From Eledone cirrhosa (taxonomy: Eukaryota), in NCBI GenBank assembly GCA_964016885.1, contig OZ024743.1:173786001-173850000 (forward strand): a stretch of DNA of 64,000 nucleotides, given 5' to 3'. The translations under genes and the position numbers were made by a program. Positions 1-64,000 of the stretch are shown one piece after another (positions within the stretch are counted from its first letter, which is position 1; every line of letters starts with the position of its first letter). The notes under the pieces are model-generated. The model did no database searches, was not told where the DNA came from, and saw only the letters and a list, made by a program, of their open reading frames with translations.

Positions 1-3000
1 TGTGTTAACACACACTGTATAATTGGTACACCTTACTGTGTTAACACACACTGTATAATTGGTACACCTTACTGTGTTAACACACACTGTATAATTGGTA
101 CACCTTACTGTGTTAACACACTATAATTGGTACACCTTACTGTGTTAATACACACTGTATAATTACTACACCTTACTGTGTTAACACATACTGTATAATT
201 GGTACAACTTACACTGTTAACGCAGACTGTATAATTGGTACACCTTACTGTGTTAACACACACTGTATAATTGGTACAGCTTAGTGTTAACGCAGACTGT
301 ATAATTGGTACACCTTACTGTGTTAACGCACACTGTATAATTAGTACACCTTACAGTGTTAACACACACTGTATAATTGGTACACCTTACTGTGTTAACG
401 CACACTGTATAATTGGTACACCTTACTGTGTTAACACACACTGTATAATTTGTACACCTTACTCTGTTAACGCACACTGTATAATTGGTACACCTTACTG
501 TGTTAACACACACTGTATAATTAGTACACCTAACAGTGTTAACACACTGTATAATTAGTACACCTTCCTGTGTTAACGCACACTGTATAATTGGTACACC
601 TTACTGTGTTAACGCAGACTGTATAATTGGTACACCTTACTGTGTTAACACACACTGTATAATTGGTACAGCTTACTGTGTTAACGCAGACTGTATAATT
701 GGTACACCTTACTGTGTTAACGCACACTGTATAATTAGTACACCTTACAGTGTTAACACACACTGTATAATTGGTACACCTTACTGTGTTAACGCACACT
801 GTATAATTGGTACACCTTACTGGGTTAACGCACACTGTATAATTAGTACACCTTACAGTGTTAACACACACTGTATAATTGGTACACCTTACTGGGTTAA
901 CGCACACTGTATAATTAGTACACCTTACAGTGTTAACACACACTGTATAATTGGTACACATTACAGTGTTAACACACACTGTATAATTGGTACACCTTTC
1001 TGTGTTAACACACACTGTATAATTAGTACACCTTACTGTGTTAACACACACTGTATAATTAGTACACCTAACAGTGTTAACACACTGTATAATTAGTACA
1101 CCTTACTGTGTTAACACACACTGTATAATTGGTACACCTTACTGTGTTAATGCACACTGTATAATTGGTACACCTTACAGTGTTAACACACACTGTATAA
1201 TTATTACACCTTACTGTGTTAATGCACACTGTATAAGTTGTACACCTTACAGTGTTAACGCACACTGTATAATTAGTACACCTTACTGTGTTAACACACA
1301 CTGTATAATTGGTACACCTTACTGTGTTAACACACACTGTATAATTGGTACACCTTACTGTGTTAACACACACTGTATAATTGGTACACCTTACTGTGTT
1401 AACACACACTGTATAATGGGTACGCCTTACTGTGTTAACACACACTGTATAATTGGTACACCTTACTGTGTTAACGCACACTGTATAATTAGTACACCTT
1501 ACAGTGTGAACACACACTGTATAATTGGTACACCTTACTGTGTTAACACACACTGTTTAATTGGTACACCTTACTGTGTTAACACACACTGAATAATTGT
1601 TACACCTTACTGTGTTAACGCACACTGTATAATTAGTACACCTTACAGTGTTAACACACACTGTATAATTGGTACACCTTACTGTGTTAACGCACACTGT
1701 ATAATTAGTACACCTTACAGTGTTAACACACACTGTATAATTGGTACACCTTACTGTGTTAACGCACACTGTATAATTGGTACACCTTACTGGGTTAACG
1801 CACACTGTATAATTAGTACACCTTACAGTGTTAACACACACTGTATAATTGGTACACCTTACTGGGTTAACGCACACTGTATAATTAGTACACCTTACAG
1901 TGTTAACACACACTGTATAATTGGTACACATTACAGTGTTAGCACACACTGTATAATTGGTACACCTTACTGTGTTAACACACACTGTATAATTAGTACA
2001 CCTTACTGTGTTAACACACACTGTATAATTAGTACACCTAACAGTGTTAAGACACTGTATAATTAGTACACCTTACTGTGTTAACACACACTGTATAATT
2101 GGTACACCTTACTGTGTTAATGCACACTGTATAATTGGTACACCTTACAGTGTTAACACACACTGTATAATTATTAAACCTTACTGTGTTAATGCACACT
2201 GTATAAGTTGTACACCTTACAGTGTTAACGCACACTGTATAATTAGTACACCTTACTGTGTTAACACACACTGTATAATTGGTACACCTTACTGTGTTAA
2301 CGCACACTGTATAATTAGTACACCTTACAGTGTTAACACACACTGTATAATTGGTACACCTTACTGTGTTAACGCACACTGTATAATTGGTACACCTTAC
2401 TGTGTTAACGCACACTGTATAATTGGTACACCTTACTGTGTTGACGCACACTGTATAATTGGTACACCTTACTGTGTTAACACACACTGAATAATTGGTA
2501 CACCTTTCTGGGTTAACGCACACTGTATAATTGGTACACCTTACTGTGTTAACGCATACTGTATAATTGCTACACCTTACAGTGTTAACACACACTGTAT
2601 AGTTGGTACACATTACTGTGTTAACGCACACTGTATAATTAGTACACCTTACAGTGTTAACACACACTGTATAATTGGTACACCTTACAGTGTTAACACA
2701 CACTGTATAATTGGTACGCCTTACTGTGTTAACACACACTGTATAATTAGCAAACCTTACTGTGTTAACACACACTGTATAATTAGTACACCTTACAGTA
2801 TTAACACACACTGTATAATTGGTACACCTTACTGTGTTAACGCACACTGTATAATTAGTACACCTTACAGTGTGAACACACACTGTATAATTGGTACACC
2901 TTACTGTGTTAACGCACACTGTATAATTGGTACACCTTACTGTGTTAACACACACTGAATAATTGGTACACCTTACTGTGTTAATGCACACTGTATAATT

Positions 3001-6000
3001 AGTACACCTTACAGTGTGAACACACACTGTATAATTGGTACACCTTACTGTGTTAACACACACTGTTTAATTGGTACACCTTACTGTGTTAACACACACT
3101 GAATAATTGTTACACCTTACTGTGTTAACGCACACTGTATAATTAGTACACCTTACAGTGTTAGCACACACTGTATAATTGGTACACCTTACTGTGTTAA
3201 CGCACACTGTATAATTAGTACACCTTACAGTGTTAACACACACTGTATAATTGGTACACCTTACTGTGTTAACGCACACTGTATAATTGGTACACCTTAC
3301 TGGGTTAACGCACACTGTATAATTAGTACACCTTACAGTGTTAACACACACTGTATAATTGGTACACCTTACTGGGTTAACGCACACTGTATAATTAGTA
3401 CACCTTACAGTGTTAACACACACTGTATAATTGGTACACATTACAGTGTTAGCACACACTGTATAATTGGTACACCTTACTGTGTTAACACACACTGTAT
3501 AATTAGTACACCTTACTGTGTTAACACACACTGTATAATTAGTACACCTAACAGTGTTAAGACACTGTATAATTAGTACACCTTACTGTGTTAACACACA
3601 CTGTATAATTGGTACACCTTACTGTGTTAATGCACACTGTATAATTGGTACACCTTACAGTGTTAACACACACTGTATAATTATTAAACCTTACTGTGTT
3701 AATGCACACTGTATAAGTTGTACACCTTACAGTGTTAACGCACACTGTATAATTAGTACACCTTACTGTGTTAACACACACTGTATAATTGGTACACCTT
3801 ACTGTGTTAACGCACACTGTATAATTAGTACACCTTACAGTGTTAACACACACTGTATAATTGGTACACCTTACTGTGTTAACGCACACTGTATAATTGG
3901 TACACCTTACTGTGTTAACGCACACTGTATAATTGGTACACCTTACTGTGTTGACGCACACTGTATAATTGGTACACCTTACTGTGTTAACACACACTGA
4001 ATAATTGGTACACCTTTCTGGGTTAACGCACACTGTATAATTGGTACACCTTACTGTGTTAACGCATACTGTATAATTGCTACACCTTACAGTGTTAACA
4101 CACACTGTATAGTTGGTACACATTACTGTGTTAACGCACACTGTATAATTAGTACACCTTACAGTGTTAACACACACTGTATAATTGGTACACCTTACAG
4201 TGTTAACACACACTGTATAATTGGTACGCCTTACTGTGTTAACACACACTGTATAATTAGCAAACCTTACTGTGTTAACACACACTGTATAATTAGTACA
4301 CCTTACAGTATTAACACACACTGTATAATTGGTACACCTTACTGTGTTAACGCACACTGTATAATTAGTACACCTTACAGTGTGAACACACACTGTATAA
4401 TTGGTACACCTTACTGTGTTAACGCACACTGTATAATTGGTACACCTTACTGTGTTAACACACACTGAATAATTGGTACACCTTACTGTGTTAATGCACA
4501 CTGTATAATTAGTACACCTTACAGTGTTAACACACACTGTATAATTGGTACACCTTACTGTGTTAACGCACACTGTATAATTAGTACACCTTACAGTGTT
4601 AACACACACTGTATAATTGGTACACCTTACTGTGTTAACGCACACTGTATAATTGCTACACCTTACTGTGTTAACGCACACTGTATAATTGGTACACCTT
4701 ACTGTGTTAACGCACACTGTATAATTGGTACACCTTACTGTGTTAACACACACTGAATAATTGGTACACCTTACTGTGTTAACGCACACTGTATAATTGG
4801 TACACCTTACTGTGTTAACACACACTGTATAAATAGTACACCTTACAGTGTTAACACACACTGTATAATTAGTACACCTTACAGTGTTAACACACACTGT
4901 ATAATTGGTACACCTTACTGGGTTAAGGCACACTGTATAATTAGTAAACCTTACAATGTTAACACACACTGTATAATTGGTACACCTTACAGTGTTAACA
5001 CACACTGTATAATTGATACACCTTACTGGGTTAACGCACACTGTATAATTAGTACACCTTACAGTGTTAACACACACTGTATAATTAGTACACCTTACAG
5101 TGTTAACACACTGTATAATTGGTACACCTTACTGTGTTAACACACACTGTATAATTAGTACACCTTACTGTGTTAACACACACTGTATAATTAGTACACC
5201 TTACAGTGTTAACACACACTGTGTAATTGGTACACCTTACTGTGTTAACACACACTGTATAATTAGTACACCTTAGTGTGTTAACACACACTGTATAATT
5301 GGTACACCTTACTGTGTTAACACACACTGTATAATTGGTACAGCTTACTGTGTTAACGCAGACTGTATAATTGGTATACCTTACTGTGTTAACGCACACT
5401 GTATAATTAGTACACCTTACAGTGTTAACACACACTGTATAATTGGTACACCTTACTGTCTTAACGCACACTGTATAATTGGTACACTTTACTGGGTTAA
5501 CGCACACTGTATAATTAGTACACCTTACAGTGTGAACACACACTGTATAATTGGTACACCTTACTGGGTTAACACACACTGTATAATTGGTACACCTTAC
5601 TGTGTTAATGCACACTGTATAATTGGTACACCTTACAGTGTTAACACACACTGTATAATTATTACACCTTACTGTGTTAACGCACACTGTATAAGTTGTA
5701 CACCTTACAGTGTTAACGCACACTGTATAATTAGTACACCTTACTGTGTTAACACACACTGTATAATTGGTACACCTTACTGTGTTAACACACACTGTAT
5801 AATTGGTACACCTTACTGTGTTAACGCACACTGTATAATTGGTACACCTTACTGTGTTAACACACACTGTATAATGGGTACGCCTTACTGTATTAACTCA
5901 CACTGTATAATTGGTACACCTTACTGTGTTAACGCACACTGTATAATTGGTACACCTTACTGTGTTAACACACACTGTATAATTGGTACACCTTACTGTG

Positions 6001-9000
6001 TTAACACACACTTCATAATTGGTACACCTTACTGTGTTAACACACACTGTATAATTGGTACACCTTACTGTATTAACGCACACTGTATAATTAGTACACC
6101 TTACAGTGTGAACACACACTGTATAATTGGTACACCTTACTGTGTTAACACACACTGTATAATTGGTACACCTTACTGTGTTAACACACACTGAATAATT
6201 GTTACACCTTACTGTGTTAACGCACACTGTATAATTAGTACACCTTACAGTGTTAACACACACTGTATAATTGGTACACCTTACTGTGTTAACGCACACT
6301 GTATAATTAGTACACCTTACAGTGTTAACACACACTGTATAATTGGTACACCTTACTGTGTTAACGCACACTGTATAATTGGTACACCTTACTGTGTTAA
6401 CGCACCCTGTATAATTGGTACACCTTACTGTGTTGACGCACACTGTATAATTGGTACACCTTACTGTGTTAACACACACTGAATAATTGGTACACCTTTC
6501 TGGGTTAACGCACACTGTATAATTGGTACACCTTACTGTGTTAACGCATACTGTATAATTGGTACACCTTACAGTGTTAACACACACTGTATAGTTGGTA
6601 CACATTACTGTGTTAACGCACACTGTATAATTAGTACACCTTACAGTGTTAACACACACTGTATAATTGGTACACCTTACTGGGTTAACGCACACTGTAT
6701 AATTAGTACACCTTACAGTGTTAACACACACTGTATAATTGGTAGACATTACAGTGTTAACACACACTGTATAATTGGTACACCTTACTGTGTTAACACA
6801 CACTGTATAATTAGTACACCTTACTGTGTTAACACACACTGTATAATTAGTACACCTTACAGTGTTAACACACACTGTGTAATTGTTACACCTTACTGGG
6901 TTAACGCACACTGTATAATTAGTACACCTTACAATGTTAACACACACTGTATAATTGGTACACCTTACAGTGTTAACACACTGTATAATTAGTACACCTT
7001 ACTGTGTTAACACACACTGTATAATTAGTACACCTTACAGTATTAACACACACTGTATAATTGGTACACCTTACTGTGTTAACGCACACTGTATAATTAG
7101 TACACCTTACAGTGTGAACACACACTGTATAATTGGTACACCTTACTGTGTTAACGCACACTGTATAATTGGTACACCTTACTGTGTTAACACACACTGA
7201 ATAATTGGTACACCTTACTGTGTTAATGCACACTGTATAATTAGTACACCTTACAGTGTTAACACACACTGTATAATTGGTACACCTTACTGTGTTAACG
7301 CACACTGTATAATTAGTACACCTTACAGTCTTAACACACACTGTATAATTGGTACACCTTATTGTGTTAACGCACACTGTATAATTGGTACACCTTACTG
7401 TGTTAATGCACACTGTATAATTGGTACACCTTACTGTGTTAACGCACACTGTATAATTGGTACACCTTACTGTGTTAACACACACTGAATAATTGGTACA
7501 CCTTACTGTGTTAACGCACACTGTATAATTGGTAGACCTTACTGTGTTAACACACACTGTATAATTAGTACACCTTACAGTGTTAACACACACTGTATAA
7601 TTAGTACACCTTACAGTGTTAACACACACTGTATAATTGGTACACCTTACTGGGTTAAGGCACACTGTATAATTAGTAAACCTTACAATGTTAACACACA
7701 CTGTATAATTGGTACACCTTACAGTGTTAACACACACTGTATAATTGATACACCTTACTGGGTTAACGCACACTGTATAATTAGTACACCTTACAGTGTT
7801 AACACACACTGTATAATTGGTACACCTTACAGTGTTAACACACACTGTATAATTGGTACACCTTACTGTGTTAATACACACTGTATAATTACTACACCTT
7901 ACTGTGTTAACACACACTGTATAATTAGTACACCTTACAGTGTTAACACACACTGTGTAATTGGTACACCTTACTGTGTTAACACACACTGTATAATTAG
8001 TACACCTTAGTGTGTTAACACACACTGTATAATTAGTACACCTTACAGTGTTAACACACACTGTATAATTGGTACACCTTACTGGGTTAACGCACACTGT
8101 ATAATTAGTACACCTTACAGTGTTAACACACACTGTATAATTGGTACACCTTACAGTGTTAACACACACTGTATAATTAGTACACCTTACTGTATTAACA
8201 CACACTGTATAATTAGTACACCTTACAGTGTTAACACACACTGTATAATTGGTACACCTTACTGTGTTAAGGCACACTGTATAATTGGTACACCTTACTG
8301 TGTTAACGCACACTGTATAATTGGTACACCTTACTGTGTTAACACACACTGTATAATTGGTACACCTTACTGTGTTAACGCCCACTGTATAATTGGTACA
8401 CCTTACTGTGTTAACACACTGTATAATTGGTACACCTTATTGTGTTAACACACACTGTATATTTGGTACATCTTACAGTGTTAACACACACTGTATAATT
8501 GGTACACCTTACTGTGTTAACACACACTGTAAAATTAGTACACCTTACTGTGTTAACACACTATAATTGGTACACCTCACTGTGTTAACACACACTGTAT
8601 AATTGGTACACCTTACAGTGTTAACGCACACTGTATAATTGGTACACCTTACTGTGTTAACACACACTGTATAATTGGTACACCTTACTGTGTTAACACA
8701 CACTGTATAATTACACCTTACTGTGTTAACACATACTGTATAATTGGTACATCTTACAGTGTTAACGCAGACTGTATAATTGGTACACGTTACTGTGTTA
8801 ACACACACTGTATAATTGGTACAGCTTACTGTGTTAACGCAGACTGTATAATTGGTACACCTTACTGTGTTAACGCACACTGTATAATTAGTACACCTTA
8901 CAGTGTTAACACACACTGTATAATTGGTACACCTTACTGTGTTAACGCACACTGTATAATTGGTACACCTTACTGTGTTAACACACACTGTATAATTGGT

Positions 9001-12000
9001 ACACCTTACTCTGTTAACGCACACTGTATAATTGGTACACCTTACTGTGTTAACACACACTGTATAATTAGTACACCTAACAGTGTTAACACACTGTATA
9101 ATTAGTACACCTTACTGTGTTAACACACACTGTATAATTGGTACACATTACTGTGTTAACACACACTGTATAATTGGTACAACTTACTGTGTTAACGCAC
9201 ACTGTATAATTAGTACACCTTACAGTGTTAACACACACTGTATAATTGGTACACCTTACTGTGTTAATGCACACTGTATAATTGGTACACCTTACTGTGT
9301 TAACGCACACTGTATAATTGGTACACCTTACTGTGTTAACGCACACTGTATAATTGGTACACCTTACTGTGTTAACACACACTGAATAATTGGTACACCT
9401 TTCTGGGTTAACGCACACTGTATAATTGGTACACCTTACTCTGTTAACGCACACACTGTATAATTGGTACACCTTACAGTGTTAACACACACTGTATAAT
9501 TGGTACACCTTACTGTGTTAACGCACACTGTATAATTAGTACACCTTACAGTGTTAACACACACTGTATAATTGGTACACCTTACTGTGTTAACGCACAC
9601 TGTATAATTGGTACACCTTACTGTGTTAACGCACACTGTATAATTGGTACACCTTACTGTGTTAACGCACACTGTATAATTGGTACACCTTACTGTGTTA
9701 ACACACACTGAATAATTGGTACACCTTAGTGTGTTAACGCACACTGTATAATTGGTAGACCTTACTGTGTTAACACACACTGTATAATTAGTACACCTTA
9801 CAGTGTTAACACACACTGTATAATTAGTACACCTTACAGTGTTAACACACACTGTATAATTGGTACACCTTACTGGGTTAAGGCACACTGTATAATTAGT
9901 AAACCTTACAATGTTAACACACACTGTATAATTGGTACACCTTACAGTGTTAACACACACTGTATAATTGATACACCTTACTGGGTTAACGCACACTGTA
10001 TAATTAGTACACCTTACAGTGTTAACACACACTGTATAATTGGTACACCTTACAGTGTTAACACACACTGTATAATTGGTACACCTTACTGTGTTAACAC
10101 ACACTGTATAATTACTACACCTTACTGTGTTAACACACATTGTATAATTAGTACACCTTACAGTGTTAACACACACTGTGTAATTGGTACACCTTACTGT
10201 GTTAACACACACTGTATAATTAGTACACCTTAGTGTGTTAACACACACTGTATAATTAGTACACCTTACAGTGTTAACACACACTGTATAATTGGTACAC
10301 CTTACTGGGTTAACGCACACTGTATAATTAGTACACCTTACAGTGTTAACACACACTGTATAATTGGTACACCTTACAGTGTTAACACACACTGTATAAT
10401 TAGTACACCTTACTGTATTAACACACACTGTATAATTAGTACACCTTACAGTGTTAACACACACTGTATAATTGGTACACCTTACTGTGTTAAGGCACAC
10501 TGTATAATTGGTACACCTTACTGTGTTAACGCACACTGTATAATTGGTACACCTTACTGTGTTAACACACACTGTATAATTGGTACACCTTACTGTGTTA
10601 ACGCCCACTGTATAATTGGTACACCTTACTGTGTTAACACACTGTATAATTGGTACACCTTATTGTGTTAACACACACTGTATATTTGGTACATCTTACA
10701 GTGTTAACACACACTGTATAATTGGTACACCTTACTGTGTTAACACACACTGTAAAATTAGTACACCTTACTGTGTTAACACACTATAATTGGTACACCT
10801 CACTGTGTTAACACACACTGTATAATTGGTACACCTTACAGTGTTAACGCACACTGTATAATTGGTACACCTTACTGTGTTCACACACTGTATAATTGGT
10901 ACACCTTACTGTGTTAACACACACTGTATAATTACACCTTACTGTGTTAACACATACTGTATAATTGGTACATCTTACAGTGTTAACGCAGACTGTATAA
11001 TTGGTACACGTTACTGTGTTAACACACACTGTATAATTGGTACAGCTTACTGTGTTAACGCAGACTGTATAATTGGTACACCTTACTGTGTTAACGCACA
11101 CTGTATAATTAGTACACCTTACAGTGTTAACACACACTGTATAATTGGTACACCTTACTGTGTTAACGCACACTGTATAATTGGTACACCTTACTGTGTT
11201 AACACACACTGTATAATTGGTACACCTTACTCTGTTAACGCACACTGTATAATTGGTACACCTTACTGTGTTAACACACACTGTATAATTAGTACACCTA
11301 ACAGTGTTAACACACTGTATAATTAGTACACCTTACTGTGTTAACACACACTGTATAATTGGTACACATTACTGTGTTAACACACACTGTATAATTGGTA
11401 CACCTTACTGTGTTAACGCACACTGTATAATTAGTACACCTTACAGTGTTAACACACACTGTATAATTGGTACACCTTACTGTGTTAATGCACACTGTAT
11501 AATTGGTACACCTTACTGTGTTAACGCACACTGTATAATTGGTACACCTTACTGTGTTAACGCACACTGTATAATTGGTACACCTTACTGTGTTAACACA
11601 CACTGAATAATTGGTACACCTTTCTGGGTTAACGCACACTGTATAATTGGTACACCTTACTCTGTTAACGCACACACTGTATAATTGGTACACCTTACAG
11701 TGTTAACACACACTGTATAATTGGTACACCTTACTGTGTTAACGCACACTGTATAATTAGTACACCTTACAGTGTTAACACACACTGTATAATTGGTACA
11801 CCTTACTGTGTTAACGCACACTGTATAATTGGTACACCTTACTGTGTTAACGCACACTGTATAATTGGTACACCTTACTGTGTTAACGCACACTGTATAA
11901 TTGGTACACCTTACTGTGTTAACACACACTGAATAATTGGTACACCTTACTGGGTTAACGCACACTGTATAATTGGTACACCTTACTGTGTTAACACACA

Positions 12001-15000
12001 CTGTATAATTAGTACACCTTACAGTGTTAACACACACTGTATAATTGGTACACCTTACTGGGTTAAGGCACACTGTATAATTAGTACACCTTACAGTGTT
12101 AACACACACTGTATAATTGGTACACCTTACTGTGTTAACACACACTGTATAATTAGTAAACCTTACAATGTTAACACACACTGTATAATTGGTACACCTT
12201 ACAGTGTTAACACACACTGTATAATTGATACACCTTACTGGGTTAACACACACTGTATAATTAGTACACCTAACAGTCTTAACACACTGTATAATTAGTA
12301 CACCTTACTGTGTTAACACACACTGTATAATTGGTACACCTTACAGTGTTAACACACACTGTATAATTGGTACACTTACTGTGTTAACACACACTGTATA
12401 ATTAGTACACCTTACTGTGTTAACACACACTGTATAATTAGTACACCTTACAGTGTTAACACACTCTGTGTATTTGGTACACCTTACTGGGTTAACGCAC
12501 ACTGTATAATTAGTACACCTTACAGTGTTAACACACACTGTATAATTGGTACACCTTACAGTGTTAACACACACTGTATAATTAGTACACCTTACTGTAT
12601 TAACATACACTGTATAATTAGTACACCTTACTGTGTTAAGGCACACTGTATAATTGGTACACCTTACTGTGTTAACGCACACTGTATAATTGGTACACCT
12701 TACTGTGTTAACACACACTGTATAATTGGTACACCTTACTGTGTTAACGCACACTGTATAATTGGTACACCTTACTGTGTTAACACACTGTATAATTGGT
12801 ACACCTTATTGTGTTAACACACACTGTATATTTGGTACATCTTACAGTGTTAACACACACTGTATAATTGGTACACCTTACTGTGTTAACACACACTGTA
12901 AAATTAGTACACCTTACTGTGTTAACACACTATAATTTGTACACCTCACTGTGTTAACACACACTGTATAATCGGTACACCTTACAGTGTTAACGCACAC
13001 TGTATAATTGGTACACCTTACTGTGTTAACACACACTGTATAATTGGTACACCTTACTATGTTAACACACACTGTATAATTACTACACCTTACTGTGTTA
13101 ACACATACTGTATAATTGGTACATCTTACAGTGTTAACGCAGACTGTATAATTGGTACACCTTACTGTGTTAACACACACTGTATAATTGGTACAGCTTA
13201 CTGTGTTAACGCAGACTGTATAATTGGTACACCTTACTGTGTTAACGCACACTGTATAATTAGTACACCTTACAGTGTTAACACACACTGTATAATTGGT
13301 ACACCTTACTGTGTTAACGCACACTTTATAATTGGTACACCTTACTGTGTTAACACACACTGTATAATTGGTACACCTTACTCTGTTAACGCACACTGTA
13401 TAATTGGTACACCTTACTGTGTTAACACACACTGTATAATTAGTACACCTAACAGTTTTAACACACTGTATAATTAGTACACCTTACTGTGTTAACACAC
13501 ACTGTATAATTGGTACACATTACTGTGTTAACACACACTGTATAATTGGTACACCTTACTGTGTTAACGCACACTGTATAATTAGTACACCTTACAGTGT
13601 TAACACACACTGTATAATTGGTACACCTTACTGTGTTAATGCACACTGTATAATTGGTACACCTTACAGTGTTAACGCACACTGTATAATTGGTACACCT
13701 TACTGTGTTAACGCACACTGTATAATTGGTACACCTTACTGTGTTAACACACACTCAATAATTGGTACACCTTTCTGTGTTAACGCACACTGTATAATTG
13801 GTACACCTTACTGTGTTAACGCACACTGTATAATTGGTACACCTTACAGTGTTAACACACACTGTATAGTCGGTACACATTACTGTGTTAACGCACACTG
13901 TGTAATTAGTACACCTTACAGTGTTAACACACACTGTATAATTAGTACACCTTACTGTGTTAACACACACTGTATAATTAGTACACCTTACAGTGTTAAC
14001 ACACACTGTGTAATTGGTACACCTTACTAGGTTAACGCACACTGTATAATTGGTACACCTTACTGTGTTAACACACTGTATAATTGGTACACCTTACTGT
14101 GTTAACACACACTGTATATTTGGTACATCTTACAGTGTTAACACACACTGTATAATTGGTACACCTTACTGTGTTAACACACACTGTAAAATTAGTACAC
14201 CTTTCTGTGTTAACACACTATAATTGGTACACCTCACTGTGTTAACACACACTGTATAATTGGTACACCTTAAAGTGTTAACGCACACTGTATAATTGGT
14301 ACACCTTACTGTGTTAACACACACTGTATAATTGGTACACCTTACTGTGTTAACACACACTGTATAATTACTACACCTTACTGTGTTAACACATACTGTA
14401 TAATTGGTACATCTTACAGTGTTAACACAGACTGTATAATTGGTACACCTTACTGTGTTGACGCACACTGTATAATTGGTACAGCTTACTGTGTTAACGC
14501 ACACTGTATAATTAGTACACCTTACAGTGTTAACACACACTGTATAATTGGTACACCTTACTGTGTTAACGCACACTGTATAATTGGTACACCTTACTGG
14601 GTTAACGCACACTGTATAATTAGTACACCTTACAGTGTTAACACACACTGTATAATTGGTACACCTTACTGGGTTAACGCACACTGTATAATTAGTACAC
14701 CTTACAGTGTTAACACACACTGTATAATTGGTACACATTACAGTGTTAACACACACTGTATAATTGGTACACCTTACTGTGTTAACACACACTGTATAAT
14801 TAGTACACCTTACTGTGTTAACACACACTGTATAATTAGTACACCTTACAGTGTTAACACACACTGTATAATTGGTACACATTACTGTGTTAACACACAC
14901 TGTATAATTAGTACACCTTACAGTGTTAACACACACTGTATAATTGGTACAACTTACTGTGTTAACACACTGTATAATTGGTACACCTTACTGTGTTAAC

Positions 15001-18000
15001 ACACACTGTATAATTGGTACATCTTACAGTGTTAACACACACTGTATAATTGGTACACCTTACTGTGTTAACACACACTGTAAAATTAATACACCTTTCT
15101 GTGTTAACACACTATAATTGGTACACCTCACTGTGTTAACACACACTGTATAATTGGTACACCTTACAGTGTTAACGCACACTGTATAATTGGTACACCT
15201 TACTGTGTTAACACACACTGTATAATTGGTACACCTTACTGTGTTAACACACACTGTATAATTACTACACCTTACTGTGTTAACACATACTGTATAATTG
15301 GTACATCTTACAGTGTTAACGCAGACTGTATAATTGGTACACCTTACTGTGTTGACGCACACTGTATAATTGGTACAGCTTACTGTGTTAACGCAGACTG
15401 TATAATTGGTACACCTTACTGTGTTAACGCACACTGTATAATTAGTACACCTTACAGTGTTAACACACACTGTATAATTGGTACACCTTACTGTGTTAAC
15501 GCACACTGTATAATTGGTACACCTTACTGGGTTAACGCACACTGTATAATTAGTACACCTTACAGTGTTAACACACACTGTATAATTGGTACACCTTACT
15601 GGGTTAACGCACACTGTATAATTAGTACACCTTACAGTGTTAACACATATTGTATAATTGGTACACATTACAGTGTTAACACACACTGTATAATTGGTAC
15701 ACCTTACTGTGTTAACACACACTGTATAATTAGTACACCTTACTGTGTTAACACACACTGTATAATTAGTACACCTTACAGTGTTAACACACACTGTATA
15801 ATTGGTACACATTACTGTGTTAACACACACTGTATAATTAGTACACCTTACAGTGTTAACACACACTGTATAATTGGTACACCTTACTGTGTTAACACAC
15901 ACTGTATAATTGGTACATCTTACAGTGTTAACACACACTGTATAATTGGTACACGTTACTGTGTTAACACACACTGTATAATTAGTACACCTTACAGTGT
16001 TAACACACACTGTATAATTGGTACACCTTACTGTGTTAACACACACTATATAATTGGTACACCTTACAGTGTTAACACACACTGTATAATTGGTAAACAT
16101 TACTGTGTTAACACACACTGTATAATTGGTACACCTTACTGTGTTAACACACACTGTGTAATTGGTACACCTTACTGTGTTAACACACACTGTATAATTA
16201 GTACACCTTACTGTGTTAACACACACTGTATAATTGGTACACATAACAGTGTTAACACACACTGTATAATTGGTAAACATTACTGTGTTAACACACACTG
16301 TATAATTGGTACACCTTACTGTGTTAACACACACTGTATAATTAGTACACCTTACTGTGTTAACACACACTGTATAATTAGTACACCTTACTGTGTTAAC
16401 ACACACTGTATAATTGGTACACCTTACTGTGTTAACACACAATGTATAATTGGTACACCTTACAGTGTTAACACACACTGTATAATTAGTACACCTTACA
16501 GTGTTAACACACACTGTGTAATTGGTACACCTTACTGTGTTAACACACACTGTATAATTGGTACACCTTACAGTGTTTACACACTGTATAATTGGTACAC
16601 ATTACTGTGTTAACACACTGTATAATGAGTACACCTTTCTGTGTTAACACACACTGTATAATTAGTACACCTTACAGTGTTAACACACACTGTATAATTG
16701 GTACACATTACTGTGTTAACACACACTGTATAATTGGTACACATTAATGTGTTAACACACACTGTATAATTGGTACACCTTACAGTGTTAACACACACTG
16801 TATAATTGGTACACATTACTGTGTTAACACACACTGTATAATTGGTACACCTTACAGTGTTAACACACACTGTATAATTGGTACACATTACTGTGTTAAC
16901 ACACACTGTATAATTAGTACACCTTACTGTGTTGACACACACTGTATAATTGGTACAGCTTACTGTGTTAACGCAGACTGTATAATTGGTACACCTTACT
17001 GTGTTAACGCACACTGTATAATTAGTACACCTTACATTGTTAACACACACTGTATAATTGGTACACCTTACTGTGTTAATGCACACTGTATAATTGGTAC
17101 ACCTTACTGGGTTAACGCACACTGTATAATTAGTACACCTTACAGTGTTAACACACACTGTATAATTGGTACACCTTACTGGGTTAACGCACACTGTATA
17201 ATTAGTACACCTTACAGTGTTAACACACACTGTATAATTGGTACACATTACAGTGTTAACACACACTGTATAATTGGTACACCTTACTGTGTTAACACAC
17301 ACTGTATAATTAGTACACCTTACTGTGTTAACACACACTGTATAATTAGTACACCTTACAGTGTTAACACACACTGTATAATTGGTACACATTACTGTGT
17401 TAACACACACTGTATAATTAGTACACCTTACAGTGTTAACACACACTGTATAATTGGTACACCTTACTGTGTTAACACACACTGTATAATTGGTACATCT
17501 TACAGTGTTAACACACACTGTATAATTGGTACACGTTACTGTGTTAACACACACTGTATAATTAGTACACCTTACAGTGTTAACACACACTGTATAATTG
17601 GTACACCTTACTGTGTTAACACACACTATATAATTGGTACACCTTACAGTGTTAACACACACTGTATAATTGGTAAACATTACTGTGTTAACACACACTG
17701 TATAATTGGTACACCTTACTGTGTTAACACACACTGTGTAATTGGTACACCTTACTGTGTTAACACACACTGTATAATTAGTACACCTTACTGTGTTAAC
17801 ACACACTGTATAATTGGTACACATTACAGTGTTAACACACTCTGTATAATTGGTAAACATTACTGTGTTAACACACACTGTATAATTGGTACACCTTACT
17901 GTGTTAACACACACTGTATAATTAGTACACCTTACTGTGTTAACACACACTGTATAATTAGTACACCTTACTGTGTTAACACACACTGTATAATTGGTAC

Positions 18001-19541
18001 ACCTTACTGTGTTAACACACAATGTATAATTGGTACACCTTACAGTGTTAACACACACTGTATAATTAGTACACCTTACAGTGTTAACACACACTGTGTA
18101 ATTGGTACACCTTACTGTGTTAACACACACTGTATAATTGGTACACCTTACAGTGTTTACACACTGTATAATTGGTACACATTACTGTGTTAACACACTG
18201 TATAATGAGTACACCTTTCTGTGTTAACACACACTGTATAATTAGTACACCTTACAGTGTTAACACACACTGTATAATTGGTACACATTACTGTGTTAAC
18301 ACACACTGTATAATTGGTACACATTAATGTGTTAACACACACTGTAAAATTGGTACACCTTACAGTGTTAACACACACTGTATAATTGGTACACATTACT
18401 GTGTTAACACACACTGTATAATTGGTACACCTTACAGTGTTAACACACACTGTATAATTGGTACACATTACTGTGTTAACACACACTGTATAATTAGTAC
18501 ACCTTACTGTGTTAACACACACTGTATAATTAGTACACCTTACTGTGTTAACACACACTGTATAATTAGTACACATTACTGTGTTAACACACACTGTATA
18601 ATTAGTACACCTTAGTGTGTTAACACACACTGTATAATTAGTACACCTTACTGTGTTAACACATACTGTATAATTAGTACACATTACTGTGTTAACACAC
18701 ACTGTATAATTAGTACACCTTACTGTGTTAACACACACTGTATAATTGGTACACCTTACAGTGTTAACACACACTGTATAATTAGTACACCTTACTGTGT
18801 TAACACACACTGTATAATTGGTACACCTTACAGTGTTAACACACACTGTATAATTGGTACACATTACTGTGTTAACACACACTGTATAATTAGTACACCT
18901 TACTGTGTTAACACACACTGTATAATTGGTCCACATTACAGTGTTAACACACACTGTATAATTGGTCCACATTACAGTGTTAACACACACTGTATAATTG
19001 GTACACCTTACTGTGTTAACACACACTGTATAATTGGTTCACATTACTGTGTTAACACACACTGTATAATTGGTACACCTTACAGTGTTAACACACACTG
19101 TATAATTGGTACACATTACTGTGTTAACACACACTGTATAATTAGTACAACTTACTGTGTTAACACACACTGTATAATTAGTACACCTTACTGTGTTAAC
19201 ACACACTGTATAATTAGTACACCTTACTGTGTTAACACACACTGTATAATTAGTACACCTTACTGTGTTAACACACACTGTATAATTGGTACACCTTACA
19301 GTGTTAATACACTGTATAATTAGTACACCTTACAGTGTTAACACACACTGTATAATTGGTACACCTTACAGTGTTAACACACACTGTATAATTGGTACAC
19401 CTTACAGTGTTAACACACACTGTATAATTGGTACACCTTACTGTGTTAACACACACTGTATAATTAGTACACCTTACTGTGTTAACACACACTGTATAAT
19501 TGGTACACCTTACTGTGTTAACACACTGTATAATTGGTACA

Positions 19542-19730
19542 AGGGTGGTGGATTGGCAGTATCAGTAGAGGGTCGGCCGCCATGCTTTACAGCAAAGTTA
19601 CGTCCCTTTACGATCTGAGTTCAAATCCCTCCGAGATTAACTTTGCCTTTCATCCTTACGGGGTCGATAAAATAAAGTACCCGTAATACACTGGGTAATT
19701 GCTGGCCTAGTGCCTAAAGTAGAAACAATT
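19542..19730 (+). mobile_element. tRNA-derived SINE family A (Meta/MESC-like core) inside the satellite, copy 1
   Basis: A-box-like TGGCAGTATCAGTAG, B-box-like GAGTTCAAATCC, core AACTTTGCCTTTCATCCTTACGGGGTCGATAAAATAAAGTAC, end GTAGAAACAATT. Homologous to many dispersed copies in the right half. The domain name is from memory. Confidence 0.9.
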
Positions 19731-20780
19731 AATGTGTTAACACACTGTGTAATTAGTACACCTTAATGTGTTAACACACACTGTATAATTGGTACACATT
19801 AATGTGTTAACACACTGTGTAATTAGTACACCTTAATGTGTTAATACACACTGTATAATTGGTACACCTTACTGTGTTAACACACTGTGTAATTAGTACA
19901 CCTTAATGTGTTAATACACACTGTATAATTGGTACACATTAATGTGTTAACACACTGTGTAATTAGTACACCTTAATGTGTTAATACACACTGTATAATT
20001 GGTACACCTTACTGTGTTAACACACTGTGTAATTAGTACACCTTAATGTGTTAATACACACTGTATAATTGGTACACATTAATGTGTTAACACACTGTGT
20101 AATTAGTACACCTTAATGTGTTAACACACACTGTATAATTGGTACACATTAATGTGTTAACACACTGTGTAATTAGTACACCTTAATGTGTTAACACACA
20201 CTGTATAATTGGTACACATTAATGTGTTAACACACTGTGTAATTAGTACACCTTAATGTGTTAACACACACTGTATAATTGGTACACATTAATGTGTTAA
20301 CACACTGTGTAATTAGTACACCTTAATGTGTTAACACACACTGTATAATTGGTACACATTAATGTGTTAACACACTGTGTAATTAGTACACCTTAATGTG
20401 TTAATACACACTGTATAATTGGTAAACCTTACTGTGTTAACACACTGTGTAATTAGTGCACCTTAATGTGTTAATACACACTGTATAATTGGTACACATT
20501 AATGTGTTAACACACTGTGTAATTAGTACACCTTAATGTGTTAATACACACTGTATAATTGGTACACCTTACTGTGTTAACACACTGTGTAATTAGTACA
20601 CCTTAATGTGTTAATACACACTGTATAATTGGTACACATTAATGTGTTAACACACTGTGTAATTAGTACACCTTAATGTGTTAATACACACTGTATAATT
20701 GGTATACATTAATGTGTTAACACACTGTGTAATTAGTACACCTTAATGTGTTAACACACACTGTATAATTGGTACACCTT
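19731..20780. repeat. 70-bp dimeric (34+36) higher-order variant of the satellite, 15 dimers
   Basis: Strict alternation of AATGTGTTAACACACTGTGTAATTAGTACACCTT (34 bp) and AATGTGTTAA(T/C)ACACACTGTATAATTGGTACAC(A/C)TT (36 bp). Confidence 0.95.
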
Positions 20781-23211
20781 ACTGGGTTAAGGCACACTGT
20801 ATAATTAGTAAACCTTACAATGTTAACACACACTGTATAATTGGTACACCTTACAGTGTTAACACACACTGTATAATTGATACACCTTACTGGGTTAACG
20901 CACACTGTATAATTAGTACACCTTACAGTGTTAACACACACTGTATAATTGGTACACCTTACAGTGTTAACACACACTGTATAATTGGTACACCTTACTG
21001 TGTTAACACACACTGTATAATTAGTACACCTTACTGTGTTAACACACACTGTATAATTAGTACACCTTACAGTGTTAACACACACTGTGTAATTGGTACA
21101 CCTTACTGTGTTAACACACACTGTATAATTAGTACACCTTAGTGTGTTAACACACACTGTATAATTAGTACACCTTACAGTGTTAACACACACTGTATAA
21201 TTGGTACACCTTACTGGGTTAACGCACACTGTATAATTAGTACACCTTACAGTGTTAACACACACTGTATAATTGGTACACCTTACAGTGTTAACACACA
21301 CTGTATAATTAGTACACCTTACTGTATTAACACACACTGTATAATTAGTACACCTTACAGTGTTAACACACACTGTATAATTGGTACACCTTACTGTGTT
21401 AAGGCACACTGTATAATTGGTACACCTTACTGTGTTAACGCACACTGTATAATTGGTACACCTTACTGTGTTAACACACACTGTATAATTGGTACACCTT
21501 ACTGTGTTAACGCCCACTGTATAATTGGTACACCTTACTGTGTTAACACACTGTATAATTGGTACACCTTATTGTGTTAACACACACTGTATATTTGGTA
21601 CATCTTACAGTGTTAACACACACTGTATAATTGGTACACCTTACTGTGTTAACACACACTGTAAAATTAGTACACCTTACTGTGTTAACACACTATAATT
21701 GGTACACCTCACTGTGTTAACACACACTGTATAATTGGTACACCTTACAGTGTTAACGCACACTGTATAATTGGTACACCTTACTGTGTTAACACACACT
21801 GTATAATTGGTACACCTTACTGTGTTAACACACACTGTATAATTACACCTTACTGTGTTAACACATACTGTATAATTGGTACATCTTACAGTGTTAACGC
21901 AGACTGTATAATTGGTACACCTTACTGTGTTAACACACACTGTATAATTGGTACAGCTTACTGTGTTAACGCAGACTGTATAATTGGTACACCTTACTGT
22001 GTTAACGCACACTGTATAATTAGTACACCTTACAGTGTTAACACACACTGTATAATTGGTACACCTTACTGTGTTAACGCACACTGTATAATTGGTACAC
22101 CTTACTGTGTTAACACACACTGTATAATTGGTACACCTTACTCTGTTAACGCACACTGAATAATTGGTACACCTTACTGTGTTAACACACACTGTATAAT
22201 TAGTACACCTAACAGTGTTATCACACTGTATAATTAGTACACCTTACTGTGTTAACACACACTGTATAATTGGTACACATTACTGTGTTAACACACACTG
22301 TATAATTGGTACACCTTACTGTGTTAACGCACACTGTATAATTAGTACACCTTACAGTGTTAACACACACTGTATAATTGGTACACCTTACTGTGTTAAT
22401 GCACACTGTATAATTGGTACACCTTACTGTGTTAACGCACACTGTATAATTGGTACACCTTACTGTGTTAACGCACACTGTATAATTGGTACACCTTACT
22501 GTGTTAACACACACTGAATAATTGGTACACCTTTCTGTGTTAACGCACACTGTATAATTAGTACACCTTACAGTGTTAACACACACTGTATAATTGGTAC
22601 ACCTTACTGTGTTAACGCACACTGTATAATTGGTACACCTTACTGTGTTAACGCACACTGTATAATTGGTACACCTTACTGTGTTAACACACACTGAATA
22701 ATTGGTACACCTTACTGGGTTAACGCACACTGTATAATTGGTACACCTTACTGTGTTAACACACACTGTATAATTAGTACACCTTACAGTTTTAACACAC
22801 ACTGTATAATTGGTACACCTTACTGGGTTAAGGCACACTGTATAATTAGTACACCTTACAGTGTTAACACACACTGTATAATTGGTACACCTTACAGTGT
22901 TAACACACACTGTATAATTGGTACACCTTACTGTGTTAACACACACTGTATAATTAGTAAACCTTACAATGTTAACACACACTGTATAATTGGTACTCCT
23001 TACAGTGTTAACACACACTGTATAATTGGTACACCTTACAGTGTTAACACACACTGTATAATTGGTACACCTTACAGTGTTAACACACACTGTATAATTG
23101 GTACACCTTACTGTGTTAACACACACTGTATAATTAGTACACCTTACTGTGTTAACACACACTGTATAATTGGTACACCTTACTGTGTTAACACACTGTA
23201 TAATTGGTACA

Positions 23212-23400
23212 AGGGTGGTGGATTGGCAGTATCAGTAGAGGGTCGGCCGCCATGCTTTACAGCAAAGTTACGTCCCTTTACGATCTGAGTTCAAATCCTG
23301 CCGAGATTAACTTTGCCTTTCATCCTTACGGGGTCGATAAAATAAAGTACCCGTAATAAACTGGGTAATTGCTGGCCTAGTGCCTAAAGTAGAAACAATT
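23212..23400 (+). mobile_element. SINE family A inside the satellite, copy 2
   Basis: Near-identical to 19542-19730, with the same junctions (GGTACA|AGGGTGG and AACAATT|AATGTG). Confidence 0.9.
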
Positions 23401-24450
23401 AATGTGTTAACACACTGTGTAATTAGTACACCTTAATGTGTTAACACACACTGTATAATTGGTACACATTAATGTGTTAACACACTGTGTAATTAGTACA
23501 CCTTAATGTGTTAATACACACTGTATAATTGGTACACCTTACTGTGTTAACACACTGTGTAATTAGTACACCTTAATGTGTTAATACACACTGTATAATT
23601 GGTACACATTAATGTGTTAACACACTGTGTAATTAGTACACCTTAATGTGTTAATACACACTGTATAATTGGTACACCTTACTGTGTTAACACACTGTGT
23701 AATTAGTACACCTTAATGTGTTAATACACACTGTATAATTGGTACACATTAATGTGTTAACACACTGTGTAATTAGTACACCTTAATGTGTTAACACACA
23801 CTGTATAATTGGTACACATTAATGTGTTAACACACTGTGTAATTAGTACACCTTAATGTGTTAACACACACTGTATAATTGGTACACATTAATGTGTTAA
23901 CACACTGTGTAATTAGTACACCTTAATGTGTTAACACACACTGTATAATTGGTACACATTAATGTGTTAACACACTGTGTAATTAGTACACCTTAATGTG
24001 TTAACACACACTGTATAATTGGTACACATTAATGTGTTAACACACTGTGTAATTAGTACACCTTAATGTGTTAATACACACTGTATAATTGGTAAACCTT
24101 GCTGTGTTAACACACTGTGTAATTAGTACACCTTAATGTGTTAATACACACTGTATAATTGGTACACATTAATGTGTTAACACACTGTGTAATTAGTACA
24201 CCTTAATGTGTTAATACACACTGTATAATTGGTACACCTTACTGTGTTAACACACTGTGTAATTAGTACACCTTAATGTGTTAATACACACTGTATAATT
24301 GGTACACATTAATGTGTTAACACACTGTGTAATTAGTACACCTTAATGTGTTAATACACACTGTATAATTGGTATACATTAATGTGTTAACACACTGTGT
24401 AATTAGTACACCTTAATGTGTTAACACACACTGTATAATTGGTACACCTT
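23401..24450. repeat. 70-bp dimeric block, 15 dimers
   Basis: Copy of 19731-20780 at offset 3670, with the same marker variants (GGTAAACC, GGTATACA). Confidence 0.95.
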
Positions 24451-27400
24451 ACTGGGTTAAGGCACACTGTATAATTAGTAAACCTTACAATGTTAACACA
24501 CACTGTATAATTGGTACACCTTACAGTGTTAACACACACTGTATAGTTGATACACCTTACTGGGTTAACGCACACTGTATAATTAGTACACCTTACAGTG
24601 TTAACACACACTGTATAATTGGTACACCTTACAGTGTTAACACACACTGTATAATTGGTACACCTTACTGTGTTAACACACACTGTATAATTAGTACACC
24701 TTACTGTGTAAACACACACTGTATAATTAGTACACCTTACAGTGTTAACACACACTGTGTAATTGGTACACCTTACTGTGTTAACACACACTGTATAATT
24801 AGTACACCTTAGTGTGTTAACACACACTGTATAATTAGTACACCTTACAGTGTTAACACACACTGTATAATTGGTACACCTTACTGGGTTAACGCACACT
24901 GTATAATTAGTACACCTTACAGTGTTAACACACACTGTATAATTGGTACACCTTACAGTGTTAACACACACTGTATAATTAGTACACCTTACAGTGTTAA
25001 CACACACTGTATAATTGGTACACCTTACTGTGTTAAGGCACACTGTATAATTGGTACACCTTACTGTGTTAACGCACACTGTATAATTGGTACACCTTAC
25101 TGTGTTAACACACACTGTATAATTGGTACACCTTACTGTGTTAACGCCCACTGTATAATTGGTACACCTTACTGTGTTAACACACTGTATAATTGGTACA
25201 CCTTATTGTGTTAACACACACTGTATATTTGGTACATCTTACAGTGTTAACACACACTGTATAATTGGTACACCTTACTGTGTTAACACACACTGTAAAA
25301 TTAGTACACCTTACTGTGTTAACACACTATAATTGGTACACCTCACTGTGTTAACACACACTGTATAATTGGTACACCTTACAGTGTTAACGCACACTGT
25401 ATAATTGGTACACCTTACTGTGTTAACACACACTGTATAATTACACCTTACTGTGTTAACACATACTGTATAATTGGTACATCTTACAGTGTTAACGCAG
25501 ACTGTATAATTGGTACACCTTACTGTGTTAACACACACTGTATAATTGGTACAGCTTACTGTGTTAACGCAGACTGTATAATTGCTACACCTTACTGTGT
25601 TAACGCACACTGTATAATTAGTACACCTTACAGTGTTAACACACACTGTATAATTGGTACACCTTACTGTGTTAATGCACACTGTATAATTGGTACACCT
25701 TACTGTGTTAACACACACTGTATAATTGGTACACCTTACTCTGTTAACGCACACTGAATAATTGGTACACCTTACTGTGTTAACACACACTGTATAATTA
25801 GTACACCTAACAGTGTTAACACACTGTATAATTAGTACACCTTACTGTGTTAACACACACTGTATAATTGGTACACATTACTGTGTTAACACACACTGTA
25901 TAATTGGTACACCTTACTGTGTTAACGCACACTGTATAATTAGTACACCTTACAGTGTTAACACACACTGTATAATTGGTACACCTTACTGTGTTAATGC
26001 ACACTGTATAATTGGTACACCTTACTGTGTTAACGCACACTGTATAATTGGTACACCTTACTGTGTTAACGCACACTGTATAATTGGTACACCTTACTGT
26101 GTTAACACACACTGAATAATTGGTACACCTTTCTGGGTTAACGCACACTGTATAATTGGTACACCTTACTGTGTTAACGCACACTGTATAATTGGTACAC
26201 CTTACAGTGTTAACACACACTGTATAATTGGTACACCTTACTGTGTTAACGCACACTGTATAATTAGTACACCTTACAGTGTTAACACACACTGTATAAT
26301 TGGTACACCTTACTGTGTTAACGCACACTGTATAATTGGTACACCTTACTGTGTTAACGCACACTGTATAATTGGTACACCTTACTGTGTTAACACACAC
26401 TGAATAATTGGTACACCTTACTGGGTTAACGCACACTGTATAATTGGTACACCTTACTGTGTTAACACACACTGTATAATTAGTACACCTTACAGTGTTA
26501 ACACACACTGTATAATTGGTACACCTTACTGGGTTAAGGCACACTGTATAATTAGTACACCTTACAGTGTTAACACACACTGTATAATTGGTACACCTTA
26601 CAGTGTTAACACACACTGTATAATTGGTACACCTTACTGTGTTAACACACACTGTATAATTAGTAAACCTTACAATGTTAACACACACTGTATAATTGGT
26701 ACACCTTACAGTGTTAACACACACTGTATAATTGATACACCTTACTGGGTTAACGCACACTGTATAATTAGTACACCTTACAGTGTTAACACACACTGTA
26801 TAATTGGTACACCTTACTGTGTTAACACACACTGTATAATTAGGAAACCTTACAATGTTAACACACACTGTATAATTGGTACACCTTACAGTGTTAACAC
26901 ACACTGTATAATTGATACACCTTACTGGGTTAACGCACACTGTATAATTAGTACACTTTACAGTGTTAACACACACTGTATAATTGGTACACCTTACAGT
27001 GTTAACACACACTGTATAATTGGTACACCTTACTGTGTTAACACACACTGTATAATTAGTACACCTTACTGTGTTAACACACACTGTATAATTAGTACAC
27101 CTTACAGTGTTAACACACACTGTGTAATTGGTACACCTTACTGGGTTAACGCACACTGTATAATTAGTACACCTTACAGTGTTAACACACACTGTATAAT
27201 TGGTACACCTTACAGTGTTAACACACACTGTATAATTAGTACACCTTACTGTATTAACACACACTGTATAATTAGTACACCTTACAGTTTTAACACACAC
27301 TGTATAATTGGTACACCTTACTGTGTTAACACACACTGTATAATTGGTACACCTTACTGTGTTAACACACACTGTATAATTACTACACCTTACTGTGTTA

Positions 27401-30400
27401 ACACATACTGTATAATTGGTACATCTTACAGTGTTAACGCAGACTGTATAATTGGTACACTTTACTGTGTTGACACACACTGTATAATTGGTACAGCTTA
27501 CTGTGTTAACGCAGACTGTATAATTGGTACACCTTACTGTGTTAACGCACACTGTATAATTAGTACACCTTACAGTGTTAACACACACTGTATAATTGGT
27601 ACACCTTACTGTGTTAACGCACACTGTATAATTGGTACACCTTACTGGGTTAACGCACACTGTATAATTAGTACACCTTACAGTGTTAACACACACTGTA
27701 TAATTGGTACACCTTACTGGGTTAACGCACACTGTATAATTAGTACACCTTACAGTGTTAACACACACTGTATAATTGGTACACCTTACAGTGTTAACAC
27801 ACACTGTATAATTGGTACACCTTACTGTGTTAACACACACTGTATAATTAGTACACCTTACTGTGTTAACACACACTGTATAATTAGTACACCTTACAGT
27901 GTTAACACACACTGTGTAATTGGTACACCTTACTGTGTTAACACACACTGTATAATTAGTACACCTTAGTGTGTTAACACACACTGTATAATTAGTACAC
28001 CTTACAGTGTTAACACACACTGTATAATTGGTACACCTTACTGGGTTAACGCACACTGTATAATTAGTACACCTTACAGTGTTAACACACACTGTATAAT
28101 TGGTACACCTTACAGTGTTAACACACACTGTATAATTAGTACACCTTACGGTATTAACACACACTGTATAATTAGTACACCTTACAGTGTTAACACACAC
28201 TGTATAATTGGTACACCTTACTGTGTTAAGGCACACTGTATAATTGGTACACCTTACTGTGTTAACGCACACTGTATAATTGGTACACCTTACTGTGTTA
28301 ACACACACTGTATAATTGGTACACCTTACTGTGTTAACGCCCACTGTATAATTGGTACACCTTACTGTGTTAACACACTGTATAATTGGTACACCTTATT
28401 GTGTTAACACACACTGTATATTTGGTACATCTTACAGTGTTAACACACACTGTATAATTGGTACACCTTACTGTGTTAACACACACTGTAAAATTAGTAC
28501 ACCTTACTGTGTTAACACACTATAATTGGTACACCTCACTGTGTTAACACACACTGTATAATTGGTACACCTTACAGTGTTAACGCACACTGTATAATTG
28601 GTACACCTTACTGTGTTAACACACACTGTATAATTGGTACACCTTACTGTGTTAACACACACTGTATAATTACACCTTACTGTGTTAACACATACTGTAT
28701 AATTGGTACATCTTACAGTGTTAACGCAGACTGTATAATTGGTACACCTTACTGTGTTAACACACACTGTATAATTGGTACAGCTTACTGTATTAACGCA
28801 GACTGTATAATTGGTACACCTTACTCTGTTAACGCACACTGTATAATTAGTACACCTTACAGTGTTAACACACACTGTATAATTGGTACACCTTACTGTG
28901 TTAACGCACACTGTATAATTGGTACACCTTACTGTGTTAACACACACTGTATAATTGGTACACCTTACTCTGTTAACGCACACTGAATAATTGGTACACC
29001 TTACTGTGTTAACACACACTGTATAATTAGTACACCTAACAGTGTTAACACACTGTATAATTAGTACACCTTACTGTGTTAACACACACTGTATAATTGG
29101 TACACATTACTGTGTTAACACACACTGTATAATTGGTACACCTTACTGTGTTAACGCACACTGTATAATTAGTACACCTTACAGTGTTAACACACACTGT
29201 ATAATTGGTACACCTTACTGTGTTAATGCACACTGTATAATTGGTACACCTTACTGTGTTAACGCACACTGTATAATTGGTACACCTTACTGTGTTAACG
29301 CACACTGTATAATTGGTACAACTTACTGTGTTAACACACACTGAATAATTGGTACAACTTTCTGGGTTAACGCACACTGTATAATTGGTACACCTTACTG
29401 TGTTAACGCACACTGTATAATTGGTACACCTTACAGTGTTAACACACACTGTATAATTGGTACACCTTACTGTGTTAACGCACACTGTATAATTAGTACA
29501 CCTTACAGTGTTAACACACACTGTATAATTGGTACACCTTACTGTGTTAACGCACACTGTATAATTGGTACACCTTACTGTGTTAACGCACACTGTATAA
29601 TTGGTACACCTTACTCTGTTAACACACACTGAATAATTGGTACACCTTACTGGGTTAACGCACACTGTATAATTGGTACACCTTACTGTGTTAACACACA
29701 CTGTATAATTAGTACACCTTACAGTGTTAACACACACTGTATAATTGGTACACCTTACTGGGTTAAGGCACACTGTATAATTAGTACACCTTACAGTGTT
29801 AACACACACTGTATAATTGGTACACCTTACAGTGTTAACACACACTGTATAATTGGTACACCTTACTGTGTTAACACACACTGTATAATTAGTAAACCTT
29901 ACAATGTTAACACACACTGTATAATTGGTACACCTTACAGTGTTAACACACACTGTATAATTGATACACCTTACTGGGTTAACGCACACTGTATAATTAG
30001 TACACCTTACAGTGTTAACACACACTGTATAATTGGTACACCTTACTGTGTTAACACACACTGTATAATTAGTAAACCTTACAATGTTAACACACACTGT
30101 ATAATTGGTACACCTTACAGTGTTAACACACACTGTATAATTGATACACCTTACTGGGTTAACGCACACTGTATAATTAGTACACTTTACAGTGTTAACA
30201 CACACTGTATAATTGGTACACCTTACAGTGTTAACACACACTGTATAATTGGTACACCTTACTGTGTTAACACACACTGTATAATTAGTACACCTTACTG
30301 TGTTAACACACACTGTATAATTAGTACACCTTACAGTGTTAACACACACTGTGTAATTGGTACACCTTACTGGGTTAACGCACACTGTATAATTAGTACA

Positions 30401-33164
30401 CCTTACAGTGTTAACACACACTGTATAATTGGTACACCTTACAGTGTTAACACACACTGTATAATTAGTACACCTTACTGTATTAACACACACTGTATAA
30501 TTAGTACACCTTACAGTTTTAACACACACTGTATAATTGGTACACCTTACTGTGTTAACACACACTGTATAATTGGTACACCTTACTGTGTTAACACACA
30601 CTGTATAATTACTACACCTTACTGTGTTAACACATACTGTATAATTGGTACATCTTACAGTGTTAACGCAGACTGTATAATTGGTACACTTTACTGTGTT
30701 GACACACACTGTATAATTGGTACAGCTTACTGTGTTAACGCAGACTGTATAATTGGTACACCTTACTGTGTTAACGCACACTGTATAATTGGTACACCTT
30801 ACTGGGTTAACGCACACTGTATAATTAGTACACCTTACAGTGTTAACACACACTGTATAATTGGTACACCTTACTGGGTTAACGCACACTGTATAATTAG
30901 TACACCTTACAGTGTTAACACACACTGTATAATTGGTACACATTACAGTGTTAACACACACTGTATAATTGGTACACCTTACTGTGTTAACACACACTGT
31001 ATAATTAGTACACCTTACTGTGTTAACACACACTGTATAATTAGTACACCTTACAGTGTTAACACACACTGTATAATTGGTACACATTACTGTGTTAACA
31101 CACACTGTATAATTAGTACACCTTACAGTGTTAACACACACTGTATAATTGGTACACCTTACTGTGTTAACACACACTGTATAATTGGTACATCTTAGAG
31201 TGTTAACACACACTGTATAATTGGTACACGTTACTGTGTTAACACACACTGTATAATTAGTACACCTTACAGTGTTAACACACACTGTATAATTGGTACA
31301 CCTTACTGTGTTAACACACACTATATAATTGGTACACCTTACAGTGTTAACACACACTGTATAATTGGTAAACATTACTGTGTTAACACACACTGTATAA
31401 TTGGTACACCTTACTGTGTTAACACACACTGTGTAATTGGTACACCTTACTGTGTTAACACACACTGTATAGTTAGTACACCTTACTGTGTTAACACACA
31501 CTGTATAATTGGTACACATTACAGTGTTAACACACACTGTATAATTGGTAAACATTACTGTGTTAACACACACTGTATAATTGGTACACCTTACTGTGTT
31601 AACACACACTGTATAATTAGTACACCTTACTGTGTTAACACACACTGTATAATTAGTACACCTTACTGTGTTAACACACACTGTATAATTGGTACACCTT
31701 ACTGTGTTAACACACCATGTATAATTGGTACACCTTACAGTGTTAACACACACTGTATAATTAGTACACCTTACAGTGTTAACACACACTGTGTAATTGG
31801 TACACCTTACTGTGTTAACACACACTGTATAATTGGTACACCTTACAGTGTTTACCCACTGTATAATTGGTACACATTACTGTGTTAACACACTGTATAA
31901 TGAGTACACCTTACTGTGTTAACACACACTGTATAATTAGTACACCTTACAGTGTTAACACACACTGTATAATTGGTACACATTACTGTGTTAACACACA
32001 CTGTATAATTGGTACACATTAATGTGTTAACACACACTGTATAATTGGTACACCTTACAGTGTTAACACACACTGTATAATTGGTACACATTACTGTGTT
32101 AACACACACTGTATAATTGGTACACCTTACAGTGTTAACACACACTGTATAATTGGTACACATTACTGTGTTAACACACACTGTATAATTAGTACACCTT
32201 ACTGTGTTAACACACACTGTATAATTAGTACACCTTACTGTGTTAACACACACTGTATAATTAGTACACATTACTGTGTTAACACACACTGTATAATTAG
32301 TACACCTTAGTGTGTTAACACACACTGTATAATTAGTACACCTTACTGTGTTAACACATACTGTATAATTAGTACACATTACTGTGTTAACACACACTGT
32401 ATAATTAGTACACCTTACTGTGTTAACACACACTGTATAATTGGTACACCTTACAGTGTTAACACACACTGTATAATTAGTACACCTTACTGTGTTAACA
32501 CACACTGTATAATTGGTACACCTTACAGTGTTAACACACACTGTATAATTGGTACACATTACTGTGTTAACACACACTGTATAATTAGTACACCTTACTG
32601 TGTTAACACACACTGTATAATTGGTCCACATTACAGTGTTAACACACACTGTATAATTGGTCCACATTACAGTGTTAACACACACTGTATAATTGGTACA
32701 CCTTACTGTGTTAACACACACTGTATAATTGGTTCACATTACTGTGTTAACACACACTGTATAATTGGTACACCTTACAGTGTTAACACACACTGTATAA
32801 TTGGTACACATTACTGTGTTAACACACACTGTATAATTAGTACACCTTACTGTGTTAACACACACTGTATAATTAGTACACCTTACTGTGTTAACACACA
32901 CTGTATAATTGGTACACCTTACAGTGTTAACACACTGTATAATTAGTACACCTTACAGTGTTAACACACACTGTATAATTGGTACACCTTACAGTGTTAA
33001 CACACACTGTATAATTGGTACACCTTACAGTGTTAACACACACTGTATAATTGGTACACCTTACTGTGTTAACACACACTGTATAATTAGTACACCTTAC
33101 TGTGTTAACACACACTGTATAATTGGTACACCTTACTGTGTTAACACACTGTATAATTGGTACA

Positions 33165-33353
33165 AGGGTGGTGGATTGGCAGTATCAGTAGAGGGTCGGC
33201 CGCCATGCTTTACAGCAAAGTTACGTCCCTTTACGATCTGAGTTCAAATCCCGCCGAGGTTAACTTTGCCTTTCATCCTTACGGGGTCGATAAAATAAAG
33301 TACCCGTAATACACTGGGTAATTGCTGGCCTAGTGCCTAAAGTAGAAACAATT
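33165..33353 (+). mobile_element. SINE family A inside the satellite, copy 3
   Basis: Same junctions as copies 1 and 2. Carries CCCGCCGAGGTTAAC, matching the dispersed copies. Confidence 0.9.
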
Positions 33354-34257
33354 AATGTGTTAACACACTGTGTAATTAGTACACCTTAATGTGTTAACAC
33401 ACACTGTATAATTGGTACACATTAATGTGTTAACACACTGTGTAATTAGTACACCTTAATGTGTTAATACACACTGTATAATTGGTACACCTTACTGTGT
33501 TAACACACTGTGTAATTAGTACACCTTAATGTGTTAATACACACTGTATAATTGGTACACATTAATGTGTTAACACACTGTGTAATTAGTACACCTTAAT
33601 GTGTTAACACACACTGTATAATTGGTACACATTAATGTGTTAACACACTGTGTAATTAGTACACCTTAATGTGTTAATACACACTGTATAATTGGTAAAC
33701 CTTACTGTGTTAACACACTGTGTAATTAGTACACCTTAATGTGTTAATACACACTGTATAATTGGTACACATTAATGTGTTAACACACTGTGTAATTAGT
33801 ACACCTTAATGTGTTAATACACACTGTATAATTGGTACACCTTACTGTGTTAACACACTGTGTAATTAGTACACCTTAATGTGTTAATACACACTGTATA
33901 ATTGGTACACATTAATGTGTTAACACACTGTGTAATTAGTACACCTTAATGTGTTAATACACACTGTATAATTGGTATACATTAATGTGTTAACACACTG
34001 TGTAATTAGTACACCTTAATGTGTTAACACACACTGTATAATTGGTACACATTAATGTGTTAACACACTGTGTAATTAGTACACCTTAATGTGTTAACAC
34101 ACACTGTATAATTGGTACACATTAATGTGTTAACACACTGTGTAATTAGTACACCTTAATGTGTTAACACACACTGTATAATTGGTACACATTAATGTGT
34201 TAACACACTGTGTAATTAGTACACCTTAATGTGTTAACACACTGTATAATTGTTACA
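33354..34257. repeat. 70-bp dimeric block forming the right end of the satellite, about 13 dimers
   Basis: Same 34+36 alternation, running into the CAT repeat. Confidence 0.95.
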
Positions 34258-34490
34258 TCATCATCACCATCATCACCAGCAACATCGTCATCATCATCAT
34301 CACCATCATCACCAACAACATCGTCATCATCATCATCACCATCATCACCAACAACATCGTCATCATCATCATCATCATCATCACCAACAACATCACCATC
34401 GTCATAATCATCACCATCATCACCAACAACATCATCGTCATCATCATCATCATCACCATCATCTGCTCCTCCTCCTCGTCGTCATCATAG
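34256..34490. repeat. Compound (CAT/CAC/CAA)n trinucleotide repeat, probably the expanded (GAT)n tail of a minus-strand RTE-tailed element
   Basis: Followed by TTAACATCCATTTTTCCACG...GGATGCCCCTTCATAACACCA, a diverged version of the RTE tail seen at 41417, 48277, 56085 and 61576. Confidence 0.8.
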
Positions 34491-34692
34491 CTTAACATCC
34501 ATTTTTCCACGTTTGCCTATTAGACAGGTTGTCACATTAGTAAACATGATATGTTAGGTGGCCACGTCTTGCGCATACAGATCTGTATTCTGGCTTGGTT
34601 GCTATGGGTGGATGCCCCTTCATAACACCACCCTTGTTATTGTGTAGACTGCCAAAACTACCATCTAATAGGGTGGGCTGGCTGCTATTTCG

Positions 34693-35106
34693 TCATGTCA
34701 CCAGCACAACCACCTTTCAGGGTGAACTGGTTGCTTTTTATCATGTCACCAACACAACCACCTTTCAGCGTGAACTGGTTGCTTTTTATCATGTCACCAA
34801 CACAACCACCTTTCAGGGTGAACTGGTTGCTTTTTATCATGTCACCAACACAACCACCTTTCAGGGTGAACTGGTTGCTTTTTATCATGTCACCAACACA
34901 ACCACCTTTCAGGGTGAACTGGTTGCTTTTTATCATGTCACCAACACAACCACCTTTCAGCGTGAACTGGTTGCTTTTTATCATGTCACCAGCACAACCA
35001 CCTTTCAGGGTGAACTGGTTGCTTTTTATCATGTCACCAGCACAACCACCTTTCAGGGTGAACTGGTTGCTTTTTATCATGTCACCAGCACAACCACCTT
35101 TCAGGG
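34693..35106. repeat. 48-bp minisatellite, about 8.5 copies
   Basis: Unit TCATGTCACCA(A/G)CACAACCACCTTTCAG(G/C)GTGAACTGGTTGCTTTTTA. Confidence 0.97.
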
Positions 35107-35576
35107 AAGACAGGGTGTTTTTTGTCATGTTCTCATAAAACAATATACATATCATAGGATTATTTAAAAACATAAATATATTTCTAAAAGCTTAAAATTT
35201 TATTTTATTTTATTAGGAAAGTTTTATGAAAATCAGTGTTTTAGTAATCAAAGTATAATTGGAGTTTTGATGTGTCCAGTTTCCCATCACACCTTGAACC
35301 TGCTGGCCTTGACCACAGTAATGACAAGTTACCAGATAGAATAAGCGTTTTCCTATTCAAGGTTGGGGTAAATCTCTAATTTGTGTCACCATATGCTGTG
35401 ACACATCTGTCTCTTGCTTTGTCACTTGAGCCACAACCCCAGTCACTTCTATCCATAATGTGGAGGAATGGAAGATATCGAAATATTGAGACTTCACTGA
35501 CTGCTTCCTATATATGCCACTGTTGAAACCTCTGGTGTCCTTCGTCTTTTCACTTTTGTACATTATTTTATGTACT

Positions 35577-36110
35577 AGAGCGGTGGATTAGCAGTATCGG
35601 AAGCCATGCTTTTCAGCATAGAATTACGGCCCTTTATGTTCTAAGTTCAAATCCCTCCGAGGTTGACTTTGCCTTTCATCCTTACGGGGGTCGATAAAAT
35701 AAAGCACCAGTAATGTACTGGAGTCGATTTAATCGACTTTCCCCTCCCCAAAAATGACTGGCCTTGTGCTTATACTAGAAACCAGGTTAACTTTACCTTT
35801 CATCCTTACGGGGTCGATAAAATAAAGTACCAGTAATGCACTGGGATAATTGTTGGCCTTGTGCAAAAAGTAGAAACAATTATTATATTCTGCCTAGGAT
35901 TCACAGTACCAGTAGAGCGTCTGACAACATACTTTGCAACTTAGTTACGTCCCTTTACGTTCTGAGTTCAAATCCCCACCGAGGTTAGCTTTGCTTTTCA
36001 TCCTTACAAGGTCGATAAAATAAAGCACCTGTAATGTACTGGGGTCGATTTAATCAACTTTCCCCTCCCGCAAAATTGCTGACCTTGTGCCTTTAATGGA
36101 AACAATTAAT
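35577..36110 (+). mobile_element. Cluster of three SINE family A copies (two near-full, one 3' partial)
   Basis: Three occurrences of the TTTCATCCTTAC..GGTCGATAAAATAAAG core (~35670, ~35795, ~35995); two carry the GTTCAAATCC B-box. Confidence 0.88.
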
Positions 36111-36398
36111 ATATACTGCCTAGACTAGGGTGTAAAGTCTGCCACTCCCTCTCCTTTCCACTTAATTTCATTATAAAGAAATCATTATTATTGATAAAGA
36201 AACAATTATTAATATTTACAAAGATAATTTTATTGCAAACATTATATAATTTAACTGAAATTTGTTAATTTTTTTCCAATAAATAAAGGAAGTTTATTTT
36301 CAAAAGATAATTAACTATGAGAAAGAAAAATAAAAGCAAAAATTGATAGGAATAGTGAAAATTGTTGTGTTTACTGTATCTTGTTCTCTGTTTTTCAG

Positions 36399-36488
36399 TT
36401 CCTAAAAGAGATTATACTTCTAAAGCAGCAGACTAAATTAGAAGATGTAGAAGAATGTATTCCAAAAGAAAAAATATTAAATTCCTGA
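36399..36488 (+). CDS. Candidate terminal coding exon of an unidentified host gene (FLKEIILLKQQTKLEDVEECIPKEKILNS*)
   Basis: Pyrimidine tract and acceptor TCTTGTTCTCTGTTTTTCAG, then 29 open codons to TGA in non-repetitive sequence. AATAAA at 36573 and 36594. No homology recognised. Confidence 0.3.
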   Translation, partial: FLKEIILLKQQTKLEDVEECIPKEKILNS

Positions 36489-37119
36489 ACACTACAAATC
36501 TAAATAGATATAAACAATCACGGCTTCTTTAAAGTATTTCTCATACATTCTACAATACTCATTGTTAATTCTAATAAAAACTATTTTGCTCAAAATAAAC
36601 TACATTTCATGAATGTCTGTAATGAGTTGTTATTTACAGGAGTCCCTCATCCCTCTTGGATCAATAAAATAATATACCAGTAATGTACTGGTGTCCATAT
36701 AATCGACTTTCGCTTTGCCCTAAATTATTGGTCTTATGTCTATTCTAGAAAGAATTATTATACTGTTGAAAGACAATCCTAAGCCTAAATGTTCACATAA
36801 TACGCCCCAGAAACTTCTGGAGCCCTCAAAAGATTTTGGCTGAACACTCTAATTTGCAATAACTCTATGGTGGAATTTTAGAATAAGGATATCACTGTAA
36901 ATTATTTTCAAAATCTGAGGATGCACCCTTGAAAATTTTAGGTGTGTGTGAGTGGGTGGAGGATTGGGGGGTACAGAACTATCCTTTGCCATCTATCCTA
37001 GACAATGGACCTGGTTCAGCTATGGATCCAATGACCCTCACCTCCTTCACATTACCTGAAATGCTTCTTCTTCTTCTTCTTCTTTTTCTTTTTATTCATC
37101 TTATTCTTCTTCTATATAT

Positions 37120-37440
37120 ATCATCATCATCATCATCACTGTTTTACGTCGATTCTTCCACGCTAGCATGGGTTAGACAGGTTGTCCTGTTGTGGGCAAT
37201 GTTAGGTCGACTGACCTTGTCTTGCTCATATGGGAACTGATTCTGGCTTCATTTCTACAGCTGGATGCCCTTCCTAACATCAACCTCATTTACAGTGAGT
37301 GCTGGGTGCTTTTTTGTGGTGGCGCCTACACTTTACCGTGTGGTCTGAGTGTTTTTTTGCCGTGACACTTCCCCGACCACTTTGCTGTGACACCTCCCCT
37401 CCCACTTTGCCGTGACACTTCCCCTCCCACTTTGCAGTAG
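37120..37440 (-). mobile_element. 3' part of SINE family B (RTE-tailed), including three 25-bp internal repeats
   Basis: Reverse complement of 38075-38290, with a (CAT)n tail on the plus strand. TTGCCGTGACACTTCCCCTCCCACT-like unit x3 at ~37357-37435. Confidence 0.85.
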
Positions 37441-37848
37441 GAGGAGATGGGGACAAAAATTGTCTCTATGTTTTGGTTTCAGCTTGTTACCGTGAGATGT
37501 TGGGTCACAGTCCTGTGTCATCGTCGTTGAGAGGTGCAATTGGGCAAGGTCCGCTTTATATATATATATATATTATTCTTTATCATTAACATTAATATAA
37601 AAAATAATAATTGTGTCTTTATTTTAAATTCATTTACCAAAAATCTTTGAGAAGGGCTTCAAATTTCATATAGCTTATGGCTTCTATAGGTGAAAGGCTG
37701 GCTCTAGATTTAGGTGGCATTGACAGGGTGGGGTGATAAATGAGAGGGGTGCAGAGTATATGGTACTTGTTAGGGGAAGGTATCTTTATGGTACTTTTGC
37801 AAATTGTTAATCTTTCGATAATATATCTATGTGTGTATATATATATAA

Positions 37849-38290
37849 GGCGCATGGCTTAGTGGTTAGAGCATTGGGCTTGCAATTGAAAGGTTGTTAG
37901 TTCAATTTTCGGACCGGGTGATGTGTTGTTTCCTTGAGCAAGACACTATATTTCACATTGCTCCAGTTTACTCAGCTGTAGAAATGAGATGATAGGACTG
38001 GGATCCCTATCATTCCACTGCAAAGTGGTCGAGGAAGTGCCACGGCAAAAAAGCACCCAGCCCACACTGTAAAGTTGACATGTAGGCGCCGTGGAAAAAA
38101 AGCATCCAGCACTCACTGTAAATGAGGTTGGTGTTAGGAAGGGCATCCAGCTGTAGAAATCAAGCCAGAATCAGTTCCCGTATGAGCAAGACAAGGTCAG
38201 CCGACCGGACACTGCCCACAACAGGACAACCCTTCTAACCCATGCTAGCGTGGAAGAACGGACGTAAAACGGTGATGATGTTGATAATGA
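37849..38290 (+). mobile_element. Full-length SINE family B: tRNA head, CORE-like segment, RTE 5'UTR-like block, RTE 3' tail (GAT)n
   Basis: GGCGCATGGCTTAGTGGTTAG (A box), GTTCAATT (B box), CCTTGAGCAAGACACT...CTCAGCTGTAGAAATGAG (CORE-like), GGTGTTAGGAAGGGCATCCAGC, end CGGACGTAAAACGGTGATGATG. Confidence 0.88.
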
Positions 38291-38352
38291 TATATATATA
38301 TATATATATAACTTTCACTTTATCTTTTTTTTTCGGTCTCTCTCTATATATA

Positions 38353-38605
38353 TATAGGAACGAGTAGGACCCCGACGGCTGAGCTCAAGCCGTTTCGATG
38401 GCTAATTCTGGACTATAAAAAAAAAATTTTTTTTTTAAAGTTTTTTTTTATTTTTTTTTTTTTAAGTCCAGAATTAGCCGTCGAAACGGCTTGAGCTCAG
38501 CCGTCGGGGTCCTACTCGTTCCTATTACCCACTCTACTACCCTAAGTATTGAGTACTTTGGTGCGTTATGGTCTACCTGGTTCCTTACCACATTTCCTTC
38601 GTTAT
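38353..38605. repeat. Inverted repeat (~60-bp arms, A/T-run spacer) formed by a dispersed ~140-bp element and an inverted partial copy
   Basis: ATAGGAACGAGTAGGACCCC...AATTCTGGACT (38354-38414) is the reverse complement of 38465-38525 with one mismatch. A second copy of the element is on the minus strand at 51728-51866. Confidence 0.92.
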
Positions 38606-39199
38606 ATATATATATGTGTGTGTGTGTGTAATAAGAGAGATCACCTTTTAAATTTATACTAGTATCGTCGCAGTTTTACCCATGAATAACCACAAACACG
38701 AAGATAAGCGACAATGTTACATAATGACAACATTGACCCAGTTAGTTCAGAATATATTTTAAAGTGAAACACTAAAGAACTATGTTTCTGGTGAGAGTTT
38801 CTAAAACGTTTCTAAATCGCAGAACTTTTTTCAACGTAAGGAATGGTTTGTATATTTACGGAATACAGAGCAATAGAAGGTAAGTGATTAAAAGTTTTAT
38901 CAGTTTTTATTTTTCTCCTTAATTAGCAATTATTTAACGTGATAATTTTCTGCCGACAAGACCCTAGCTCAAAAGATACCTATATCACATGAAAATTAAA
39001 GTGTGCCTTTCACACTCTAGTAAAGACTGTTAATGCTGCGGTGGAGACCGCTGCATACATAGCCGGATAGACTAAATGACTAAATCAGCGTAATTCATCG
39101 ATAAATTATATACTTTTAGCTGACAACTACGTTTTTGTAATTGTTGGTGGGTCACTGTTCACCAAAGTACTAGGGGATGTCGTGTGTTTATTTGCATCA

Positions 39200-39312
<113 letters not shown>

Positions 39313-39421
39313 AATTGTTTCTACTTTTGGCACAAGGCCTGCAATTACTCAGTGCATTACTGGTACTTTATTTTATCGACAACGTAAGGATGAAAGGCAA
39401 AGTTAACCTCGGCGGGATTTG
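39313..39421 (-). mobile_element. SINE family A, 3' partial copy
   Basis: Reverse complement of core and tail (AATTGTTTCTAC...AAGGATGAAAGGCAAAGTTAACCTCGGCGGGATTTGA). Confidence 0.88.
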
Positions 39422-39597
39422 ATATATTTAATATATGTATGTATATATATATTTGTATGTATATATATATATATGTATATGTATGTATATACATATATCT
39501 TAAAATGCAGTGGGAATACGAAGAAAGCAAGAATGGGGGGCTTCCTCATTGGCTGTCTACTGGGGGTCTCGGATATTTCTACATATGTATGTATATA

Positions 39598-39677
39598 CAT
39601 GTGCTGCATATCACTCTCTGTGTGCGCTACAAGATCGCAATCATCCGCATACAAGAGGTCTCTTATGATTGATGTAA
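39598..39677 (-). pseudogene. Tiny non-LTR reverse transcriptase fragment containing the YADD motif
   Basis: Translates IIRDLLYADDCDLVAHTESDMQH, typical of RTE-type RT domain 5. Confidence 0.75.
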
Positions 39678-40096
39678 ATATGTATGTATATATAGTAAGC
39701 AAAACTAGATCTTGCAGTTGTTTAGCCACGATAATATTAAGTTTGTTGTCATTTATTCTAAACATATTTAACATTCACACGAGTAAGCTCTTACCGAACA
39801 AACCACTGGTCAAATATATTCTAACCACGCTTCTCCTGACTTTTTCTTTCTATACATCTATATCTATATTGTCTAACGTGTCTTATTATTATTTTATTTT
39901 TTTAATATTTTTTAAGACGGTGACGGCAGAGTTTATTTTGAGGAAATATTGGCTGCTACTTCTAGCAAGTCATACTCTATATTGTTATTGGTGTTTATAT
40001 TGAAATAGGGTATCACTTGAGAGAGAGATTCGTAGAAATAGCGGGTCTACCTGGAGTGACTCTGATTTCTGAGCTACGCACTTTATTGAGTAAAAT

Positions 40097-40295
40097 TAAA
40101 ACCTCCATGCTTCCTGAGATTCGCCAACACTACACCTAATATTCCCCCTCTATACACACATGTATATCATGATTCATACATTATTCACTTCCCTGACATT
40201 TGTATATTATTCTATGTACTGTACATGCACCTTTGACGAGTTGTAGTGCACCTGAGCACTGTACACAATAATTTCATTATTATTATTATTATTAC
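40097..40295 (+). mobile_element. CR1-group LINE 3' end fragment with (ATT)n tail
   Basis: Reverse-complement homologue of 40664-40870. Confidence 0.85.
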
Positions 40296-40663
40296 TCCAA
40301 AGACCCATCGGAGGAATCCCTTTTCGGCCGCTTGTATTCGCGATCATATTATTTCAGTCATTACTCAAGATTCATGACCTTAGATAAGGGTTGACACAAA
40401 TACCGAATTGAAGATAGGGAGTTTGGCTTTTACACCTACTTCCCTTCTGATTACTGAATGCTAAAGTTGGTGCATTACAGCACCAGCTTTTGCAATTCTC
40501 ACAATTAAATAATGAACTGGTGGGTGTAATTGAAAGAGAGAGAGAGATGGAAACTGTTTAATGTGTATATATAGAGAGCATTAACTCCTGGGAGAATCGT
40601 TGGGGTACCTTAATGACATACAGCATATCTTGGGCTGAGTCCATACTTCACCAGGTTTGAATA

Positions 40664-41235
40664 TAATAATAATATAATAATAATGAAATTATTGTGTACA
40701 GTGCTCAGGTGCACTACAACTCATCAAAGGTGCATGTATAGTACACAGAATGATATACAAATGTCAGGGAAGTGAATAGTGTATGAGTCATGATATACAT
40801 GTGTGCATATGCATGGAAGGGGAATATTAGGTGTAGTGTTGGTGAATCTCAGGAAGCATAGAGGTTTTAAAGGATGCAGTGTCTCGACAGCTAACAACTG
40901 ATGCAGGTAGTTTGTTCCATGCTTCAGCAACTCTGAGCGTGAAAAATGTTTCCGAAAGTCATGGGAGCTGTGCTGTTTTCTGACTTTGTGTGCATGTCCA
41001 CGTGTGTTAGACACATGGAAATCAAAAAGGTACTCGGGGTTGTTGTTGGCAAGATGGTTAACAATTTTGTGGGTGTTTACCAAGTCAGTTGCCAGGCGTC
41101 GGAGCTTCAATGAATCCATGCCCAGGGAAGCAAGGCGTTCAGAGTATGGTAGGTGTCTGGTGGAGGGTATTCGCTTAGTTCCACGTCTCTGAACAGTTTC
41201 CAGGCGGTCAATGTTCTGAGCAAATTTCTTCCAGA
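40664..41235 (-). mobile_element. 5'-truncated CR1-group LINE (ORF2 C-terminus, 3'UTR, (ATT)n tail)
   Basis: LETVQRRGTKRIP...LPYSERLASLG...LRR...DL...TRGH...RKHF matches the CR1 ORF2 C-terminal pattern. Frameshift near 40940. Confidence 0.88.
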
Positions 41236-41244
41236 AAGAGTGAG

Positions 41245-41415
41245 AAAGTGGGGAAGAATTGACCCCAGTACTAGACTGGAACATTTTATTAACCTTGAAA
41301 GGATGGAAGGCAAAGTTGACATTGGTGGGATTTGAACTCAGAATGCAGAGAATCTGGAACACGTACTGCAAAAGCTTTCTATCTGACATTTTAACAACTC
41401 TCCCAATTCACTACC
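41245..41415 (-). mobile_element. SINE family A, diverged copy
   Basis: AAGGATGGAAGGCAAAGTTGAC...GGATTTGAACTC. Confidence 0.8.
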
Positions 41416-41416
41416 T

Positions 41417-43215
41417 CATCATCATCATCATCATCAACATTTAACGTCCGTGTTCCACGCTTGCATGGGTTTGGACGGGGGTAGTCCCACTTGAGGCAAG
41501 AGTGATTGTCTTGCTCGCATAGGACTGTCTGGCAGGTTTTCTACAGTTGGATGCCCTTCCTAACACCAACCACATTTACAGTGTGGGTCTGGGAGGTTTT
41601 TACCGTGTTGCCTACACGGCCACATTACAGCGTGGACTGTGTGTTTTTTTGTCATGACACCTACACGATCTCATTTGTTTCGGCCTGGATGGCGCGGCAC
41701 CAACATAACTTTACATAGAACGGGGTGGTGTGGATGGGGTGGGGGTGGTGGGACGGGGTGTATTTTGTTAGAGATGCCTACTGGCTGGAGTAGGTTTTAC
41801 TATATATATTTAGGTAAGGCGGGTCTTCTCTGTTACTGAGTACCGCCAAAGGTCTCGGTCCAGTGACATTGTCTTGGAGAGGTGTAAGTGTGTGATGTCG
41901 GAGTTTATCAGCTCGTCCCAGGTTTTTCTAGGTCTGCCTATTCCGTGACTACCGTCTATCTTTATTGCCCTGCACTTTGTTATACAGCTATCGACTTTCA
42001 TGCGCATCACGTGTCCATACCAACGTAGCCTTCTCTCGAGTAAACAACATCTGATCCCTCTTATCTCTAATTTTTTCCTTAGTTCGTTTCTGCTTTGCCG
42101 TTCACGTATATTACTGTTACACATCCAGCGGAGCATGCAAGCTTCGTTCCTCTCTAGTCTGCGTATATCCTCTGCACACAATGCCCAGGTCTCACTGCCA
42201 TGCAACATTGCTGTTCGTATGCAGGCATTGTACAACCTGCCTTTCATTTTTAGGGAGAATCCTTTAGCAGCTAATAGTGGTATAAGCTCTCTGAACTTTT
42301 TCCAACCAGTTCTGACTCTAGCTACAGTACTTTCAGAGCACCCTCCCCCACTGCTGATTTTATCGCCCAGGTAACGGAAGCTATCCACTATTTCTATAGA
42401 ACCCTCTGCGCAATTGAAAGAGCTAGTATTTTGTGGGCACTTGCTGCTACTTATTGCACCAGAACACCGGCCACATGTAAAATCTATGTTCTTAGTTAGC
42501 TTACCTGTGATCCCACTACATCTTTTATGCACCCATACTTTGCATTTAGGACATAAAATGGAGTTTCTACCTACGCCTTTCCTACACACCGAGCACGACC
42601 ATTTCCCAGAAGGGACCGCCGCCTTGTTTTCTTTCCTACAAACTAGAACTTTGGTCTTAGCCAGGTTAATTTTAAGTCCTTTTGACTCTAGGCTGTGCTT
42701 CCATGTTTGGAATTTCTTCTCTAGCTCGGCCATTGATTCCGCTATGAGTGTCAGGTTGTCTGCGTATAGGAGTTCCCATGGGCAGCCTGTCTTGAACTCC
42801 TCTGTTATAGCCTGAAGGGCAATAATAAATAGTAGGGGGCTGAGAACAGAGCCCTGATGGACGCCAACTTTTATGCTAAACTCTTCACTATATTCGTTGT
42901 TAATTCTAACCTTGCTGACTGTTTCTTTATACATGGCTTGTATAGCCCTCACAAGCCATTCGTCAACGCCTAGTTTTCTAAGAGCCCACCAGATAATGGA
43001 GCGGGGGACTCTGTCGAAGGCTTTCTCCAGGTCGACAAAAGCTAAGTAGAGGGGTTTACCTTTAGCTAGGTACTTCTCCTGTAGTTGTTGTACTATGAAA
43101 AGAGCGTCTGTGGTACTTTTGCCTGACACAAACCCGAACTGCATTTCATCTAGGTCAATTCTCTCTCTGATTAGTTGCGCTATTACTTTTTCCGTGACCT
43201 TTATGACCTGGTCGA
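41417..43215 (-). mobile_element. RTE-clade LINE copy 1, 5'-truncated (RT, PHD-type finger, C-terminus, ~390-bp 3' region, (GAT)n tail)
   Basis: ORF 41810-43267 has QFGF, FVDLEKAFDRV, GVHQGSVLSPLLF, LLYADN (catalytic YADD mutated), FRYLG, GSETW, RLRWYGHV, GRPRKTW. Confidence 0.95.
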
Positions 43216-43393
43216 TTAATTTAATAATATATATTTTAAGTGTTACGTAATTCCAAAGGAAAAGCAAAGGAAAAAAGAGTGCTCTATGTATAGAACAGAG
43301 CTATTTAATTAGAAAGTGAACAACACAAAATATAACTACTCCATTACCAAAGGTTTCTGGATCACAGGCGATAATAATAATATACGTCTGGAT

Positions 43394-43512
43394 CAGGGCC
43401 GTCTTAACGCATGGGCACGCTGGGCAGTTGCCTGGGGGCCCCACGAGGATAGGGAGCCCATTTGTATTTTTATTCCTCTAGGTAGGGACCCCAGTGGGGG
43501 CCTATAATGTTG
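43394..43512. mobile_element. hAT-type MITE remnant with 8-bp target-site duplication
   Basis: GTCTGGAT direct repeats at 43386-43393 and 43513-43520. Element starts CAGGGCCGTC and ends TG, with most of the right TIR missing. Confidence 0.7.
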
Positions 43513-43650
43513 GTCTGGATCCTTTGTCAGATAGAGATGTTACCTATATTTTAATATAGGAATTTATGGACGAAGAGTGAATGTTTATAGTGTTTGTACA
43601 AAGTAATGGTCTCCTTTCGCTCTTCTTTTTATGGCATGTAATATACATAT

Positions 43651-43800
43651 AGGCAGTGAATTGGTAGAGTCGTTAGAACAATGGAGAGAATGCTGTGTGG
43701 TATTCTGGCTCTCTGCTCTCTCAGTTCAAATCCCGTTGAGGTCAACTTTGCCTTTCATCCTTTCAAGGTCGATAAAAAAGTACTAGTCCACTGGGGTGGA
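43651..43800 (+). mobile_element. SINE family A, diverged copy
   Basis: GTTCAAATCCCGTTGAGGTCAACTTTGCCTTTCATCCTTTCAAGGTCGATAAA. Confidence 0.83.
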
Positions 43801-44081
43801 TTCTTCCTCTATATCTCTTTCTCATTTTCTCTCTCCAACTTTCTATCTTTCTCTGGGAGAAATCTGCTGTACTCAGGCCTGGAAAGGGATGGGCTCCACC
43901 AGGTTTTAAAATGCTCAAGAAATGGCGTATGTTAATATGGCACCCCTACGACTCTCCCATGTGTTACAGGACCATACTATACCAATATACATATAGAAAA
44001 ATGTATAGTCTAGTTCTCAAGATTATTTTTTTCTCCTTTTACTCAAATTATCATTGTCTTTATATTTGTAGTGTCTGAGTG

Positions 44082-44355
44082 GAAGCACGTAGCTTAGTGG
44101 TAAGGGTGTTGAATTTACGATCATAATGTCATGGATTTAATTCTTGGGGCTGGGTCGTGTGTTGTGTTCTTGAGCAAAACAATTCATTTCACAATGCCCT
44201 AATATACTCAGTTGAAAACAAACACCAGCAATAGCTGGTGATTTAACCCTGCAATGGACTGACGTTGTGAGCAGAGGAGAGTCTTGTACACTCAGTCATT
44301 TCATACCACGAAACCATGATAGGCACTGGCTTGATAAACCTCCTGGCTTGAGACA
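44082..44355 (+). mobile_element. CORE-like tRNA SINE with a different 3' body; related partial copies at 45120-45320 and 47815-48020
   Basis: TAGCTTAGTGGTAAG A box, GTTCTTGAGCAAAACA..CATTTCAC, TTTAACCCTGCAATGGACTG, all shared with 47815-48020 apart from the A box. Confidence 0.72.
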
Positions 44356-44682
44356 AACTCTAGAGTGTGAGTGGTATTATGAATTGTTTTAGCCAAATTC
44401 ACCTGTAGTGAATTATAGCATTATTAATTTATTTCATCATCATCATTGTCATCACTGCTTAACATCTATTTTCCATGCTTGTATGGGTTAAACACATTGT
44501 CCATTTCTGACACTTGACAGATCAGATGGCTGTGTTTCACTCATATATTCCGTTTCGGCATAATTTCTACAGCTAGATACCTTTCCTAACATCAAACATT
44601 TCACAGCCTGTATGAGGTGTGTGTGTTATCATCTGATCTTATCTCAAGTTAATAACTATTTAATTCCTAAGACAGATTTTAA

Positions 44683-44883
44683 GGTCAAAACCAGCTGGCA
44701 GGAGACCCAGGGGTAGACCCCGAGTAACATGGTTGGATAACACCCATGAGCTTGGCTGGTTTTGCTTGGGGATCCAGCCGGATCAATTGGAGACGGTTGC
44801 TTCTGACAGGACCCGCTGGAAGGAGTGTTTGAGGACTCTGTCCCCACGACCCTCTCAGAAATAAGTGGGTGAAGAAGAAGAGC
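44683..44883 (+). mobile_element. Short 3' fragment of a second RTE-like LINE family with (GAA)n tail
   Basis: Homologous to 45647-45843. Confidence 0.8.
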
Positions 44884-45544
44884 TATCTAATTATCATAAA
44901 CATTATGTGCAGGAATAGCCATGGTCCCAGGTTCAAGCCCATTGCATGGCACCTTGTGGTTGAGAAGACATTAGATTACTATTTCTGGTAGATAGTGAGA
45001 CCATATAGAGGCTTCCTCATAGATTTCTATGTATGTGTGTCTGTGTATGTATTTCTTTTTGTATGTATATGTATGTGTGTGTATGTATGTTTGTGTATAT
45101 GTGTATGTATGTAATGTCACGGGTTCCACTCCTGGATTGGCTTGTACATTGTGTCCTTGAGCAAAACACTTCATTTTACATTCCTCTAGTACATTCAGCT
45201 GAAAACGAGTACCCTTAGAAGCTGGGAATTAAACCTGCAATGGGCTGGTGTCTTTTGCAGGAAGGGATGTGGCTTTTACTTTTAGTCGCTTAATGCTGTT
45301 GAAACTGAGATAAGCATCTGGGTTTGGGAGAAAATTTCATAAAAGAAGGTGTTATTTGAAGGATATTTGGCTGTTATTTCTAGCAGATTGAGCAACTGTA
45401 TATAGGCTGCAATATTGGGTCTTATATGTTGTTTATATGTAAACTCTATAAATAGAAACTTTGGTGGTAGTACAGGAGATCAAATAACAGCACCATATTT
45501 AGAATATTTCTCAATTGCGAAGCAATGTTTTTAAGCTCATTTCA

Positions 45545-45843
45545 GGTAGAGTTGCTACTTCACCGAATTGAGAGACCACAGATCCGATACTATGGGCATG
45601 TGGTTAGAATATCTCTGGAAAGAATCGCTGGACAGATTTTTTGGGCTAAACCAGCTGGCAGGAGACCCAGGGGTAGACCCCAAGGAAGATGGTTAGATAA
45701 CATCCATGAGCTTGGCCGGTCTCGCTTGAGGATCCAGCCAGATCAGTTGGAGACGGTTGCTTCTGACAGGACCTGCTGGAAGGAGTTTTTGAGGACTCTG
45801 CACCCACGACCCTCTCAAGAATAAGTAGACGAAGAAGAAGAAG
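45545..45843 (+). mobile_element. RTE-like LINE 3' fragment with (GAA)n tail
   Basis: RYYGHVVR...GRRPRGRPQGRWLDNI...DRTCWK C-terminal motifs, then stop and GAAGAAGAAGAA. Confidence 0.83.
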
Positions 45844-46614
45844 GAGCGCTCACCACTGTAAATGATTTTCAGAGCAATGTTCTTCCTTGCAGTGTACTGT
45901 CAGATTTATTTGTTTCATGTCACGGTTCCTGATATTTCTGGATCTCAGCAGCAGCTGCCCCATTTTCCTATTACCTGATTCACCATGCAGATTGATATAG
46001 CCTTAGAAAGTCAACCATTATGAAAACTGTTAAAACACACAATGAACCCAAGTTGAATGGATTTCAAACAGCTCAAATGTAGGCTGTAGCCTGATCTTTC
46101 TAGAAGGTATTTGTTTGGGACCCTGTCATGCCATGACACTGTGATAATGTAAAATTGCTCACCTTGCCAGTCATACCCTAAATGTTGTTCTTATCTAATG
46201 GTGTAATCCACAAACCCTGAAAATCACTCTTATCTGGTGACAATCTACAAACACTAATTATTGACCCTAACTAGTGGTATAATTTGTGGAACCTAAACAT
46301 TGTTCTTATCTAGTGGTATAATCTGGATTTAGAAAATCTTCAGTTCTAAGATAATGGCAACACCTGATGCCCTAGAGCCCTGAACTTTGATCAAGATTGA
46401 GATTGCCATCTGCAATAATGAGCCCCATGAAGTAGACATACATTCAGCACATCTCCCTCACTATCCTATGGAGTAATACATTCACCATTTTGTCTGCCAG
46501 GGAGGCTATGCTGAAAAACACATGTCCAACCGATGCAAGCATGGAAAGGCTGACGTATAATGATGGTACTATTGTTTTTATATTTTCTGCTAAACCATTG
46601 GTCTCTCTCCAACA

Positions 46615-46830
46615 GGTTTGTGGTCGAGACCATAGCAGCGGAGACTTCAGCTGTCTTTAGCCCTAGGACCTTCCCTACTCATCACCATCCCCACAGAGCT
46701 GCCTACCTGCAGTTGTGAGCTGGAATGGCTCTTCCAACATATCTTCCTCACCATCTTCTGGGGAAATGCCTTCTCTATTGTGGGGCGGCCAGCACGTGGG
46801 CCCACATTTGCTTATAATAGTGAGAGATGG
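46615..46830 (+). mobile_element. Decayed CRE-like non-LTR element C-terminal fragment
   Basis: Nucleotide homology to 62405-62645 (GGAGAC..CCCT.GGACC..CCCTACTCA.CACCATC...GAATGG..CTTCCAAC...CTTATAATAGTG.GAGATGGAG). Confidence 0.6.
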
Positions 46831-46900
46831 AGAGAGTGGGAGAGAGACAGAGGCAGTGACAATGGGTGTTTGATTCTATTATGTTCAGACCTAATATAAT

Positions 46901-47088
46901 TGTTTCTACTTTTGGCACAAGGCCAGCAATTATCCCAGTGCATTACTGGTACTTTATTTTATCGACTCCGTAAGGATGAAAGGCAAAGTTAACCACGGCA
47001 GGATTTGAACTCAGAATGGCAAGGGCCGTAACTCTATGCGTCAAAGCATGGTATCCGATCCTCTACTGATACTGCCAATCCACCACCC
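46901..47088 (-). mobile_element. Full-length SINE family A with target-site duplication
   Basis: TTCAGACCTAATATAAT direct repeats at 46884-46900 and 47089-47105. Confidence 0.93.
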
Positions 47089-47105
47089 TTCAGACCTAAT
47101 ATAAT

Positions 47106-47265
47106 GATAATAATAATTAAATTATTGTGTACAGTGCTCAGGTGCACTACAACTCATCAAAGGTGCATGTATAGTACATAGAATAATGTACAAATGTCAG
47201 GAAAGTGAACAATGTATGAATCATGATATATCCATGTGTGCTTGTGTATGAAGGAGGTTAGGGTA
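47106..47265 (-). mobile_element. CR1-group 3'UTR fragment
   Basis: ATTATTGTGTACAGTGCTCAGGTGCACTACAACTCATCAAAGGTGCATG, as at 40688. Confidence 0.83.
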
Positions 47266-47395
47266 TGTGTACATACATATACACACACACCTGATGAGAA
47301 AATCACCATTGTATTGGAGACAATAACAAACTGGCTCTATACGGCTTCACTACACACACACACACACATGCAGGGACACAGAAACATACACACAT

Positions 47396-47575
47396 AATTG
47401 TTTCTATTTTTGGCACAAGACCAGCAATTACCCAGTGTATTACTGGTACTTTATTTTATCGACCCTGTAAGGATGAAAGGCAAAGTTAACCTTGGCGGGA
47501 TTTGAACTCAGATCATAAAGGGACGTAACTCTGCTTCAAAGCATGGTGCCCGACTCTTTACCGATACTGCTAATT
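47396..47575 (-). mobile_element. SINE family A copy; a further 5' partial copy lies at 48053-48160
   Basis: Reverse complement of head, core and tail. Confidence 0.88.
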
Positions 47576-48236
47576 TTGAACTTCTTAGCTTTAATAGTTT
47601 GAAATATTAGTGTGGGGAGGTTAAAGGTTAGACATTCAGATGTTTGGATGTAGGTATTGAACTTCCCTGGTTGGGTGGCTGCTATTAAAAACATACATTG
47701 AATTCTAGGTCAACCTACCTGCTCTATCCCCTCCTATACTAGTAAACAGATTATGAGATTTTTTTTGTCACTTTATATTATTTTGCGTATTAATGTATGT
47801 ATGTATGTATGTCTGGGTTGTGTGTTGTGTTCTTGAGCAAAACACTTCATTTCACGTTGCTCCAGTATACTCAGCTGAAAATGAGTACCAGTAATAGCTG
47901 GAGGTTTAACCCTGTAATGGACTGGCGTCCTGTCCAGGGGGAAGTCTTGTACTCTCAGTTGCTTCACGTCATGAAACCAGGATAAGCATCGACCAAATGA
48001 GCCTTCTGGCTTAAGACAGACTTTTTAGACTTTATGTATGTATATATATGAGGGGCAAAGTTAACCTCGGCGGGATTTAAACTCAGACCATAAAGGGCCG
48101 TAACTCTTTGGTGCAAAGCATGGCGTCTGACCTCTGCCGATACTGCCAATCCACCGCCCTGATAGAATTAATTAATAATTATTAATAATGGTATATCGTG
48201 CAATGGCCATACTCGATAACGAGAAGTTCAGCCATC

Positions 48237-48276
<40 letters not shown>

Positions 48277-48278
<2 letters not shown>

Positions 48279-51200
48279 TCATCATCGTTTAACGTCTATC
48301 TTCCATGCTAGCATGGGTTAGACGGGAGTTATCCCACTTGAGGAAAGATCGCTTGTATAGGACTATTTGGCAGGTTTTCTACGGCTGGATGCCTTTCCTA
48401 ACACCAACCACACTTACAGTATGGACTGGGAGCTTTTTTACTGTGTTACCTATACGACCACATTACAGCGTGGACTGTGTTTTTTTTTTGTCGTGACACC
48501 TACACGACCTCATTAGTTTGGACTGGATGTTGTGATACCAACAACTTTACAGAGAAAGGGTGGTGTTGGCGGGAGTGGGAGGATGGAGTTGGGGTAATGG
48601 GTTGGGGTGTATGTTTGGTTTGGAGGGGCCTACTGACTGTAAGTTAACTTTGAACGTAGGGAAGGCGGGTCTTCTGTATTACTGCGTGGCGCCAAAGATC
48701 TTGGTCCAGTGACATTGTCTTAGAAATGTGCAAGTGTGCAAAGTTGGAATTTATCATGTCGTCCCAGGTTTTTCTGGGTCTACCTACTCTGTAACTTCCA
48801 TCAATTTTGATCACCCTGCACTTTTTTATGCAGCTGTCGTCTTTCATGCACATCACGTGGCCATACCAACGTAGTCTTCTCTCGAGTAAACCGCATCTGA
48901 TCTCTCTTATTCCTAATTTCTCACTTAGTTCATTTATGTTTTGCTGTTTGTGTATATTACTATTACACATCCAACGGAGCATGCATGCTTCATTCTTTTC
49001 CAGTCTGTGCAGGTCCTCTGCACACAATGCCCATGTCTCACTGCCATGTAACATTGCTGTTCGTATACAAGCATCATACATTCTGCCTTTCATTTTTAGA
49101 GAGAAACCTTTTGTGACCAATAGCGGTATAAGCTCCCTGAACCTTTTCCATCTCGTTCTAACTCTGGCTACTGTACTTTCTGAGCACCCTCCACCACTGC
49201 TGATTTTGTCACCCAGGTAACGGAAAGTGTGCACTATTTCTATAGAACCATCTGGGCAGTAGAAGGAACTAGTATCATGTAGGCACTTGCTACTTATTGC
49301 ACCTGAGCATCGGCCATATATAAAATCTACATTCTAAGATAGCTTGCCTGTGATCCCACTACATCTTTTATGTACCTATAGTTTGCATTTGGGACATAAA
49401 ATGGAATTTCTACCTACTCCTTTCCTACATACTGAACATGGCCATTTCCCAGAGGGGACCTGTGCCCTATTTTCCTTCCTACATCTGACTCAGACTCAGA
49501 AGCTCCCGCGTCTTGCGACGCATGAGGCAATCATAGTGTTCCATCGCGTTCGGTCAGCAGCCAGTTTCACAGCGTCCCGCCATTGTCTGTTTGTCGCTCG
49601 CAGGTCCCTCTCAACTGTCTGGCGCCAGTTCATTTTGGGTCGCCATCTCCGTCTGCTTCCCTGCGGGCTCCATTTAAGTACTTGGTTCGCCAGTCTCTCG
49701 GGGAGGGGGAAGTTTCAAAGCATGTCCAAACCAGCCCATGCATCGCTTGCAGATGGTAGAAGAGACTAGCTGCTGGTTGGTGCGGTTCCTGACTTCCTGG
49801 TTTGTTACATGGTCACTCCATTTAATCCCCAGGATCTTTCGCAGACATCTGGAATCGAATGCATCCAACTTCTTCTCTTGGCTGGTCTTAAGGTGCCATG
49901 TTTCACTTCTGTACAAGAGTGTGGACAGCACGTTGCTGTTGTAGAATCTCATCTTAACTTTAAGGCCTTTTGATTCTAGGCCATGCTTCCATGTTTGGAA
50001 TTTCTTCTCTAGTTCAGCCTTAGATTCAGCTATGAGAGTTAGATCATCTGCCCATGGGCAGCCGGTGTTAAACTCCTCTGTTATAGCCTGAAGGGCAATA
50101 ATAAATAGGAGGGGGCTAAGGACAGAGCCCTGATGAACACCACCTTTTACACTAAATTCTTCACTATATTCGTTGTTAATTCTAACCTTGCTGACTGTTT
50201 CTTTATACATGGCTTGTATAGCTCTCACAAGCCATTCATCAACCCCTAGTTTTCTAAGGGCCCACCAGATAATGGAGTGGGGTCTCTGTCAAAGGCTTTC
50301 TTCAAGTCAAAAAAAGCTAAGTAGAGGGGTTTACTTTTAGTTAGGTACTTCTCCTGAAGTTGTACAAGGAAAAGTGCATCTGTGGTACTTTTACCTGACA
50401 CAAACCCAAACTGCATTTCATCTAGATCAATTCGATCTCTGATTAGTTGTGCTATAACTCTTTCTGTGACCTTAATGACCTGGTCAACTAACTTAATGCT
50501 TCTATAGTTTCCCTTATCTAGGGCATTTCCTTTACCCTTGTAGCAGATAATGATGATACTGCTATGCCAGTCATTTGGTATGACGCCATTCTGTATTACT
50601 TGGTTTACTATCTGGGTGACCATAGTATGTCCCACCATTCCAGATGCTTTCAACATCTCAGCAACTATTTCCGAAGGCCCAGCTGCCTTACCTGTCTTCA
50701 TATCTTTGATTGCTTTACTTATTATACTACCATTAACTTGCACTGCTGGTCCCTCTATCGGATCGATTTGGGACAGACATTTTCCCATTTATTCTCTTTA
50801 GTAGTCTCTCATAGTGACACTTCCAAGCTACCTTCTTATCAGTATCAGTGAGGGCAAGTAGACCATCATCATTACGGACACACTTCTCCCCGACAATATC
50901 ATGGTTTTCCTTGACACATTGTCTTGCGATCTTGAACACCTCATGTTTTTGTTCCTCGCATTGTAGAACATGCTTGAACTTTCTATCCACTGCTTCTCTT
51001 CTTGCAAAGTACACTTGGCTCCTAGCTTCCCTCCTGGCCACTTGATAGTGTTCTCTACTTCTCCCATCCTGCCATACTTTCGAAGCTTGCTTTTTGGCCT
51101 TGATTGTCTCCTCCACCTTACTGTTCCATCACCAAGTTGCTCTCCTCCTGCCTATAGGTCTGCTCCAGCCACAGATTTCATCTGTCGCCTTCAGCAGGTT

Positions 51201-51670
51201 AACTTTCAAGAATTCCCACTGTTCCTCTATATTGCTCTTCCTTACTGTCAAAAGTATCAAGTAATATGCTTTTAAATTTGTTACTGGCTGTGGGGTTCTT
51301 CAACTTCCATATTCTTGTCCTGAAAGTAGTCCTCCTCTGTCATCGAGTACGTCAAGTCCTGAGTATGAGGTCACTAACCAATAGTTGATCAAGTGACTGT
51401 TTCGTTTTTTGAATTTTGTGTTACAGATAGTTAGGTTATTAACGTCACAGAATTCCAGGATTCTGAAGCCTTCCTCATTTCTAGTACCAAACCCATAGCC
51501 TCCATGGATTGCATCATAGCCATCACAATGTTGTCCAACATGACCGTTTAGGTCTTTTATAACATCACATAGGCCAGTTTGGGGTGGATAAGTGGATATT
51601 ATTGTCACAGTAGTTCTATTTAGAACTAATCTTATTTTAATTATTCTGTTGTTCACTCAATTTACAGCAA
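48277..51670 (-). mobile_element. RTE-clade LINE copy 2, decayed (partial AP endonuclease, RT, PHD-type finger), with a nested insertion
   Basis: Fragmented ORFs 51300-51656 (DLNGHVG, ICNT), 50733-51116, 50246-50788 (KAAGP, NYRSIKL, QFGF), 49674-50228 and 48644-49234. Contains frameshifts and a deletion of ELLY before ADD. Confidence 0.93.
49484..49955 (-). mobile_element. Nested 3' fragment of a third RTE family with (CTGAGT)n tail
   Basis: Interrupts colinearity with copy 1 between TTCCTACA and TTAA.TTTAAG. Encodes LLYRSETW...CLRKILGIKWSD...WFGH. Confidence 0.85.
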
Positions 51671-51727
51671 TTACCTTATTTACCCATTTTTCTGTTAACA
51701 TAATTGTATATATATATATATATGTAT

Positions 51728-51866
51728 AACGAAGGAAATGTGGTAAGGAACCAGGTGGACCATAACGCACCAAAGTACTCAATACTTGAGGTAGTAGAGT
51801 GGATAATAGGAACCAGTAAGACCCCGACAGCTGAGCTCAAGCCGTTTCGACGGCTAATTCTGGAAG
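51728..51866 (-). repeat. Second copy of the ~140-bp element at 38465-38605
   Basis: High identity in reverse complement. Confidence 0.9.
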
Positions 51867-51990
51867 TGTATATGTATATATATATGTGTATATATGTATA
51901 TATATATATGTGTATATATATGTATATGTGTATATATATGTATATATATATATATGTGTATATATGTATATATATATGTGTATATATATG

Positions 51991-52021
<31 letters not shown>

Positions 52022-52096
52022 GTGTATATATGTGTATATATATGTATATATATATATATATATGTATATATATGTGTATATATGTATATATATATG

Positions 52097-52127
<31 letters not shown>

Positions 52128-52144
52128 GTGTATATATGTATATA

Positions 52145-52185
<41 letters not shown>

Positions 52186-52264
52186 ATATATGTATATATA
52201 TATGTGTATATATATGTATATATATATATATATATATATGTATATGTGTGTATATATATGTATG

Positions 52265-52295
<31 letters not shown>
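51867..52295. repeat. Long imperfect (TA)n/TATG microsatellite
   Basis: Directly visible. Confidence 0.98.
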
Positions 52296-52296
<1 letters not shown>

Positions 52297-52335
52297 ATAA
52301 ATAAATAACAAAGAACGCTTATAGCATATGCATAT

Positions 52336-52393
52336 CTTTACTTGCTAACATTGTTTCATCCGCACTATAAGTGGGACTCATCAGAGCATAAAG
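52336..52393 (-). ncRNA. Minimal type I hammerhead ribozyme motif (left arm)
   Basis: Exact reverse complement of 55662-55719. Confidence 0.75.
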
Positions 52394-52984
52394 GTTAATT
52401 ACATACCATACAAGCAATAACAAATCCAAGACATTGAAGAATGAAAGGTAATAATAGACGATAGAGGATAAGAATAAAAATAAAAATAAAAATAAAAATA
52501 AAAGTAAAAATAAAAATAAAAATAAGGGGTGCTATCAGTCACAGTTGGGCGGGGTGCTGTCAACATATAGTTACATACAAGCATACACATGGATAAGAGT
52601 ACAGACAAGAGTAGACACATGGATAAGAGAACAGACAAGAGTAGATAAGATAATGGGATTAGGTAAGAGTAGGTAAAAAATAGGTAAAAAATAGGTGAAA
52701 AACAGACTTATAATATATATAAAAAGAAATACAAAGAAATACATAACAAACTTACATATAAAATATAAAAAATAAAATATAGGGTAAGGAATGAGATAAA
52801 ATAATATAAAATTAAAAATTAAAAATTATATACATAGAACATAATATAGTATAATCATAAAATAAGATAAAATAAGGTAAACTAAAATCAAATAACATAG
52901 ACTAAATTAAAATAATATAATATACGATATAATTAAATGTATAATTAAATGTAATTAAATGTAATTAAATAAAATAAAATAAAA

Positions 52985-53027
<43 letters not shown>

Positions 53028-53102
53028 AAATTAAAAATTAAATAAAATTAAAATTAAAATTTTAAAATTTTAAAATTTCAAAATTAAAATTAAAATTTAA
53101 AT

Positions 53103-53138
<36 letters not shown>

Positions 53139-54930
53139 ATGGAGTCAAGTAAGTAAATAAATAAAATTAGATAACATGAAATGAAATAAAATGAAATAAA
53201 GTAAATTGAGATAAGATATATATTTTTTTAGAATATATCTCTTGAATATATCAGGGGCCCACGAAGGCACTAAATGTCACAGTTATATTGACCAATTTTT
53301 TAAAAAATATTTTTCATGAAAACATCAGGGGCCCACGAAGGCACTAAGTGTCACAGTCACCAGTATCACTTGACCATTGCAAGGCAATGGAGGCGTCCCA
53401 GGTTGGGCAGTCTCGAAAGTTCACTCGAAAGTCATGGGTGTGCATTCACACAGTTGAGCGGTGGGGTAATCACAAACCGGTTCACACACGGGCAGGAGTC
53501 AATTGGTCAGAGAGGTGCATCAAAGGAGGTAGAAGAATTCACATGCATTAGCAAGCGAGGTGAGATTAAAGCAAGCAGATACAGTTGTAGCGCATACAAA
53601 ATATATATAAAGACAGAAGATATATAAAAAGCCATTAAGTCACCGCATTGGGACATCACAAGATTGTACACATCAATATGTTCAGCACGTATATGCACGT
53701 ATACACACCACATGCATATGCAGAGACGGTATACATATATATATATATATATTTTTTATATATATACACAGACACATATAACCACCTACACCCATACACA
53801 TATAAATGTATACACGGACACACACACACACACACACAGCGTAGGACACCCGGGTCAAAGCCGATATTAAATACGATATTAAATACGATATTAAACACCG
53901 AAATACCACATTAGACCAGACCCACCACCACAGGTAATATATTCAAAACAAATACATACGATGAGATGTATTAAAATAAAGTTGAAATCCTACGGAGATA
54001 TTCATGTCTGCACGTGCCATTGACCGGTTCGAGTGCACGTACACTCGAACCGGTCAATGGCACGTGCAGACATGAATATCTCCGTAGGATTTCAACTTTA
54101 TTTTAATACATCTCATCGTATGTATTTGTTTTGAATATATTACCTGTGGTGGTGGGTCTGGTCTAATGTGGTATTTCGGTGTTTAATATCGTATTTAATA
54201 TCGGCTTTGACCCGGGTGTCCTACGCTGTGTGTGTGTGCGTGTGTGTCCGTGTATACATTTATATGTGTATGGGTGTAGGTGGTTATATGTGTCTGTGTA
54301 TATATATAAAATATATATATATATATGTATACCGTCTCTGCATATGCATGTGGTGTGTATACGTGCATATACGTGCTGAACATATTGATGTGTACAATCT
54401 TGTGATGTCCCAATGCGGTGACTTAATGGCTTTTTATATATCTTCTGTCTTTATATATATTTTGTATGCGCTACAACTGTATCTGCTTGCTTTAATCTCA
54501 CCTCGCTTGCTAATGCATGTGAATTCTTCTACCTCCTTTGATGCACCTCTCTGACCAATTGACTCCTGCCCATGTGTGAACCGGTTTGTGATTACCCCAC
54601 CGCTCAACTGTGTGAATGCACACCCATGACTTTCGAGTGAACTTTCGAGACTGCCCAACCTGGGACGCCTCCATTGCCTTGCAATGGTCAAGTGATACTG
54701 GTGACTGTGACACTTAGTGCCTTCGTGGGCCCCTGATGTTTTCATGAAAAATATTTTTTAAAAAATTGGTCAAGTGATACATATAACTGTGACATTTAGT
54801 GCCTTCGTGGGCCCCTGATATATTCAAGAGATATATTCTAAAAAAATATATATCTTATCTCAATTTACTTTATTTCATTTTATTTCATTTCATGTTATCT
54901 AATTTTATTTATTTACTTACTTGACTCCAT

Positions 54931-54970
<40 letters not shown>

Positions 54971-55053
54971 ATTTAAATTTAAATTTTAATTTTGAAATTT
55001 TAAAATTTTAAAATTTAAATTTTAATTTTATTTATTTATTTAATTTTTAATTT

Positions 55054-55092
<39 letters not shown>

Positions 55093-55661
55093 TTTTATTT
55101 TATTTAATTTAATTACATTTAATTATACATTTAATTATATCTTATATTATATTATTTTAATTTAGTCTATGTTATTTGATTTTAGTTTACCTTATTTTAT
55201 CTTATTTTATGATTATACTATATTATGTTCTATGTATATAATTTTTAATTTTTAATTTTATATTATTTTATCTCATTCCTTACCCTATATTTTATTTTTT
55301 ATATTTTATATGTAAGTTTGTTATGTATTTCTTTGTATTTCTTTTTATATATATTATAAGTCTGTTTTTCACCTATTTTTTACCTATTTTTTACCTACTC
55401 TTACCTAATCCCATTATCTTATCTACTCTTGTCTGTTCTCTTATCCATGTGTCTACTCTTGTCTGTACTCTTATCCATGTGTATGCTTGTATGTAACTAT
55501 ATGTTGACAGCACCCCGCCCAACTGTGACTGATAGCACCCCTTATTTTTATTTTTATTTTTACTTTTATTTTTATTTTTATTCTTATCCTCTATCGTCTA
55601 TTATTACCTTTCATTCTTCAATGTCTTGGATTTGTTATTGCTTGTATGGTATGTAATTAAC

Positions 55662-55719
55662 CTTTATGCTCTGATGAGTCCCACTTATAGTGCGGATGAA
55701 ACAATGTTAGCAAGTAAAG
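55662..55719 (+). ncRNA. Minimal type I hammerhead ribozyme motif (right arm)
   Basis: CTTTA-TGCT | CTGATGA | GTCC-CAC-TTATA-GTG-C-GGAT (stem II) | GAAA-C-AAT-G-TT | AGCA-AG-TAAAG (stem I). Predicted cleavage after GUU at 55708. Confidence 0.75.
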
Positions 55720-55851
55720 ATATGCATATGCTATAAGCGTTCTTTGTTATTTATTTATTATATTACGGCTCTGTCCTTACATTGAGCTAACCTCATACTG
55801 CCTGCTGGATAAGTGGAGTGTTATACACCCCTGATCCTTTCCCTAGCATAC

Positions 55852-56084
<233 letters not shown>

Positions 56085-56332
56085 TCATCATCATCATCAG
56101 GTTTAGCGTCCGTGTTCCACGCTTGCATGGGTTTGGACGGGGGTTTTCCCACTTGAGGCAAGAGTGGTTGTCTTGCTCGCATAGGACTGTCTGGCGGGTT
56201 TTCTACAGCTGGATGCCCTTCCTAACACCAACCACATTTACAGTGTGGGGCTGGGAGGTTTTTACCGTGTTGCCTACACGGCCACATTTACAGCGTGGAC
56301 TGTGTGTTTTTTTTGTCGTGACACCTACACGA

Positions 56333-56336
<4 letters not shown>
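56085..56336 (-). mobile_element. 3'-terminal ~250 bp of the RTE copy 1 subfamily
   Basis: Near-identical to 41417-41673. Confidence 0.9.
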
Positions 56337-56421
<85 letters not shown>

Positions 56422-56709
56422 TGTATATATAGTGTATTTTGCAATACACTGTATGCTTAATTAAAAGCATTTCGAAGAACTTACGCTATTGTTTTAGAGT
56501 AGTGACAGTCTCACTTACTTTAAATTTTCAGCAAACAGGGGAGATAAAGCTGACAGAGCTCTGTTTCGTACTTTTTGGTACTTATCAAAACTAAGTACTC
56601 CACCTGTTTGCTGAAAATCATGAATGTTTGATTCTTATAGAATTCTAGTAATAATCAGGAACTGATTATACAGAGCGGTTGCCGGTCAAGCAGAAATTGA
56701 AAATTAGAA

Positions 56710-56753
<44 letters not shown>

Positions 56754-56755
56754 GG

Positions 56756-57018
56756 AGGCACATGGCTTAGTGGTTAGAGCATTGGCCTTGCAATCGAAAG
56801 GTTGTGAGTTCAATTCTCAGACCAGGTGATGTGTTGTTTCCTTGAGCAAGACACTTTATTTCACATTGCTCCAGTTTACTCAGCTGTAGAAATGAGATGA
56901 TAGGGACGTGTAGGAGCCACGGCAAAAAAAGCACCCAGCACTCACTGTAAATGAGGTTGGTGTTAGGAAGGGCATCCAGCTGTAGAAATCAAGCCCGTCC
57001 CACCCTTGCAAGCAGGGA
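56756..57018 (+). mobile_element. SINE family B, internally shortened, with a tail matching RTE copy 3
   Basis: Head and CORE-like segment as at 37849. Ends CCCGTCCCACCCTTGCAAGCAGGGA. Confidence 0.87.
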
Positions 57019-57057
57019 TATATATATATGTATATATGTATATATATATATATATAT

Positions 57058-60000
57058 CATCATCATCATAATCATCATCATCATCATCATTTTACGTCCG
57101 CTCTTCCCTGCTTGCAAGGGTGGGATGGGTCTTATTCAGCACAGCATCTCTCCACTTGTCATGGTCCTTCGTCATCTCCACCGTGAGCTTCAGCGATCTG
57201 AGTTCTGTTCTCACCACCTCCGCCCATGTTTTTCGTGGTCTACCTCTACCACGTCTTCCTTCAACTGGCATTTCCTGGCACTTCTTCACCCATCGGTCAT
57301 CCTCCATGCGCATCACATGTCCATACCACCTCAGTCTCCTCTCTCGCACACTACATTCTAGCACTCTCAGACACAGTTTCTCTCTTAACACATTCATGCT
57401 GGGTCGTTCACGCACATTGACACTGCACATCCAACGGAGCATGCTTGCCTCATTTCTCTCCAGCCATCGCATATCCTCTGCAGTTGCTGCCCATGTCTCA
57501 CTACCATGCAGCATCGCACTCCTCACACAGGCATCGTATAACCGGCCTTTCGTACGCAGGGAGAAACCCTTCTTCGTCAGCAGAGGAAACAGCTCCCTAA
57601 ACTTCTTCCAACCCATCCTTATTCTAGATACTATGGCCTCGGAACACCCCCCTCCCATGCTAATCTGATCTCCTAGGTACCGGAAGCTATCCACCACTTC
57701 TATAGCACCCGCCTGCATTTGAAAAATGTGTCTATCAATGCGACTTCTACTGTCTAATTTCCTTGTACATCTACTGCATACGTATTTCTCCCTACCTGTT
57801 AGTTTGCCTGCTATCCCGCTACATCTCTTGTGTGCCCAGGATCTGCATGGTGTGCATTTTATAGAATTTATGCCAGTTCCTTTTCTGCATATCGAACATG
57901 GCCATTTCCCTGACGGAATCAGAGTTTTGTCCTCTTTTCTACTCATCAACACTTTTGTCTTAGCTAGGTTCACTCTCAGTCCTCTTGCTTCCAACTGCTG
58001 TTTCCATAGCCAGAATTTATTCTCTAGCTCCTCTACTGATTCTGCTATAAGAAGCAGATCGTCAGCATAGAGAAGTACCCATGGACAGCCAGTCTTAAAC
58101 TCCTCTGTTATGGCTTGGAGGACTATAATGAACAAAGCGGGCTGAGGACCGAACCTTGATGTACTCCTACTTGTATCTGGAATTCCTCACTAAACTCCAT
58201 TCCTACCCTGACTTTACTGAGAGTACCTCTGTACAAAGTTTGCACTGTCCTCACAAGCCATTCCTCAACACCTAGTTTCCTTAGGGACCACCAGATGACA
58301 GATCGGGGTACCCTATCAAAGGCCTTCTCTAGGTCAACAAAGGCTAAGTATAGTGGCTTATTTTTCTCTAAGAACCTCTCTTGTAATTGTCTCACCAAGA
58401 AGAGGGCATCTGTTGTACTCTTTCCAGGCACAAAACCAAACTGCATCTCATCTAGTTTGATCCTTTCTCTAATTAGTTGTGCTAATATCCTTTCTGCCAC
58501 TTTCATAACCTGATCTATCAGTTTTATACCCCTATAATTGCTCCTCTCCAGAGCATCCCCTTTACCTTAGTAGCAATTTATGAGAATACTGCTGCACCAG
58601 TCTTTGGGTATGACACCACCATGTATAGCCTGATTGATGATGCGTGCAACCAGTTTAGTGCCTACGTTCCCTGATGCCTTCAGCATCTCAGCAACTATCC
58701 TCAATGGTCCAGCAGCCTTACCATTTTTCATTTCCTTAATCGCCTCTTGGACCCTATATTCGTCAATCTCAATAGCTGGTCCTTCTGTTGGATCTACTGA
58801 GGGTAATTTCTCTCTGTCCCATTCGTTCTCCACATTCATCAGTCTCTCTTAATGACATATCCAGGCCTCCTTTTTCTTATCATTCGTGATACTAAGTACA
58901 CTGGCATCATTCCGGACACATTTATCTCCAACAACATCCTGATTTGCATTGACACACTGCCTTGCAATGTGGAACACCGCACGCCTCTGATCTTCCCATC
59001 GCAGAACATTGGCAAACCTCCTACTCTCAGCCTCCCTGGGTGCTAAGTACACCTGACATCTAGCTTCTCTCTTAGCGGCTGTATATTCTTACCTACTCCC
59101 ACCCTTTTTCCAAGCCTTCCATGCTAGTCTTTTGTCTCTAATGGCCTTATCTACTGTGCTGTTCCACCACCATGTCACTCTCTGTCTGATTGGAGCTCAG
59201 CTCCAGCCACAAGTTTCATCAGTAGCCTGCAGTAAGTTGTCACGTAAAAAATTCCAGTTATTATCTATGACATACATCTCTAAATCGTCTTCTTTTTCGT
59301 CATACGCATCTTGAAGGGCTTTCTTAAATTTGTATTTTAGTGAAAGGTCTTTTAGCTTCCAGACCTTTCTTTTACATACCTTCCTGTATGTCTCATTCCA
59401 TCTCTTGCTTACTGAGATATCACTAACGACTAACCTATGCTGTGGGGTACATTCTTCCCCAGGTATGCCTTGGTATTAGACACTATCTGCCTGTCCCGCT
59501 CCCTAACTAGTAAGAAGTCAATCTGGCTTATGTGCTCGCCAGATTTGTAGGTTATTAGGTGATTGGCAGGTTTCTGGAAGTTTGTGTTGCAAATAGTCAG
59601 TGTACTTGCATCACAAAATTCAAGAAGTCTCACTCCTTCTTCATTTCTTGAGCCGTAACCGTGCCCACCATGTACCCCAGTGTAACCATCCTGGAGCTGT
59701 CAAACATGACCATTGAAGTCCCCTGCTAGCATAACGATGTCTCCGTCCTCTGTCATTGCGATTGTTTGTAAAAGTTGCTCGTAAAAGCAGTCTTTCTCAT
59801 CTTTGCCTAGGCCTGCTTGGGGAGCATAGGCAGAGATGATTGTCAGTAGTCTCCTACCTACAACTAATCTAAGCTTAATTATTCGATTACTAACTCGAAC
59901 TACCTCTATTGTCTTATTGATCCATCTCTCAGCCAGGAAAATGCCTACTCCCCCTAACCCATCATCCTTACCTACCCAGAAAAGCTTATAGCTAAGATGT

Positions 60001-60300
60001 TTGCCTACGACTAGTCTCGCAGAGGCACCTCTCCATCTCACCTCTTGCATGCAGCACACATCCACATGCCTTCTCTCCAGCATCTCCGCTATTTCAGCAG
60101 ATCTACCTCTGAGAGTGCCAACATTAAGTGTTGCAACTCTGAGATGCGACGTCTTCATATTTTGTTGTTGTTCCTATCTATTTGTTGCTGTGCTGATATG
60201 CGTTTTGGCATTGATACACTGGTTGGATGCCCTTCCTAACACCAGCGCCACTTTACAGCATGGACTGGGTGCTTTTATTTGTGCCACCAGCACTAGAGAG
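57058..60300 (-). mobile_element. RTE-clade LINE copy 3, near full length (5'UTR, AP endonuclease, RT, PHD-type finger), inactivated by stops and frameshifts
   Basis: ATG at 60158. Endonuclease motifs ATLNVGTL, CCMQEVRW, SAYAPQ, GDFNGHV, QIDFLLV. RT motifs KAAGP, QFGF, DLEKAFD, GVHQGSVLSP, LLYADD. ORF ends directly at the (GAT)n tail. Confidence 0.96.
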
Positions 60301-60874
60301 GATGTCTTACTGGACTCAAGGGCCCTCTCTACCCCTCCATTTTACAGCATGGTCATAACCCCCCCCCCCAATAAACCACTTATTGACACGACACGCACAC
60401 ACACTCACACACCAACACTCATGCATACAAACTACAAATACACACGCCACTCACACACCAACACTCATGCATAAAACACATACACACCACTCACACACAT
60501 ACATACATATATATATATTTATTAATTTATCAAATTTTTCCCATCCCCCAACTCATATTCCAGCCCCCACCCCTGATTATTAAATTTTACTAATCTATCT
60601 CCAGCAAAATTTTATTCTAAGTCGTAGCATTTCTGCAACAATTAATTTTATTTATACATTAAAAAACATTAAACATGACAATAAAAATACATTACTAGAA
60701 ATCCCATATGTTATAAAATAAATAGGATGGGTTGGGGTCTCAATATGTAAACTAAATCATTAATTCTGGTTTTTAAAAAAATCAACAGAGACAAACCTAG
60801 AAAAATTACCGACCCCCACCTCTTCCTTACCCCCCCCCCCTATTTAGGACCCAAGACTACACTATTCTTTCAAG

Positions 60875-61215
60875 CATAGTTACGTCCCTTTACGATCTAA
60901 GTTCAAATCCCGCCGAGGTTGACTTTGCCTTTCATCCTTACGGGGTCGATAAAATAAAGTACCAGTAATGCACTGGGTAATTGCTGGCCTTGTGCCTAAA
61001 GTAGAAACAATTATTAGTGGGTATCATTGGTGGATTGGCAGTATTGGTAGAGAGTCGGACGCCATGCTTTCCAGTATAGTTACGTCCCTTTAAGATCTGA
61101 GTTCAAATCCCGCCGAGGTTGACTTTGCCTTTCATCCTTACGGGGTCGATAAAATAAAGTACCAGTAATGCACTGGTAATTGCTGGCCTTGTGCCTAAAG
61201 TAGAAACAATTATTA
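60875..61215 (+). mobile_element. Two tandem SINE family A copies (partial, then full)
   Basis: Two near-identical GTTCAAATCCCGCCGAGGTTGACTTTGCC...GTAGAAACAATTATTA segments. Confidence 0.92.
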
Positions 61216-61575
61216 CCATTTTACATCACTCTCCACACTTGCATGGGTTTGATGTTGAACCATATTCATTTGGAATGGTGAGGTTGCTTTCACAAGCCTG
61301 GCATCGGTTGTCACACATTTCACATTGTCAAAATCTTTGACACAAATCCCAAACACAGCTTTTCATTGCTACAATACCCCAGAATGTTATGAACTTGTCT
61401 AACGCTGATGTAAATTGTTGCAAGGGATGGGGTTTCAGCTATGAAGGAACTCGATTATTTCTTTTGACAATTTCTAGCTCAACAAGAGAAATCTAATCAC
61501 ACAATAACAAAAGTGATGAACTAAAACAAAATGTCTTTTTTTTTTTTTTTTACCTATAAGGTCTTAAGGATGTTG

Positions 61576-61940
61576 TATCATCATCATCTTTTAGCATCCA
61601 TTTTTCCAAGCTAGCATGGGTTAGACAAGTTGTCCTGTTGTGAGCAATGCCAGGTCAGTTGACCATGTCTTGCTCCTACAGAACTGATTTTGGCTTGGTT
61701 TCTACAGTTGGATGCCCTTCCTGACGCCAACCACATTTACAGTGTGGACTAGGTGCTTTTTGTCATGGCCCCTTCACGACCACTTTACAGTGTGGACTGG
61801 TACTTTTTGTCATGACACCTACATGACCACTTTACAGTGTGGACTGGTACTTTTTGTCATGACACCTACATGACCACTTTACAGTGTGGACTGGTACTTT
61901 TTGTCATGACACCTACATGACCACTTTACAGTGGGGACTG
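61576..61940 (-). mobile_element. SINE family B 3' part with an internal 47-bp minisatellite (61736-61940, about 4.3 copies)
   Basis: Homologous to 37120-37330. Unit TTTACAGTGTGGACTGGTACTTTTTGTCATGACACCTACATGACCAC. Confidence 0.88.
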
Positions 61941-62009
61941 GGAAGTTTGTCTTCTATACCCAACAGGTTGTGATTGTATAGCTACAGGTGTTCAATCCCC
62001 TGTAAACCT

Positions 62010-62236
62010 TATAATAATAATACTAATGAAATTGTTGTGTGGAGTACTCGGGTGCACTACAGCTCCTCAGGGGTGCATGTGTGGTACATGGAGTGATGTG
62101 CAGGTGTCGGGGAAGTGAATAGTGTATCGGTCATGATATACATGTTTGCGTGTGTATGGAGAGGGAATATTGGGTGTAGTGTTGGCGAGTTTCAGGAGGG
62201 ATGGAGGTTTTAAAGGATGCAGTGTCTCAACAGCTA
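62010..62236 (-). mobile_element. CR1-group 3' end fragment
   Basis: Homologous to 40664-40895. Confidence 0.83.
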
Positions 62237-62344
62237 ATATGATTAAAGGTTCTAGCAACTGCAGCCATCTTGTATTTTTCTAAACCTGTAGCTACATTAT
62301 TATATATATATATTTTACTGAAAAATAATAATATTTAGTCAAAC

Positions 62345-62645
62345 ATAGCAGTGGAGTCATCTGATGTTCTTGGCCCTTGGACCACCTCCCTACTCATCAC
62401 CATTGGTACCCTGTAACAGTGGAGACCTCTGGTATCCTTGGCCCTCGGACCACCTCCCTACTCACCACCATCAGCATGGAGTTGGCTACCTACATGTGTG
62501 AGCCTCATGAGATGGAATGGTCCTTCCAACGCGTCTCCCTCACCGTTCTCTGGGGGAACACCATCTCTATTTTGTCCACTGGGGGTGCAGAGCAGCCAAT
62601 GCATGGACCCCCATTTACTTATAATAGTGGGAGATGGAGGGAGTA
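62345..62645 (+). mobile_element. CRE-like (restriction-like endonuclease type) non-LTR element C-terminal remnant with a local ~60-bp duplication
   Basis: PVTVETSGILGP...EWSFQRVSLTVLWGNTISIL resembles the PxAVETxGxxG...QRxSxAxQRGNAxxI C-terminus of CRE-clade proteins (recalled pattern). Confidence 0.62.
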
Positions 62646-63679
62646 CTATACCAGAATTGCTGAAGAAACTTGACACATGATAGAAATATTCTATTCCTTG
62701 TAGTTTCTTAGCTCTTTTGTTTTACGTAGAGAAAAAGAAAGCAGTAATGGAAAGGACTATAAATGCCATAAATGAAAGGAAAAGGAGGGAAAGAGCAAGG
62801 ACTATGAGGCGATGGAAGAGAGGGGGAAGGGGGGAGGGCGACAGACTCTATACCTTGGTCAGGGCAGCGTTTCAGCTGAACTAAATTGTAATGGTATTTC
62901 CGCGGACAAGTCTATTATTTTCTTAACATGGTAGGGCATAGATTGAGGGAGGATTGACTGTTGTTTCCAGGAGGTTGCCATTTGTTTAAGTTTGATGTTT
63001 ATTCTGAAGTTGGCCCCTTCTAACTTTAATATCTCCAACCCATGCAATGGAAAAGCAGACGTAAAAACGATGATGATTATGATGTCCTTTTTTAAGTTTG
63101 GGTGTTTTATTTAAAATATACAATGATTTAACAGAAAATACACAGAAAAGGGTTTTCTAACTCAAATATTTATATCTTTACTAGGGGACAGATTGTTGTG
63201 AAAATTTGCAGTATTAGACTTAAGACTAATTTTTAATGTGATGTAGTCGTAGTGTTGTTTTGTAGTTTTTAAGGATGTTTTGTTAATGTGTCTTCATGTG
63301 GTACAGGACATTAACAGTTAAAACAGGGATTTCCTTTAGATGAAGGTTAGTAAGAAATTAAAGATTTCTTTTCATGATTCAGGAATATATTCTTAGAATT
63401 CCTAAAAGACCAGCTGACTAGTGTCACTAGGAATCCCTAAAAAGGAAGAATGAGAGATATTTACTCAGAGAATATCTTTCGTTCTTTCTGTCTTTGGGAA
63501 TCTGTCACAAACATTTTACCTTCTAAAGGTCATTCCAGATTCTTGTACACGCACACGCGTGCGCATACATACATACATACAAAAAGACTTAAAATTAAAA
63601 CAAGAAATACCTCAATAGTGGAGAGACCACTGAGAGTTACTCATGGAGAAAACACATCAAAAGCCACATCTCCCTGACT

Positions 63680-64000
63680 GCTAGGGTATGAACCCTCTCC
63701 TAGTTGTCCTCCTCCAATACTACAGACACACACTCAGGGCTAGGGTATGAACCCTCTCTTAGTTGTCCTCCTCCAATACTACAGACACACACTCAGGGCT
63801 AGGGTATGAACCCTCTCTTAGTTGTCCTCCTCCAATACTACAGACACACACTCAGGGCTAGGGTATGTACCCTCTCCCAGTTGTTCTCCTCCAATACTAC
63901 AGACACACACTCAGGGCTAGGGTATGAACCCTCTCTTAGTTGTCCTCCTCCAATACTACAGACACACACTCAGGGCTAGGGTATGAACCCTCTCCTAGTT
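63680..64000. repeat. 59-bp minisatellite, 5.4 or more copies, running off the right edge
   Basis: Unit GCTAGGGTATGAACCCTCTC(C/T)TAGTTGTCCTCCTCCAATACTACAGACACACACTCAGG. CTAGGG starts at 63681, 63740 and 63799. Confidence 0.97.

Follow-up and report, generated by a model that had tools for sequence, protein, structure and literature searches.

Structure of the locus

The window analysed here, 64,000 nucleotides of the Eledone cirrhosa genome (contig OZ024743.1, positions 173,786,001 to 173,850,000), contains two inverted arms at 52,292–54,038 (1,747 nt) and 54,039–55,763 (1,725 nt), whose alignment has 1,704 matches, eight substitutions and 48 gap columns. The arms meet head to head at 54,038/54,039 without any spacer, with the centre GAGTGCACGTACACTC, and one of the eight substitutions lies at this centre (54,036/54,041). 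The original prediction of two spacer-less arms of about 1.7 kb with a mismatch near the centre is thus borne out, as is the absence of a credible ORF, since the ORFs of at least 80 aa in the arms are readings of simple repeats of 80–139 aa. An extra unit on the left arm is likewise present (12 bp). The “extra ~9 bp” ascribed to the right arm does reflect a length difference, but it amounts to 8 bp and is a loss in the left arm only: none of the other fetched arms shares the loss and 12 have the right-arm form. The differences outside microsatellites are each private to one or the other arm, and therefore the two arms probably started out alike and diverged later; an origin from two known donor haplotypes is unsupported for the same reason.

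The whole insertion spans 52,292–55,855 and its outer ends are unequal. The left arm (minus strand) corresponds to about 3239/3242–4949 of the reference unit described below and is a 5′-truncated 3′ UTR with a tail-less terminus (E1). The right arm (plus strand) is the 5′-truncated 3′ UTR from reference 3239 to 4949 and continues into a tail at 55,764–55,855 (plus strand), which consists of the 92 nt with which the next tandem unit begins, namely its 5′ UTR (the ORF starts with the ATG at reference 163), and forms the tailed terminus E2. The target is a (TA)n microsatellite, interrupted by (TG) units in its left part (51,866–52,291) and continuing on the right at 55,856–56,085; no target-site duplication is readable in the (TA)n DNA flanking the insertion. 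The idea that the palindrome sits directly between two (TA)n tracts accordingly holds for the left arm, which abuts its tract, but not for the right arm, which is separated from the tract by the 92 nt of element sequence. The head-to-head junction (54,029–54,048) is unique in the genome and lies at a self-complementary GTGTACAC site of the element, within a hot spot of 5′ breaks (reference 3228–3260).

Close to its outer end each arm carries the same type I minimal hammerhead motif, 44 nt before the arm end, in agreement with the expected ~45 bp. On the right arm it occupies 55,661–55,719 (plus strand), with a CUGAUGA core, stem II, GAA and an ACA/A/UGU stem III, and is predicted to cut after GUU at 55,706–55,708; the identical motif of the left arm occupies 52,336–52,394 (minus strand), with a predicted cut after 52,347. 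These coordinates run from stem I to stem I, were obtained by sequence reading and a constrained fold with one bulge in stem II, and place the predicted cut 55 nt from the arm end. An Rfam scan reported no hammerhead in the arms at E ≤ 1, its matches being microsatellite-driven miRNA only, and the fold is modestly better than that of shuffled sequences (z −1.5); both the missing Rfam match and the weak fold score are what one would expect of a motif that lacks a stable stem III. In a diverged relative the hammerhead has an altered N7, altered loops and an altered bulge, with the G-U closing pair replaced by G-C (constrained fold). A 35-mer of the hammerhead core has 712 exact matches in the 3.0-Gb genome and the control has none. 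Single minimal Penelope hammerheads are described as giving no detectable cleavage in vitro, with weak and dimer-dependent activity (PMC4209133), and Penelope insertion chemistry is described as proceeding in vitro without a need for hammerhead cleavage (PMC11167929). The hammerheads of the window would be passengers in the pseudo-LTR, their cleavage being a prediction from sequence.

Elsewhere in the window, an unrelated hammerhead-like fold with the altered core UUGAUAA lies between (TA)n tracts at 56,530–56,605 (minus strand); it matches Rfam HH9 below threshold (E = 0.23), has a fold z-score of −3.1 and may be a terminus of an older Penelope-like family. A 36-bp satellite of about 957 copies with higher-order variation fills 1–34,257. 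Fragments of non-LTR retrotransposon ORFs with reverse transcriptase (RT) and a Cys-rich insert, which we take to be of RTE type by their motifs, are located at 41,810–43,300, 48,644–51,656 and 57,092–60,173, and a probable SINE with a tRNA-like head (28 bits to the Rfam tRNA model) follows a (TA)n tract at 56,755–56,960.

Assembly of the palindrome

Long palindromes are prone to artefacts, and no contig from the sequencing runs bridges the centre by the 31-letter rule; among the tabulated contigs of runs X1, X3 and X5 there is no centre-crossing piece, and the RAD-seq run X10 gave no placed reads. A fold-back read chimera or assembly artefact is nevertheless highly improbable given that each arm has private changes, that the ends obey the E1/E2 rule of the family (see below) and that the flanks are not mirrored. 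A 57-nt contig of run X2 also spans the centre, covering 15 nt on one side and 42 nt on the other and differing at one letter, at a depth of 30 compared with about 600 for the element; this is weak evidence, as X2 is possibly the assembly's own sample.

The arms derive from a Penelope-like element

At first look, a 491-bp piece of the arm had 623 candidate matches across the 3.0-Gb genome, 40 of which were scored. The fetched copies lead into a unit of 4,949 bp (the reference being one genomic copy, L029–L030) with an 830-aa ORF at 163–2655 followed by a 2.3-kb 3′ UTR. The ORF contains the RT motifs FDI, MGS and YRDD as well as, at its C terminus, a GIY-YIG nuclease (NIVY..YIG..RFNSH), and its homologue clusters carry the RVT_1 and GIY-YIG families; a Pfam search with the ORF from two copies and a PDB sequence search gave no match. 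In each of three further full-length units that were inspected, the reading frame is shifted at a C run close to the beginning of the ORF. Partial tandems forming pseudo-LTRs are present at L023, L027, L029, L046, L048 and L049. The suspected link to Penelope is confirmed by these full-length copies, in which the arms adjoin the RT and GIY-YIG ORF; together with the 712 hammerhead matches they contradict the view of the arm as single-copy host DNA.

Judged by its sequence motifs, the parent is an EN+ Penelope-like element of Hydra-clade type. The ORF has DKT at residue 122 (instead of DKG), the CxCx5C linker CNCRRASGC at 689, and CNLC at 787 and CPH at 815, a CxxC and a CxH that flank the E and N residues; RWR at residue 39 is a conservative change of the RWK of the Hydra clade, a Cx2-5CxxC motif is absent from the reference ORF and there is no GxKF/Y match. 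Of 128 termini, 120 run into TA-rich DNA, corresponding to the (TA)n preference of that clade. The element thus shares the C-terminal GIY-YIG, DKT, CxCx5C, the CxxC and CxH around E and N and the (TA)n target with Hydra-clade elements including Hydra-1_Obim as described by Craig et al. 2021 (PMC8557442), and the hammerhead has a 1-nt loop III and a U at the cut site like those of Hydra-1_oBim and Hydra-1_aJap. Its sequence differs from that of the Hydra-1_oBim hammerhead, and the element therefore represents another family of the clade. In contrast to RWK and to the length of generally less than 3 kb given for the clade, a tendency rather than a criterion (PMC8557442), it has RWR and a unit of 4.95 kb with its 2.3-kb 3′ UTR and an N-rich linker. 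This Asn/Gly-rich linker, at about residues 480–590 between the RT thumb and the nuclease, contains a 78-bp duplication and recalls the N-rich inserts described for the Penelope ORFs of Adineta (PMC3846280).

The locus is accordingly almost certainly a single insertion into (TA)n of a Penelope-like element that is autonomous and belongs to the Hydra clade; it is composed of two 5′-truncated 3′ ends placed head to head, and the copy in the window, having no ORF, is most likely inert. The original prediction had instead proposed a non-autonomous fold-back or retrozyme-like element. That a self-propagating family of this type exists, with the palindrome as its unit, seemed conceivable in view of the missing ORF and of several copies breaking near the same place, but is very improbable: the genome search for other palindromic copies returned a single match to the centre at up to one mismatch, each of the other inverted loci has its own centre, and the arms are made of the ordinary 3′ UTR that the autonomous unit carries. 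Barring daughter copies in other individuals, the unique centre refutes a fold-back family as source; what the window holds is a doubly 5′-truncated insertion of the autonomous element. Of the two labels, Penelope-like stands and retrozyme-like does not: like the animal non-LTR retrozymes described in bioRxiv 10.64898/2026.07.22.740005 the locus has a type I hammerhead and encodes no protein, but those are tandem direct repeats, whereas here we found no tandem direct hammerhead monomers and a single inverted pair from an autonomous element.

Tail-less and tailed ends are paired

The termini of the family are of two kinds, E1 at the unit end and E2 92–94 nt further, past the tail. The first 100 hammerhead matches listed, all on contig 1, correspond to 69 loci, 35 of which are head-to-head two-ended insertions, and each of these 35 combines one E1 with one E2. 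Long inverted structures are thus common in this family rather than rare. The other 34 loci show a single 3′ end within the fetched stretch (12 E1 only, 22 E2 only), and therefore the two-ended outcome accounts for about half of the cases. The same pairing was found in all seven two-ended insertions among 16 top-hit loci including the window. As a replicate we used 53 not-yet-fetched loci, genome-wide, of a 75-match pattern of another subfamily: these comprise 22 E1/E2 insertions, one E2/E2 insertion, two unclassified inverted loci (L129, L149), one convergent pair, 25 loci with one end in the stretch and two with none, so that E1 + E2 holds for 22 of the 23 classifiable loci. Pooling all sets, exactly one E1 and one E2 are present in 64 of 65 classifiable two-ended insertions, for which the chance under independent even-odds end choice is about 2 × 10−18. 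The sole exception, the E2/E2 insertion L111 (G000:C3:346276091-346279532), has arms with identical last 434 nt and different flanks. In five of the 64 loci (L060, L067, L124, L136, L139), the second arm comprises no more than a piece of the tail and has no sequence in common with the first arm. At L044 (5492–5601) a second tail copy lies just beyond the tailed end, with (TA)n between.

An inverted layout of Penelope-like elements has already been published (PMC8557442); the present analysis adds a new family, a non-coding tail of 92–94 nt and a counted pairing rule. The canonical layout (PMC8557442, Fig 2 legend; PMC3846280) shares with the loci studied here the head-to-head arms, the junction palindromes and the tail on one arm. 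It differs in that its tail is described as 30–40 nt long and extending into the ORF; moreover, both arms of the window stop before the ORF and the pairing is counted here (64 of 65). In the literature searched, with older subscription papers and most supplements outside its scope, we found no statement of a strict pairing rule or of twin priming for Penelope-like elements.

Kinship of the arms and their junctions

For comparison of arm kinship, 116 arms were projected on the reference; six loci were too short to score and L098 was misaligned. In most scorable loci, no other arm is more closely related to either arm than its partner is, and locus-private variants are common to both partners at L034, L035, L048, L049, L051, L012 and L029. 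In several loci (L037, L038, L075, L011, L014) an arm resembles other copies more than it does its partner. In one arm of L138, three linked alleles within a patch of 13 nt belong to another subfamily, and one arm of L140 has a single such allele; in both cases they lie just 5′ of the hammerhead and may reflect conversion, a template switch or two RNAs. In 42 loci, the longer arm ends in E1 in 16 cases and in E2 in 21, the arms being within 40 nt of each other in five. Either end type can thus be the longer one, and there is no constant nesting of one arm within the other.

The junctions have an overlap of at least 1 nt in 40 of 64 loci and at most five extra bases in 57 of 64. Symmetric centres, in which the break points of the two arms lie within 10 nt, occur in nine of the 64 loci compared with 1.0 expected, a number reached in none of 20,000 permutations. 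The window is such a symmetric case, at its self-complementary site in the break hot spot; in L044 and L078, which also belong to the nine, a short fold-back piece precedes a jump. Short perfect palindromes are found at the junctions of the window, L044, L047, L087, L109 and L138. The 5′ breaks are spread across the unit with several hot spots, and a fixed transcript start as the only cause of the centre was rejected on these grounds. Reference 3228–3260 contains nine of the 35 breaks of the interval 2700–3900 (scan p about 10−4, from hand-read positions), with no unusually stable RNA fold beside the cluster. A second hot spot, where many arms break at the hammerhead's stem I or slightly 5′ of it, lies at about reference 4826–4854 (L042, L050, L109, L115, L119, L122, L139, L156).

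Origin of the inverted arms

In the twin priming of L1 elements one RNA is primed by the second target end as well, which leads to an inverted segment joined by microhomology, with the two cDNAs covering different parts of the RNA. In the family described here, by comparison, the cDNAs begin at two fixed sites and can have up to kilobases in common. We slightly favour the view that here, too, a single element RNA serves as template for reverse transcription primed from the two target ends, and the overall explanation, which joins the identity of the element to a twin-priming origin, is the best we can offer and reasonably probable. In its most specific form, which we advance tentatively and rate a little below an even chance, asymmetric twin priming on one RNA by a dimeric RT-endonuclease, with a fixed start site (E1 or E2) per target end and re-copying by strand displacement, would produce the one-sided tail along with the inverted pseudo-LTR, all in one reaction. 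The element protein, probably a dimer, would cut both target strands; one DNA end would prime at E1 and the other at E2, 92–94 nt further 3′, and the E2 copy would halt before E1 or follow by strand displacement of the first cDNA. To our knowledge, Penelope RTs lack RNase H. Both cDNAs would then stall (in the window at the same hot spot) and join at their truncated ends via a few complementary bases, after which host repair would fill in. Should a single barrier or RNA end stop both of them, the outcome would be a near-perfect palindrome such as that of the window; a fold-back step may still help to form symmetric centres.

Twin priming on one RNA is consistent with the E1/E2 rule, the shared haplotypes, the parity of arm lengths, the tail-only arms, the junction overlaps and the in vitro data on Poseidon. 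The E2/E2 insertion L111, the unclassified loci L129 and L149, the mixed alleles of L138 and L140, the loci with closer relatives than the partner arm and the single-ended half of the contig-1 sample count against it, and shared haplotypes would also be expected if one donor gave two transcripts or if the arms underwent conversion. The Poseidon protein PAc of Anolis, a predicted dimer, is described as cutting and extending both strands of an AT-rich target in vitro and as starting at two sites within the RNA between which the tail lies (PMC11167929). It belongs to another clade, however, no difference in start site was seen between the strands, and the pairing of sites was outside the tests of that study, which, as far as its available text goes, assigns no site to either target end and leaves inversions unexplained.

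In the published layout of inverted 5′-truncated copies, often with a tail at one end only (PMC8557442), the junction palindromes have been interpreted as self-priming on an antisense template (PMC3846280). Following this proposal (Arkhipova et al, 2013; Craig et al, 2021), a single strand, either antisense RNA or first cDNA, would fold back at its 3′ end and be extended, and the endonuclease would trim the open end of the hairpin, one strand at E1 and the other at E2, before it joins the target. Such a hairpin accounts for one E1 and one E2 end and for identical arms, and it predicts both the excess of symmetric centres, some of them at self-complementary sites, and the short perfect palindromes at junctions. 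A fixed polarity would, however, place one end type always on the longer arm, whereas 16 and 21 cases were observed, and an E1-started cDNA has no tail for copy-back. Simple fold-back of one cDNA fails because the tail-less arm is longer in some loci and because five second arms consist of tail only, without sequence common to the first arm; we therefore consider the self-priming hairpin unlikely. Still less probable, though not negligible, is the use of two RNAs of the same donor locus in an asymmetric dimer, with E1 used on one and E2 on the other. This would produce the same end rule and a shared haplotype, would suit the other-subfamily alleles in one arm of L138 and L140, and could draw on the dimer predicted for Poseidon (PMC11167929). 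Among the two-ended loci compared, however, none has arms wholly from two subfamilies, and the coupled break points suit one template better.

For the inverted arms and the one-sided tail of Penelope elements, self-priming on an antisense template or resolution by the endonuclease has been proposed in the literature. If asymmetric twin priming is true, the rule found in 64 of 65 insertions would be its genomic signature. The family is young and has hundreds of copies, and its strict pairing rule, coupled break points and intact ORF make the mechanism experimentally approachable. For the host, the consequence is a genome with many kilobase-long spacer-less inverted repeats, which, if transcribed, could be drawn into RNA editing or small-RNA pathways.
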